In this document: piece after piece, positions 1 to 64,000 of the stretch
Layout: every line of letters begins with the position of its first letter
Position numbering within the stretch: the stretch's first letter is position 1
Source of the DNA: Gammaproteobacteria bacterium
GTDB lineage: Bacteria > Pseudomonadota > Gammaproteobacteria > Pseudomonadales > Porticoccaceae
NCBI GenBank assembly: GCA_963854585.1
Contig: CAWKZU010000005.1
Location: forward strand, 13,806-77,805
Length of the DNA: 64,000 bases
Reading direction: 5' to 3'
The notes under the pieces: generated by a model
What the model saw: only the letters and a program-made list of their open reading frames with translations
What the model was told of the DNA's origin: nothing
The model's database searches: none
Translations under genes and position numbers: made by a program

Positions 1-548
1 AGTCGTAACACCTTGACACCTGCAAGTGTCGCTGCGTCTTTGGTGGCCTGGCGTTGAGCTTCATCAAAATAAGCAGGCACAGTAATCACCGCTCCATCTA
101 AAGCACCGTCAAGGGATGCCTCAGCGCGACTGACTAATTTACGTAAAATTTCAGCAGATACCTGAATCGGGCTTACCAACCCACAAGAAGTAGCTATTTT
201 AGGCATGCCACCTTGATCGGTTTGAAAATCATAGGGCAGTTGATCGCCAAGCATTTTGACGTCTTCTAACCCGCGACCAAGCAATCTCTTTACCGACAAT
301 ATGGTATTCAGTGGATCACTTATATTGTGCTCTGCTGCTTCGTTACCTACGCAACTAGCTCCTTGCGACGCATAATGAACAATGGACGGTAATAAATGCC
401 TGCCTTGCTCATCTGGCAACGTTTCAGCCATACCACTACGAACACTAGCAACTAATGAATTTGTCGTCCCAAGATCAATACCTACCGCCTGCCTACGCTG
501 ATGTGGCTGAGGGGATTGTCCAGGTTCAGAAATTTGTAATAAAGCCAC
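1..548 (-). CDS. hscA: Fe-S protein assembly chaperone HscA (Hsp70 family), 3' part runs off the window
   Basis: Not in the ORF track. Manual translation from GTG at 548 gives [31 protein letters not shown]...[20 protein letters not shown]; lies directly downstream of hscB. Confidence 0.97.
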
Positions 549-551
549 CCT

Positions 552-1082
552 TTATGCGTCCTCTAGTTCAGCTTCTAGCTGTCCAATTTCAACCAATAAT
601 TTGGTGAAAAACTGCATCTTTGCCACTGCGTTAAACGCATCATCAAACAGCTTAGATTCATATTGATGTTTGAATTCAGCTTGAAGCTCATAATATGTGC
701 TTTCAACGTCAGCCCTGAGCGCTTCAATATTGCTCCAAGAGTCCTCTTTGACAGAAATCTCAGACAGGGTCTCTCGTAATTCTATTTGCCGCATTAAGAA
801 CACCGTGTCACTGGTGATATGTGTTTCTTGGTCGCTTTCAACGCCTTTTAGCGCCAAAAGATATTGCGCCCGTTTTAGCGGAGACTTTAAAGTGTCGAAG
901 GCCTGATTGATAAACGACGCTGCCTGAACAGCTAAACGCTTTTCAGCATCTGATTTTGTGGCGTACCGATCAGGATGAAATTCTTGTTGAAGCTTACGAT
1001 AGCGAACGCCCAAATCATCAATATCAACATCCCAGGATGGAGAAATTGCGAACACTGCAAAGAAATCGCTAGAAAAATTCAA
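552..1082 (-). CDS. hscB: Fe-S co-chaperone HscB (J-domain)
   Basis: J-domain HPD motif (QQEFHPDRY), INQAFDTLKSPLKRAQYLL; isc operon context. Confidence 0.97.
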   Translation of the reverse strand: MNFSSDFFAVFAISPSWDVDIDDLGVRYRKLQQEFHPDRYATKSDAEKRLAVQAASFINQAFDTLKSPLKRAQYLLALKGVESDQETHITSDTVFLMRQIELRETLSEISVKEDSWSNIEALRADVESTYYELQAEFKHQYESKLFDDAFNAVAKMQFFTKLLVEIGQLEAELEDA

Positions 1083-1124
1083 TGGGCCATCACTCTGACT
1101 ATTTTTAACTAAAAGCGCACAGGG

Positions 1125-1448
1125 TTAAACGTGAAAGCTCTCTCCACAACCACATTCGTCCTTAACATTAGGGTTTTTAAATTCAAACCCTTCATTTAAC
1201 CCCTCTTTAACATAGTCCAACTCGGTACCATCGAGATACAGCAAACTTTTGGGATCGATCAGTAATTTAAAATCACCAAATTCAAAGATTTTATCCTCTT
1301 CAGCAGCTGCATCGACAAACTCCAGAACATAAGACAACCCTGAACAACCGGTAGTACGAACACCTAAGCGAATTCCTACGCCCATAGTGCGATGTTCCAA
1401 ATGTTTGAGTACATGCTGCTCAGCAGCAGAGGTCATGGTGATTGCCAT
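1125..1448 (-). CDS. iscA: Iron-sulfur cluster assembly protein IscA
   Basis: GCSGLSY and C-terminal CGCGESF motifs. Confidence 0.98.
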
Positions 1449-1456
1449 TTTACCGA

Positions 1457-1840
1457 TTATCTCCCTTGCTTCGCTCTAACGTCGCGCACTGCAGTTTTTA
1501 TAGCATCTTCAGCAAGCACTGAACAATGTATCTTAACTGGAGGAAGCGCCAATTCTTCAGCGATATGCGTGTTTTTTATTTGCTCAGCTTCATCTAAATG
1601 CTTACCTTTAACCCATTCAGTTAAAAGTGAACTCGAGGCTATAGCTGACCCACAACCGTAAGTCTTAAATTTCGCATCTTCGATGATACCTTCATCATTA
1701 ACCCGAATTTGCAGGCGCATAACATCGCCACAAGCCGGTGCACCCACCATCCCTGTACCAACATTTTTAGATGTTTCATCTAATTGACCCACATTCCTTG
1801 GGTTTTCATAATGATCTATAACTTTTTCACTGTAAGCCAC
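1457..1840 (-). CDS. iscU: Fe-S scaffold protein IscU
   Basis: [27 protein letters not shown] motifs. Confidence 0.99.
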
Positions 1841-1902
1841 AATAATGACTCCTAGTTAACGGTTTAAAATTGACGCTTCAAGACTAAGACGCTAATCGCG
1901 TT

Positions 1903-3117
1903 TTAGTGCGCCGCCCATTGTACAGTATTTAAATCTATTCCCGCTTTAAACATATCCCATAAAGGCGATAATTCGCGTAATTTGTTCACTGCAAGACGTA
2001 CTTTCTCAATAGCGGTATCTATGTCTTTCTCTGAGGTGAAACGACCGATACTAAATCGAATCGAGCTGTGGGCCATCTCGTCATTCAAGCCAAGAGCCCG
2101 TAAAACATAAGAAGGCTCCAAACTAGCCGAGGTGCAGGCTGAGCCAGACGAAACAGCCAGATCTCTCAAGGCCATAATGAGAGACTCTCCCTCTACAAAA
2201 GCAAAACTAATATTCACAATGCCAGGTACATGCTGATCTTCGGAACCATTTAAGTGGACTTCTTCCATATCAGAAACGCCAAGCCACAATCGAGTCCGAA
2301 GGGCTTCAATACGAGCGGATTCTGCCGCTAAATTCGCAAAGCCAACCTTAAATGCCTCTCCCATCCCCACAATTTGATGCGTTGGTAAGGTGCCAGAACG
2401 CATGCCACGCTCATGACCACCACCATGCATCTGAGCTTCAATCCGAACACGAGGTTTGCGTCGCACAAAAAGCGCACCAATACCCTTAGGACCATAAATC
2501 TTATGGGCTGAAAAAGACATCATATCAACGTACATCTCTTCTACGTTGATCCCTGTTTTACCAGCGCTTTGAGCCGCATCAACATGGAAAAATACTTTTT
2601 GCTCACGACAAATTTTACCGATAGCCGCTATATCATTAAGTGTGCCAAGCTCGTTATTAACATGCATTATCGACACCACGGTTGTGTCCTCTCGAATCGC
2701 ATCAGCGACCATCTCCGGTTGGATCAAACCATTAGAATCTGGATCAAGATAGGTAACCTCAAAGCCTTCACGCTCGAGTTGGCGACAGGTATCTAAAACC
2801 GCCTTATGCTCAATTCTTGAGGTGATAATGTGCTTGCCTTTACGTTGATTGAAGTGCGCACAACCTTTAATGGCAAGATTGTTAGCTTCGGTGGCACCAG
2901 AAGTCCAAACAATCTCGCGAGGATCTGCACCAATAAGATTGGCGACATCTTGACGCGCATCTTCCACTGCGGCCTCTGCCTGCCAACCGAACACGTGCGA
3001 CCGCGATGCTGGATTACCAAACTGCCCAGCGGGGGTCAAAAACTCCATCATTTTCTCGGCAACCACTGGATCAACCGGTGTGGTTGACGCGTAATCTAAG
3101 TATATCGGTAGATTCAT
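1903..3117 (-). CDS. iscS: Cysteine desulfurase IscS
   Basis: [19 protein letters not shown] (PLP lysine), SSGSACTS (catalytic Cys). Confidence 0.99.
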
Positions 3118-3130
3118 CTACTACTCCAAA

Positions 3131-3610
3131 TCAGCAGGCATTTGCCCGCATATTATTATCTTCCAAGGTCAGTAACTGATCTACTTGACGATGGGCTATA
3201 GTCTGGACATCGCGCTTAGCGACCAAATCTGCTAGCGAAATTCCACTTAAAAAATCATTAATCTGCCGACTTAAATCATCCCATAGATTGTGGGTTAAGC
3301 AGATACTGCCACCCTGACAGTCTCCCTTCCCTCCGCAATTAGTGCTATCGATCGACTCGTTGACAGCCTTAATAATATCGGCCACACACACTAAATCAGC
3401 CTGTCCGACCAAAAGATAACCTCCACCAGGGCCACGGACACTATCAACTAAACCCGCCTTTCGTAGCCTTGAGAAAAGCTGCTCTAAATATGACAAAGAA
3501 ATGGTTTGTCGCTCCGAAATCTCGGCAAGAGAGACGGGCCTGCTCTGTGAATGTAAAGCCAGATCCAGCATCGCCGTTACCGCATAACGCCCTCTGGTTG
3601 TTAGTCTCAT
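3131..3610 (-). CDS. iscR: Fe-S cluster assembly transcriptional regulator IscR (Rrf2 family)
   Basis: [18 protein letters not shown] start, YLEQLF, RGPGGGY; three Cys plus His cluster ligands ([17 protein letters not shown]). Confidence 0.98.
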
Positions 3611-3625
3611 ATTTTTAACCTAGAT

Positions 3626-3679
3626 TAACCCGATAAAAGTAGCCTAATTATCTAATACCTGACTAAAGTAGTCAAGTAA
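3626..3679 (-). promoter_or_regulatory. iscR sigma70 promoter with two tandem type-1 IscR operators
   Basis: 3655-3679 ATACCTGACTAAAGTAGTCAAGTAA matches ATASYYGACTRWWWYAGTCRRSTAT at 23 of 25 positions. Degenerate copy at 3626-3650 (GATA-AAAGT-AGCC). Minus-strand TTGACT (3675-3670), 17 nt, GATAAT (3652-3647). Confidence 0.88.
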
Positions 3680-3699
3680 TTAGGCCGACTCCGATTTAT

Positions 3700-4446
3700 C
3701 TATTTTCCCCGCTTCCGTTGTGCCGCAGATAGCAGGCCTCGCAGCATAGAAACCTCCATCTTATCCATTCGGGTTCTATTAAATAACCGACGCATCCTCG
3801 TCAAAAGCTGCTTAGGATTATCCGGATCATAGAATTTCAAATCAGCCATGGTAGTAGCCAAGTGGTCGTGGAATAACTCCAACTCGTCAGCAGTCGCTAG
3901 CGGCTGATCCCACTCGTTCATCTCCGGTAATTTACCATCTTTACGTGCCAGACTAGCCATGCGGATCTCATAGGACAAAACTTGAACTGCAGTCGCTAAA
4001 TTTAAAGAGCTATAATCTGGGTTTGACGGAATGTGCACATGATAATGGCACTTTTGTAGCTCACTATTTGTGAGCCCACGATCTTCTCTCCCAAACAGCA
4101 ACGCAACGTGATGAGACTTAGCCTCTTGCCAAATTTTATCGCCGCACTCGCGCGGGTTTATTAGAGGCCAAGGTATTCTGCGTTCCCGGGCACTGGTTCC
4201 AATCACCAAACCACAATCCTTAATCGCTTCATCTACTGAACCGACAATTTTTGCATTAGCCAAGACATCCCGGGCACCTGCTGCTCGCCAGACTGCCCTT
4301 GGCGCAGGATATTCTCGCGGTTCAACCAGATACAACTCCGCTAACCCCATGTTTTTCATTGCTCGAGCAGCACCCCCAATATTTCCTGGATGGGAGGTGT
4401 TAACCAAGACAATTCTAATTTTTGCTTGCCGTTCAGATGCAGACAT
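3700..4446 (-). CDS. trmJ: tRNA (cytidine/uridine-32 2'-O)-methyltransferase TrmJ (SPOUT)
   Basis: IRIVLVNTSHPGNIGGAARAMKNMG, LFGREDRGLTN, SLNLATAV. ATG at 4446 preferred over TTG at 4449 because of RBS spacing. Confidence 0.95.
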   Translation of the reverse strand: MSASERQAKIRIVLVNTSHPGNIGGAARAMKNMGLAELYLVEPREYPAPRAVWRAAGARDVLANAKIVGSVDEAIKDCGLVIGTSARERRIPWPLINPRECGDKIWQEAKSHHVALLFGREDRGLTNSELQKCHYHVHIPSNPDYSSLNLATAVQVLSYEIRMASLARKDGKLPEMNEWDQPLATADELELFHDHLATTMADLKFYDPDNPKQLLTRMRRLFNRTRMDKMEVSMLRGLLSAAQRKRGK

Positions 4447-4571
4447 CAACTTCCTCTCTTACCTAAATTAGTCCCTAATTTTCTTCAGTTAAAAAATAGG
4501 GACGCGAGTGTAGCAGAATCAAGGTTCTCTGGTACAATGCGCGCCGTCATATCATCACTTGGAAAACTCTT

Positions 4572-5375
4572 ATGCAACCGATGGTCAATATCGCTCTGCG
4601 CGCAGCCCGTCAGGCTGGCGAGATGATTGTTAAAGCCGCCGACAATCTAGAGTTGGTTAAAGTAGATGAAAAGGGCCGGCATGATTTCGTGACTGAGGTC
4701 GATCGCCGCTCCGAAGAAACAATTATCTATCAAATTAAAAAAGCCTATCCAGATCATCGATTCCTTGGCGAGGAAGGTGGCACTAGCGGCAATCCCGACA
4801 GTGATGTCGAGTGGATCATTGATCCGTTAGACGGCACCACAAACTTCGTTCGAGGCATTCCTCATGTGGGTGTTTCTATTGCGTGTAGAGTCAAAGGACG
4901 TCTTGAGCACGCCGTTATTCTTGAGCCATTTAAACGTGAAGAATTTACAGCTAGCAGAGGAAGCGGCGCAAAACTGAACGGACGTAGAATTCGCGTCTCG
5001 GGACGCATTGGAGAAGCCGGCGCGCTTTACTCAACGGGCATTCCTTTTAGCGATCCTTCTTTTAGTGAAATGAAAAACTACCTGACCTGCATGCATGAAT
5101 TTGCTGATAACTCATCGGGTATACGTCGAATGGGTGCCGCATCACTAGACTTGGCCTATATTGCTGCGGGCAGAATGGATGTTTTTTGGGAAATGCATTT
5201 AAAACCCTGGGACATCGCAGCTGGTGCACTCATCGTTCGAGAAGCAGGCGGTATGGTCAGTGACTTTCAAGGTGGAGAATCCTTCTTGGACACAGGTCAC
5301 ATCTTGGCCTGCACACCAAAATTATTTAAACCTACCCTCAAAGTACTAGCGAAACATTTGGGTCACCTTAAATAG
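4572..5375 (+). CDS. suhB: Inositol monophosphatase family protein SuhB
   Basis: WIIDPLDGTTNF, IRRMGAASLDLAYIAAGR, WDIAAG; divergent from trmJ as usual. Extended -10 element TGgTACAAT at 4530-4538. Confidence 0.95.
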   Translation: MQPMVNIALRAARQAGEMIVKAADNLELVKVDEKGRHDFVTEVDRRSEETIIYQIKKAYPDHRFLGEEGGTSGNPDSDVEWIIDPLDGTTNFVRGIPHVGVSIACRVKGRLEHAVILEPFKREEFTASRGSGAKLNGRRIRVSGRIGEAGALYSTGIPFSDPSFSEMKNYLTCMHEFADNSSGIRRMGAASLDLAYIAAGRMDVFWEMHLKPWDIAAGALIVREAGGMVSDFQGGESFLDTGHILACTPKLFKPTLKVLAKHLGHLK

Positions 5376-5385
5376 ACCCTGGGTC

Positions 5386-6387
5386 TTAGCCTAACAACAG
5401 CGCGCTGCGATCAAACAGCCAATAAGCGCTGCAGGTTCCAATGGCATAGACCGCCACATCTCTTATTGCTTGTTCTTTTTGCTTAATGGCAGGAATCTGC
5501 CTTGCGAGTAACACGATCAAAATAATACCGACAATAAATAGGATCTGACCTATTTCAACACCTATATTAAAGAACAATAGGGCCTCAAGCTTCATCGACT
5601 GCGGCAACCCTAACTCCTGAAGTACCACCGCAAACCCAAAACCATGTAACAGACCAAAACCTGAAGATACAGTCACAGGATAACGCCAAGTGAAACTATT
5701 TTGTTCACGCCCATCATGATGACGGATAATTTCAACCGCTAATAACAGAATGCTTAAGGCGATAAGTATTTCGACCAACTCGGTGCGCACTCTAAAAATA
5801 TTGAGCGTGGCAAGGCTTAGCGTAACGGAGTGGGCGAGTGTAAATCCGGTCACCGTCCAAAGTAACCGCTTAAGACCTCCCGCAATGATTATTAAGCAAA
5901 GTACAAAAAGTAGGTGGTCATAGCCCTCAAGGATATGCTCTGTACCCGCAAGCAGATACTGATGCGCGACCTCAGCAGCTGAGACATCCAGGGGCAACGC
6001 TACAATGGTGACTTCTGGTCCCGAAAAAACCTGTGCCACTTCACCTGACAGTGATTTATAGACCACCAAAGAAGTGAGGCCCGGATTGCTATTAAGGTAA
6101 TTTAGATTAATCGTAAAGGCTGGATTAGCCTGATCGCAAACATAGCGTCGACGACCCAGTAGGCCAGCCGGTTGATTTCCTGCGGACCCACCCTTTATAC
6201 GGCAACTTTCATGATCCAATTTAATACCAGGCTCTTGCCCAAAAGACATAACTGGCGGTATTTTCCACTTAAGTAAGTATTCACTTTCTGACTGCTGATT
6301 AACCTCGACATAAACGGGTCTAGCTTCATCTGCAATCACATTGCCGACGCAAATCAGAGCTAACAGAAAGAAAAGAACTCTCATCAC
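5386..6387 (-). CDS. HupE/UreJ-family (HupE_UreJ_2) membrane protein with an N-terminal exported domain
   Basis: GTEHILEGYDHLLF, FTLAHSVTL, FGLLHGFGFA, FFNIGVEIGQ His-rich TM motifs; signal-peptide-like N-terminus. Start is GTG 6387 or ATG 6384. Confidence 0.88.
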   Translation of the reverse strand: MMRVLFFLLALICVGNVIADEARPVYVEVNQQSESEYLLKWKIPPVMSFGQEPGIKLDHESCRIKGGSAGNQPAGLLGRRRYVCDQANPAFTINLNYLNSNPGLTSLVVYKSLSGEVAQVFSGPEVTIVALPLDVSAAEVAHQYLLAGTEHILEGYDHLLFVLCLIIIAGGLKRLLWTVTGFTLAHSVTLSLATLNIFRVRTELVEILIALSILLLAVEIIRHHDGREQNSFTWRYPVTVSSGFGLLHGFGFAVVLQELGLPQSMKLEALLFFNIGVEIGQILFIVGIILIVLLARQIPAIKQKEQAIRDVAVYAIGTCSAYWLFDRSALLLG

Positions 6388-7292
6388 TTGGGCTCAGTCT
6401 TATCGATAATCTGATATTTAGATATCAGCATCTCAATAGCCAACTGCTTTATCTCTCTCTGTTGTTGGCGCTGCGCGTCAGCTAGCACTGCTGCACTGAC
6501 ATCTTGGAACTCAGGAATATACATAGGGGTCTTTTTAGTTACCAAAACTAAATGCCAACCGTAGTTAGATTTAAGAGGGCCCTGCCACTTTAAAGAATCT
6601 GGCGGATTTGAAAGCACTAATGAGAACATTTCTTGTTTAAAGTTTAAACCGAAGTGGCTAGCAATCTCCTCATCATCACGATTGACGTAGTTGCGATTAT
6701 AAAGAAACCGCTCTCCGTAAAGACCTGAGTTCTCAAACGGAACTTGACCTGCATTTAGACCTTTTAGCAGCTTTAATGCTCGGGTTTCGCCTTTCTCCCA
6801 GCTTAGATCCTTGCCTGAAGCAACAAACACATGGGTAAAAGTTGCCGTGGCAACCCTTATATAATCCTCTCGATTAGTATCGTAGTATGCACGCAGATCA
6901 ACTTCAGTGAGTGGTGCTTTTTCGTCATAAAATCCCTGCGCTAAATAATCCATTTTCTGCATTAGTCTTCGACGGATGATCTGATCATCTCGTTCTAAAT
7001 TGAGGCCCAAAGCCTCTCTATACAGGACTTCACTTTGCACATAGCGCTCTATTAGACGCTGGCGTTCGGAAAGAGGGAGACCTTGGATGGCCTTTAGGGC
7101 ATCCTCTGGTTTAAATGATTTAGCCTCACGCTGCATAAATTGGGCGAGTAACTGATCATCAATAAAAATACTATATTGATCGTCGCTGTAATCTTTAGCA
7201 TTTATCAGTCGCTCGCCGCCAAGCAATACTAAACCAATAATTAGAAATTGAAATAACGGCTCTTTGAAGACCTGCCTGGAAAACAAATTCAT
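6384..7292 (-). CDS. Parvulin/PpiC-like peptidyl-prolyl isomerase domain protein with N-terminal membrane anchor
   Basis: KEPLFQFLIIG N-terminus, EVLYREALGLNL, TFTHVF, GPLKSNYGWHLV; 4-bp overlap with the HupE/UreJ gene. Confidence 0.85.
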   Translation of the reverse strand: MNLFSRQVFKEPLFQFLIIGLVLLGGERLINAKDYSDDQYSIFIDDQLLAQFMQREAKSFKPEDALKAIQGLPLSERQRLIERYVQSEVLYREALGLNLERDDQIIRRRLMQKMDYLAQGFYDEKAPLTEVDLRAYYDTNREDYIRVATATFTHVFVASGKDLSWEKGETRALKLLKGLNAGQVPFENSGLYGERFLYNRNYVNRDDEEIASHFGLNFKQEMFSLVLSNPPDSLKWQGPLKSNYGWHLVLVTKKTPMYIPEFQDVSAAVLADAQRQQQREIKQLAIEMLISKYQIIDKTEPK

Positions 7293-7323
7293 ATAAGACT
7301 AACCCCAGATACTACACCTTTTA

Positions 7324-9195
7324 TCATTGTGATTGGTACCAAATGGGTGAGGTATAAGCGCGCTCTTGAAGCGTTTTAGGCCCTCTTGGAGGCTTATCTA
7401 ACTCCAATGCTAAGCTATCCAACAACCCATTACGAGGCGTCGGAATTTGAAGTACGCGAGTATAATAAAAAGCCGAATGTCCAGAGTTAAAATCAGGATC
7501 AACCCACAGCACTGCCAGTTCAGCTTGACCAATGGTGTTGGTATAACGACCAGACCTTAAATCAACCGTATTGCCAACATCTGGCAACTCTCCTTCGGCA
7601 CTCAATTCTCGATTATCGGACCAAGCGACGTTATACACTTTCTCTTGCTGTTGACCGTTATTATCAACCCAGCCCTTGACGACCTGTACCCGATCTAAGT
7701 TGGCATCAACAGGACCTTTGACCGCTCTGATGAGAAAACTAGGCGCCTTATTATCCTCGCCAGTAGCTATCAGATCACCGCCCATTGGAACGCCGTACTG
7801 GTTACCAATCGCACCGAAATCCTCAGCTATCGCGGCATTTTCTGGGAAATCCCATCCAGCAAACATTTGAACGCGTAACCGAGGACCTGAGGTGGCATAA
7901 ACTTCCTTCCGCTTAAAGGCGGCATAGATTGCCTCACGCGTATTCTCTTCAGCCCAGACGGCAGCCAAACCAGACGCAGACATATTCCAACCGTTAGAAG
8001 AGCTGACACTTCCAACGCGTTCTTTCGTTTCAGGCGTTGAGTCTTTAGCCATTTTCCCCAAAAAGTTGCCTTCTTCGGCAGAGGACAGGCCAGAGTGAGC
8101 ATCGGTCGACCCAATTAGTCCGAATTTGTAGGGATTGACGCCGATATCTTGCTCAATCGCTAGCCCTTTTTTTAATGCCGGTCGAATATAATCTGCGGTA
8201 GAGCCCTTATATTCGGATTTTCCCTGTTGGATATAGTGATCGTAGTTCTCAAAATCTGCGAACTCATCATCCGGAGAAAAATCGCTGCGCGTTTCACTAT
8301 CGCCTTTGATCTGAGTAACTTCGACAATCGGCTCCCATTTAATCCGACGGCGAGCATAATCTGCATCGATAGGTTCTCCACGCAAAGTAGTATTATCAAA
8401 CATATAGCCTTTAGAGATGTTCGAGTTATGGGGAATGGCAATAAATCGAGTTCCAGTGCGTTGCTGGGTCTCATCTAACCATTGCCAGAGATCCTCTGGA
8501 TACTGACTTTGATCTGATCCATAAGGCAAGAACTGCTTGGATTTATCGGCACCATCTGGAGTTATAACAATGCGATGTAAATTGGCTCCCATAGGAATCG
8601 AGCTCCACTCCCAACCGATTAAACTAGTAAAGGTTCCTGGATCATTGTGCCGTTCTGCACTCTCAACAATATCATCCCAAGCCCTTTTTGATGTTTGTGT
8701 CATATCACCAAAAATATTCACCCGTGAAATGTTATTACTGGGATTCTGAACCGGGTCGCTATGATCTTTATCCGTGGCAATCTTGGGTAAGAATTGTCCA
8801 AAAAACTGTAATCCTGTGTCAGTATCGATCGCTTCATTCATCAGTCGAAAGGCATACCATCTCTTGATGTTTCCGATCCAGCCAAGATCTTCTTTTATCA
8901 TGGTACCTTCTCGCACTGCCTTCATAACACCGAGCATCTCAGCATGATCTGATACCACAAGAAAGTCTAACGGCGTGCCTATCTGGACTCTGGTTCGATT
9001 ATAAGGGTGTATAACAGGTTGGCCTTTCGCCCAGCGGTACGCTGCATCTGGGTCCGCACTATGATTATTATTTAAAAAAGCGTCAAAGGAGTAAGAACTA
9101 TGTAGGTGCGTGTCACCAAAATAGACATTTTTGGTTGCCTCTGCACCGGCCATTGCGCTCGCCATTGCACATAGCATGATGATAATTGTCTTCAT
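7324..9195 (-). CDS. DUF3604 domain protein (exported, PHP-like metal-dependent hydrolase)
   Basis: YFGDTHLHSSYSFDA, VSDHAE, IGWEWSS, IPHNSN, GSTDAHSG, YATSGPR, QERAYTSPIWY. Start moved to ATG 9195 (GGAGG upstream; signal peptide MKTIIIMLCAMASAMAGA). Confidence 0.9.
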   Translation of the reverse strand: MKTIIIMLCAMASAMAGAEATKNVYFGDTHLHSSYSFDAFLNNNHSADPDAAYRWAKGQPVIHPYNRTRVQIGTPLDFLVVSDHAEMLGVMKAVREGTMIKEDLGWIGNIKRWYAFRLMNEAIDTDTGLQFFGQFLPKIATDKDHSDPVQNPSNNISRVNIFGDMTQTSKRAWDDIVESAERHNDPGTFTSLIGWEWSSIPMGANLHRIVITPDGADKSKQFLPYGSDQSQYPEDLWQWLDETQQRTGTRFIAIPHNSNISKGYMFDNTTLRGEPIDADYARRRIKWEPIVEVTQIKGDSETRSDFSPDDEFADFENYDHYIQQGKSEYKGSTADYIRPALKKGLAIEQDIGVNPYKFGLIGSTDAHSGLSSAEEGNFLGKMAKDSTPETKERVGSVSSSNGWNMSASGLAAVWAEENTREAIYAAFKRKEVYATSGPRLRVQMFAGWDFPENAAIAEDFGAIGNQYGVPMGGDLIATGEDNKAPSFLIRAVKGPVDANLDRVQVVKGWVDNNGQQQEKVYNVAWSDNRELSAEGELPDVGNTVDLRSGRYTNTIGQAELAVLWVDPDFNSGHSAFYYTRVLQIPTPRNGLLDSLALELDKPPRGPKTLQERAYTSPIWYQSQ

Positions 9196-9311
9196 TATTA
9201 CAGCTCCCTCCAACCTCATTTATAATATTTTATTTTTAGTATTGTAAAGCAAACACCTCGAATAGTTATATCTCGATGGAACCAATTGCCATCTCATGGC
9301 ACGATTGCTTG

Positions 9312-9332
9312 CTCACAACTCACAACTCACAA
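9312..9332. repeat. Perfect heptamer tandem repeat (CTCACAA)x3
   Basis: ctcacaa ctcacaa ctcacaa read directly in the DUF3604/APC divergent intergenic region. Confidence 0.9.
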
Positions 9333-9443
9333 AACCAGATTATGTCATACTAACTGCCGATTCAAAGGTTTTGAGAATTTACTGCACAATACTAAGCGCT
9401 GGGGTAAAGTGCTTGAAAAATAATCTTACTGCCTAAGGCTACT

Positions 9444-10745
9444 ATGCAAAAGTTTTCTAAAATGACCGGTATCTCGGTGGTCGTTGCCAATATGATAGGG
9501 ACCGGCGTTTTTACCAGCCTGGGGTTTCAGTTACTGGGTATTCAGTCTTACTTTGCACTGATGATGCTGTGGTTAATTGGCGGCTTAACTGCACTTTGTG
9601 GGGCACTCACTTACGCTGAACTGGGTGCGAATTTGCCGCGTTCGGGCGGTGAATATAATTTTCTGGGCCGCCTCTATCACCCCTGCGCCGGTTTTATTTC
9701 AGGCTGGGTGTCTGCGACAGTGGGTTTTGCTGCTCCTGTCGCACTTGCCGCCATGACCTTTGGCGCCTATCTGTCGGCGGTATTTCCTGGACTATCTGGA
9801 ACCTTATCGGCAGTGACCCTAGTTGCATTACTCACCATTGTCCATTGCCTTTCCCATAGCGCAAGCAGTAAGGTACAACAGGTTTTTACGGTGTTAAAAG
9901 TGCTCTTGATTTTGCTGTTTTGCCTGATTCTTTTTGTCTGGGGAAACAGCCCGCAGGCCATCAATTTAATGCCTCAAGCAGGCGATGAGACGCTTTTATT
10001 CGGCGGGGCTTTCGCAGTGGCTCTAATCTATGTGAACTATGCTTACACTGGCTGGAACGCAGTCACCTATGTCACCAGCGAACTGGACAACCCACAACGC
10101 AACCTACCCATCGTTTTATTTTTCGGAACCGGCATCGTTATGGTTCTTTATTTGCTGCTGAACTTCACTTTCTTAAACTCAGCTCCGATTAACATATTAG
10201 AGGGTAAGTTAGAGATCGGATTGATCGCTGCTGAATATGCTCTAGGCGGCAATGCCGGAAAAATCATGGGAGGCGTTCTAGCCTTACTGCTTATCTCAAC
10301 CGTCAGTGCTATGACGATGGCCGGCCCACGCGTATTACAGGTCATTGGCGAGGACTTTACGCTGTTCAATAAACTCAGCCGCGTCAATGGCGACGGAATA
10401 CCTGCGACTGCAATTGTCTTTCAATGCCTGCTGGCAATCATCTTTATTGTTAGCGCAACCTTCGAGTCGGTGCTAATTTTTTCCAGCTTCGTGCTAGGTA
10501 TTAATACGTTATTTTCAGTGATCGGTGTTTTTGTGCTGCGCTATAAAAAACTTAATGTGAAAGGCGCATACCGCACATTTGGCTACCCTGTGGTTCCTTT
10601 GATTTATCTAGCGGTCACTTTATGGACTCTTGCCTACGTTTTAATTTCACGTCCACAAGAGGGTTTGATTGGATTGGCTATTATTATTGCGGGCGGCCTT
10701 ATCTATGCAGTCACTGCAAACAAAGAGCAAGATTCGGGTCGATAA
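9444..10745 (+). CDS. APC-superfamily amino acid permease
   Basis: NMIGTGVFTSLG, YAELGANLPRSGGEY, YAYTGWN, AGPRV motifs; about 12 hydrophobic segments. Confidence 0.93.
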   Translation: MQKFSKMTGISVVVANMIGTGVFTSLGFQLLGIQSYFALMMLWLIGGLTALCGALTYAELGANLPRSGGEYNFLGRLYHPCAGFISGWVSATVGFAAPVALAAMTFGAYLSAVFPGLSGTLSAVTLVALLTIVHCLSHSASSKVQQVFTVLKVLLILLFCLILFVWGNSPQAINLMPQAGDETLLFGGAFAVALIYVNYAYTGWNAVTYVTSELDNPQRNLPIVLFFGTGIVMVLYLLLNFTFLNSAPINILEGKLEIGLIAAEYALGGNAGKIMGGVLALLLISTVSAMTMAGPRVLQVIGEDFTLFNKLSRVNGDGIPATAIVFQCLLAIIFIVSATFESVLIFSSFVLGINTLFSVIGVFVLRYKKLNVKGAYRTFGYPVVPLIYLAVTLWTLAYVLISRPQEGLIGLAIIIAGGLIYAVTANKEQDSGR

Positions 10746-10753
10746 TGCCGCAG

Positions 10754-10787
10754 TTGTTGAAGCCACTGTCTTTATCGGCTCCAACAA
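10754..10787. terminator. Stem-loop between the convergent APC permease and aldehyde dehydrogenase genes
   Basis: ttgttgaagcc (10754-10764) pairs with ggctccaacaa (10777-10787), with one G-U on the minus strand; no clear U-tract. Confidence 0.45.
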
Positions 10788-10862
10788 TCGAACAACATCA
10801 ACCCTCTCTGACCAGTCAAGCAGTGCATTCACGCTTGGGAATCCGGCCTCAGAATAGACCTG

Positions 10863-12281
10863 TTAGCTAGTGATCCCTTTTATTTCCAGATAATCATCAA
10901 AACCAAACTCACCCCACTCCCTGCCATTACCTGATTGCTTGTAACCACCAAAAGGCGCCGCATAATCTTGAGATGCACTGTTGACACTTACCATACCAGC
11001 CCGCAATTGACTCCCCACTCGCCGAGCTCGTTCTGCACTAGAAGTGCTAAAATAGGCCGCCAACCCATAAGGTGTGTCATTAGCGATCTCTATGGCTTGC
11101 TCCTCTGTATCAAACGGAATCATAGCCAGCACAGGCCCAAATATTTCCTCCTGCGCAATCGTCATTTGATTGTTAACCCCAGCAAAAACCGTTGGCTTTA
11201 CGAAATAACCAGAATTAAATCCTTCTGGCTTACCTAAACCTCCGGCCACCAACGTCGCGCCTTCTGAAATACCTTTTTCAATTAATCCCTGCACTTTTTC
11301 AAACTGCACTCGACTAGACAATGGCCCTATATGCCCACCTTGACTAGTCGGTTGATCAACCACCACACTCTGAGCTGCCTGTTTGGCAATCTCAACAGCC
11401 TGATCATAAACCGAAGACTGGACTAACATACGCGAAGGCGCATTGCAGGACTGTCCAGTGTTACTCATCATCCTTATAACACCGCCACTGACTGCACTCT
11501 CAAGGTCCGCATCATCAAAAATAATGTTAGGTGACTTGCCGCCCAGTTCTTGAGTTACTCTTTTGACCGTTGGAGCCGCAGCTTGAGCCACCAAGACTCC
11601 AGCTCGCGTGGAGCCTGTAAAAGAAACCATATCAACATCAGGATGACTGGCAATGACCGCGCCCACATTGGGTCCATCGCCATTAACCATATTGTAAACA
11701 CCTGCGGGAAACCCAGCTTGGTGCATTATTTCGGTGAACAGATAGCCCGATATTGGCGCAATTTCGCTGGGTTTAAGAACCATAGTGCATCCAGTCGCCA
11801 GGGCGGGCGCAACCTTGCAACTGATCTGATTAATAGGCCAATTCCAAGGGGTAATAAAACCGCAAACGCCAATCGGCTCTTTCACAATTCGTGTGTTGCC
11901 CACTTGACGCTCAAATTCAAATTGTTTTAATGCTTCCAATGCAGTATTTATATGACCGCGGCCAGTGTCTGCCTGGGCGGCAGTAGCAAAGGAAATCGGC
12001 GCGCCCATCTCTACAGAAATAGCGACCGACATCTCGTCGTAGCGATCCATGTAAATTTGTAGTAGTTTCTCCATTAAGGCAACCCGCTCCTCGATACTAG
12101 TCTGGGAGTAACTTGCGAACGCGCGCTTAGCTGCAGCAACCGCCAAATTAACATCAGTCTCGCCCCCAAGAGAAATGGTTGCAACCATTTCCTCATTGGC
12201 TGGGTTTTCAACCTCCAGATCATTACTGTGAGTTGGATCAACCCACTCGCCATTAATATAAAACTTGCGTAAGTCCTTCAT
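10863..12281 (-). CDS. NAD(P)-dependent aldehyde dehydrogenase
   Basis: ITPWNWP, LKPSE, FTGST, ELGGKSP, GQSC (catalytic Cys), EEIFGP, PFGGYKQSG. ATG 12281 preferred (GAGG RBS). Confidence 0.95.
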   Translation of the reverse strand: MKDLRKFYINGEWVDPTHSNDLEVENPANEEMVATISLGGETDVNLAVAAAKRAFASYSQTSIEERVALMEKLLQIYMDRYDEMSVAISVEMGAPISFATAAQADTGRGHINTALEALKQFEFERQVGNTRIVKEPIGVCGFITPWNWPINQISCKVAPALATGCTMVLKPSEIAPISGYLFTEIMHQAGFPAGVYNMVNGDGPNVGAVIASHPDVDMVSFTGSTRAGVLVAQAAAPTVKRVTQELGGKSPNIIFDDADLESAVSGGVIRMMSNTGQSCNAPSRMLVQSSVYDQAVEIAKQAAQSVVVDQPTSQGGHIGPLSSRVQFEKVQGLIEKGISEGATLVAGGLGKPEGFNSGYFVKPTVFAGVNNQMTIAQEEIFGPVLAMIPFDTEEQAIEIANDTPYGLAAYFSTSSAERARRVGSQLRAGMVSVNSASQDYAAPFGGYKQSGNGREWGEFGFDDYLEIKGITS

Positions 12282-12370
12282 AAACACCTCTCATTAACTA
12301 TTTCAGAAAACCAACATAACTACACTTTAAACCAATAAGATCGATTACCCATATACCCTATCGGGGGTCT

Positions 12371-12802
12371 CTATTCTAAAAGCGCCTCGATAGAGGCTAG
12401 TGTCTGAGGGCCGATCAACCGATGCAATAACTCACCCTCGGGACTGATAATTAGCGTCTCCGGAAGTATAGTAACAGGCTCAAGACCCCAAACATCCCGC
12501 GGATCTCCAACTAGACTAGGAAACTCAATACCCAACTTTTCTATTTCACCCAATAATTCTTGACCCTGCGAACCATCAAAATTAACGCCCACCACAGTGA
12601 CTGTTTCAGCATAATGAGATGCTAACTCGTTAAGTTCAGGGATTTCTTTGCGGCACGGTGCACACCAGACTGCCCAATAATTAATCACTATTAGTTTCTC
12701 AGGGTTTGTCAGGTTGAGACTGCCACCTTGTACTAAAGGGTAACTGGCATCGCTTGAACAGCCAAATAGCAAACAAGTCGCCAGCATTATTCTTTTTAAC
12801 AT
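12371..12802 (-). CDS. TlpA-family thiol-disulfide reductase lipoprotein
   Basis: NYWAVWCAPCRKEIP, LPET. Start moved to ATG 12802, giving signal MLKRIMLATCLLFGC with a lipobox. Confidence 0.88.
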   Translation of the reverse strand: MLKRIMLATCLLFGCSSDASYPLVQGGSLNLTNPEKLIVINYWAVWCAPCRKEIPELNELASHYAETVTVVGVNFDGSQGQELLGEIEKLGIEFPSLVGDPRDVWGLEPVTILPETLIISPEGELLHRLIGPQTLASIEALLE

Positions 12803-13070
12803 AAAATTTTCTTTCCACTTATTATCAATATAATGGCAGCAGGTTACCCGTAACGAAAAATAGTTCATTACACCGCTAAGGCATTTATAACTGTATCTCG
12901 GCGTCGAGCACATACTCATTAAGACACCACAGTTTACACCATATGATTTATTTGAAGTAGCGAGAATCATGTGGGATCAGTGCGTCTATCAACAGGTTTT
13001 GTGGGCATGTCTTTTGGTTTTTCTTGATTGGCCTTACAATGAGCGTAAATTCGCAATCCTATTAAATGCC

Positions 13071-14011
<941 letters not shown>

Positions 14012-14041
14012 AATACATTGTACGAACCGTAACATTAAATA

Positions 14042-14404
14042 ATGACAAGGCATTCCATCTTGAAAATTGAATCAATATTATCTACCGCACAACTTACCAC
14101 CCGCGGGAGCTTTTTTTCCTTACTCCTCACGCTGACAGTAAATCTTTGGCAGCAACATGCACCAGGTGTGATTTACTTTTTATACCTACTGCCGCTGATA
14201 ATCTTTATTCCGGGAATTATTAGGGGTGAAACACGCACTCTAATCTGGCTAGGCTTTGTGCTCTTGCTATACTTTGCTATAGCCATCGCCAAGATGAGTA
14301 AGCCAGAACCATTAGCTTTAGATATGATGGAGCTAGCGTTGACTGTTATACTGTTTAGTTCAGCCTCTGTAACAGCGCGCATAAAACAAAAACATAACCT
14401 GTGA
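14042..14404 (+). CDS. DUF2069-family small membrane protein
   Basis: Four hydrophobic segments, LPLIIFIPGI...WLGFVLLLYF; usual position after wrbA. Confidence 0.7.
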   Translation: MTRHSILKIESILSTAQLTTRGSFFSLLLTLTVNLWQQHAPGVIYFLYLLPLIIFIPGIIRGETRTLIWLGFVLLLYFAIAIAKMSKPEPLALDMMELALTVILFSSASVTARIKQKHNL

Positions 14405-14433
14405 TAACCCATAAGACTTCAAAGGATCTTTAG

Positions 14434-16290
14434 ATGACCGAGAAAAAACCAGGCCTTTTCAAGCGTGCCTTTAGTGTACTTGGACGCATTTTTTCCACTA
14501 TTCGGAATGTCTTTAGTTTTTTGATTTTTGGCTTTTTTATCCTCGCTATTGGCGGTATGTTTGGTGAGAACCTGCAGCCCATACCAGAGAAAGGTGCTCT
14601 TTACCTTGCCCCGCAAGGATTTCTTGTTGATCAAAAAACATATACGGATCCTTTTAATCAAATTCTTTTTCAAGATGATCAGCAAAACTCTGAAACACTC
14701 GTCAGAGATGTCGTTGAAGCAATAGACACCGCTCTTGATGATGAAAGAATTACACACCTACTTCTTGATACAGACTATATGGCCGGCGGCAGTCTGAGCA
14801 AACTGGAAGAAATTGGCTCAGCACTAAAGCGCTTTGGTGCCCAAAAAACGATTATTGCCATAGGCGATAACTTCACTCAATCACAATATTTTCTTGCTGC
14901 TCACGCCGATGAAATTATGCTAAATCCGCTTGGTGGAGTAATGATAACGGGCTTTGGCTCTTATCGCAGTTACTTTAAAGAAGCACTGGATAATCTGAAA
15001 ATCACAATAAACATTTTTCGTGCTGGACAATACAAAAGCGCAGTAGAGCCGTTAATGGGCAATACCATGTCTCCGCAGGTGCGTGATGAAACACAGTATT
15101 TACTTGGAGATCTGTGGCAGTTCTATATTGCAGAGGTTGAAGATTTGAGATTCCTTGAAACTGGCACTATTAATGAATATGCCAACAATCTTCATCTCAC
15201 ACTGGTAGATAATGGTGGCGACTTCGCAGCACTTGCCAAAGAAATTGGATTAATTGATGTCATTGCTACTCGCACGGAGATCATCGATTATTTGAACGAT
15301 AGCATCCCAGGCTCAGAGGGCGAATTTGACAGTATCGACATGGATAGTTACCTCGAAAATATCAGGCTCAACACTCTCCAATCTTCTGATAAAGAAAACC
15401 AAATTGCTATGGTCGTAGCCAGCGGTACGATTATGGATGGTCAGCAGCCTGAGGGAAGTATTGGAGGAGATACGCTTGCAGGTATTTTTACGGAATTACG
15501 TGAAGATGAGTCCGTGAAGGCGGTTGTATTGCGTATTGATAGTGGTGGAGGTAGTGCTTTTGCCTCAGAGATTATTCGCGATTCCATTAATGCTACACGC
15601 AAGAAAGGAATCCCAGTGGTCGTTTCAATGAGCGGTGTCGCCGCTTCTGGAGGTTATTGGATTGCGGCAGAAACTGACCGAGTCTTGGCCATGTCGACGA
15701 GTATAACTGGCTCGATTGGTGTCTGGGGGGTATTCCCAACTATCGACCAATCCCTCGCGAATTTGGGTGTCTATTCAGATGGCGTTGGTACCACCGATAT
15801 CTCGGCTATGATGGAAATTGATCGGCCCTTATCCCTACAAACAAAAGCTATTTTCCAATCTGGTGTCGATCATACCTACACTCGCTTTCTTGAACTTGTC
15901 GCTAACGGTCGTGGCTCAACACCTGCTGATGTCCACAAAATTGCTCAAGGCCGCGTTTGGACCGGTAATCAAGCATTAGCGAATGGTTTAATTGATGAGT
16001 TAGGAGACCTCAACGATGCTATCGAAGTAGCCGCTGAACTTGCAAATCTAGAGGACTATGAGATTGACTACCGTCGCAAACAGATGTCACCTATCGAAAC
16101 CCTGTTAACTGAAATCAACGGTAATGTCACCGAATCGCTGCACTACTTAGGATTAGGTTCTAATATTAAAACAGGTATTCCTCAAAGCCTTCAGCGTTAT
16201 GCCCAGAAAATCTTTGGCCCCCTGATAATGATCGACAATCTTAATGATCCCAGAGGACTTTATTTATACTGCGAAGACTGCTCTCTGTAG
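14434..16290 (+). CDS. sppA: Signal peptide peptidase SppA, 67 kDa type
   Basis: N-terminal TM; two S49 domains, YKSAVEP (Lys), RIDSGGGS, ASGGYW (Ser), ITGSIGV, GRVWTG. Confidence 0.95.
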   Translation: MTEKKPGLFKRAFSVLGRIFSTIRNVFSFLIFGFFILAIGGMFGENLQPIPEKGALYLAPQGFLVDQKTYTDPFNQILFQDDQQNSETLVRDVVEAIDTALDDERITHLLLDTDYMAGGSLSKLEEIGSALKRFGAQKTIIAIGDNFTQSQYFLAAHADEIMLNPLGGVMITGFGSYRSYFKEALDNLKITINIFRAGQYKSAVEPLMGNTMSPQVRDETQYLLGDLWQFYIAEVEDLRFLETGTINEYANNLHLTLVDNGGDFAALAKEIGLIDVIATRTEIIDYLNDSIPGSEGEFDSIDMDSYLENIRLNTLQSSDKENQIAMVVASGTIMDGQQPEGSIGGDTLAGIFTELREDESVKAVVLRIDSGGGSAFASEIIRDSINATRKKGIPVVVSMSGVAASGGYWIAAETDRVLAMSTSITGSIGVWGVFPTIDQSLANLGVYSDGVGTTDISAMMEIDRPLSLQTKAIFQSGVDHTYTRFLELVANGRGSTPADVHKIAQGRVWTGNQALANGLIDELGDLNDAIEVAAELANLEDYEIDYRRKQMSPIETLLTEINGNVTESLHYLGLGSNIKTGIPQSLQRYAQKIFGPLIMIDNLNDPRGLYLYCEDCSL

Positions 16291-16316
16291 ACAACTCACA
16301 CAAAACTCTCAGTCAG

Positions 16317-16347
16317 CAGAAAATCTCGAAATTCGAGAGGTTTTCTG
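16317..16347. terminator. Stem-loop between convergent sppA and hda
   Basis: cagaaaa-tctcgaa-a-ttcgaga-gg-ttttctg. Confidence 0.55.
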
Positions 16348-17049
16348 TCACAAATCAAGAAACTCTTTCACAAAAGGTAATGTTAATCTTCGCTGTTCTC
16401 GCAGTGAAGCCTTATCCAGTACCTCTAAAGCCTGCATCATGGAATGACTGTTTCTAGGTAACCGATTCAGCAAGAAATTAGCCACTTCATCGGACAAATA
16501 TAAACCACGGCTATTAGCGCGATACTGTAAAAGCCGCCTTTGATCTTCGTCTTTATAGGCCGGTAGATGCAGCGATACGCCGGATTTCAACCTGGACAGC
16601 AAATCTTGTAATTTCAAGCCCAGATGATCTGGACTGCTGTGCGCAGAGATGATGAGACGGCAACCACTATCACGGCATCGATTAAATAAGTTAAAAAGTG
16701 GCACTTGCCACTCCTCAAGATGCGCGACCAATTGCAGGTCGTCAATACAGACTATTGGGGCCAATTCAAGGGCTTCAAAAATCTGCTCCGGGGGGTAGCT
16801 ACACAATTCCTTTAAGGGTAAATAAATCGCGCCAGAATTATGCCCAAGTGCAGTGGTCTGACAGCTCGCCTGAAGAAGGTGCGACAAGCCCACACCACTA
16901 GCGCCAGACAAATAAGCGAAACGCCTGCCATCATCTTTTAGTAAAAAGGTTGCCATGTGCTGCGGCGTGCCATTGGGCGCATAAAAGTTATCAAAGGTCG
17001 CCTGGTCGTCCAGGGCAACTGGCAAACTAAGTTGCTGAAAATTTTGCAT
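16348..17049 (-). CDS. hda: DnaA regulatory inactivator Hda
   Basis: Clamp-binding QLSLP, VCIDDL, LFNLFN, DLLSRL arginine finger, LTLPFVKEFL; next to DUF2066/purM. Confidence 0.92.
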   Translation of the reverse strand: MQNFQQLSLPVALDDQATFDNFYAPNGTPQHMATFLLKDDGRRFAYLSGASGVGLSHLLQASCQTTALGHNSGAIYLPLKELCSYPPEQIFEALELAPIVCIDDLQLVAHLEEWQVPLFNLFNRCRDSGCRLIISAHSSPDHLGLKLQDLLSRLKSGVSLHLPAYKDEDQRRLLQYRANSRGLYLSDEVANFLLNRLPRNSHSMMQALEVLDKASLREQRRLTLPFVKEFLDL

Positions 17050-18146
17050 TATTTAATCCAATCGAATGTAAGCTGCTGACTTTCTGTCTCTATATCAGCA
17101 TTCCGATCGCGAAATCGGCCACTGCGCACAAGGGCATTACTCAGTAATTCTTGGCCACCTTCAGCCTCTACTGACATTATAATCTGATTTCCTCTTGCAG
17201 AAAACAGATCAACCGAGTCTATAATCTCTAATTTTTTGAGTTGCTTAAGTACCGATTGATAAGCGCTGTATGAATTAATATTATAAATTTCTAGCAATAA
17301 TTCATTGGTGTCTGATCGAGGTATATAACTAAAAGACCGAGTCATACGATCGAGCAAATTATCAACGGTCATGGCTAAAAAATGCTCGTCCCCCTCAGAT
17401 CGAAAATCGTTCAACTGTCGCCGCCCCCCTGCCTGAGATAACCACGAACCACGAATCTCCCCAGTGGATGTACGATAAAACCGTAAAGCAATCCAACCGT
17501 CTGTTTGGTAGCGTTGGGAAGCCAGCGCAAGGGCATCAGCTTTTAGATTCCAAGCTTGCTCTATCGGTAAGGCTAATTGATCCTCTAGGTCAAAAGTGGG
17601 GAGTATGTAAGGAATCCCACGGGATCCCATAGCCCGGTCAAAACGCATCAAAAAATCTGTGTCACCAGAATCTCTAGTGCTCTTTGCCGACATCTCTTCT
17701 CCGATAAATCCACGACCCACAGTGGGGTCATCACGGATAATCCAAACTAAGAACTTGGGCCTATTTGAGGGTAAGATCGGTAATTGTGCCTGTCGGATCA
17801 ATAGATCTATTGCCGAGCGTGAAAATTTAACTCTCAAGCCAAAACTCGGCTTATCAGACTGAGCATCCTTTTCGCTTATATTAAGGGGCAGGTCCTCAAA
17901 GCTTAAGGCATCGACGTAACCATTAGCATCACTCAAATATGGCGCGAGGCGAGTTGACTGGAAGGTTTGACTATTGCCCGTTAATTTTATGAGCACATTT
18001 TGCAAGGCATCTAAGACTCCTTGTTCGCGTGCAGAAGAGCCTTGATCTGCTATAGGCACTATGGCGCTATATAAATCATTAACCTCTTCAGCCGCACAAT
18101 ACGGGCTAACAAAGAACAATACTAGAATCAAAAGATGCCGTAACAT
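17049..18146 (-). CDS. DUF2066 family exported protein
   Basis: Signal peptide, VNDLYSAIVP, ALQNVLIKLTG, RGIPYILP; usual hda-purM position. Confidence 0.8.
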   Translation of the reverse strand: MLRHLLILVLFFVSPYCAAEEVNDLYSAIVPIADQGSSAREQGVLDALQNVLIKLTGNSQTFQSTRLAPYLSDANGYVDALSFEDLPLNISEKDAQSDKPSFGLRVKFSRSAIDLLIRQAQLPILPSNRPKFLVWIIRDDPTVGRGFIGEEMSAKSTRDSGDTDFLMRFDRAMGSRGIPYILPTFDLEDQLALPIEQAWNLKADALALASQRYQTDGWIALRFYRTSTGEIRGSWLSQAGGRRQLNDFRSEGDEHFLAMTVDNLLDRMTRSFSYIPRSDTNELLLEIYNINSYSAYQSVLKQLKKLEIIDSVDLFSARGNQIIMSVEAEGGQELLSNALVRSGRFRDRNADIETESQQLTFDWIK

Positions 18147-18299
18147 ATCTACTCCAAACTAATGTCTGACATTGTACCAGTGGTTAATCAAGATTAGACT
18201 CCTGTACTGAGAAATACACAGCGTAAAATAAGATTAATTAAAAAATAGCGCCCGCCTATCAGCCGCGCTAAAATAGCGGTTTTCCAAAGGAACCCTCCC

Positions 18300-19355
18300 A
18301 TGTCCGAAAAAAATCAATCTTTGAGCTACAAAGATGCTGGTGTCGATATTGATGCAGGTAACGCCCTGATCGAAAAAATAAAAGGTGCCGCAAAGCGTAC
18401 TCGCCGCTCTGAAGTCATGGCAGGCCTGGGTGGTTTTGGCGCACTTTTCGAGCTACCCACAGGGTACAAAGAACCCGTATTGGTGTCTGGTACTGACGGT
18501 GTAGGCACCAAACTTCGGCTCGCACTGGATCATAACAAGCATGACACTGTTGGTATTGACCTGGTAGCCATGTGCGTGAACGACCTCATTGTATGTGGCG
18601 CAGAACCTCTCTTCTTCTTAGACTATTACGCAACAGGAAAGCTCGACATAGACACTGCCGCAGCTGTCGTTAATGGTATAGCTGACGGATGTGAACTTTC
18701 CGGTTGTTCTTTGATTGGCGGTGAAACCGCTGAAATGCCTGGGATGTATGAAGATAAAGACTATGATCTTGCTGGTTTTTGTGTCGGTATTGCCGAAAAG
18801 TCCAAAATCATCGACGGTAGCCAAGTTGCAATAGGTGATACATTAATTGGCTTGGCCTCCAGCGGCCCCCATTCCAATGGCTATTCTCTGATACGCAAAG
18901 TACTTGAGGTTACCAACACAGACCCCGCAAACACAAAGCTTGATGGGGTCCCGATCATTGATTTACTTATGACCCCTACAAAAATCTATGTAAAGTCACT
19001 ACTTGGTCTGATTGCACAATCTCCTGTAAACGCCCTAGCCCATATTACAGGTGGTGGTTTACTCGAAAATATCCCACGTGTACTGCCGGAAAATGCTAAA
19101 GCAATTATTGATACCAACTCTTGGGTACGACCATCTATTTTCGATTGGTTACAGCAAGGTGGCAATATTGACGAACATGAAATGCATCGCACCCTTAATT
19201 GTGGTGTCGGCATGGTTATCTGTGTGCCCGCATCAAGTGCACAGAATACATTGACTATTTTGGCTGATAGCGGTGAAACTGCCTTTATCCTCGGCTCGAT
19301 TGATGAGATGAAAGCTGGCGACGATCAAGTCCAACTATTAGGGCTTGCTCAATGA
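18300..19355 (+). CDS. purM: Phosphoribosylformylglycinamidine cyclo-ligase PurM
   Basis: [37 protein letters not shown]. Confidence 0.99.
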
Positions 19356-20026
19356 GTACTGGCCAAAAGCCAACTTTTCGCATAGTCGTCCTTATTTCAG
19401 GAAGCGGTTCTAATCTACAGTCACTCATTGATGCTTGCGATAATAATCAAGTAAAAGCTCAGATCACTGCGGTGATTAGCAATAAGCCTAGCGTTAAAGG
19501 ATTAGACCGGGCAACTGCAGCCAACATTCCAACACTTGTTATTGATCATCGTGACTTTAGTTCTAGGCAGGAATTTGACCAACACCTTTTAGAGGCCATC
19601 CAAAACTTCTCACCCAACCTAGTCATCTTGGCTGGCTTTATGAGGATCCTAACCTCTAACTTTGTTAGTCAGTTTGAAGGCAAGCTACTCAACATACATC
19701 CCTCTTTGTTACCCGCCTACCAGGGCCTAGATACGCATCAGCGGGCAATAGATGCGGGTGATTCAAAAGCGGGCGCAACCGTACACTTTGTGACTCCAGA
19801 ACTAGATGGCGGGCCTCCAGTGCTTCAGGCTGAAGTCGCCATTAGTCCCACAGATGGCCCTCAAGATTTAGCCGCGCGGGTCTTAACGATGGAACATAAA
19901 ATATATCCAGCAGCTGCTCAATGGTTTTGTGACGGTCGTTTAACCTCGCAAAATGGCAAAGCCTTCTTGGACGGTGTAGTGATTGGAAAAAACGGAATAT
20001 TATTTGATGTTAATAATGAACGCTAA
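19352..20026 (+). CDS. purN: Phosphoribosylglycinamide formyltransferase PurN
   Basis: [30 protein letters not shown]. Confidence 0.98.
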
Positions 20027-20082
20027 TCGTTTTTGTCACTCTAAAGCCTAATCGACTTGCTTAAAAACTTTTATAGGTAGAA

Positions 20083-20862
20083 ATGAATAGATCAGCAACA
20101 CTGAAGAGATTCACTCTAGTCATCGGGTTCATCACGATTTCGGCTGCAGTCTCACTGCTAAGCCCCTCATTGGCCGCAGCATCGATTACCAATAACGAAA
20201 TAGCCACTTATAGCGCGCAATACAGCGCTAATTATAATGGATTAGCCATCAAGGCTCACCACCAACTTCGTCAGTTAGAGGATGGGTCATACATAGAAAT
20301 CTTGAACGCTAAAAGTATTCTTGGCAAAATTAAAGAAAGCGCTAAATTTATAATCGATGATCACCAGAAAATTCTTCCTTATCAATACAACTACAAACGT
20401 TCACTGGTCGGTATATCCCGAGTAGAGAGTCAAGTTTTTGATTGGCCCAAGAAACAACTTAGATATGCTAAGAACGATAAAATCCAGGTTGTTAATCTCG
20501 AGCCGGGTGCGCTTGATATTGTTACTCACAAGTTACAATTACGGCATGACCTGCAAGAAGGAAAAACGATACTTTCCTATCCTGTCATGGCGCGTGATAA
20601 GCGAAAGCAGTATGATTATGAGGTTGTAGCGTTAGAGGTTCTAACCACTGAGATCGGACTCCTAAATACAACTAAGATTCGTAGAATCAATAACAGTAAT
20701 ACTCGTGAAACTGTTATTTGGCTAGCGACTGACTGGAACTTCTTAGTGGTACAATTAAGTCATACTGAGAAGGGCGACAGCCACCAACTAAAAATTATCC
20801 AAGGAAGGGTGAACGAGCGTGATATTTTACCCTTAGAGCCTATTGGAGAGAAAAAGATATGA
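20083..20862 (+). CDS. DUF3108 family exported protein
   Basis: Signal peptide, beta-rich, ETVIWLATDWNFLVVQL; usual position after purN. Confidence 0.75.
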   Translation: MNRSATLKRFTLVIGFITISAAVSLLSPSLAAASITNNEIATYSAQYSANYNGLAIKAHHQLRQLEDGSYIEILNAKSILGKIKESAKFIIDDHQKILPYQYNYKRSLVGISRVESQVFDWPKKQLRYAKNDKIQVVNLEPGALDIVTHKLQLRHDLQEGKTILSYPVMARDKRKQYDYEVVALEVLTTEIGLLNTTKIRRINNSNTRETVIWLATDWNFLVVQLSHTEKGDSHQLKIIQGRVNERDILPLEPIGEKKI

Positions 20863-21710
20863 CTGAACGAGATGCAACCAATAAGAGTAAATTCATTCTT
20901 ACTCTCGGCACTCTCGCCTCGCTCATTATCGTGGGAGGTGTACTCTACCAAGCTCAAAAAAACCTACCTAATGACCCTGAACTTCTCTCAATACCTGAAC
21001 AAGTCGTCGAAGCTGTCATTATCTCTGCAATAGTTCCAGAAGCCACCATACCAGAAGCGCTTAATCAGCCAGATAGTGCATCCAAGACTCCGTCAGAGCC
21101 CATAAAAACGCCGTTACCGTCGTTAGATGCGAGTGATGAGTTCGTGCGAGAACGCATTGTATTAATGAGTAGCAAGACTGAAATAAATAGCTGGCTGGCG
21201 GCCGATGACCTTGTTCGACGAACTGCTAGTTATCTCGACGGACTCTCAAGAGGCATAATGCTGGGTAAGATTTTCCCGCTAAGTTCTCCCCAAAGTAGCT
21301 TCGCAACGCATAACGACGGCGATGTGATTTGGCTGAATGCCGGTAACTATGAGCGATATAACACTACGGTTGCGGTGCTCGCATCGCTAGACATGGAATC
21401 CATGGCGCAAATGTTCCACTTTGCCCGTCCATTGCTAGAAAGCGCATTTCTTGAGATGGGGTATAAGCCCCGTCAGATGGACGGAATATTGTTAACCGCA
21501 ATAGATCAGGTTCTCAATACGCCCATTATAGTCGAGCCTATTAGCCTAACTCGGGATTCTGTGGCCTACAAATATGCCGACATGTCGCTAGAATCTTTAA
21601 CACCACTGCAAAAGCAACTTATACGCACGGGTCCTGAAAATACTCAAAGATTGCAACAGCAGGCGCTTTTATTGAAGAACGCTTTGCTTAATCCAAATGG
21701 CAGTCAATAG
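20859..21710 (+). CDS. DUF3014 family membrane-anchored protein
   Basis: N-terminal TM, Pro-rich linker, LPSLDASD, NYERY, YKYADMSLESLTPLQKQLIRTGPEN. Confidence 0.82.
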   Translation: MTERDATNKSKFILTLGTLASLIIVGGVLYQAQKNLPNDPELLSIPEQVVEAVIISAIVPEATIPEALNQPDSASKTPSEPIKTPLPSLDASDEFVRERIVLMSSKTEINSWLAADDLVRRTASYLDGLSRGIMLGKIFPLSSPQSSFATHNDGDVIWLNAGNYERYNTTVAVLASLDMESMAQMFHFARPLLESAFLEMGYKPRQMDGILLTAIDQVLNTPIIVEPISLTRDSVAYKYADMSLESLTPLQKQLIRTGPENTQRLQQQALLLKNALLNPNGSQ

Positions 21711-21739
21711 TCATATCAACATTTAAAGATAGCCTTAAA

Positions 21740-22306
21740 TTACGCCTTAGGTAAAGTCACACCAGTTTGCCCCTGATATTTACCACCTCTATCCGCATAG
21801 GATGTGGCGCAAACTTCATCGGATTCAAAAAATAACATTTGGGCCACACCTTCGTTGGCATAGATCTTTGCCGGAAGGTTAGTGGTGTTAGAAAACTCGA
21901 GTGTTACATGCCCTTCCCATTCTGGCTCAAGCGGCGTCACATTGACAATAATGCCACATCGAGCATAGGTCGATTTGCCTAAACAAATAGTCAAGACCGA
22001 ACGTGGAATCCTGAAATATTCAATCGTTCTAGCTAGAGCAAAAGAGTTAGGTGGAATGATGCAATAATCTCCACTGATATTAACAAAGGAGTCATCATCA
22101 AAATTCTTTGGGTCCACGGTTTTTGAGTGGACATTAGTGAATATTTTAAACTCATTGGCGCAACGAACATCGTATCCATAACTAGAAACACCGTAAGAGA
22201 TAACTCTCTGCTCTCCATTATAGCGAACCTGCTCTGCTTCATAGGGCTCGATCATTTTATGTTGCTCGGCCATACGGCGTATCCAATTGTCTGATTTAAT
22301 GCTCAT
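21740..22306 (-). CDS. dcd: dCTP deaminase
   Basis: [34 protein letters not shown]. Confidence 0.97.
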
Positions 22307-22433
22307 GAATTAACTTCTCTTAGTTAGATTATTGCGCGCAAAATACTCGATAAACGTCGACTTAAAAACGCCAACGGTATGATACGCATTTATAGCTTTT
22401 CAGCAAGACCCACCACCGACGGATTAGCCTCTG

Positions 22434-23237
22434 TTATTCGAACTCTATGTCGGGACCACTATCGGCATGTACTGATTCTAGGGCTGCCATCACAGATCGA
22501 GCAATTTCTCGATACTGTTGTGCAATAGGCTGGTCTGGAAAAGCCGCCGCCAAAGGCAGCCCTTTATCGCCCTGCTGCCTAATCGAAAGGTCTAAAGGAA
22601 GACTACCCAACAGCGCAGTACCGTAATCAGCTGCCACTCTCTGACCCCCACCGTCGCCAAAAATATGCTCCGCATGACCGCATTCAGTGCAAACATGGAC
22701 TGCCATGTTCTCTACAATGCCTAACACGGGTATTTTCACTTTAAGGAACATCTCAATACCTTTTTGGGCATCAAGCAACGCAATATCCTGAGGCGTCGTT
22801 ACAATAATGGCTCCTGCTACCTGAGCCTTTTGCGACAACGTAAGCTGAATGTCACCCGTACCAGGAGGCATATCCACCACCAGTATATCGAGCTCACCCC
22901 ACTGGGTTTGCTGTAATAATTGTTGTAGCGCGCCAGCTGCCATAGGACCACGCCATGCCATCGGTGTCTTATCTGTCACCAAATAGGCCATAGACATAGT
23001 AGCAACACCATGAACCTCAATAGGCTTAAGATATTTTTCATCTACGGCTTCAGGGCGAGTGTTTTCTTCGACACCAAGCATCATACCAACACTTGGACCA
23101 TAGATATCTGCATCTAGAAGCCCCACTCGATAGCCTTCCTGATGTAATGCCAGCGCCAAATTTACCGCCGTTGTTGACTTACCTACGCCGCCTTTGCCTG
23201 ATGCAACTGCAATAATATTTTTCACCTGAGTTAACAC
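22434..23237 (-). CDS. apbC: Fe-S cluster carrier ATPase ApbC/Mrp (short form)
   Basis: GKGGVGKST, DADIYGPS, DMPPGTGD, VTTPQ, ENM..HVCTECG. Confidence 0.95.
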   Translation of the reverse strand: MLTQVKNIIAVASGKGGVGKSTTAVNLALALHQEGYRVGLLDADIYGPSVGMMLGVEENTRPEAVDEKYLKPIEVHGVATMSMAYLVTDKTPMAWRGPMAAGALQQLLQQTQWGELDILVVDMPPGTGDIQLTLSQKAQVAGAIIVTTPQDIALLDAQKGIEMFLKVKIPVLGIVENMAVHVCTECGHAEHIFGDGGGQRVAADYGTALLGSLPLDLSIRQQGDKGLPLAAAFPDQPIAQQYREIARSVMAALESVHADSGPDIEFE

Positions 23238-23372
23238 TAAATCACCCCAACCTATACTCTATTTAATTACTACGACAACTTAGCTCTGCTATTTCGCTCA
23301 ATAGCCCATGAAAAGTTACTATAAAATCGCTATACTCGCATCTCTACCAAGCTGCCGAAAAAGATTTCTAAC

Positions 23373-25394
23373 ATGCCGTCAAAACGTCAAATTCTGGTTA
23401 CCAACGCCTTGCCTTATGCTAATGCCGCTTTGCATCTGGGCCATATCTTAGAGTACACCCAAACCGATGTCTGGGTGCGCTTTCAAAAGATGCGCGGCCA
23501 CGAATGTTACTACGTTTCCGCAGATGATGCTCACGGCACTGCAATTATGTTAAAAGCGGACGAGAAAGGTATTAGCGCCGAAGAACATATTGCAAACATG
23601 CGTGCTATTCATGAAGCAGATTTTAAAGATTTTTTGATTGGTGTTGATAACTATCACTCCACTCATTCTGATGAAAACCGTGAATTTTCTGAGCTAATAT
23701 ACAATCGACTGAAGGCAAATGGGCATATCGCGCAGCGGTCCATTACTCAAGCATTTGATCCAGAGAAGAACCTTTTTCTCGCAGATCGCTACGTCAAAGG
23801 CACCTGCCCCAAATGTAAAGCTGATGATCAATATGGCGATAACTGTGAAGCCTGCGGTGCCACCTACTCGCCGGTCGATCTTATTAATCCCATATCCGTC
23901 ATTTCAGGTGCCACGCCTGTTGAAAAAGAGTCAGAGCATTACTTTTTCAAATTACCTGAATTTACCGCATTCTTAAAAGACTGGGTCGGCAGCGGCACCG
24001 TGCAAAAAGAAGTCGCTAATAAGCTAAGTGAATGGCTAGACAGCGGTTTACAAGAATGGGACATCAGCCGCGACGCACCCTATTTTGGCTTTGAAATTCC
24101 TGACGCTCCCGGCAAGTACTTTTATGTCTGGCTAGATGCGCCCATTGGTTACATGGCAAGTTTCAAAAACCTCTGTGATCGAGATGGGTTAGATTTTGAT
24201 CATTTTTGGAAAAAAGACAGCCCAACCGAGCTATATCATTTTATCGGCAAAGATATCGTTAATTTCCATGCCCTATTTTGGCCCGCGATGCTTAAAAGCG
24301 CTGAATATCGCACACCGACCAAAATTTGCGTGCATGGTTTTGTGACTGTCAATGGTAAAAAGATGTCTAAGTCTCGGGGCACCTTTATCAATGCACGTTG
24401 CTATCTAGATCATCTACATCCTGAGTATCTTAGGTACTACTATGCCTCTAAATTATCTGGCACGATCGAAGATATTGATCTCAATTTGGAAGACTTTACA
24501 CAAAAAGTAAACAGTGATTTAGTCGGCAAGGTTGTCAATATCGCCAGCCGTTGTGCCAAGTTTATTGCCAACGGCAACGATGGGGTCCTTTCATCGGCTA
24601 TTGATAATCCTGAACTATGGGCACAGGTCAGTGGCGCTGCCGATACAATTGCTAACCACTATGAAAATCGAGATTACGGTAAGGCTATTCGAGAAATTAT
24701 GGCGCAAGCGGATGCGGCGAATGAATATATCGCCCTCAAAGAGCCATGGAAACTCAATAAAGATGAATCACAGCAACAAAGTGTTCAGGACATTTGCTCG
24801 CTGGGTATTAACCTATTCCGCGTGTTGCTCACCTATCTAAAACCAGTCCTTCCTGCAATGGCTGAAGCGGGCGAGTCATTCCTAAATGACACCTTAACGT
24901 GGGACAGCGTAAAGCATCCCTTAGTCGAACATAAGATTAATCAGTTTAAGCCACTTATGCAGCGAATCGAAAAAGAGAGGGTCGATGCCATGGTTGAAGC
25001 CAGTAAACAGGATCTTGCTAATGAAATCCCGAAACTCATCAGCGGTGCCTTAGCAGATGAGCCCCTAGCCGATGAAATTAGCTTTGATGACTTCATTAAG
25101 GTAGACCTGCGTGTCGCTCGAATTGTGAGTGCGAGTCATGTCGAAGGAGCAGACAAGCTACTGCAACTTAATCTAGATATTGGTGGTGAAATGCGTCAGG
25201 TATTTTCAGGAATTAAATCATCCTATGACCCAGCAGACCTAGAAGGCAGACTTACCGTAATGGTGGCTAACTTAGCACCACGAAAAATGCGTTTTGGCAT
25301 GTCCCAAGGGATGGTTTTGGCAGCAGCAGACAAACAGGGTATTTATCTCTTAGAGCCTGATAGCGGGGCTCAACCAGGTCAAAGAATCACCTGA
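23373..25394 (+). CDS. metG: Methionine--tRNA ligase with C-terminal tRNA-binding domain
   Basis: HLGH, zinc-knuckle [31 protein letters not shown]. Confidence 0.99.
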
Positions 25395-25428
25395 TAATGA
25401 TGCCGATAGTGAATTACTCATATTTATT

Positions 25429-25453
25429 TGACCGCCAAATTATGGGGTGGTCA
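25429..25453 (+). terminator. Possible metG terminator hairpin
   Basis: tgaccgcc...ggtggtca, 8-bp stem with one G-U; weak U-tract. Confidence 0.4.
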
Positions 25454-25552
25454 TGATAGTAAAAAAACTGCCTATAGGTGTATTTTAGTTATTGAATAGC
25501 ACCGCCAGATTGCAACATACTAGTTATCCGCTACATCTATTATACTGAGCTC

Positions 25553-26128
25553 ATGCAAGAATTCGCCATCATCCTGGTCAGCTCTATTCTGATCAACAAT
25601 TATGTACTCGTTCAGTTCCTCGGGCTCTGTCCTTTCATGGGCGTGTCAAAAAAGCTTGAGTCAGCCATTGGTATGTCAGCGGCTACAACCTTTGTATTAA
25701 CCCTCACCGCCATGGCCAGTTATATCGTCAATGAGCTCGTGTTAATGCCACTAGGGCTTATTTACCTCCGCACTATTGCATTTATTTTAGTCATCGCCGC
25801 AGTGGTTCAATTTACCAAGATGTTTATCGAAAAAACTAGCCCACTTCTGTATCGAGTATTGGGCGTCTTCTTGCCCCTGATAACTACCAATTGTGCAGTA
25901 CTCGGCGTGGCACTACAAAATGCCAGCAAAGACCTCAATTTTATGCAATCGTCTCTATATGGCTTTGGTGCAGGTGCCGGTTTTTCACTGGTATTAATCT
26001 TATTCTCGGCAATGCGCGAACGTTTGGCCGCTGCTGACATCCCCCAACCGTTTGAAGGGGCCGCCATCGCCATGATTACCGCCGGTCTAATGTCATTGGC
26101 ATTCATGGGATTTAGTGGGTTAGTGTGA
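25553..26128 (+). CDS. rsxA: Rnf/Rsx electron transport complex subunit A
   Basis: [23 protein letters not shown]. Confidence 0.97.
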
Positions 26129-26740
26129 ATGATTGATAGCATAGCCCAACAACCAATGCTTGCCGCCCTCATAGCCCTAGTGAGCCTAGGGATTATTTTT
26201 GGAGCCCTGCTGGGGTTCGCCGCTGAAAAGTTCAAAGTACAGGGCGACCCGATTGTTGAGCAAATTGATAATCTGCTACCACAAACCCAATGTGGTCAAT
26301 GTGGATTTCCCGGCTGCCGTCCCTACGCTCAATCTATTGCCGATGGCGATGCGATTAACAAGTGTCCTCCGGGAGGCCAAAACACCATTAACGCTATTGC
26401 TAACCTGCTTGATGTGCCAGCCCCAGCATTAGACGAAGAACACGGTGAAGAGGAAGAGATTAAAACTATTGCCTACATCCGAGAAGACGAATGTATCGGT
26501 TGTACCAAATGCATACAGGCCTGCCCAGTAGATGCAATATTGGGTGCAGCCAAGCTCATGCATACTGTTATCGTGTCGGAATGCACAGGGTGCGACCTCT
26601 GCATTGAGCCCTGTCCAGTGGACTGTATCGATATGCTGCCAGTTGTCCAAGGTATCGTGCAATGGCACTGGCCGACGCCTCCCACTACTATTGACCTTAT
26701 AGCGACCAGCAAAATGTCATCTCAAGAGGATGTCGCATGA
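26129..26740 (+). CDS. rsxB: Rnf/Rsx subunit B
   Basis: [23 protein letters not shown], two CxxCxxCxxxCP ferredoxin motifs. Confidence 0.97.
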
Positions 26741-28464
26741 GTCGCACCTGGGAGACTCCCGGCGGCGTTCACCCGCCAGAAAATAAATCACAGTCAATGA
26801 CTCAGAGTATTGGGCACTTACCCATCCCGGGTACTCTAGTGATTCCACTGCATCAACATATAGGCTCTCCATCAAAAATCGATGTCACCATTGGGCAGAC
26901 TGTACTCAAAGGTCAGACATTAACAACGGCAACCCATTCAAATAATTTACCAGTACATGCATCGACCTCAGGGACTGTGATTGCTATCGATGATCAGCCA
27001 GTCGCACATCCTTCAGGCTTAACTGCCCCCTGCGTAACCATCGCTAGCGATGGTAGAGACCAATGGATCGAGCATGTCGGTATTACACATTTCCGACGAT
27101 GTAGCCCCCTAGATTTATTACAGATAATTACCGATGCCGGTATTGCTGGGATGGGCGGAGCAGGTTTTCCATCCGCCATCAAACTAAGTCCTAGTAAAGA
27201 CAAAGCCATCGACACCCTCATTATTAATGCGACAGAATGTGAGCCCTATATCACCGCCGATGATGCCGCTATGCGCGAAAAACCTCAAGATCTGATTCAA
27301 GGGATAGAGATCGCCTGCCACATTTTGAACGACCCAAAGAGAGTTGTGATTGGCATCGAAGATAACAAACCTCAGGCTATCAAAGCGCTGCGACCATATA
27401 TCCAAGAGAGCTCTATTGAAATAGTACCCTTTCCTACTAAGTACCCCTCTGGAGGCGAAAAACAATTAATTTATATACTTACCGGCCGTGAGGTTCCTAG
27501 TGGTGGCTTGCCTATCGATTTAGGTATGGTTTGTTTAAATATCGGAACGCTTATAGCGATCAAACGAGCTGTCATTGATGGCGAACCACTCATTTCACGA
27601 ATCACCACCGTCACTGGCGAAGCCTGCGGAGTTAACCGTAATTATGAGGTTCTTATTGGCACGCCAATAAGCCATCTTCTGACGCACAATGAGTTTGATG
27701 AACACAACTGCAGTCGACTCATTATGGGCGGCCCCATGATGGGCTTTAGCTTAACCTCTACCGATGTTCCCGTGGTTAAAACAACCAACTGTATACTGGC
27801 GCCCGGTCATTCTGAAATTCCAGCTGATACGCCTGCTCAAGCCTGTATACGTTGTGGACTGTGCGCTGAAGCCTGTCCGGTTTCGCTCTTACCCCAGCAA
27901 CTGTTCTGGTATGCACAGGCTAAAGACCAAGAGCGTTTAGAAGCACATAATCTGTTCGACTGTATAGAATGTGGTGCCTGCTCTTACGTGTGTCCGAGCA
28001 ATATTCCTCTGGTTCAGCACTACAGAAATAGTAAAGGTGAGATTCGCAAAGCCAATATCGATAAAATTGACGCCGACAACGCGAGACAACGTTTTGAATT
28101 TCGCAAATTGCGTCTAGAGCAAGCTGATGAGCAACGGCAAGCTAAACGTGAAGCACGACGATTGGTAACCGAACAAGCGAGAGCGACTAGCAATACATCA
28201 CAACCCGGATCCTCTGCAGCCGATATTATCGCCGCAGCGCAACAACGAGTCATAACCAAACAAGCATCTCCTGAGCAGCAAAAAGCCAAGTTCGAACGCG
28301 CTCTATTGGCGGCACAGTCTAGACTGCAAGAGGCCGAAAAACGATTGATAGAAGCCACCACAAATGGCAGTAAACAACAGCAAACTATATGCAGTGCAAG
28401 TGTCGAAAGCGCGAGACAAAAAGTTGATCAAGCACAATATCGGCTGAGGGAACTAACTGAATAA
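26737..28464 (+). CDS. rsxC: Rnf/Rsx subunit C
   Basis: [46 protein letters not shown]; coiled-coil tail. Confidence 0.97.
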
Positions 28465-29531
28465 TGGCATTTAAGCAAATAAGCTCACCTCACGGGCACA
28501 ACCCTCAAAGTACTAGTTGGATTATGCAACTCGTACTGCTTTCTACCTTGCCTGGATTTCTGGCGCTGAGTTATCAATTCGGCTGGGGCACCTTCATTAA
28601 TTTAATCATCGCAGTGGTGACCTCGCTAATAGCCGAATCAGCGATCCTTGCACTTAGAAATAGACCCATTACTTTTTATCTAAAAGACTACAGTGCAGCC
28701 GTAACTGCTGTTCTCCTTGCCCTAGCTCTACCGCCTCTGGCACCGTGGTGGGTGGTGGTTGTGGGGTCTCTATTCGCCATTGTGGTCGCCAAGCAGCTCT
28801 ATGGTGGGATTGGCTATAACCCCTTTAATCCGGCCATGGTTGGCTATGTAGTACTACTTATTAGTTTTCCCATTGAAATGACTAGCTGGGTTACGCCGAT
28901 ATCTCTTTTGCCTGAAGGAGTAACCCATCCGGGCCTATGGGAATCACTTAGCATTGTGTTTGCAGGCAACACCCCCGTTGATGGCGTCACTGGCCCAACA
29001 CCGCTCGACCTTTTCAAACACAGTAACGGGCTGGTAGTCGACCAAATTTATCAGAATGAAGCCTTATTCAGCCAAGCAAGCTTTGCCGGTGTTGGCTGGG
29101 AATGGGTCAATGTTGGATTTTTAATCGGCGGTCTAATCTTACTTAAAACACGTATTTTTACGTGGCATGGCCCTCTGGCGATGCTCGGCACCCTAGCATT
29201 AATGTCGATCTTATTTTGGGATGGTGGCAGCTCAGACAGTCCCGGTTCACCGATTATGCATCTGTTCAGCGGCGCATCGATGATGGGCGCATTCTTTATC
29301 CTGACCGACCCCGTTTCCTCAGCGGTCAGTAATCGTGGTCGACTTATTTACGGTGCGCTGATTGGGTTGTTAGTTTATGTTATTCGCGCTTGGGGTAATT
29401 ACCCCGATGCCATAGCTTTTGCAGTACTCCTAGCTAACTTTGCCGCGCCCTTTATCGACAACTACACATTGCCACGTACCTATGGTCATACTGACCGGCG
29501 CAAGGCGACTGAAAAGCAGGAGGAAGAATGA
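28464..29531 (+). CDS. rsxD: Rnf/Rsx subunit D
   Basis: KQLYGGIGYNPFNPA, DGVTGPTPL (FMN-Thr), TDPVS. Confidence 0.97.
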   Translation: MAFKQISSPHGHNPQSTSWIMQLVLLSTLPGFLALSYQFGWGTFINLIIAVVTSLIAESAILALRNRPITFYLKDYSAAVTAVLLALALPPLAPWWVVVVGSLFAIVVAKQLYGGIGYNPFNPAMVGYVVLLISFPIEMTSWVTPISLLPEGVTHPGLWESLSIVFAGNTPVDGVTGPTPLDLFKHSNGLVVDQIYQNEALFSQASFAGVGWEWVNVGFLIGGLILLKTRIFTWHGPLAMLGTLALMSILFWDGGSSDSPGSPIMHLFSGASMMGAFFILTDPVSSAVSNRGRLIYGALIGLLVYVIRAWGNYPDAIAFAVLLANFAAPFIDNYTLPRTYGHTDRRKATEKQEEE

Positions 29532-30190
29532 TCATTAAGTCGATTCGCTCCAACAGTATTGCCTTGGCTCTCTTCGCTTTAGCGACCGCACTAGTATTGT
29601 CATCGGTAGACGACCTCACTCGCGATAAGATCGACTATGCCGAACGTTTAGCTGCCCAGCGAGCACTACTAGAAATAGTCCCACCAGAACGTCACAACAA
29701 TGATTTACTTTTAGATACCCAACCTGTGCCAGAAGCCTTTTGGTCGATCTTGGGCCTTATTAAAGGCGGCAATATCCATATCGCACGCTATAACGGTGAG
29801 CCTGTAGCTGCAATTGTTCCCTCAGTAACTGCCGATGGTTACAGTGGTGATATTGCCATGATTATTGGGATTAACAGCGAAGGCACCATTGCCGGTGTGC
29901 GCGTAGTACAGCATAAGGAAACACCTGGCCTAGGTGATAAAATTGACCTTAAAAAGAACGATTGGATTCTCGCCTTTAATGGTAAGTCTCTATCCAATAT
30001 GGCACGCTCGCAATGGGCTGTTAAAAAAGACGGTGGTCAATTCGACCAGTTTACCGGGGCTACTATTACACCCAGGGCAGTAATTAATCAGATTGTGGCA
30101 ACTTTAGATTATTTTAATCAAGACAGTGACAGACTATTTAACCAACCGCAGAAAAAAGACACGAATAGCACTGGACAGGTGGAACAATGA
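29528..30190 (+). CDS. rsxG: Rnf/Rsx subunit G
   Basis: [24 protein letters not shown] (FMN-Thr). Confidence 0.96.
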
Positions 30191-30900
30191 GCGAGGCAAC
30201 CGTAAGGGAAGTCGCCGGAAATGGTCTTTGGCATAACAACCCAGCACTCGTTCAGTTGTTAGGCCTATGTCCTCTTTTGGCGGTCAGTTCGACAGTGGCT
30301 AACGCTTTAGGCTTAGGCTTGGCCACGATGATGGTGCTTATTGGATCCAACACTATCGTGTCTTTAATCCGTAATCACGTTAATGACGCCGTTCGATTAC
30401 CTGTGTTCGTGATCATTATTGCCGCCTTTGTCACCTGCGCTGAATTACTGATGAAAGCTTACACGTATGATCTGTATCAAATACTCGGTATATTTGTACC
30501 GCTCATTGTAACCAACTGTGCTATTTTGGGCCGCGCAGAAGCGTTTGCCAGTAAAAACAATGTGGGTCTTGCTGCCCTCGATGGCGTCATGATGGGAATG
30601 GGATTTTTATTAGTGTTAGTGGCGCTAGGTGCCATTAGAGAATTGCTCGGCCAAGGTACTTTGTTTGTGGATATGCATCTATTGTTTGGACCCATTGCCC
30701 TCAACTGGCTGATCCAGCCCTTTGGCCCAAATTACAGCTTTTTAATTATTGTACTACCGCCCGGTGCATTCTTAGTTACAGGGCTTTTAATCGCACTCAA
30801 AAACGTTATCGACAATGTACTTAAAGCCCGCGCTGACAAGTCCCGCAATAAGCCCATTAAGGGAGCAAAACGAGTACGCACGACGGGTCATATTAGTTAA
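30187..30900 (+). CDS. rsxE: Rnf/Rsx subunit E
   Basis: [29 protein letters not shown]. Confidence 0.97.
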
Positions 30901-31343
30901 TAATTATCGATGTCTTTGTCAAACAGCATCTCAATGTCGCGAAAGGCTTTGAATTCTAAATAGTTGTTGCTGGGATCACGAACAAAGAGGGTCACTTGCT
31001 CGCCTTTGCGCCCTTCAAAGCGCAGATAGGGTTTGATCACAAATTCAACTGCTGCGGCTTTCAGCCTAGCGACAAATATTTCATGCTGGGACCAATCTAA
31101 AATCACGCCAAAATGAGACGCTGGCACCGCGTGTCCGTCTACTGCATTAGTCGCAGCGAAGGGGTGATCTGCTGGGTCCACCAAATGGGCGACCAGTTGG
31201 TGACCGAAGAAATCAAAGTCGATCCAGCGTTCTGACTCACGGCCTGTGGAACAGCCTATAACGTCACAATAAAAGCTCCGCGCCTGTTCAAGATCGGTAA
31301 CAGGAAAGGCAAGATGGAAACGTGGCTGGCTGACTTTACTCAT
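30897..31343 (-). CDS. VOC (glyoxalase/extradiol dioxygenase-like) family protein
   Basis: [37 protein letters not shown]. Confidence 0.88.
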
Positions 31344-31453
31344 AGTGACTTTTAAGGGCTCTTTGGATTAGGTTATCACACTTGGTCTGCCCCAAGAACG
31401 GAACCGACCAAGATGATTTTTCTTGCTGTCTTAATATATTAGTTAGTTAACTC

Positions 31454-31837
31454 TTAGGCAATACGCAACAACGCACAGATCTTATTATCCGCAGGATCGC
31501 GCAGATATGCTAGATACATATCGCCCATATCGCCGCCAGCGCGCACACCGGGGGTCTCTTCACAGGTAGTACCGCCATTGGCAACGCCTGCAGCATGCCA
31601 GGCATCGCCCTGGGCAGTATCGGTGACATTAAAACCAATAGTGCTGCCATTACCATGACAGGCTGGCTCACCGTTAATCGGCACGCTTAAGCCAAGAACA
31701 CCCGATTCAGTAAAATAAAAGCAGCGACCCTTGGGGTCTATAATACCAGGCTTAATACCTAGCTCTCCGAGAATGGCATCGTAGAATTTTTTTGACTCTT
31801 CGATATTGTTTGCACCGATCATAATGTGACTAAACAT
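31454..31837 (-). CDS. VOC family protein (second, different subfamily)
   Basis: MFSHIMIG...SKKFYDA, GNGSTIGF, YLAYLRDPADNKICA. Confidence 0.88.
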   Translation of the reverse strand: MFSHIMIGANNIEESKKFYDAILGELGIKPGIIDPKGRCFYFTESGVLGLSVPINGEPACHGNGSTIGFNVTDTAQGDAWHAAGVANGGTTCEETPGVRAGGDMGDMYLAYLRDPADNKICALLRIA

Positions 31838-31978
31838 ACTAACTCCTAGTAAAACTTCATATTAAATAACCCTAATAGGGTTGGCTTTTGATTTTGTGTC
31901 CTAACTATTAAATATAATCTCTTTTATTTCGAACGATAGCAATGAGCGAAGCTTTAAAATTCAACTGATGGATAAGAC

Positions 31979-32875
31979 TTATAGCTCTATCTGCCCTGCA
32001 CTAACCAATACACTATTACCCGCCATCCAAACTCCGGTGAGCTTCCCATTCCTCTTTTCAGTACGTCCATGGAGGACACTGGGGCGACCCATTTCAACAC
32101 CTTGAGAAATCCGCCATCTAAAATCTCCCTCGCCAGCGGAGTCATAATGAGTCAGCAGGGCAATTAGCGCACAGTTTGCACTTCCAGTAGCGGGGTCTTC
32201 AGGCACACCGTCCAAAGGAGCAAACATGCGCGCCTTGATGTCAAATTCACCGTCACTCATCACGTACAGATGAATATGGGGTGATAAACCCTGATCAGCT
32301 AACGCCCTTAGTTGCTCCAAATTTATGCTAGCTTTTTGCAAGGCGGCATGGGTATCTAATTCAACAAATAAAAACTCCAACCCAACAGAGGCCTCTTGCG
32401 GCACATGTGTGTCGATACGGATATCGGACTCATCTAGGTTTAAAATAGTTGCTATAAAAGCGGGAGACACGACCTGACCAAGCCTTAAAGACTCTGGTGC
32501 ATTCAATTCGCAACTGATATCACCCTGCTGATCACGGCTAATACTAATTGGTACCAATCCAGCAGCCTCTTCAAATACAACGTTAAGGCCACCATCGATA
32601 CAGCCAAAGGCACCCTCTTGGGCCAATGCAAAAGCTGTTCCAATATTGGGGTGGCCAGCAAAAGGAATCTCGCGTGCTGGAGTAAAAATACGCACTCGAC
32701 GGGTCTGACCGAGCCGCGGTGGAAAAACAAACGTTGTCTCCGAAAAGTTAAACTCCCGTGCGATCTGCTGCATTTGAAGGTCTGTTAATCCTTCAGCGTC
32801 AGGCAGCACTGCTAGAGGATTACCGCTGAATCGTTGGTTGGTAAATACATCGCAAGTAAAGTATCGGTAAGTCAT
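31979..32875 (-). CDS. PhzF-family isomerase
   Basis: DVFT..FSGNPLAV, FNFSETTF, RIFTP.EIPFAGHP, EDPATGSA, QGVEMGRPS. Confidence 0.93.
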   Translation of the reverse strand: MTYRYFTCDVFTNQRFSGNPLAVLPDAEGLTDLQMQQIAREFNFSETTFVFPPRLGQTRRVRIFTPAREIPFAGHPNIGTAFALAQEGAFGCIDGGLNVVFEEAAGLVPISISRDQQGDISCELNAPESLRLGQVVSPAFIATILNLDESDIRIDTHVPQEASVGLEFLFVELDTHAALQKASINLEQLRALADQGLSPHIHLYVMSDGEFDIKARMFAPLDGVPEDPATGSANCALIALLTHYDSAGEGDFRWRISQGVEMGRPSVLHGRTEKRNGKLTGVWMAGNSVLVSAGQIEL

Positions 32876-32909
32876 AGGTACAATTTTCGTCCAAGAGATG
32901 AATTAAAGA

Positions 32910-33860
32910 TCACCAAGGCAAGGCGTCTAGGTCTAGGTTGCCGCCACTCAAAATAATGGCAACTCTCTTACCGTTAAACTGCTCTGGCTGATCCATAATG
33001 GCTGCCAAAGGAACGGCCGCAGAGGGCTCTACGACGATTTTTAATCTAGTCCAGATAAGTTTCATAGCTTCTACGATACGGGCTTCTGATGCCAGTAAGA
33101 TATCGTCCACATGTTGAGTGATAATTTCAAAATTGCGTACCCCCACCGTGCCACGCAATCCGTCGGCGATGGTGTTGGGGACAAATTCCGCCAATCTGGC
33201 ACCCGACCGGAATCCTAACCAAGCATCATTCGCAGCCTCTGGTTCAGCGCCAATCACCCGAGTTACGCCTGCATGGGGAGATTGCTTAACAACAATGGCC
33301 GAGCCTCCCAATAGTCCACCACCCCCTACTGGGGTCATTAATACGTCGGCGGGCTTGTCTAGTTGCGCCAGAGTTTCCAGCGTCGCTGTTCCCTGACCAG
33401 CAATAATTAGGTCATCGTCGTAAGGGTGCACTAAACGGGCTCCCTGCTGCTCTATTAAACGTGTCACCGTCCCTTCTCGCGCAGTCATCGTCGGTTCACA
33501 GTAGACCACGGTAGCGCCATAACTAAGCACTGCATCCTTTTTCGCTTGGGGAGCATTTTCTGGCATTACGACCGTGCAAGATGCCTTACGCATTGCCGCT
33601 GCCCAAGCTAAGGCTGCGCCATGGTTACCTGAAGAATGAGTTATAACCCCATTGGCGAGGACCTCTTGAGTCATAGAAAACAACGCGTTGCAGGCACCAC
33701 GAGCCTTAAAGGCGCCTACTTTTTGCATGTTGTCTGCTTTAAAAAATAGCTCGCAAGTGAACAGCTTGTTTAACTGTGTGCTCTGCAGTATTGGAGTACA
33801 GTGAATATAAGGCTGTATGCGCTGTTGTGCCTGCTTAATGTCGTCTAGGGTTACGGTCAT
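32910..33860 (-). CDS. PLP-dependent serine racemase / Ser-Thr dehydratase family enzyme
   Basis: AFKARG (PLP Lys), THSSGNHG, GQGT, PVGGGGL, TIADG, EPSAA, LSGGN. Confidence 0.9.
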   Translation of the reverse strand: MTVTLDDIKQAQQRIQPYIHCTPILQSTQLNKLFTCELFFKADNMQKVGAFKARGACNALFSMTQEVLANGVITHSSGNHGAALAWAAAMRKASCTVVMPENAPQAKKDAVLSYGATVVYCEPTMTAREGTVTRLIEQQGARLVHPYDDDLIIAGQGTATLETLAQLDKPADVLMTPVGGGGLLGGSAIVVKQSPHAGVTRVIGAEPEAANDAWLGFRSGARLAEFVPNTIADGLRGTVGVRNFEIITQHVDDILLASEARIVEAMKLIWTRLKIVVEPSAAVPLAAIMDQPEQFNGKRVAIILSGGNLDLDALPW

Positions 33861-33966
33861 AGAGCAATTACTTTAATGAAATTACGTTGGCTATAGCATA
33901 ACCTAAAATAGACTTTTGATGAGCGATTTAACCTCTGTTTTAGTTTAAACAGAAGGAAATCTGGTC

Positions 33967-34012
33967 AAGAGTTCCGATCAAGTAACCACCTGATTACTTG
34001 ATCGGGATTTTT
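33967..34012. terminator. Long stem-loop in the argG downstream intergenic region
   Basis: ccgatcaagtaa/ttacttgatcgg perfect 12-bp stem, extendable with G-U pairs on the plus strand; ends in ttttt. Confidence 0.55.
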
Positions 34013-34078
34013 AACAATTTAGACACTCATGGATTCGAAATCACATTTCCTCAGATAGATGTTCAGCTTTAGAAATAG

Positions 34079-35293
34079 TTATATTTTTCGTCCAGCATTC
34101 GCGGCAATACGCAAGCGCAGCGCATTAAGCTTAATAAAGCCTTCCGCGTCTGATTGGTTGTACGCTCCACCGTCATCGTCAAAGGTCGCTATATTGGCGT
34201 CAAACAAACTGTCGTTAGACTGTCTGCCCACCACACTCACATTACCCTTATAAAGCTTAATGCGTACTTCACCGTTAACCACATCCTGGCTTTGATCGAT
34301 CGCGGTCTGTAGCATCAGTCGCTCCGGAGCCCACCAATAACCGTTATAAATAAGCTTGGCGTAACGTGGCATTAACTCATCTTTAAGATGTGCCACTTCA
34401 CGATCCAGTGTCAGTGACTCGATGGCACGGTGAGCCTTCATCATCACCGTGCCGGCAGGCGTTTCATAACACCCACGAGACTTCATGCCCACATAGCGAT
34501 TCTCAACAATATCCAAACGACCAATACCATTAGCACCAGCAACAGCATTCAGGTGCTCAATGACAGTGGCTGGCGACATCAAGGTGCCGTCAATGGCAGC
34601 AATGTCGCCTTTTTCATAGGTAATCGTCATGTAAGTTGGCTTGTCGGGTGCTTGCTCAGGAGACACTGTCCAACGCCACATATCATCTTCGGCCTCAGAC
34701 CAAGGGTCCTCGAGATTACCGCCTTCATAAGAAATGTGCAGTAAATTGGCATCCATAGAAAAAGGTGACTTTTTACCACGCTTCATTTCCACTGGAATGT
34801 TGTGGGTTTCACAGTATTCCATAAGCTTGTCGCGGGAATTAAGATCCCATTCACGCCAAGGTGCAATCACGTTGATGCCGGGCTTCAATGCATAAGCGCC
34901 CAATTCGAAACGAACCTGATCATTACCTTTACCTGTGGCCCCGTGTGAAATAGCTTCGGCGCCGGTTTCATTGGCAATTTCGATCAATCTCTTGGCAATC
35001 AATGGGCGAGCAATAGAGGTGCCAAGCAGGTACTCGCCTTCATAGATAGCATTGGCTCTAAACATAGGGAATACGAAATCGCGCGCGTACTCTTCACGAA
35101 GATCATCGATATAAATTTCTTTAACCCCAAGAGCTTCAGCTTTTGCCCGAGCAGGCTCTACTTCTTCACCCTGACCAATGTCGGCGGTAAAGGTGACTAC
35201 TTCGCATTGGTACTCTTCTTGAAGCCACTTAACGATAACCGAGGTATCTAAACCTCCTGAATAAGCGAGAACAACTTTATTAACTGATGACAC
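34079..35293 (-). CDS. argG: Argininosuccinate synthase
   Basis: [31 protein letters not shown]. Confidence 0.99.
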
Positions 35294-35362
35294 TGTATAA
35301 ACCCTTAACTTTTGAATTAGCCGCGAATTTTACCTGAACCGAGTGAGGGATTCACTGTTTGT

Positions 35363-36136
35363 CTAATTTAAAGCATACAGTCGAGTAATCGCTGTTCGTT
35401 CTTGAGGGTCAAAAAGCCTATAACCCTGGATGGAAAAATGGTTTAACTCGGCCGTCGTAGGAAAAGTAAAGTAACGGGGAGTTCCCTGCTGAGTAAAAGC
35501 CTCTAGCGCCTGCAAATCTGACAGAAACCTGACTGCATTTATGATCTGCCTAATACCACCACTATAGAGCGATAGAACATTAAATAAATAGGATGATTTC
35601 CTCTGTAAGGGAATGGTTTTCACCGAAATAATATCGCCTGTATCAATACCTGAGTCTTGAATAAAATGCAGGGTCGAACCTATATTGCTATCACCATTGA
35701 GCATAGCCCTTAAAGTTGCCATAACCCCACGATAGCTAGGTAACACGCCAGAATGTAAATTAATTACACCATACCGAGGGATATCAATAATATCCTGCCC
35801 TATAATCAAACCAAATCGCACCGAGATGATTAAATCTGGCCAGGTGGCTTTAATACGTTCGAGACCCGCACTACCATTAACCTTATTGTCGATATCAACA
35901 AAACCCTGCAATGAACCGCCCGTCTTTACGGCTAACTGCTCAAAGCTAGGTCTTCCGTCTTGTAATAGTTCTAGTTCATAGCTCTGCAAAGCCATCAATG
36001 GAGACGGCAAAAGATAATCTGATCCCACCTTTTCAGAGATAAAAATTGATATTTCATGGTCGGCAAGTTGCCGAACTAGATGGCTGAGCGCCAGATGACT
36101 GGGTAAATCTCTGTTTGTTAGCAAGGTAATACGCAT
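35363..36136 (-). CDS. Stand-alone formyltransferase (Formyl_trans_N domain)
   Basis: ISVRFG, INLHSGVLPSYRGVMA, TLH..DSGIDTGDI. ATG 36136 preferred over TTG 36151. Confidence 0.85.
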   Translation of the reverse strand: MRITLLTNRDLPSHLALSHLVRQLADHEISIFISEKVGSDYLLPSPLMALQSYELELLQDGRPSFEQLAVKTGGSLQGFVDIDNKVNGSAGLERIKATWPDLIISVRFGLIIGQDIIDIPRYGVINLHSGVLPSYRGVMATLRAMLNGDSNIGSTLHFIQDSGIDTGDIISVKTIPLQRKSSYLFNVLSLYSGGIRQIINAVRFLSDLQALEAFTQQGTPRYFTFPTTAELNHFSIQGYRLFDPQERTAITRLYALN

Positions 36137-36275
36137 AGCAACTCTCGACAATGGGACCTAAAATTCACCTCAAACTCATGTTATTTTGATTCAGTATGCC
36201 GTTCTTTGCCACAAAAACTATTATGCAGCCACGGTTTGCGGTAGCATTCACCCCATAACAGCGGAACCATCTTTC

Positions 36276-37310
36276 ATGGATCAAATTTCTATCATCCTAC
36301 CTGACGACTGGCATCTGCATCTGCGTGATAATCAGGCTCTTGGAACTACCGTACCTGCTGCTGCCCGAGGTTTTGGCCGCGGTATTATTATGCCCAACCT
36401 GACCCCACCAGTAACGCATGTTGCTGATGCTGTTGCCTACCGCGAACGGATTATGGCACAGCGGCCCGAGGGCTCGACCTGGCAACCTCTGATGGTGCTT
36501 TATCTCACTGACAATACTACTGTTGAGGAAATTCGTGCCGCTAAAGACAGCGGATTCATCCATGGCTGTAAATATTATCCTGCAGGCGCCACCACTAATT
36601 CTGCCTCGGGAGTGACCGACCTAGATAAAATGTCGCCTGTTTTTGAAGCTATGCAGGACGTCGGCATGGTGTTGCAATTACACGGTGAAGTGACATCTGC
36701 AGATGTTGATATTTTCGATCGAGAAGCGGTGTTTATCGATCGTTATCTTCGCGGTATGGTCCAACAATTTTCCGACCTTAAAATAGTATTGGAGCACATT
36801 ACTACCCAACAAGGGGCTGACTTCGTCCTCGAGGCTAACGATAATGTCGCTGCCTCAATCACACCTCAACACTTGTTATACAACCGCAATCATATGCTGG
36901 TTGGCGGGATTCGACCTCACCTATTTTGCTTGCCAATCTTAAAGCGAGATATTCATCAGCAAGCACTTGTTAACGCGGCTACCAGCGGTAATACCAAGTT
37001 TTTCTTGGGCACTGACTCTGCGCCCCATGCGCAAGGCGCAAAAGAAAGTGCCTGTGGTTGTGCCGGCTGTTTCAGTCACCATAGCGCTATCGAGCTATAT
37101 GCTGAAGTATTTGACAAAGCCGGCGCCATGGATAAGTTAGAAGCTTTTGCTAGCACCAATGGACCAGATTTTTATGGCCTGCCCCACAATTCATCATCGA
37201 TTGTGCTGAAGAAACAGCAATGGCAGTTACCTGATAGCCTCCCGTTTGAAGACACCCAGATAATCCCCCTAGGTGCAGGCACCACATTAAACTGGAAGAT
37301 GGTGGAATAA
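36276..37310 (+). CDS. pyrC: Dihydroorotase (homodimeric type)
   Basis: [34 protein letters not shown]. Start moved to ATG 36276. Confidence 0.98.
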
Positions 37311-37951
37311 TGGATATTCTCGATGAAAGTACCGATGCATTGATGGCCAAACGCTTTCGGGGATTTTTACCCGTGGTGGTTGATGTTGAAACTGGTGGCT
37401 TTGATTCGCACAGTAATGCTCTGCTTGAGGTTGCTGCGGTGTTGTTGGAGATGGATAGCCAAGGAAATCTGCAAATTAAAGAAAGCTACAGCAAAAATAT
37501 CGAACCCTTTCCTGGTGCAATCGTTGAAGATTCTGCATTAGAATTTACCGGTATTGATCTTTATGACCCAGAGAGGGATCCCGAGGAAGAAGGCGAAGCC
37601 CTGCGTGAAATTTTTCAACCGATTCGCCGTGAAGTCTCTATTACTGGATGCACTCGCGCAGTCATGGTAGCTCACAACGCTCACTTTGATCTTGGTTTTA
37701 TTAATGCCGCAGTGGACCGTTGTCGCATCAAACGTAACCCCTTTCATCCATTTTCTTGCTTTGATACCTCGGGTCTAGCGGGGCTTGCCTATGGCCAAAC
37801 TGTGCTCGCTAAAGCCTGCCAGGCCGCGGGAATCGACTTTAATAATCGTGATGCTCACAGCGCTCTATATGACACGGTGAAAACAGCAGAGCTCTTCTGC
37901 AGTATCGTTAATCGATGGAAAGAATTAGGTGGATGGCCACCAAATAACTGA
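37310..37951 (+). CDS. rnt: Ribonuclease T
   Basis: RFRGFLPVVVDVETGG, AHNAHFD, AHSALYD (DEDDh). Confidence 0.98.
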   Translation: MDILDESTDALMAKRFRGFLPVVVDVETGGFDSHSNALLEVAAVLLEMDSQGNLQIKESYSKNIEPFPGAIVEDSALEFTGIDLYDPERDPEEEGEALREIFQPIRREVSITGCTRAVMVAHNAHFDLGFINAAVDRCRIKRNPFHPFSCFDTSGLAGLAYGQTVLAKACQAAGIDFNNRDAHSALYDTVKTAELFCSIVNRWKELGGWPPNN

Positions 37952-37986
37952 CTGCGATTGAGACTTCACTTATTAACCTAATAACC

Positions 37987-38014
37987 AAAAAAAGACCACC
38001 AATGGCGGCCTTTT
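37987..38014 (-). terminator. Intrinsic terminator downstream of the alanine/glycine symporter gene
   Basis: Minus strand aaaggccgcc-att-ggtggtcttt (two G-U pairs) followed by a T-run. Confidence 0.75.
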
Positions 38015-38030
38015 AGATAAATAGAACCTA

Positions 38031-39470
38031 TTATTCAGCTTTGTTTTTAACCCAAAAGTCAGCATTTTCAATGCCCACTGCCTCGGCATCAAACACCGGA
38101 TCAAGACCCTCTTTAAGTTGCGCCTCGTAGTCTTTTAACGCCAATAATGCAGGGCGCTGAAGAATTAAAATGGCCACAATATTCAACCACGCCATGGCCC
38201 CTACGCCAACATCGCCCAGTGCCCATGCAAGATCAGCAGACTTAATACCACCGTACATAACTGAGGTGAGTACTAGCCATTTTAGAAAAATCATCAACCA
38301 AGGACGATGAGCCGCACGGTTAATATAGGTGACGTTAGTCTCGGCAATGTAGTAGTAGGCCAAAATCGTAGTGAAGGCAAAGAAGAATAACGAAATTGCC
38401 AACAGACTGGCACCCAAGCCTGGCAATATGGTTTCAAAAGCACTTTGCACGTAAATCGGGCCCGCTTCCACACCGGCTAAACCTGTATACAGCATGGTGC
38501 CATCAGGCCCTTGAACATTGTAAAGACCGGTGAGCAAAATCATAAACGCAGTAGCGGTACACACGAATAGGGTATCGATGTACACGGAGAAGGCTTGCAC
38601 TAAACCCTGCTTAGCCGGGTGCGAAACCTCTGCAGCCGCTGCGGCATGGGGTGCTGTACCCTGCCCTGCTTCATTGGAGTATATACCGCGCTTAACACCC
38701 CACTGAATAGCCATACCAATAATCGCACCGTAACCAGCATCAAAGCCAAAGGCGCTGTCGATGATCAAGCTAAACATCGCTGGGATTTTTTCATAGTTGG
38801 CTGCCATCACCATCAATGAAATCAGGATATAGCCCAGCGCCATAACAGGCACCACAACTTGCGTAAAGCGGGCGATACGCCGGACACCACCAAAGACAAT
38901 TGCAGCAACACCGGCGGCAATAACAGAGGAAGCTACCACTGGCGAAACGCCCCAGGCATTTTCAACGGCAGCGACAATACTATTGGCCTGAATTCCCGGA
39001 AGGCAGAAACCAACGGCAATAATGGTGCACACAGCAAACAACCAGGCGTACCATTTTTGTCCCATGGCCTTTTCGATAAAGTAGGCTGGGCCGCCCCGAT
39101 ACATACCTTTCTCATCTTTTTCTTTGTAGATTTGAGCTAGAGTGGCTTCGACATAGGCGGTTGCAGCACCCAAAAAGGCTACCAACCACATCCAGAACAC
39201 CGCTCCGGGTCCGCCCATGGCAATCGCGGTAGCAACACCAGCAATATTACCTGTACCAACACGCCCAGACAGAGAGATCGCCAGGGCTTGGAACGAGGAC
39301 ACCCCAGAGTCAGAACTTTTACCCTGAAACATCAGCTTTATCATATGACGGAAGTGTCGAACTTGAAGAAATCGCGTGCGAACTGAAAAATACAAACCGG
39401 TGCCCAGACACAGATAGATCAGTGCCGAACTCCAAATAATACCGTTTAAATAATTTACAAATGCTTCCAA
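38031..39470 (-). CDS. Alanine/glycine:cation symporter (AGCS family)
   Basis: SGRVGTGNIAGVA, GGPGAVFWMW, GGPAY, RGIYSNEAGQG, DTLFVCTATA; TTG start with GGAGA RBS. Confidence 0.95.
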   Translation of the reverse strand: MEAFVNYLNGIIWSSALIYLCLGTGLYFSVRTRFLQVRHFRHMIKLMFQGKSSDSGVSSFQALAISLSGRVGTGNIAGVATAIAMGGPGAVFWMWLVAFLGAATAYVEATLAQIYKEKDEKGMYRGGPAYFIEKAMGQKWYAWLFAVCTIIAVGFCLPGIQANSIVAAVENAWGVSPVVASSVIAAGVAAIVFGGVRRIARFTQVVVPVMALGYILISLMVMAANYEKIPAMFSLIIDSAFGFDAGYGAIIGMAIQWGVKRGIYSNEAGQGTAPHAAAAAEVSHPAKQGLVQAFSVYIDTLFVCTATAFMILLTGLYNVQGPDGTMLYTGLAGVEAGPIYVQSAFETILPGLGASLLAISLFFFAFTTILAYYYIAETNVTYINRAAHRPWLMIFLKWLVLTSVMYGGIKSADLAWALGDVGVGAMAWLNIVAILILQRPALLALKDYEAQLKEGLDPVFDAEAVGIENADFWVKNKAE

Positions 39471-39560
39471 GATCTTTCTCCGTTTTAATTATTAGTTACC
39501 TTGGCCATGGTACAGTCCAGTTGGCAATGAGCAAATATTAAATTTGTGTGATCGCTCAAT

Positions 39561-40040
39561 TTAGAGAGACTTAATCTCGAGTCGAAGAGGAATATCAATT
39601 TCTGCCTGGGTATGCTCTTGCATTATCCGTTGTAAATTATCGAAAAATGAACCTGTCATCTCAGCAGTTTTCCTTGTACTCATATCTATATGCCCTAACA
39701 CTGTCTCATAGATGGCACATAACTGATTACGCTCATTGAGCATAACAGCTGTCAGATGAATAAGCTTTTTGTTCACACGATGCAGTCTATAGCGAGAAAC
39801 GATAATGTCACCCAGTAAACATTCGTTAACATATTTAATGTTATCTTCAAGGGTGAACGAAGAAAATCCAGAATCAAAGTATTCTTGTGAGAATCCGAGT
39901 TTTTTAGCATAAAAATCTTCAATAGACTCACCAAATATTTGTGAATAATACAAAACATTCATGTGCCCATTTTGATCACACATATCCTGAGTTATTGAGA
40001 TAGGGTTTGAGCTGAAGGGAAAAGTGCGTAGCGTAGTCAT
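39561..40040 (-). CDS. Hotdog-fold thioesterase family protein
   Basis: CDQNGHMNVLYY (DxxGHxN motif), FTLEDNIKY, HIDMSTRK. Confidence 0.82.
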   Translation of the reverse strand: MTTLRTFPFSSNPISITQDMCDQNGHMNVLYYSQIFGESIEDFYAKKLGFSQEYFDSGFSSFTLEDNIKYVNECLLGDIIVSRYRLHRVNKKLIHLTAVMLNERNQLCAIYETVLGHIDMSTRKTAEMTGSFFDNLQRIMQEHTQAEIDIPLRLEIKSL

Positions 40041-40286
40041 AAATAGTCAAAACCCATTAATTTACATAATAAAATAAAAATACTGTTCGAAGAAAAGTCA
40101 CCCTCGACCAAGTTTGATGAAAGCCTGGTAGCTCAGCCATGCGTATTCTTTTCCTAAATAGTCACGATTACAAGCCTGTCTGCGATCGCGTTGGCTATTT
40201 TAAGACCATCAACGTTAAAATGCCGACCACAAATTCCAGTTCGCAACGATAACCCGCGTGCTCCTCCGCCACAATAGGATAAATTC

Positions 40287-42557
40287 ATGACCGACTCCTT
40301 TAAAGAAAGTGCGCTTAAATATCACATGCACCCATTACCTGGAAAATTGGAAATCCGACCCACCAAACCTTTGGCCAATAAGCGAGACTTGTCACTAGCT
40401 TACTCTCCGGGAGTAGCTTATGCGTGTGAGTTAATCCAAGAAAATTCCACTTCGGTGGCCTCGGTTACCGCAAGAGGAAATTTGGTGGGTGTTATTACCA
40501 ATGGCACGGCCGTATTAGGACTAGGTAATATTGGTCCGCTGGCATCCAAGCCGGTCATGGAGGGCAAGGCCGTATTGTTTAAAAAATTCGCTAATATTGA
40601 TGTTTTTGATATCGAGATAAACGAAACAGATGTCGATAAGTTGGTCGATATCATTGCCGCTTTAGAGCCCACCTTTGGTGGTATTAATTTGGAAGATATT
40701 AAAGCACCCGAATGCTTTATGGTTGAAGAGAAACTTCGACAAAGAATGAAGATTCCCGTTTTTCATGATGACCAACATGGCACCGCTATTGTTGCCGCAG
40801 CTGCCATTTACAATGGATTAAAAATTGTCGAAAAGAAATTCGAAGACGTAAAACTAGTTGTCTCAGGTGCTGGAGCTGCCAGTATTGCTTGCGTTGATCT
40901 TCTAGTAAGTATGGGATTGCAAAAGAAAAACGTCCGAATGATTGATCGTACTGGCGTTATATATGCAGGTCGTAAAGAGGGCATGAACCCATGGAAAGAA
41001 GGTTATGCCATTGAGACCACTGATCGCAGCATAGAAGACGCCATTGATGGTGCTGACCTGTTTATGGGCCTCTCTGGGCCGGGCGTATTAAACGGTGATC
41101 TTCTGAAGAAAATGGGCAAAAAGCCCATCATTTTAGCCATGTCTAATCCCATTCCCGAAATCATGCCTGAAGATGCCATCGCCGCCCGCCCCGATGCTAT
41201 TTTAGCAACCGGTCGGTCTGACTATCCTAACCAGGTAAATAACGTACTGTGTTTTCCATTTATCTTCCGTGGAGCATTAGACTGCGGCGCCTCCACGATT
41301 AACGAAGAAATGAAGATGGCTGCGGTAAAAGCCATAGCTGATCTTGCGACGAAAGAAACATCCGATGTAGTGGCTGCTGCCTACGCTGATGAAAAACTTA
41401 AGTTTGGCCCTGAATATTTGATTCCAAAACCCTTCGACCCGCGTTTGATCGAAGAAGTACCTTTGGCTGTAGTTAAGGCCGCAATGGCTAGTGGCGTAGC
41501 AACAAGGCCAATAGAGGACCTTGAGGCTTACCGCCAAACGTTGCACGAGTTTATCAACCAAGCCGGTTTGTTCATGCAGCCCATTATTGAAGTGGCGAAA
41601 AAATCACCCGCTACAATTGTCTATGCGGAAGGCGAAAATGACGATGTACTGCTGGCAGTGCAGGCCGTTATTGACGAAAAAATCGCGCGACCCGTTTTAA
41701 TCGGCGCGCGCCATAAAATCGAGATTAAAGTTGACCGCCTAGGCTTGCGTATCGACCTTGATAACGAGGTTGATATAGTCAACCCAGATGATCACGAGAA
41801 ATATGAAGAATACACCTCACTCTATCACCAGATGGTCGGCCGCCAAGGAGTTTCTGTGGCGGCTGCGCGCAAGATTATGCGCGATGACAATACGGCTATT
41901 GCTGCAGTCATGGTCGCCAACAACGATGCTGATGGCCTAATTTGTGGCAAAGTTGGTAGATTTGACTTTCATCTTAGAGAAATCATGCATTTGCTGGGCC
42001 CGGCGGATAAGGACCAGTTAGTCTCGTCTGCGGCCGTCTTGTTAATGCCTGATGGGCCGTTATTTTTAGCTGATACGACTATGAATATGGATCCTACCGC
42101 AGAGGAATTGGTTAAAATAACGGAAGCAAGTATCGATCTTGTAGCTCGTTTCGGGATTGAACCTAAGGTGGCGTTATTGTCACATTCAAACTTTGGCACC
42201 TCCAACACTGCCTCCGCGAAAAAAGTTCGTGAGGCATCAGAATTACTACGCAACAAACACCCAGATTTACAACTGGATGGCGAGATGCATGTATTAAGTG
42301 CTCTGAATCCGATGCTTCGGGATACTGTTTACGCCCAAGCCAACCTGCAAGGTCGTGCCAATGTGCTAGTAATGCCTAACTTAGACTCGGCTAATATTGC
42401 GATGGGTCTCATCCGATCATTAACAGACGCATTATTGATCGGGCCTTTCATTACTGGATTTAGTAAACCGGCGCATATCGTCATTCCGTCAGTATCTTCT
42501 CGGGGAATTTTCAATATGACGGCGTTAACTGTCGCCGACATACACGCCGGACGCTAA
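40287..42557 (+). CDS. maeB: NADP-dependent malic enzyme with C-terminal PTA-like domain
   Basis: [47 protein letters not shown]. Confidence 0.97.
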
Positions 42558-42572
42558 GGCAACCTTAGCTTG

Positions 42573-43421
42573 TTATTTGTTTTGCAGGGATAGCGCCAAC
42601 TGATAAAGCTGTTTCTTGTCGCCGCCAGTGATTTTGGCGGCGATGGAGGCCGCTTTAGTCAATGGCAATTCTTTGATCAAAAGTCCTAATAACTTCTCTG
42701 AATCCGCAGGCATGATCTCGCCCATTTTCTCTTGACCAGCAACAACCAACACAATCTCCCCTCGTTGCTGATTACTGTCCTCTGTCACATGCTCTAATAG
42801 ATCACTAAGATTACCATGCAAGTAAGTTTCGAACTTTTTAGTAATTTCACGCGCTATAAAGGCTAAACGCTGAGGGCCAAAAATGTCGCTAAAATCTGCG
42901 ATAGTATTGGCTATACGATGCGGTGCTTCGTAACAAACGATAGTGTCTGTCACTGCTTTTAATGCTTCAATAGCCGTCCTCCGCTGAGTTGACTTTGAGG
43001 GTAGAAAACCAATAAATCGAAATTTATCAGTCGGTAGCCCCGAGACACTCAAAGCGGCTATGACCGCGCTAGCACCGGGAATGGGCACAACGGAGAAGCC
43101 TTTTAAGCGTGCCTCATGCACTAATCTATACCCCGGATCAGATATCAACGGTGTACCCGCATCGGAAATTAGGGCAATATCGTCGCCAGCGCTAAGTCTT
43201 TTTAGTATGTTATCGGTGCTGCGTTTATCGCTGTGATCGTGATAAGCAACACAGGTCGTTGTGATCCTAAAATGATCGAGCAACTTTTTGCTGTGACGTG
43301 TATCTTCACAAGCAATTAGACTAACAGACTGGAGAGTGGTGACCGCGCGAGGTACCATATCCCCTAGATTGCCAATAGGCGTGGCAACAACATACAACGT
43401 ACCGGATTGATTTGAATTCAT
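42573..43421 (-). CDS. rsmI: 16S rRNA C1402 2'-O-methyltransferase RsmI
   Basis: GTLYVVATPIGNLGD, CEDTR, SDAGTPLISDPG, REITKKFE. Start moved to ATG 43421. Confidence 0.96.
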   Translation of the reverse strand: MNSNQSGTLYVVATPIGNLGDMVPRAVTTLQSVSLIACEDTRHSKKLLDHFRITTTCVAYHDHSDKRSTDNILKRLSAGDDIALISDAGTPLISDPGYRLVHEARLKGFSVVPIPGASAVIAALSVSGLPTDKFRFIGFLPSKSTQRRTAIEALKAVTDTIVCYEAPHRIANTIADFSDIFGPQRLAFIAREITKKFETYLHGNLSDLLEHVTEDSNQQRGEIVLVVAGQEKMGEIMPADSEKLLGLLIKELPLTKAASIAAKITGGDKKQLYQLALSLQNK

Positions 43422-45255
43422 GGACAAAAAGTTTCTTCTGCAGATTGTTGGTTTAGGTTGCATCTTAGCCTTTATTAGCGGTTGTACGCCAACTACAACG
43501 ACACAGAGTGGGAGTGTACCCGTTGCTTTTATTGCTACCACCGAAAATGCTTCTCTTTACGAGCAAGCTGAAATCTTATTTGCCAGAGCGCAATCAGTCG
43601 AGGTGCCAGGCGAAATCTTGTTGCAAGCAGCAATTTTATTTGCCAAAAGTGGCGACAAGAACAGGACGGGTGAATCGCTGGCGCTAATAGATCCAGATGA
43701 GCTGGAAAATGTCGACTTTATCAACTACACCCTCCTCGGCATCGAGCTAAATTTACAGTCCGCCTCTCTGGCTGAAGCACTGCTAAAATTACAAGCTACA
43801 CGTTTTATCGCACTGAAATCATCCTTTAAACGCCAAGATGTCCTGCACGCGCTAAGTCTTGAGTCAGATATTAATGCCAAACTTGGCAACATAGAATCAA
43901 GCATTAACGCGTCTATACGGCTGGCTCAATTACTGAACAAAAAAAGTGACGTGCTCAATGTACACAATAAGATTTGGCGACAGCTATCTGCACAGCCCTA
44001 CAATTTTTTGCAACGATGTTTTAACCAAGCCGAACCTATTCTCGGACAGTGGTGCAACTTAGCAGCCGACATGCGGTTGCTTCAAAGTAACTACCCTGGC
44101 CAACTAATACAATTTAGTAACTGGAAGACTGTCAATCTTTCTCATCCCGCGGCTCGAACACCACCAACTGGGCTCAAGCAAAATCGGAAAAATACCTCCT
44201 CATCACAGGTGGCTCTGTTACTGCCACTTCAATATGATTATAGAATTCCTAGTCAGACATTTTTAGATGGTTTTATGGCTGCCTATTACCAGCTCTTTGA
44301 GCAAAGCAATACGGAACCACCAAACATAAGGCTCCACGACACATCAAACCAAACTATACAACAAGCCTACGAAAACGCTATTGCTGAAGGAGCCGAGATG
44401 GTGATCGGAGGCTTACGAGAATCAGAAGCTCAAAGCCTCATGCAACTGCCCATAATGCCTGTGCCAACTATTAGCTTAAATCGCCTAGATCGCGTTGATA
44501 CTCAGCAACCCGTAAACCTGGTTCAGTTTGGTAATTCACCAGAGGATGAGATGACTCAAATCGCCGATCTGGCATGGCGTAAAGGTCATCGTAATGCCAT
44601 AGTAATAGCGCCAGATAACAACTGGGGTGTTCAGGCGGCACGTTCTTTCGATACTTATTGGAGACAAAAAGGCGGCCAACTCTTGGGTCAGGTGAGCTAT
44701 CCCATGACAATCAAAGACTTCACGCAATTTCTCAAGCCATCATTACAGATTGACTTGAGCGAAGACCGCGGTGTTGAGCTTAAGCGCTTTGTAAATAGCC
44801 GGCTAATTTACACACCCAGGCGTCGCCAAGATATCGACTTCATTGTGGCTCTGGGGTATCCGTTGAATGCTAGACAAATCAAACCAGCACTAGAATTTCT
44901 GTATGCTGCTGATCTACCTGTTTACTCTATTTCAAAAATCTACAATGGCGTCGAACAAGCCGGACTTGACAGAGATCTGTCAGGAATACAGTTCACCGCT
45001 ATGCCCTGGACTCTGCCGGGGCAGCTAGCCAAAGAATTACACTCTGATGAGACAATGCATACCGCCTATAGACAGCTTTACGCCCTTGGCTACGACACAT
45101 TTTTAGTCCATCGAAATCTAGATAAATTAAGTTCAGTAACGCAATCGCCTCTTTTTGGGGCTATGGGAGTTCTGTCGCTAAGCCAAGGGGTGATAAAGCG
45201 AACTGGCCGATGGGGAGAGTTTAATCAGGGAAAGGTAACCGAGGTCACCCCCTAG
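43420..45255 (+). CDS. lpoA: Penicillin-binding protein activator LpoA (LppC family lipoprotein)
   Basis: Lipoprotein signal with ISGC lipobox; VALLLPL, GFMAAY, RRRQDIDFI, LYALGYD; conserved rsmI-lpoA-yraN context. Confidence 0.88.
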   Translation: MDKKFLLQIVGLGCILAFISGCTPTTTTQSGSVPVAFIATTENASLYEQAEILFARAQSVEVPGEILLQAAILFAKSGDKNRTGESLALIDPDELENVDFINYTLLGIELNLQSASLAEALLKLQATRFIALKSSFKRQDVLHALSLESDINAKLGNIESSINASIRLAQLLNKKSDVLNVHNKIWRQLSAQPYNFLQRCFNQAEPILGQWCNLAADMRLLQSNYPGQLIQFSNWKTVNLSHPAARTPPTGLKQNRKNTSSSQVALLLPLQYDYRIPSQTFLDGFMAAYYQLFEQSNTEPPNIRLHDTSNQTIQQAYENAIAEGAEMVIGGLRESEAQSLMQLPIMPVPTISLNRLDRVDTQQPVNLVQFGNSPEDEMTQIADLAWRKGHRNAIVIAPDNNWGVQAARSFDTYWRQKGGQLLGQVSYPMTIKDFTQFLKPSLQIDLSEDRGVELKRFVNSRLIYTPRRRQDIDFIVALGYPLNARQIKPALEFLYAADLPVYSISKIYNGVEQAGLDRDLSGIQFTAMPWTLPGQLAKELHSDETMHTAYRQLYALGYDTFLVHRNLDKLSSVTQSPLFGAMGVLSLSQGVIKRTGRWGEFNQGKVTEVTP

Positions 45256-45272
45256 CCGTTTTACTCAAAGGA

Positions 45273-45695
45273 ATGAGTATAAATATGTCGTATTATAATT
45301 ATGTTACTGGCGGTCTAGGGAAAAGTACACTACCGTCTCTTAAGGGCTCTCAAGCAGAGCAGATAGCCTTAGAATATTTAGTAGAAAAAGGCCTTGTACT
45401 TCAAACCAGGAATTTTGGTACTCGTCGCGGCGAAATTGACCTCATCATGAATGATGGGGATTACTTAGTGTTTGTCGAAGTGCGATTTCGTCGATCGTCT
45501 GCCTTTGGTAGTGCTGAGGAGTCGATTACTCAACAAAAGTGTAGGCGCCTAACAGCCGCAGCACAAGGCTATATGCAGGCGAATAAATTAACCAATCGGG
45601 TTCAAGCAAGGTTTGATGCATTAGCGGTAAGACCTGATACAAATAGACCATCAGGCTATAGTGTAAACTGGATTAAAAATATCCTGACTGATTAA
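45273..45695 (+). CDS. yraN: YraN family (UPF0102) protein
   Basis: GSQAEQIA, GEIDLIM, VFVEVRFR, RFDALAV. Confidence 0.92.
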   Translation: MSINMSYYNYVTGGLGKSTLPSLKGSQAEQIALEYLVEKGLVLQTRNFGTRRGEIDLIMNDGDYLVFVEVRFRRSSAFGSAEESITQQKCRRLTAAAQGYMQANKLTNRVQARFDALAVRPDTNRPSGYSVNWIKNILTD

Positions 45696-45767
45696 ACTAG
45701 CACCAATATTCGGTTCCAAAAAACGTTACTAAAGACAAAAATAGATTCAAGGCAGCGAGTACACATA

Positions 45768-46331
45768 ATGAATCAAGATATATTTAATCACTTCCAAAAT
45801 GTAATTGAGACGACGATGGTTGTGGGCGATATATGTTCAGGCTCGATTGCCAATGCTGCAGAAATTATTACCACCGGTCTTCTTAATGGGCATAGTGTTT
45901 TTAGTTGTGGCGAAAAATCAGGTAGTCTGATGGCTCAATTATTGACTGACCATTTATCACTCGGCTTTGAAATTGAGCGACCGGCTTTCCCCGCACTAAA
46001 TATGAATAAAATGTGCGCAGAAATAACGACGCAAAATCGTTTTGCTATTGTGATTGAGACTCATGCTAGGAGCTCCGACGTACTCGTTGTTATTAGCGCC
46101 GGTGATAATAGTCCGTCTATGGTTCACGCGGTGGAATCTGCCATTGAAAAGGGTATGGTGGTAGTGCTATTGTCGGCAGTTAACGATGATCGATTGAGCG
46201 CCAGCATTGGTTATAATGATGTTAATATTAGCGCTGGTCAGTTTTCAGGTCAGTTAGTGACTCAGGCTCAATTTCAAATAGTACAATGCCTTGGCGCGTT
46301 GGTTGAAAATAAAATTTTTGGAGGTTCATAA
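45768..46331 (+). CDS. Degenerate SIS-domain protein (GmhA/DiaA position)
   Basis: FSCG, ERPAFPA, DVLVVISA, C-terminal CLGALVENKIFG; sits between yraN and the BON gene. Signature residues have diverged. Confidence 0.75.
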   Translation: MNQDIFNHFQNVIETTMVVGDICSGSIANAAEIITTGLLNGHSVFSCGEKSGSLMAQLLTDHLSLGFEIERPAFPALNMNKMCAEITTQNRFAIVIETHARSSDVLVVISAGDNSPSMVHAVESAIEKGMVVVLLSAVNDDRLSASIGYNDVNISAGQFSGQLVTQAQFQIVQCLGALVENKIFGGS

Positions 46332-46916
46332 ATGTTTCGCTTAGCCACAGTTCTTTCTCTTCTTATTATGTTATCTGGGTGTACTGCGATTGTAGATAAG
46401 GTGACCGACGAACCTTTCCGGCCAGATCCTACGGGTAAAAGCGCGGGTAAGAATTATGATGATAGTAAAATGGAAACCTTTATTGGGGTTAATATTAGAA
46501 AAGCAGATCCAGCATTAGCTAGGGCTCATGTGAAGGTAACCGTATATAACGGATTAGTGCTCATTACAGGAGAAGCACCTAATCAAGAGATGAAAGCCCT
46601 TGCCGGTGACACTGCTCGTGATTACCACGGGCAACGTAAAGTGTATAACGAGCTGCAGCTGAGAGGTAAAACCTCTATCGTATCAAGAACTAATGATTCA
46701 TTGATCAGTGGTAAAATTAAAACCAAACTAGCCTTTACCAAAGGTATCGATTTTTCTGACATGAAGATTGTCACTGAAGACAGCGTGGTGTATCTACTTG
46801 GCACTCTCTACGAAGATATGGGTGATATAGCAGCTGAAGTTGCTCGCAACACTCGAGGTGTAAGTAAGGTTGTTAAATGCTTTGAGTATGTTGAAAAATC
46901 AGAGCCCACAGACTAG
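46332..46916 (+). CDS. Dual-BON domain lipoprotein (YraP/DolP-like)
   Basis: Lipobox LSGC; VYNGLVLITGE, VYNEL, NDSLISGKIK, VVYLLG. Confidence 0.88.
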   Translation: MFRLATVLSLLIMLSGCTAIVDKVTDEPFRPDPTGKSAGKNYDDSKMETFIGVNIRKADPALARAHVKVTVYNGLVLITGEAPNQEMKALAGDTARDYHGQRKVYNELQLRGKTSIVSRTNDSLISGKIKTKLAFTKGIDFSDMKIVTEDSVVYLLGTLYEDMGDIAAEVARNTRGVSKVVKCFEYVEKSEPTD

Positions 46917-48091
46917 ATCAACTCGATAGCCATCGCTGTAGCCTCTCCTCCGCCAATACAGAGGCTAGCGACGCCCTTTTTGCCACCCGTAAGCTGTAAT
47001 GCATGAATTAAAGTAACCAGAATTCGTGCACCACTGGCACCAATCGGATGGCCTAATGCGCAGGCTCCTCCATGAATATTAAGCTTTTCATGAGGAATAC
47101 CTAATTCCTGCATGGCGGCCATAGCCACCACAGCAAAAGCTTCGTTGATTTCCCATAAATCAACTTGATCTACAGCCCACCCCACTCGCTTTAAAGTATT
47201 ATTAATCGCGGTGACAGGAGCTGTCGTAAACCATTCAGGTGCTTGAGATGATTCATCATAACCATGAATCAGCGCAATGGGCTGAAGCCCTCTTGCTTGA
47301 GCTTCATCTGCCGCCATCAAGGTCAATGCTGCTGCACCATCTGATATAGAACTAGCGTTGGCTGCGGTGACGGTACCGTCTTTTTGAAAGGCGGGTTTGA
47401 GTTGTGGAATTTTATCAGGTTTCGCGTTACCAGGCTGCTCATCAGTATCGACAATAACGTCACCACGGCGACTGGAAATAGTTACCGGAACGATTTCAGC
47501 CTTGAAAAAACCCTGATCAATAGCCGAATTTGCACGACGTAAAGATTCAATAGCAAAGGCGTCTTGCATCTCACGACTAAATTGATATTTGGCTGCACAG
47601 TTCTCTGCAAACTGCCCCATCGCAACGCCCTGATAGGCATCCTGTAAACCATCGTACTGCATGTGATCTAATATTTGAGCATGCCCAAACCGATAGCCTT
47701 GCCGCCCCTGGGGTATAAGATATGGTGCTCGACTCATACTTTCCATGCCACCGGCAACGATAATTTCAGACTGCCCAGAGCGCAATGTATTGCCAGCCAC
47801 CATGACTGATTTCATGGCCGAACCACACACTTTGTTTATTGTGGTACATGACGTGGATTGAGCCAAGCCAGCCGCTAGCGCAGCTTGTCGAGCCGGTGCC
47901 TGTCCCTGTCCAGCTGTCAACACAGAGCCCATCAACACTTCATCAATTTTAGAAGGGTCTGCGCCAGACCGTTCGATAGCTGCGGCAATTGCAAGGGCAC
48001 CAAGGTCGGGAGCTGACAATGAAGACAATGAACCCAGCATTCCGCCGATTGGAGTGCGAACAGCGGATAATATTGCGATAGGTTTCGACAT
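46913..48091 (-). CDS. Acetyl-CoA C-acetyltransferase (thiolase)
   Basis: TINKVCGS (Cys), NEAFA, GHPIGASG, SLCIGGG. Confidence 0.96.
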   Translation of the reverse strand: MSKPIAILSAVRTPIGGMLGSLSSLSAPDLGALAIAAAIERSGADPSKIDEVLMGSVLTAGQGQAPARQAALAAGLAQSTSCTTINKVCGSAMKSVMVAGNTLRSGQSEIIVAGGMESMSRAPYLIPQGRQGYRFGHAQILDHMQYDGLQDAYQGVAMGQFAENCAAKYQFSREMQDAFAIESLRRANSAIDQGFFKAEIVPVTISSRRGDVIVDTDEQPGNAKPDKIPQLKPAFQKDGTVTAANASSISDGAAALTLMAADEAQARGLQPIALIHGYDESSQAPEWFTTAPVTAINNTLKRVGWAVDQVDLWEINEAFAVVAMAAMQELGIPHEKLNIHGGACALGHPIGASGARILVTLIHALQLTGGKKGVASLCIGGGEATAMAIELI

Positions 48092-48309
48092 ACTAAATTC
48101 CTTTTGTGCCTTTGCGATTAATTATTCTGGTGATAATTGGGCAGAATGCAAGAAAACATTGTTTTTAACAAGTTGTAATTTTATATTAATCAATAAGGTT
48201 AAACTATCAGTTGCCCGCTCTTTTCATCAAGTTATTGCGCGCGCACAGTTCCCAGTACTGGGAGTTTCTAAAAGGCCGCAGTTCAAGGTCAGAATTGCTT
48301 ATACTTGAG

Positions 48310-48732
48310 CTATTTTACCACTCGTAGCGAGGGTTTAGGCTTAATAGATTTATCTTTAGCGTCAGAGCTTCTAACCATCTTTGGTGCAGAGGGCGGAGGT
48401 GCAGGGGGGGGCGGCTCGGGGCTATCTTCTTTGTCGAACACCATCCCCTGACCATTTTCTTGGGCATAAATCCCAAGAACACCGGCAATCGGAACATAAA
48501 TATCTACGGGCATACCATTGAATCTAGCCGAGAACTGGACATCATCACCATCCAAACTTAAATTGGTCACTGCCCTCGGAGCGATGTTCAATACAATTTG
48601 TCCGTCTTTCACAAACTCTTGCGGCACTGCAACCATAGGATGATGTGCATCAACGATAATGTGTGGGGTGCAGTCGTTATCGACTATCCAGTCGAAGAAA
48701 GCTCGCAAAAGGTAAGGTCGATTAGGGGTCAT
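48310..48732 (-). CDS. sspB: ClpXP specificity-enhancing factor SspB
   Basis: RPYLLRAFFDWIVDNDCTP, IVLNIAPRAV, C-terminal PSLRVVK. Confidence 0.97.
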   Translation of the reverse strand: MTPNRPYLLRAFFDWIVDNDCTPHIIVDAHHPMVAVPQEFVKDGQIVLNIAPRAVTNLSLDGDDVQFSARFNGMPVDIYVPIAGVLGIYAQENGQGMVFDKEDSPEPPPPAPPPSAPKMVRSSDAKDKSIKPKPSLRVVK

Positions 48733-48746
48733 TTTATCTCAATTGA

Positions 48747-49373
48747 TCACTCGCGAATTTCTCGCTCTAGATCCGTTAAGCTCTCTTGAAAGGATGGTCG
48801 TTCAAATAATCGGTCCATATAGTCAAGAAGAGGCTTTATCTGGCGGTTAGTTGGCAGAGTGATCCCCAACTCTGGCAATCGCCATAGCATGGGCGCCAAA
48901 CAACAATCTACCAAGGTAAATTCTTCGCTCATGAAGTACGGTACTTCTTCGAAAATACTAGCAACGGTCATTAAGGATTCTCGGAATTCTTTCCGAGCAG
49001 CTTCAGCCGCTTTACTGTCTGGACTAGCGATAATCTTATCAACAAGGCCACACCAGTCCCGCTCAACACGGTATATCCAAAGACGGCTCTCAGCTCGAGC
49101 CACTGGATACACAGGTAGAAGAGGCGGATGAGGAAAGCGCTCGTCCAAATATTCCATGACCACTTTCGACTCATAAAGAGCCAAATCACGGTCAACCAAT
49201 GTGGGAAGTGTGCCATAGGGGTTGGCCTCTAGAATCTCTTCAGTCACTGATTTTGGATCAATATCTTCGATATCAACCGTTACACCCTTTTCCGCAAGAA
49301 CAATCCGCACACGATGACTGTACTGACTTGTTGGGTCTGAAAATAATGTCATTGAAGATCTACGCACGAACAC
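48747..49373 (-). CDS. sspA: Stringent starvation protein A (GST fold)
   Basis: [37 protein letters not shown]. Confidence 0.97.
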
Positions 49374-49470
49374 CTCTCATTTTATGATTATTAGTTAATT
49401 GAGGACTTATCTATTCCTCATTTAAGCGGTAAATAGACATCTATTTACCACAAAAAAATAGCGGCAAAGA

Positions 49471-51504
49471 CTAGTGGATGCCCTTCCAATATTCTCGATT
49501 TAAAAGCATGACTGGCACCATCAATAACAAAAGGAACAACAACACCATCTTGCCTATATGTTTCCGTTGTTCCGCCATAGGTTCTGCAACATAGGTTAGA
49601 AAATTAACTAAGTCAAAAACGGCTGCATCGTATTCCTCAGGCGACAAACTGCCTGCTTTAATGATTTCATAACCACCGCAAGGGTTATCTAAAACGTCTT
49701 CACCAGTGAGTAAATCACGCTTAATACCACCATTAGTCGCTAAACTGGAACCTGGAATACACTCGGTTAATCCCTGTAGATCAAGAAGCGCATGGGGCAT
49801 GCCCACATCTTTATAGACTTTGTTGTTGACGCCTAGCGGTCGAGATGGATCCGCGTAAAAATGGCGTAGATAAGTATACACCCACTCTGGCGAGCGAGAT
49901 CTTGCTACTAGAGTTAAATCAGGTGGAGTAGCACCAAACCATTCCTTAGCTTTATCCGAAGGCATGGCGATATCCATTAGTTCACCAATCTTTTGGCCAC
50001 TAAAAATCATATTGTCCAGCATCATCTGATGAGGGATATTAAGGTCATCAGCGACCCTCTCCCATCGAGAATACTTAAACGAATGACAACCCATACAATA
50101 ATTCACCGCTAATTGCGCACCGCGTTGTAGCGAGGCATCATTATTAAGCTGTGGCTCAAATGGGTCACAGTTGATAGTGCCACAGGATTTACCTTCTGAG
50201 CCAACGGCCTTAATAGGTAAGATAACCATAGTCGCAACCACCAAGATTGCTCCGATGGTCTTCCAAGCCCCTATACCGCCATCCATAGTGATGCGATCAG
50301 GCTCTGGCTTAGTGCTTTCAATTCTGGTCCAGAAATAGATCCCGATAAAGTAAGAGAAATACAATATTGTACAGATTTGGGTAAGAACTGTTCGCGCAGC
50401 GGTAGGCGCTTTAACACCAAGATAGCCAAGAATAATAAACACCGCAGCTAACATCAAAATAGCGACGCGACTGAACATACCCTTATATCGTATAGATCGT
50501 ACTGGGCTTCGATCTAACCAAGGCAACACGAACAAAATAGCTATAGCCGCAGCCATCACAATAAAGCCACCCAACTTGTCGGGAACAGCGCGCAACATTG
50601 AATAAAATGGCGTGAAATACCAAACCGGCGCAATATGCTCTGGCGTCTTCAAGTTATTAGCTATTTCAAAATTAGCATACTCTAAGAAAAAGCCACCCAT
50701 CTCAGGCATGAAAAAGAGAATTACACAAAAGACAAAAAGGAACACCACAATCGGCACCAGATCATGAATAACAAAATAAGGGAAGAACGGGATGCCATCA
50801 ATGGGATTCCCTTTGGCATCTTTATACTTTTTGATACTGACACCGTCAGGGTTATTGGACCCAACATCGTGCAGCGCAATAATATGCATCACGACAAGTG
50901 CTAAAAGAATAATTGGAATAGCGACCACGTGCAATGACATAAAGCGGTTTAGGGTGATACCAGAAATAAGGTAATCGCCACGGATCCACTGGACTAGATC
51001 TTCGCCCACCACTGGAATGGCACCAAACAGAGAGATAATGACCTGTGCGCCCCAATAAGACATCTGTCCCCAAGGCAACACATAGCCTAAGAAAGCTTCA
51101 GCCATAAGCGCTACGTATATGGTCATACCAAAGATCCATACAAGCTCGCGAGGCGGCTTATAAGACCCATACATAAGACCACGGAACATGTGCATATAGA
51201 CCACAATAAAGAAGGCAGAGGCCCCCGTACTATGCGCATAGCGAATGATCCAGCCAAGTTCAACATCACGCATGATGTATTCGACAGATGCAAAAGCCTG
51301 CTCTGCTGAGCCTTGGTAACTCATTAATAACCAGACACCGGTAACTAGCTGAATCACCAACACGACCATTGCCAGTACACCAAAGTAATACCAGAAATTA
51401 AAGTTTTTAGGCGCATAGTACTCCGCCATATGACGATTCCACTCACGTTTGAGCGTAGGCATTCTTGAATCTAACCAAGCTGCAAAACCTTTTTCTTCAC
51501 TCAT
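49471..51504 (-). CDS. petBC: Fused cytochrome b / cytochrome c1 of the bc1 complex
   Basis: One 677-aa ORF: cytochrome b heme ligands (YAHSTGAS..YMHMFRG; SLHVV..VMHIIALH), PVWY Qo motif, then c1 CMGCH, GMPHAL and a C-terminal TM. Confidence 0.96.
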   Translation of the reverse strand: MSEEKGFAAWLDSRMPTLKREWNRHMAEYYAPKNFNFWYYFGVLAMVVLVIQLVTGVWLLMSYQGSAEQAFASVEYIMRDVELGWIIRYAHSTGASAFFIVVYMHMFRGLMYGSYKPPRELVWIFGMTIYVALMAEAFLGYVLPWGQMSYWGAQVIISLFGAIPVVGEDLVQWIRGDYLISGITLNRFMSLHVVAIPIILLALVVMHIIALHDVGSNNPDGVSIKKYKDAKGNPIDGIPFFPYFVIHDLVPIVVFLFVFCVILFFMPEMGGFFLEYANFEIANNLKTPEHIAPVWYFTPFYSMLRAVPDKLGGFIVMAAAIAILFVLPWLDRSPVRSIRYKGMFSRVAILMLAAVFIILGYLGVKAPTAARTVLTQICTILYFSYFIGIYFWTRIESTKPEPDRITMDGGIGAWKTIGAILVVATMVILPIKAVGSEGKSCGTINCDPFEPQLNNDASLQRGAQLAVNYCMGCHSFKYSRWERVADDLNIPHQMMLDNMIFSGQKIGELMDIAMPSDKAKEWFGATPPDLTLVARSRSPEWVYTYLRHFYADPSRPLGVNNKVYKDVGMPHALLDLQGLTECIPGSSLATNGGIKRDLLTGEDVLDNPCGGYEIIKAGSLSPEEYDAAVFDLVNFLTYVAEPMAEQRKHIGKMVLLFLLLLMVPVMLLNREYWKGIH

Positions 51505-51506
51505 AA

Positions 51507-52112
51507 CTAAGCAACCTCCGTGTCAATGCCAATGATAACAATGCTGTCTGACTCGTAACTGTGGGGTGGGACTTCTAGATTTGTAGGGGCTGGAACACCC
51601 GCAAAGACTCTACCAGAAAGATCGAACTTAGATCCGTGACAGGGACAGAAGAATCCGCCTAACCAAGAGTCACCCCCAAGATCTGCGGCGCCAACATCAG
51701 GCCGATACAAAGGCGCACAACCTAAGTGAGTGCAAAGTCCGACCAAAATCAAATACTCTTCTTTACCGGCTAAGGTGCGAGCGCTGCCCTTAACATAGCC
51801 AGGCTGTGATGCCTCTTCAGAATCAACATCTCTCAAAATATCACTATCAATAGCATTAATTGCTGCAAGAGATTCTGGCGTTCGCCGAACGATATAAACC
51901 GGCTTGCCTCTCCACTCAACAACCATACGCGCCCCGACTTCAAGCTTTGAGATATTAACTCTTACAGGCGCTCCTGCGGCTTTAGCTTTAGCGCTGGGCT
52001 GCCAAGAGGCTACAAAAGGTACGGCGGCACCTACGACTCCAGCTCCACCAATTACAGAGGTTGCACCCAATAAAAATTTTCGGCGGCTCTCATTCACAAC
52101 GTCACCACTCAT
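51507..52112 (-). CDS. petA: Rieske iron-sulfur subunit of the bc1 complex
   Basis: Tat signal SRRKFL; CTHLGC and CPCHGS. Confidence 0.98.
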   Translation of the reverse strand: MSGDVVNESRRKFLLGATSVIGGAGVVGAAVPFVASWQPSAKAKAAGAPVRVNISKLEVGARMVVEWRGKPVYIVRRTPESLAAINAIDSDILRDVDSEEASQPGYVKGSARTLAGKEEYLILVGLCTHLGCAPLYRPDVGAADLGGDSWLGGFFCPCHGSKFDLSGRVFAGVPAPTNLEVPPHSYESDSIVIIGIDTEVA

Positions 52113-52186
52113 GGCGCTCCCCCAGATAGAAATAGATTAATGATTAGAAAAAACCAGAAAATAGACACTCAAATTTTCACGCCGCT

Positions 52187-52215
52187 ATAGTAAATGAAAT
52201 CGGTTTTTTACGCAA
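52187..52215 (-). promoter_or_regulatory. Putative sigma70 promoter of the pet operon
   Basis: Minus strand TTGCGT (52215-52210), 17 nt, TACTAT (52192-52187). Confidence 0.6.
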
Positions 52216-52260
52216 CCGACAGCAGATAGATGTGGGGCTAAGTTATTGATTTTATTGGGC

Positions 52261-52293
52261 AAAAAAAAGCCCGACCAATGAGTCGGGCTTTTT
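52261..52293 (-). terminator. Intrinsic terminator of rplM-rpsI
   Basis: aaaaaaaagcccgac-caatga-gtcgggcttttt; stem flanked by A/T runs. Confidence 0.9.
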
Positions 52294-52307
52294 AATAAAA
52301 CTATTAA

Positions 52308-52700
52308 TTAGCGCTTAGAGAACTGCGGGCGCTTACGTGCTTTGTGCAAGCCGACTTTCTTACGCTCAACCTGTCTCGCATCTCGCGTCAAGAACCCTGC
52401 TTTACGCAATGGTGAACGCAGGTTTTCATCATAGCTAACCAAGGCTCGAGCAATACCATGGCGAATTGCCCCAGCTTGCCCAAAGTTCCCACCACCGGCA
52501 ACGGTGATGTTTAAGTCAAACTTTTCAACCATATCGACAACTTCAAACGGCTGCCGGATAATCATCCGGGCCACTTCACGACCAAAGTAGACGTCGATGC
52601 TGCGATCATTGATTTTAATATTGCCATTTCCAGAAGTCATGAAAACGCGCGCTGCGGATGTCTTTCGACGTCCAGTACCATAAAATTGAGTGTCTGCCAT
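52308..52700 (-). CDS. rpsI: 30S ribosomal protein S9
   Basis: [29 protein letters not shown]. Confidence 0.99.
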
Positions 52701-52712
52701 AATCGCTTTCCG

Positions 52713-53141
52713 TTACAGGTCGAGTGTTTGAGGTTGCTGTGCAGAATGCGGATGATCCGCGCCTACATAGACCTTCAACTTTCTAAACATTTCCCGACCC
52801 AGCGGGCCGCGGGGCAACATGCCCTTAACTGCTTTCTCAAGAACACGCTCAGGCGCCTTCTCAATCAACTTTTCAAAAGTGATGTCTTTAATTCCGCCTG
52901 GGTAACCAGTGTGAGAATAATAAATCTTACCCTTAGCCTTGTTACCGGTAACGGTGATTTTCTCAGCGTTCACGATGACAATATAATCGCCAGTATCAAC
53001 ATGAGGGGTAAATTCTGGTTTATGCTTTCCTCGAAGACGTGAAGCAACTTCGGTCGCCAAGCGCCCTAGAGTTTTTCCATCCGCGTCAACCACAAACCAA
53101 TCGCGTTCTACTGTTTCTGCTTTTGCACTAAATGTTTTCAT
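52713..53141 (-). CDS. rplM: 50S ribosomal protein L13
   Basis: [28 protein letters not shown]. Confidence 0.99.
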
Positions 53142-53183
53142 TATTTTCTACCTGGAATTGGGACATCCCCAAAAAGGGTGCGA

Positions 53184-53212
53184 ATTGTAATGATCAGCGT
53201 GCCCTAATACAA
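53184..53212 (-). promoter_or_regulatory. Putative sigma70 promoter of rplM-rpsI
   Basis: Minus strand TTGTAT (53212-53207), 17 nt, TACAAT (53189-53184). Confidence 0.72.
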
Positions 53213-53252
53213 GGCCTGTTTACTCCAAAGTTTAACTTTTTTATATTAGAAT

Positions 53253-54362
53253 CTATGGACAATGGGGTCGAGCTAAATATTCATGGCTCTGCATCTCTAA
53301 TAATCGACTCTGAGTTCGCTCAAATTCAAAGGCTAAACGCCCCCCAGAATAGAGGTTTGGCAGGCCTTCAGCAGCCGATATCGCGACTTTGACATTGCGA
53401 TCATAAAACTCATCGACCAAGTTAATGAACCGTCGTGTCGCATCATTGTTATCATCACCCATCATTGGAATATTCGATATGATCACTGCATGAAACTCTC
53501 TGGCAATATCGATATAGTCGTTTTGGCTGCGAGGTCCCTCACAGAGAGAGGCAAATTGAAACCAAACGATATCTTCCGAAAGTTTGACTACCGGTATGGA
53601 TCTACCTTCCACTTCTAAATTAACCGCTATTTTAATCTCACCTTCCACCGGGACTAACCGATTAAAAATTGCCTCGATATCAGCATCTGCCGTTAAACCA
53701 AGAGGACTACAATAAAGCGGTGCCTTTTCAAGCGCTCGAAGACGGTAGTCTGTGCCTCCGTCAACGTTGATCACCTGACAGTGCTGTTTAAGTAGGGCAA
53801 TAGCAGGCAAGAAACGTTGCCGTTGAAGCCCATCGCGATAGAGTAAGTCAGGCACTATATTTGAAGTCGTAACCAAACAGACCTCAAGGCGAAATAACTC
53901 CTCCAACAAGCCAGCGAGAATCATTGCATCTGCAATATCACTGACGAAAAACTCATCAAAACAAATAACGCAGGTTTCATCAGCAATCTTCGCCGCAACT
54001 TTCCGAAGTGGGTTAATCTCACCTTTTAGCGCCGTAAGATCTTTATGGACCCTGCGCATAAAGCGATGAAAGTGGACCCGCATTTTATTATCGAACGGAA
54101 GGCTTTCAAAAAAAATATCCATAAGATAGGTCTTTCCTCGCCCCACACCTCCCCAGAGATACAACCCTTTAGGTGATGCTGGTGAAGCTTGCAACATCCT
54201 TCTAGTCGCACGGCGCCATACCCGCTCACCTGAGAGTTTCTCCTTTACTAACAAAAGCTGATAGAGATCTTCAAATGCAGTCACCGCTAACTCTTGAGAG
54301 GAGTCAGCAAGAAACCCATCCTGTTCAAGGTCAGTTTGATAGCGCGCTCTAGGGGATGACAT
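53253..54362 (-). CDS. zapE: Cell division ATPase ZapE (AFG1 family)
   Basis: GGVGRGKT, RVHFHRFM, CFDEF, TTSN, RRFINLVDEFY, RTQSRL. Confidence 0.95.
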   Translation of the reverse strand: MSSPRARYQTDLEQDGFLADSSQELAVTAFEDLYQLLLVKEKLSGERVWRRATRRMLQASPASPKGLYLWGGVGRGKTYLMDIFFESLPFDNKMRVHFHRFMRRVHKDLTALKGEINPLRKVAAKIADETCVICFDEFFVSDIADAMILAGLLEELFRLEVCLVTTSNIVPDLLYRDGLQRQRFLPAIALLKQHCQVINVDGGTDYRLRALEKAPLYCSPLGLTADADIEAIFNRLVPVEGEIKIAVNLEVEGRSIPVVKLSEDIVWFQFASLCEGPRSQNDYIDIAREFHAVIISNIPMMGDDNNDATRRFINLVDEFYDRNVKVAISAAEGLPNLYSGGRLAFEFERTQSRLLEMQSHEYLARPHCP

Positions 54363-54559
54363 TATTTAGGCGTCCATGATTAAGAATTAACTTTAACGAG
54401 CAAAGCAATTTGTTACAACAAAAATTCTCCAGCGCCATAAATTTAAAATCTACGTTATAATAGTGAAGGGATTGGAGTGAATAGAGCTTGCACCACAGGT
54501 AACTTGGCTCTAATGTTCTTCCCAGTTAAGTGAAGTTTAATTCAATTGAGGTTTTAAAG

Positions 54560-55069
54560 TTGGCATTATTGACCACACTAATTATCACTGTCATCGCCTT
54601 TTTGGCGGGAGCTGGCGCGACTTTTTTCTATCTTCGACATATTGAGGATATCGAGTCGGGCACCGGTGACTTACAAAGAAGACTGGAAAAAAGTGATCAA
54701 AAATTAAAGCGATACCAACAGGAAGTGTCTGAGCACTTTATAACCGTATCTCACTTAACAACAAATGTGGCACAAAGTTATCGTCAAATTCATGAGCATT
54801 TGGCAACCAGCGCAATTCGGTTGGCTAGTCCGGAAATAGGCCGGCAACTGCTAAAATCGGGAGGCTCATCCTTGTCGCTTGTCGATGCAGATGGCAACCC
54901 TCTCGTTAGCGCTGAAGATCTTGAAGCACCGCGCGACTATGCTCCCAAGGTGCCGGGAGGGATTCTCAGTGAAGCTTATGGCTTGGTTGATGACGAAGCT
55001 GACGATTTCGCTGAGGGCTTAGATTCAAAAGATCAAGAGTCCAGAGATCCTACTGAAATAATAAGCTGA
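54560..55069 (+). CDS. yhcB: YhcB/ZapG (DUF1043) family protein
   Basis: N-terminal TM, coiled coil, VSEHF, YRQIHEHLA, PRDYAP; divergent from zapE. TTG 54560 after GAGG preferred over GTG 54530. Confidence 0.85.
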   Translation: MALLTTLIITVIAFLAGAGATFFYLRHIEDIESGTGDLQRRLEKSDQKLKRYQQEVSEHFITVSHLTTNVAQSYRQIHEHLATSAIRLASPEIGRQLLKSGGSSLSLVDADGNPLVSAEDLEAPRDYAPKVPGGILSEAYGLVDDEADDFAEGLDSKDQESRDPTEIIS

Positions 55070-55122
55070 ATCACTGGCCAGACTAAGAGTTAAATGCCCG
55101 AGTACAAACAAGGAGGTTTGTT

Positions 55123-55905
55123 TTGGAGCTGTTTTCAGGTGCCATATCTACCATATCCCCACTAACATTACTGCCTGGCAACTGCTCGCTGTGCCTGCAA
55201 CCTATCCAACCGCAGAATAACTGTCTATGTAATTTCTGCATAAGTGAGCTTCCTTGGCTAAAAACACAATGTCAGCGATGCGCTACACCTTTAAACCACA
55301 ACAACCTTTGCCCAGACTGTCAGCAGAACCCCCCTCCTTTTAGGCGTTGTATTGCTGCTTTTGAGTATCAAAAAGGTGCAATTGACAAGCTAATCCTGGA
55401 TATTAAAACCAATCCACATAGCCCTGAAGCTACCCAATTATCCAATTTATTATCTGATGTTATCTCTCGAGCGTATCAAAATTCAGCTATGCCAACTATT
55501 ATGATTCCAGTGCCACTGCACTGGCGAAAACTGCTTATGCGTGGCTTTAACCAAAGTACTAACATCGCCTCAAGCTTATCCCGCAAACTCAACAATACTG
55601 TCATTCTTGATAATACTTGTCTTCGCCGTGCCTCGTCATCACCCCAACACCTAAAGTCCAGAAGTGAAAGACTACGGGGCATGCGCAATGCATTCAGGAT
55701 GCGCAACAATATCGACGATGAGTCCGACATAAAAGCTAATCGTACAAACAATCCTATCAGAGGTAACTCTGTCGCTATTGTTGATGATGTGGTGACTAGT
55801 GGCGCTACTGCCGGATCGCTAGCATCGACATTAATTAAAGCGGATGCTAAACATGTTGATATTTGGTGTATTGCTAAAACGGGCTGGCATATTATGTCCG
55901 ACTAA
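55123..55905 (+). CDS. comF: ComF-family protein (double zinc ribbon plus PRTase domain)
   Basis: Four CxxC pairs, VPLHW..RGFNQS, VAIVDDVVTSGAT; TTG start with AGGAGG RBS. Confidence 0.9.
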   Translation: MELFSGAISTISPLTLLPGNCSLCLQPIQPQNNCLCNFCISELPWLKTQCQRCATPLNHNNLCPDCQQNPPPFRRCIAAFEYQKGAIDKLILDIKTNPHSPEATQLSNLLSDVISRAYQNSAMPTIMIPVPLHWRKLLMRGFNQSTNIASSLSRKLNNTVILDNTCLRRASSSPQHLKSRSERLRGMRNAFRMRNNIDDESDIKANRTNNPIRGNSVAIVDDVVTSGATAGSLASTLIKADAKHVDIWCIAKTGWHIMSD

Positions 55906-55919
55906 CGGAAAATGGCGCC

Positions 55920-56717
55920 ATGAAACCTGAAACTATTCTATTAGCCGCTAAAGTTTGGCACAATATTCTTGCTGAGGCGCAAGCGACCGCACATGCCGAG
56001 CCTGTGATGGAAAACTATTTAAAATCCACGATTATGAACCACGGAAACTTAGGTAGCGCGCTCAGCTTTCACCTGTCACAAAAGCTAGCTAGTACATCGT
56101 TCCCCGCAATGATGCTTAGGGATATTATGGATGATGCGTTTAAAAATCCTGCTATTGTCGAGCAAGCAGCACGAGATATACAGGCCACTGTGGATCGAGA
56201 TTCTGCCTGCAAATTATATAGCTCACCTTTTTTATACTTTAAAGGCTTTCTATCGCTTCAAGCATATCGTGTAGCCCACCAACTTTGGAATCAAGGCAGA
56301 ACGTCTCTCGCATTATTGCTCCAGCATAGGATCTCAATGACCTTTGCAGTAGATATTCACCCTGGGGCAAAAATCGGCAGCGGACTCATGATTGATCATG
56401 CAACAGGTTTAGTGATTGGAGAAACCGCAGTAGTTGAAGACTCTGTATCGATTATGCAGTCGGTCACCTTGGGCGGCACTGGGAAGGAAGCTGGCGATCG
56501 CCATCCAAAGATTCGTAAGGGTGTACTCATTGGCCCTGGCGCTAAAATATTAGGTAACATCGAAGTCGGGGAAGGCGCTATGGTGGCTGCAGCTAGCGTA
56601 GTACTTAAGGACGTTCATGCTCATGATATAGTTGCCGGAGTACCCGCTAAGCGAGTGGGACAGGTCGATTTCGACCAACCCTCAAAAATAATGGATCATT
56701 ACTTCAAATTGGACTGA
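55920..56717 (+). CDS. cysE: Serine O-acetyltransferase (copy 1)
   Basis: DRDSAC, YFKGF, VDIHPGA, IDHATG, GDRHPKI, hexapeptide repeats. Confidence 0.93.
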   Translation: MKPETILLAAKVWHNILAEAQATAHAEPVMENYLKSTIMNHGNLGSALSFHLSQKLASTSFPAMMLRDIMDDAFKNPAIVEQAARDIQATVDRDSACKLYSSPFLYFKGFLSLQAYRVAHQLWNQGRTSLALLLQHRISMTFAVDIHPGAKIGSGLMIDHATGLVIGETAVVEDSVSIMQSVTLGGTGKEAGDRHPKIRKGVLIGPGAKILGNIEVGEGAMVAAASVVLKDVHAHDIVAGVPAKRVGQVDFDQPSKIMDHYFKLD

Positions 56718-56739
56718 ATTGCACAAAGGCTCAGCTTAG

Positions 56740-57705
56740 TTAGCATCGCATCCAACTGAAAGGCATGACCTGATCAATTGACTGAACCTCTAAATCGCTC
56801 ATCAACAACCGATCTAAACCAAGAGCAACACCTGAACAAGCTGGCAACCCAGATCGCATTGCGTCTAACAACTTAGTATCAATATCCCATATTGGCTTAC
56901 CTGCGGCTTGGCGAGCAATATTGTCTTGATCAAATCGGCAACGTTGCTCTACTGGATCACATAATTCAAAGTAGCCATTAGCAATTTCTAGGCCATCTAA
57001 AAACCCCTCAAATCGCCTACTCACTTTATAGCCTTGTTCGATAGTAGTTATTGCCGCTAATGCAGCCTGGCACTCTGGGTAGTCGTAAATAAAAACCAGC
57101 CCCTCTGGTAATTGAGGCTCGATTTTGAGGCTAAATATTAAATCCAAACAGTTAGCTCGAGTTTCTCCAGCCCAGCTCAAAGAACCTGCTTTAGCGGCTA
57201 AGCCCTGCAAATCACTTAAGCTAGCCTGATGGGGATTAAGGCCAAATTTATCCTTAAAACAATCAGCATAACTAACCTTAGTTACCCTTAAATCTGATAC
57301 TCCAGGCTTATTCATCAACTGGGAGACTAAATCGCCTAACTCAGACATTAACTGGTGCTCATCCCAACCGCATCGATACCATTCAAGTAAGGCGAATTCT
57401 GGATTATGTTTATGCCCAATTTCACTATCACGAAAAGCTTTGCCCAAACAGTAGATATCGCCACTGCCTGAAGCCAGTAATCGCTTCATGAAATATTCGG
57501 GAGAAGTTTGCAGGTAGGCCGGTGCGCCCGCCAGAGTTGCACAGATACCATCGATGTTGAGATCGGTTACCCCAGACCTAGACAAAACAGGGACATCAAC
57601 CTCCATCACCGATTCATTAGCGAAGAAATTTCGGACCAGCGACATCACCTGGGCACGCCGTTGCAGGTTACGAATACTAGCTCCTGGCTGCCAATCACTC
57701 ACCAC
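56740..57705 (-). CDS. epmA: EF-P lysine-34 (R)-beta-lysine ligase EpmA
   Basis: YLQTSPEYFMKRLLA, HNPEF..LEWYR, EIANGYFEL, GVALGLDRL; follows efp. Confidence 0.96.
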   Translation of the reverse strand: MVSDWQPGASIRNLQRRAQVMSLVRNFFANESVMEVDVPVLSRSGVTDLNIDGICATLAGAPAYLQTSPEYFMKRLLASGSGDIYCLGKAFRDSEIGHKHNPEFALLEWYRCGWDEHQLMSELGDLVSQLMNKPGVSDLRVTKVSYADCFKDKFGLNPHQASLSDLQGLAAKAGSLSWAGETRANCLDLIFSLKIEPQLPEGLVFIYDYPECQAALAAITTIEQGYKVSRRFEGFLDGLEIANGYFELCDPVEQRCRFDQDNIARQAAGKPIWDIDTKLLDAMRSGLPACSGVALGLDRLLMSDLEVQSIDQVMPFSWMRC

Positions 57706-57742
57706 AAATAGGCTTTAATTTTGCGAGAATGATCAACTTTCA

Positions 57743-58309
57743 TTATTTAACGCGGCCTTGATATTCACCCGTTCTGGTGTCCACCTTAATCACATCACCT
57801 TGATCCAAGAATAGAGGCACCTTAACCACTGCCCCTGTAGCCAGCCTAGCAGGCTTACTCCCGCCCTGCGCAGTATCACCACGCAAACCTGGATCGGTCT
57901 CAACAATTTCGAGTTCGACATGATTTGGTGGCGTAACCGAAAGGGGTATCCCGTTGTATAAGGTAACGACGCAAATATCTTGTTCACTAAGCCAAATCAA
58001 GGCATCACTAACGGCACTCTCCGTCGCTTGATGTTGCTCAAATGTATCGGGCTCCATAAAACACCAAAAGTCGCCGTCACTATAGAGATACTGCATGTCC
58101 ATATCCATAACATCAGCGCCTTCCAATGACTCTCCTGACTTAAACGTTTTGTCCAACACACGGCCCGTTTTTAAATTACGTAACTTAACGCGATTAAACG
58201 CCTGTCCTTTACCAGGTTTAACAAATTCGTTTTCGAGGATTGAACATGGATCATTATCCAGCATTACCTTGAGCCCAGAGCGAAATTCGTTAGTAGAGTA
58301 ATTAGCCAT
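57743..58309 (-). CDS. efp: Elongation factor P
   Basis: VKPGKGQAF (Lys34 loop), [16 protein letters not shown]. Confidence 0.99.
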
Positions 58310-58409
58310 GATCGTTGTGTCCGAAAGTTTGTAAAGAATGCATGATAACCGAAGTATCAGTCTATTTAATTAGTTTTGCGGGTTAACTGTTTATTTAACC
58401 GATCATAGA

Positions 58410-59645
58410 TCAATCTAACGCATAAATATCTTTGTCACTGTAACCGAGCAAATACAAAATACCGTCCAACCCAACATTAGAGATTGCCTGTTTGGCCGAC
58501 GCTTTTACCATAGGCTTCGCCCTAAAAGCTATGCCTAAACCAGCAATCTTTAGCATTGGTAGATCGTTGGCGCCATCCCCAACAGCGATCACCTGCTCAA
58601 GATTGAGCCCTTGCTCTTTAGCTATATTTCGTAGTATTTCAGCCTTGCGTTGCCCATCAATGATATCACCCATCACTTTTCCGGTAACCTTTCCATCAAC
58701 AATATCAAGCTCATTAGCATACACTTGATCAACGCCTAAAATAGACTGCAAGTAGCGCCCAAAATAGGTAAATCCGCCTGATATAATGGCCGTTGTGAAC
58801 CCCAGTTTTTTGAGGGTTTTAATTAAGTGCTCAGCCCCCTCATTTAAAACTAACCTTTCAGCAACAGACTGTAAGACATCTGAACTTAGCCCCTCTAATA
58901 AAGCCATTCGCTGCCTAAAGCTATCCTTAAAATCTATTTCACCTCGCATTGCCGACTCAGTAATCATGGCCACCTGATTTCCGACTCCAGCCTCTATAGC
59001 TAATTCATCAATGACCTCTGCATCGATCAATGTCGAGTCCATATCAAAAACGACCAACTGTCGACTACGACGGAAAATATTATCCTCTTGGCATGCAATA
59101 TCAATATTGTAATGCACCGCTAACTCTAGCAATGAATTACGGAAATCTTCACTATCTTCCGGTTCACCTCGAGCAGATAACTCAATACAGGCACGTCCAA
59201 GCTGCTCACTTTGATTGAGACCTAAACGGCCAGACAAGCGCACTATTTTGTCGATATTAAGACCTTGCTGACTTGTGACGTCGGTTATAGCGGCTAAATG
59301 AGAAGCTTCAATATTTCGCGCGAGCAGAGTTACAATATGTCGTTGCTTCCCCTGTTGCGCGACCCAATTATCATAACGTTCATGGGATATGGGTAAGAAC
59401 TTGACCTGCATGTCCATACTCTTAAGCGTCGCAGAAACTTCTTTGACCACCTGCGAAGTTTGGATATCTGATGGGACCGCCGCCAAAATACCCATATTCA
59501 ACTGGTCGTGGATCACTGCCTGCCCTATGTCCAGCAGGGTACCGTCAAACTGGGACAACACTTTAGTTACCGCACTGGTAACCCCAGGCCTATCTTTCCC
59601 AGACACATTAATCATTAAAACTTCTTTCACAGGTAGAGACCCCAT
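58410..59645 (-). CDS. serB: Phosphoserine phosphatase SerB with ACT domains
   Basis: GKDRPG ACT motif, FDMDSTLI, ISGGF, GDGANDL. Alternative GTG start at 59630. Confidence 0.97.
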   Translation of the reverse strand: MGSLPVKEVLMINVSGKDRPGVTSAVTKVLSQFDGTLLDIGQAVIHDQLNMGILAAVPSDIQTSQVVKEVSATLKSMDMQVKFLPISHERYDNWVAQQGKQRHIVTLLARNIEASHLAAITDVTSQQGLNIDKIVRLSGRLGLNQSEQLGRACIELSARGEPEDSEDFRNSLLELAVHYNIDIACQEDNIFRRSRQLVVFDMDSTLIDAEVIDELAIEAGVGNQVAMITESAMRGEIDFKDSFRQRMALLEGLSSDVLQSVAERLVLNEGAEHLIKTLKKLGFTTAIISGGFTYFGRYLQSILGVDQVYANELDIVDGKVTGKVMGDIIDGQRKAEILRNIAKEQGLNLEQVIAVGDGANDLPMLKIAGLGIAFRAKPMVKASAKQAISNVGLDGILYLLGYSDKDIYALD

Positions 59646-59691
59646 TGGAGTTTAGGCTCCCATTATATAAAAGTTGAGAGAATAGGATAGA

Positions 59692-60927
59692 ATGCAAAGC
59701 ATTTATTTTACCAAGGAACTGAGAATGCGTCGTCAATATTCGATGGCCATAAAATTGCCCGTAATAATTGCCTCTGCGTGCTTATTATTTGGTTTTTTGA
59801 GTTGGGCCGTCATCGTATCTCAAACTTCAATGCTGGCTAAGCAAGCGGTTGAAGATAAAAGCACCGCCACGCTTAATCAACTCGCTGAGCTAGTGCGCGC
59901 ACCCCTATTTAGCAATGATACCGTAGGACTGCAGTTCGCCCTGCGCAAAGCGACGACGGATCAGTCTATTTTTAGCGCAAGCTTATATGATGTAGACGAT
60001 AATCTGATTGCCCAAAGCTCGCAGGCTAGCAAATTGCCCACGAACTTAACACAGTTTAGACAGGATATTGCGCTTGAAGATACCCAGGTAGGCACCCTGC
60101 TAATATCAGTTATAAGCCAGCCCATCTACGCAAAGTATTCTAATGTCTTTTTAATATGGGCTGTAATCTGGCTCCTATTTAGCATCGGTTGCACTTATGT
60201 TTGCTACCAGTTCGCCGGGCAGTTATCGCGTCGATTGAGAGCATTAACCAACCGCTTGCCTGGCAGTAGCGATCCTATGATCGATGAAATTCTTGCTCTA
60301 GAAACGAGAATACAGCCTCTACTTGCAACATCTGGGCAGTTTTCGAACGACACCGAAAATGGTTATTATTGCTCGCTCATAACTGCCACGATTAAAAACC
60401 GGAAAAGTTTAAACGACCAGCTTAATCACGAAAATCTTGAATTATTATTTGAAAACATCGATCACTGTATTGATCGCACACTTGAACTTTATGGTGCGCA
60501 GCGCACAGAAGGTAGTGAGAGTAGAATTTGTTTTTATATTCGCTCTACTCAGTGTTCCAAACAGCATTTGCTTGTCTGTCTTATGGCTGTTTATTCATTA
60601 CAAAAACTTCTGGATCGCCTGTCAGCTAAATTGGGTATTGACCTCGAGATTAACTGGACACTCTGCAGCGACACGCTATCCGCACTTCCTGTGATTCGTT
60701 ATCACGAAAAAATGTCTGCGCTAAAAAATAAATCAAAATCGATAAGCGAAAGAATAGATAAAGGCGTGATAGCTCTCTACGTCACTGAATATGACATAGA
60801 ACAGCTGGCTACTATTGCTCGATTTAACCCTTTCGAAGAAAATTGCCATATTTTCCATGGCTTCCCTGAACAACGGCAGGCTTTGCTTGAAAAGCAAATA
60901 CTACACTTGGCCTCGGTATGCCTATAA
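59692..60927 (+). CDS. AhpA/YtjB(Smp)-like membrane protein with a cytoplasmic C-terminal domain
   Basis: Two TM segments flanking a periplasmic domain (LAELVRAPLFSND), HAMP-like stretch; divergent from serB as in related genomes. Confidence 0.65.
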   Translation: MQSIYFTKELRMRRQYSMAIKLPVIIASACLLFGFLSWAVIVSQTSMLAKQAVEDKSTATLNQLAELVRAPLFSNDTVGLQFALRKATTDQSIFSASLYDVDDNLIAQSSQASKLPTNLTQFRQDIALEDTQVGTLLISVISQPIYAKYSNVFLIWAVIWLLFSIGCTYVCYQFAGQLSRRLRALTNRLPGSSDPMIDEILALETRIQPLLATSGQFSNDTENGYYCSLITATIKNRKSLNDQLNHENLELLFENIDHCIDRTLELYGAQRTEGSESRICFYIRSTQCSKQHLLVCLMAVYSLQKLLDRLSAKLGIDLEINWTLCSDTLSALPVIRYHEKMSALKNKSKSISERIDKGVIALYVTEYDIEQLATIARFNPFEENCHIFHGFPEQRQALLEKQILHLASVCL

Positions 60928-60945
60928 CCATTAATTACATAGTTA

Positions 60946-61326
60946 TTAGTTGCAATAATTCTCGTTAATAATTAGACCCCACACTGCTAAAAATAAGATG
61001 AGTGATATAAGAACAGCGGCAGAGCCAGCATCTTTTGCGCGACCAGACAACTCATGAAACTCAAGCCCAATTCGATCTACAACCACCTCAATTCCGGTGT
61101 TGAGCAATTCAACAATTAATACTATTAACAGCACGCCGATCAACAATATTAGCTGCAAATAATTATTAGCCACATAGAACGCCAGAGGTATTAAAATCAC
61201 CGAAGCCAGCAATTCACACCGGAATGCTTCCTGGGTTCTTAAGGCAGACTCCAAGCCCTGAATGGAATGTTTCGTCGTTAGCACTAACCGCCTGTGGAGG
61301 AGCCCTAAAACACCTTTTCCAAACAT
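60946..61326 (-). CDS. dgkA: Diacylglycerol kinase (prokaryotic)
   Basis: EAFRCE, VELLNTGIEVVVDRIG, LSGRAKDAGSAAV. Confidence 0.95.
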   Translation of the reverse strand: MFGKGVLGLLHRRLVLTTKHSIQGLESALRTQEAFRCELLASVILIPLAFYVANNYLQLILLIGVLLIVLIVELLNTGIEVVVDRIGLEFHELSGRAKDAGSAAVLISLILFLAVWGLIINENYCN

Positions 61327-61338
61327 TATTTATTACCC

Positions 61339-62121
61339 CTAAACGTCTAAATTTTGATTCATTTCAAAGCTAGGACTACCCTCAAGTGGGGCACCAACTA
61401 CTCTTGCTGGAACACCAACAACCGTTGTGTGCGGAGGGATAGACTCGATGACTAAACTCCCTGCACCTACTTTGACCCCATCCCCGATCTTAACGTTGCC
61501 CATAATTTTTGCTCCCGCTGAAATCATAACGCCACTGCCCACTTCAGGATGACGGTCGCCTTCTCCGCGACCGATGCCTCCAAGAGTCACCGAATGCAAA
61601 ATGGAGACATTCTCTCCGATAATGGCTGTCTCCCCAACGACCAAACCGGTTGCATGGTCAATCATAATGCCAGAGCCTATTCGAGCCCCAGGATGGATAT
61701 CTACTGCAAACACTTCGGCTACTTGATTTTGCAGGAAAAGTGCCAGAGCTGTGCGATTATTACACCAGTACCAATGCGCCACTCGGTGGAGCTGCATCGC
61801 CTGAAAGCCCTTAAAATAAAGGAGTGGTATAAGATACTTGTCGCATGCTGGATCACGTTCAAAGCTCGCCATAATATCCAGTCGTGCACTAGCTGTAATG
61901 CTCGGATCAGCCTTAAGCACTTCAAGAATAAGTTTTTCAATAGCGGTAGAAGGTATCGCAGAGCTGTTAAGTTGATTGGCTAGATTATAGCTAAGAGCAG
62001 AATCGAGATCTGAGTGGTCAATAATAGCACTCTGATAAAACTCGGATAACAATGGCTCTTCGGCAATTGATACCTTAGCTTCTTCGGTAATAAGCAACCA
62101 AACTGGATCATCAGATATCAT
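61339..62121 (-). CDS. cysE: Serine O-acetyltransferase (copy 2)
   Basis: ERDPAC, YFKGF, VDIHPGA, IDHATG, GDRHP, PSFEMNQ. Confidence 0.9.
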   Translation of the reverse strand: MISDDPVWLLITEEAKVSIAEEPLLSEFYQSAIIDHSDLDSALSYNLANQLNSSAIPSTAIEKLILEVLKADPSITASARLDIMASFERDPACDKYLIPLLYFKGFQAMQLHRVAHWYWCNNRTALALFLQNQVAEVFAVDIHPGARIGSGIMIDHATGLVVGETAIIGENVSILHSVTLGGIGRGEGDRHPEVGSGVMISAGAKIMGNVKIGDGVKVGAGSLVIESIPPHTTVVGVPARVVGAPLEGSPSFEMNQNLDV

Positions 62122-62132
62122 AAATAAACTAC

Positions 62133-62870
62133 CTATACATTGTCGTCAACTGAGACGTCCACAAATCGGTGAATAATCTCATCAAGGTATTTTAACACGG
62201 TATCAAGATTGACCAATTCCAAATTATTTAATAATTGATGCTTAACAAGATTCGTCGTTAGCTGCTGAGCGTAACTATTTGAGATAGGGGCATAGCTAAT
62301 ATGCCAAGGCTCTGGGGATACTCCGCCGCGGTCAACGGCGTAGGGGCGATAGAAGCCCTTGGAGTGCTCTTGCCCCTTAATAAACACGCCGCTTAGCCAT
62401 TCATGCATCGGTGCAAACACCCCCTCGCCCTCACACTCATCTGTTGTCAGCTGAATCTGGTACCCCTGAGGCATGGCGTTAGCGTCATAAATATCAAAGT
62501 CACTACCCCAATGATGACGCGATGTACCCGGCAAGGCTGACCATCGCAGAACTGCCTGAATTTGTTGCCACGGATCGAGCTGAGATATGTTAATTGCATC
62601 GCCAAACTCATCTATAACCGGTCTTTCGCCCAATAGTTTTTGATTCCAAATCAACATTTGTCTCTCAAAGGACCGAAATCCGCTGCAAATACACATATCA
62701 AAGCCTTGCTTTGCCGCTTCGGTCTTTAAGTCTAAAAAAGGTGTAAGTGCCTTTTGATGAACCAAAATACTGTTTTGGGCCCGTGAATTCTGACTAAGTG
62801 CAACATCCACCAAATGCCGATCGGTGAGGCCGGTCAAAATATCAGCAGCAATTTTCTCTAACTCAGCCAT
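62133..62870 (-). CDS. M15-family D,D-carboxypeptidase (VanY-like)
   Basis: SGFRSFERQ, SALPGTSRHHWGSDFD (SxHxxGxxxD), EPWH. Confidence 0.88.
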   Translation of the reverse strand: MAELEKIAADILTGLTDRHLVDVALSQNSRAQNSILVHQKALTPFLDLKTEAAKQGFDMCICSGFRSFERQMLIWNQKLLGERPVIDEFGDAINISQLDPWQQIQAVLRWSALPGTSRHHWGSDFDIYDANAMPQGYQIQLTTDECEGEGVFAPMHEWLSGVFIKGQEHSKGFYRPYAVDRGGVSPEPWHISYAPISNSYAQQLTTNLVKHQLLNNLELVNLDTVLKYLDEIIHRFVDVSVDDNV

Positions 62871-63072
62871 ATTAGGAGTAGACCTTATGGATAAAGTGAT
62901 TGAAGCCTGAGTTTATACCTCTATAGGCATAAATAATCAAAATCTGTGTCAAAATCGATCGATTAGTGACACTAATGTTGCTGCTCGCCGTCAATCTTTA
63001 CGTAAATAAAGACTTTTACACGAAGGCGCTATGCCGCATGATGCGAGAAACACAGGATGAACATTAAAGTTT

Positions 63073-63468
63073 ATGCTTAAACAAGATATTTTTCTTTGTA
63101 ATTTGGACGACCTTGCCGAACAAGAGGCCGTAGAGCTCAGCGTTGAGCATTGCCCCCTATTTGCCGTGCGCCATAACGATAACCTTTATGCCTACTGGAA
63201 CAGCTGCCCGCATGTAGGTGTGCCGCTGAACTGGATGCCCGGTAAATTTCTGGACATAGACAAAACTTTTATTCAATGTTCATCCCACGGGGCGATATTT
63301 GGAATTGACAGCGGTAAATGTGTTTCGGGCCCCTGCGTGGGTGATCACCTAAGTCCCGTTGTATTAAAACAAAAAGATACTGGCTTTTATGTCGCGGCAG
63401 ACCAACGCCTACCCAAGCCACCGATTAATCTTCGCGCTCAAGCGCTGGCAGATCTTGAAGACAGTTAA
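63073..63468 (+). CDS. Small Rieske (2Fe-2S) ferredoxin-like protein
   Basis: NSCPHVG and QCSSHGA..G.C..GPC. Confidence 0.9.
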   Translation: MLKQDIFLCNLDDLAEQEAVELSVEHCPLFAVRHNDNLYAYWNSCPHVGVPLNWMPGKFLDIDKTFIQCSSHGAIFGIDSGKCVSGPCVGDHLSPVVLKQKDTGFYVAADQRLPKPPINLRAQALADLEDS

Positions 63469-64000
63469 TCGACTTATGTAATATAATTTCCTCTGCACTT
63501 ATCTTGGCACCCCAAGCCATTACTTCAACACCTCTAGATATTGCAAGCGTCAGCGTCTGTGCATAGACCGGATCAATATCTGCCGCCACCTCTATTCGTT
63601 CAACATTGGTTAACTGGGCACAGAAAAACAAGATGGCGCGATGTCCTGACTCTACCATTGAAATTAATTCACGTAGGTGCTTTGTACCGCGACTAGTGAC
63701 TGAATCAGGAAAGCTTGCAAGACCCTTGCCTCTATCCATAGTCACATTCTTAACCTCCACATAGCAATCTCGAAGACCGCTGGCACTATCCTTGAGCAAA
63801 AAATCAATACGGCTTTTTTCTTCACCATAGGGCACCTCTGCTGTCACTTGGTCATAGCACGCTAATTCCTCGATGATCCCACTATCTATGGCATGACGCA
63901 CTAAATGATTCGCGCGCACAGTGTTCACACCCGCTAAATTACCATGGCTAGTGGTTACTATCTCTAAGGTTCCTGGTAATTTCCGCTTGGGATTATCAGA
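63425..64000 (-). CDS. sfsA: DNA/RNA nuclease SfsA, 5' end outside the window
   Basis: Frame open to the window edge (SDNPKRKLPGTLE...); EVPYG..SRIDFLL, YVEVKNVT, FPDSVTSRGTKHL, DPVYA. Confidence 0.95.
   Translation of the reverse strand, partial: SDNPKRKLPGTLEIVTTSHGNLAGVNTVRANHLVRHAIDSGIIEELACYDQVTAEVPYGEEKSRIDFLLKDSASGLRDCYVEVKNVTMDRGKGLASFPDSVTSRGTKHLRELISMVESGHRAILFFCAQLTNVERIEVAADIDPVYAQTLTLAISRGVEVMAWGAKISAEEIILHKSINCLQDLPALERED

Follow-up and report, generated by a model that had tools for sequence, protein, structure and literature searches.

A serine racemase homologue of marine Porticoccaceae and what its THSSGNHG motif says about function

Introduction

Does a eukaryote-type serine racemase (SerR) signature make a bacterial protein a racemase? 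The question is raised by P0001, a protein encoded in a 64,000-nucleotide stretch of DNA (the window) from a SAR92/Porticoccaceae MAG. A first-pass annotation of the window took the motif THSSGNHG as the sign of a racemase that makes or consumes D-serine or D-aspartate, probably mislabelled as a threonine dehydratase and relevant to marine D-amino-acid cycling.

Bacterial homologues of eukaryotic SerR, one of them marine, are already described (Kubota 2016, as cited in a later paper; Uda et al. 2025). Since they were described in 2016 and surveyed functionally in 2025, P0001 adds to a known enzyme type and belongs to the same family as the proteins of those studies. More than 5000 SerR homologues occur in bacteria, across 31 phyla, with dehydratase or racemase activities, and activity shows little correlation with position in the tree (PMC11850409). 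Here, the sequence, predicted structure, phylogeny and genomic context of P0001 were analyzed.

Results

P0001 is a full-length member of the SerR homologue family

The P0001 gene is intact, and its product has PALP as the sole Pfam domain (residues 16 to 306, E 1.3e-73). Because the Pfam search shows PALP alone, with no C-terminal ACT or other regulatory domain, the earlier statement that P0001 lacks an ACT domain holds. The four motifs reported before, THSSGNHG, VVYCEP, AEPEAAND and TIADG, are all present, the first exactly where it had been placed (Table 1). They are not chance resemblances, since the match to the family is full length and THSSGNHGAA is kept in 36 of 36 Porticoccaceae orthologues examined.

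In a PDB sequence search, the top match was the Dictyostelium SerR (6lut, 318 bits), followed by human (3l6b, 245 bits), maize (5cvc, 244 bits) and S. pombe SerR (1v71, 234 bits). The Thermus "threonine deaminase" 1ve5 (221 bits), the Scapharca aspartate racemase 5ybw (202 bits), TdcB (2gn0, 168 bits) and several IlvA entries (about 133 bits) scored lower. An AlphaFold2 model was built from a 47-sequence alignment (pLDDT 95.2, pTM 0.93) and searched with Foldseek, which also ranked 6lut first (49% identity, TM 0.91-0.93), then human, rat, maize and S. pombe SerR. TdcB superposes on the model equally well (TM 0.93), and the fold is therefore no discriminator of function. The best matches in sequence and structure are SerRs and not IlvA, TdcB or CysK, as the earlier assignment to a eukaryote-type family had proposed. 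By sequence and predicted structure, then, P0001 is a fold-type II pyridoxal phosphate (PLP) enzyme of the SerR homologue family.

Table 1. Features of the P0001 gene, its predicted active site and its neighbours in the window
Feature	Position	Strand	Comment and basis
P0001, fold-type II PLP enzyme of the SerR homologue family (predicted)	32910..33860	-	316 aa, ATG start; ORF, Pfam, PDB, AF2, Foldseek
F51-K52, predicted PLP-stacking Phe and Schiff-base/si-face Lys	33705..33710	-	human F55/K56; alignment, invariant
THSSGNHG, aa 74-81	33618..33641	-	S77 aligns with re-face Ser (human S84), N79 with human N86
S77 codon	33630-33632	-	inside THSSGNHG
A82, position of human Q89 (couples ATP site to active site)	33615..33617	-	alignment; clade motif HGAA
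K107	33540..33542	-	human K114; invariant in 47-sequence alignment
VVYCEP, aa 118-123	33492-33509	-
R128	33477..33479	-	human R135; human SerR alignment, nearly invariant
H145-P146-Y147-D148, predicted substrate-specificity loop	33417..33428	-	human HPNQ 152-155; Uda positions 146-148 + 150
G179-G182, predicted tetraglycine loop for PLP phosphate	33315..33326	-	invariant
AEPEAAND, aa 205-212	33225-33248	-
E206..A210..D212, predicted divalent-cation site	33225..33245	-	human E210, A214 carbonyl, D216; alignment
TIADG, aa 230-234	33159-33173	-
S305-G-G-N308	32937..32948	-	S305 predicted to H-bond pyridine N (human S313), N308 aligns with human N316; alignment
PhzF-family isomerase gene	31979..32875	-	34 nt downstream of P0001 gene; PF02567, TIGR00654
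VOC2, VOC/glyoxalase fold	31454-31837	-	PF00903
VOC1, VOC/glyoxalase fold	30897-31343	-	PF00903
argG (argininosuccinate synthase)	34079..35293	-	upstream of P0001 gene; Pfam

The predicted active site matches that of SerRs except at the ATP-coupling position

The catalytic, PLP-binding and metal-binding residues of P0001 are invariant or nearly so in 47 diverse homologues; E206 is invariant and D212 nearly so. As shown by alignment and modelling, PLP would be held by K52 as Schiff base, by F51, by G179-G182 and by S305. A divalent cation would be bound by E206, the A210 carbonyl and D212. The substrate C-alpha would be flanked by K52 on the si face and by S77, backed by K107, on the re face, and R128 would be placed for binding a negatively charged beta-substituent. 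The roles of these residues were taken from work on SerR in which human K114 is proposed to tune the re-face Ser via a bound water and R135 orients beta-substituents with a negative charge, as in L-threo-3-hydroxyaspartate (PMC6424897). Thus, P0001 has the si-face Lys as well as the re-face Ser and E..A.D cation site noticed earlier.

The Dictyostelium enzyme is 49% identical to P0001 over the full length, and the two have the THSSGNHG motif, the PLP-binding Lys, a tetraglycine loop, an E/D metal site and an equivalent of Arg135 in common. However, it reads HGQA after the motif where P0001 reads HGAA (Ala, not Gln), and it is a measured bifunctional racemase/dehydratase (PMC5928759), whereas P0001 is known from sequence. 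The human and rat SerRs (3l6b, 3l6c and 6zsp) are more distant (41% identity, TM about 0.93), with human K56, S84, K114, R135, E210/D216, F55, S313 and G185-188 all matched in P0001. In contrast, two of the five ATP-coupling residues differ, T52 being replaced by Val and Q89 by Ala.

In full, the human network T52/N86/Q89/E283/N316 corresponds to V48, N79, A82, E278 and N308, and the Ala at the Gln89 position runs throughout the P0001 clade. The Gln89 that characterizes the network of nucleotide-regulated SerRs of the mammalian or yeast type is thus missing. In human SerR, the substitutions Q89A and Q89M almost abolished ATP allostery, and where Ala or Met occurs naturally at this position, the enzyme is not regulated by nucleotides (PMC5998037). 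Because the Gln89 position is Ala, ATP control as in mammalian SerR is not expected for P0001, and the earlier expectation of an Mg-ATP effect is weakened.

THSSGNHG is shared with hydroxyaspartate dehydratases

For comparison, relatives were labelled through curated NCBIfam cut-offs and gene context. True BhcB proteins read (A/C)THSSGNH(A/G), followed by HPYN in the loop. At one such locus (L083), bhcB lies between genes for BhcA (729 bits) and BhcC (746 bits), and because bhcA and bhcC flank it, the BhcB label is genuine. The L-threo-3-hydroxyaspartate ammonia-lyases (NF005454, 564-599 bits) read FSSGNHAQA, in agreement with the earlier remark that threo-3-hydroxyaspartate lyases carry SSGNH. 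The companion remark, that IlvA-type dehydratases have SAGNH, also stands: the IlvA of the source genome, a separate protein of 504 aa encoded elsewhere (L002), reads ASAGNH.

These dehydratases also resemble the eukaryotic SerRs over their length. True BhcB scores 318, 303 and 293 bits against the 6lut, maize and human SerRs, compared with 318, 244 and 245 bits for P0001; by bit score, BhcB is closer to the plant and human enzymes than P0001 is. A bacterial L-threo lyase reaches 548 bits against the S. pombe "serine racemase" 1v71, close relatives of which are taken in by the NF005454 family. Moreover, L-THA dehydratases conserve both Ser84 and Arg135 (PMC6424897). Because BhcB and the L-threo lyases carry THSSGNH or SSGNH and resemble SerRs, THSSGNHG marks the whole SerR/hydroxyaspartate-dehydratase subfamily and does not distinguish racemases from dehydratases. 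The step from motif to racemase in the first-pass annotation therefore fails, THSSGNH being present in a genuine BhcB (L083) and SSGNH in L-threo lyases. We infer that BhcB keeps the re-face Ser for a substrate that is D-configured at C-alpha, from which the proton leaves on the re face; the D-configuration was deduced from the name of BhcC, 3-hydroxy-D-aspartate aldolase.

P0001 falls in a Porticoccaceae clade apart from the curated families

A maximum likelihood tree of 98 sequences was computed with IQ-TREE (LG+C20 PMSF, quick search, SH-aLRT support only) and rooted on the IlvA of the source genome. It contains neither named eukaryotic SerRs nor assayed bacterial sequences, and the PDB bit scores stand in for the placement of the former. 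P0001 lies inside a clade of Porticoccaceae proteins only (SH-aLRT 99). Four clades and two long branches make up an unresolved group (SH-aLRT 96): the P0001 clade, BhcB (100), a clade from Microbulbifer (100) and a further gammaproteobacterial one (100). The L-threo lyases form their own clade (100) outside this group. P0001 is 47-50% identical to BhcB, 49-52% to the Microbulbifer proteins and 41-42% to the L-threo lyases. On this evidence, the P0001 clade is confined to Porticoccaceae (SAR92), has no curated name and stands apart from both BhcB and the L-threo lyases.

The differences from the two curated families can also be read in short motifs. BhcB (NF045641) shares THSSGNH, the HPY loop and the SH-aLRT 96 group with P0001, but it reads HPYN, GLKVPLK and GGGGM where P0001 reads HPYD, GLRGTVG and GGGGL. 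Of 401 Pseudomonadota genomes, 16 scored 567-618 bits with the NF045641 model and the rest, after a gap, 310-422 bits. Like P0001, the L-threo lyases belong to the SerR/hydroxyaspartate-dehydratase subfamily and have SSGNH, an equivalent of Arg135 and the metal site; however, they have PPY/PPF in the loop and Gln89 (NHAQA) where P0001 has HPY and Ala. Membership of P0001 in NF005454 was rejected (323 bits versus a cut-off of 452, separate clade).

Full-length matches to the clade among the 1.8 billion cluster representatives of a sequence library did not exceed 50% identity, and the family as a whole was large (2304 representatives at E <= 1e-30). Those nearest to P0001 at the 50% clustering level were almost all metagenomic proteins without a name, the exception being a fungal protein (50% identity); what few names there were proved generic. 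Orthologues of P0001 are common in marine metagenomes, and loci near-identical to its own come from marine MAGs. An intact orthologue is present in the cultured SAR92 strain H231 (locus L029), and the HTCC2207 locus shows an apparent frameshift. As had been suspected, public sources label the orthologues "threonine dehydratase" (JGI) or "pyridoxal-phosphate dependent enzyme". When 61 Porticoccaceae genomes were sampled, 10 had a homologue at the chosen threshold. Nine of them, from three genera, carried a gene of the P0001 clade, and the homologue in the tenth (G044) was of the L-threo type. Base composition is unremarkable and does not point to recent transfer.

The specificity loop is of the serine type

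According to Uda et al. 2025 (PMC11850409), substrate choice in the SerR family is controlled by loop positions 146-148 (HPN in mouse). There, H/P-P-F/Y/N is common to SerRs and dehydratases and was called "a typical SerR sequence". The aspartate racemases of the family known so far all carry Ser at position 147, at 148 or at both, and in its arginine racemases the patterns are SS, D-S/P-C/S-S or insertions (PMC11850409). The loop of P0001, H145-P146-Y147 followed by D148, is of the serine type (H/P-P-F/Y/N, then D/E/Q). Because of this HPY-D loop, aspartate or arginine racemase activity is unlikely for P0001, and the D-aspartate option of the first-pass annotation is disfavoured. The loop does not decide in favour of a racemase either: of eight assayed bacterial homologues with the typical loop, six were L-serine dehydratases without racemase activity and two were weak or slow SerRs (PMC11850409). 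Overall, the sequence features considered here do not set racemases apart from dehydratases in this family.

The genomic neighbourhood reflects gene order

The P0001 gene belongs to a minus-strand run consisting of argG, a 218-nt gap, the P0001 gene, a 34-nt gap, the PhzF gene, VOC2 and VOC1, which abuts the end of the plus-strand rnf operon. No operon-defining promoter or terminator rose above the shuffled background at the locus, and neither VOC protein had an NCBIfam match. The context was compared across 29 Porticoccaceae loci that were chosen for having a P0001-type gene, so that the argG-rnfE slot always holds one. In these, argG is directly upstream at 14 loci (gaps of 8-288 nt), VOC1 is the commonest neighbour (24 loci), VOC2 occurs at 12, and at least ten other gene clusters vary within the slot. 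PhzF is found at 8 of the 29 loci, which come from a public collection, and in three g19 genomes; it is absent beside homologues of other clades.

The association with VOC1 is loose at the genome level. Of the 61 Porticoccaceae genomes, 11 have VOC1 and 7 have both VOC1 and a P0001-clade gene; VOC1 occurs without the clade gene in G030, G010, G016 and G044, and the clade gene without VOC1 in G014 and G029. Outside the family, seven Microbulbifer loci keep ampD-ampE-[gene]-PEBP-AmpG-like MFS around the homologue, and a Pirellulaceae homologue has a murB-like gene nearby. A functional cassette of P0001 with PhzF and the VOC genes was rejected, the neighbours being variable and absent outside Porticoccaceae. 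In our reading, P0001 lies in a variable slot where gene order has been inherited, and its context does not represent a pathway. In some genomes where the gene directly follows argG, it might be co-expressed with this aspartate-consuming gene.

Discussion

The best explanation for P0001, to which we give about an even chance, is a dehydratase that acts on serine or 3-hydroxyaspartate by beta-elimination and may racemise as a side activity. P0001 would act in the cytoplasm, where transaldimination and C-alpha deprotonation would be followed mainly by expulsion of the beta-hydroxyl group. L-serine, and possibly D-serine, would be converted to pyruvate and NH3, and 3-hydroxyaspartate isomers to oxaloacetate and NH3; serine racemisation would be a side reaction at most. 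The enzyme would act alone, outside the beta-hydroxyaspartate cycle.

Beta-elimination is preferred as the main reaction for three reasons. The nearest curated bacterial relatives are dehydratases, the two nearest families, BhcB (408 bits) and L-threo-3-hydroxyaspartate ammonia-lyase (323 bits), both acting on hydroxyaspartate. Most assayed bacterial homologues with the typical loop are dehydratases as well. Finally, elimination outweighs racemisation about 4-fold even in human SerR, whose preference for L-THA over L-Ser is about 93:1 (PMC6424897). A counter-point is that the nearest solved structure, Dictyostelium SerR, is that of a true racemase, with a kcat of 1.5/s as racemase versus 0.97/s as dehydrase (PMC5928759). 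The source genome has no Fe-S L-serine dehydratase (PF03313). Nevertheless, a role of P0001 as a stand-in for SdaA was rejected, as the Fe-S dehydratase and the P0001 gene are not complementary in the 61 Porticoccaceae genomes: several have both and most have neither. No gene for a 3-hydroxyaspartate source was found near P0001.

A dedicated serine racemase is possible, though we hold it doubtful. Here, L- and D-serine would be interconverted by exchange of the C-alpha proton, with K52 acting on one face and S77 on the other, and P0001 would feed or drain the D-serine pool of a marine heterotroph. The presence of both bases, K107 and the metal site fits this reading, as do the top PDB matches, all of them SerRs and led by the Dictyostelium enzyme, and the typical loop. 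In addition, bacterial SerRs without dehydratase activity are known (PMC11850409), and a homologue from the marine bacterium Roseobacter litoralis was reported as a SerR (Kubota 2016, via a citing paper). However, BhcB and homologues with dehydratase activity only have these residues and this loop as well, and the assayed bacterial SerRs are very slow (kcat 0.08-0.28/s, Km 5-34 mM; PMC11850409). No D-amino-acid gene lies near P0001, and no D-amino-acid dehydrogenase (DadA) passed the cut-off in the source genome; with no partner gene found, the D-amino-acid role proposed at first loses ground.

That P0001 is a catabolic threonine/serine dehydratase like TdcB or IlvA is improbable, although JGI calls orthologues "threonine dehydratase" and the fold is indistinguishable from that of TdcB. 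P0001 scores 232 bits with the TdcB model (cut-off 453) and 182-254 with the IlvA models (cut-offs 378-577), it has SSGNH and not SAGNH, and it is 33-35% identical to the IlvA of its own genome versus 49% to Dictyostelium SerR. PALP is its only domain, and the C-terminal ACT-like domains of IlvA are absent. These results place it outside IlvA and TdcB.

Racemisation of a different amino acid (Asp, Asn, Arg, Lys or His), which several bacterial SerR homologues carry out, is also quite improbable. Substrate switches have been repeated in the SerR family (PMC11850409), and in about half of the loci the gene comes right after argG, whose product uses aspartate and makes an arginine precursor. However, HPY-D has neither the Ser of aspartate racemases nor the arginine racemase patterns, and the argG link is a gene order conserved in one family and absent in other clades.

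The reading of P0001 as BhcB of the beta-hydroxyaspartate cycle for glycolate/glyoxylate assimilation is hardly tenable: BhcB is the best NCBIfam model for P0001 and its clade is near in the tree, but the score of 408 bits is far from the cut-off of 550, the monophyletic BhcB clade excludes P0001 and the Porticoccaceae clade, and the bhcA and bhcC genes that lie beside a true bhcB have no match in the source genome (2.34 Mb, 93.6% complete), where a BhcD-like match reached 93 bits only.

A beta-eliminating dehydratase remains our preferred explanation. Only tentatively can the Porticoccaceae (SAR92) clade be proposed as a functionally new branch of the SerR family. It might consist of true racemases that produce or recover D-serine in a coastal heterotroph lineage ranking among the most abundant, or of stand-alone D-/L-3-hydroxyaspartate dehydratases outside the beta-hydroxyaspartate cycle, acting, for example, on hydroxyaspartate from marine siderophores. 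The name "threonine dehydratase" that public sources give to members of this clade lacks support. THSSGNHG should not serve to call racemases, as it is common to bona fide hydroxyaspartate dehydratases. Twenty other bacterial homologues have already been screened for activity, and the Porticoccaceae clade is a reasonable, not an urgent, target. If P0001 were a racemase, SAR92, a dominant bloom-associated marine group, would gain a route into the D-serine pool and into marine D-amino-acid cycling.

Gene content around the enzyme in Porticoccaceae

In Porticoccaceae, gene content varies in a hot spot that extends from argG, the upstream neighbor of the enzyme gene, to the end of the rnf operon, as observed across window positions 30897-34079 and loci L017-L043, L065, and L068. 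More than 10 distinct gene clusters, present at some loci and absent from others, occur in this interval; they include the PhzF gene, the pair of VOC genes, and a number of ORFs of 280 to 550 aa that carry no annotation. On the other side of argG, the 262-aa protein was compared with Fmt, PurN, PurU, and ArnA. The scores were at most 73 bits, well under the respective cutoffs, and the protein was therefore classed only as formyltransferase-like.

Two orthologues of the enzyme within the family are broken. In the cultured SAR92 isolate HTCC2207, the frame is lost past approximately residue 108, and the remainder is encoded in a different frame (ORF 6374-6958). In one MAG copy (L044), the break lies past approximately residue 224. 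These may be genuine pseudogenes or sequencing errors.

In the genome carrying the enzyme (G000, 93.6% complete), the Fe-S L-serine dehydratase (PF03313) was not found, and no DadA-type D-amino-acid dehydrogenase scored above the cutoff. The Fe-S serine dehydratase is rare throughout Porticoccaceae (10/61 genomes).

Features located in the window and in homologue loci
Feature	Location	Strand	Remarks
262-aa formyltransferase-like protein	window 35363-36151	-	partial Formyl_trans_N domain only; upstream of argG
Orthologue, marine gamma proteobacterium HTCC2207 (CH672400.1)	L059:6001-6958		reading frame lost
MAG orthologue copy	L044:6001-6944		reading frame broken
Microbulbifer example neighborhood	L045:4285-9060		ampD (amidase_2), ampE, SerR-like gene, PEBP-family gene, AmpG-like MFS permease

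Other homologues of the enzyme

Some distant homologues are much longer. Those of Sphaerisporangium (L070, L072, and L073) are ORFs of 639 to 701 aa with a C-terminal PALP domain, and those of the P0123 cluster are 412 to 416 aa long, extended at the N-terminus by about 100 aa. A member named as a MerR regulator is also in the P0123 cluster. Both groups may represent fusions or, given the high GC content of the DNA, ORFs that were called too long.

The S. pombe "serine racemase" (PDB 1v71) scored 548 bits against L107, a gammaproteobacterial member of the L-threo-3-hydroxyaspartate ammonia-lyase model NF005454, and is far nearer to this lyase than any other eukaryotic SerR. Thus, the fission-yeast enzyme appears to be nearly orthologous to the bacterial lyases, a closeness that would reflect either transfer or a naming conflict.

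In the Microbulbifer sister clade of the enzyme, the surroundings were related to peptidoglycan recycling in all seven loci (among L045-L053), where the SerR-like gene is accompanied by ampD, ampE, a PEBP-family gene, and an AmpG-like MFS permease gene, and a Pirellulaceae homologue has a murB-like gene close by. These surroundings hint that, in these clades, the SerR-like gene is tied to cell-wall D-amino acids.
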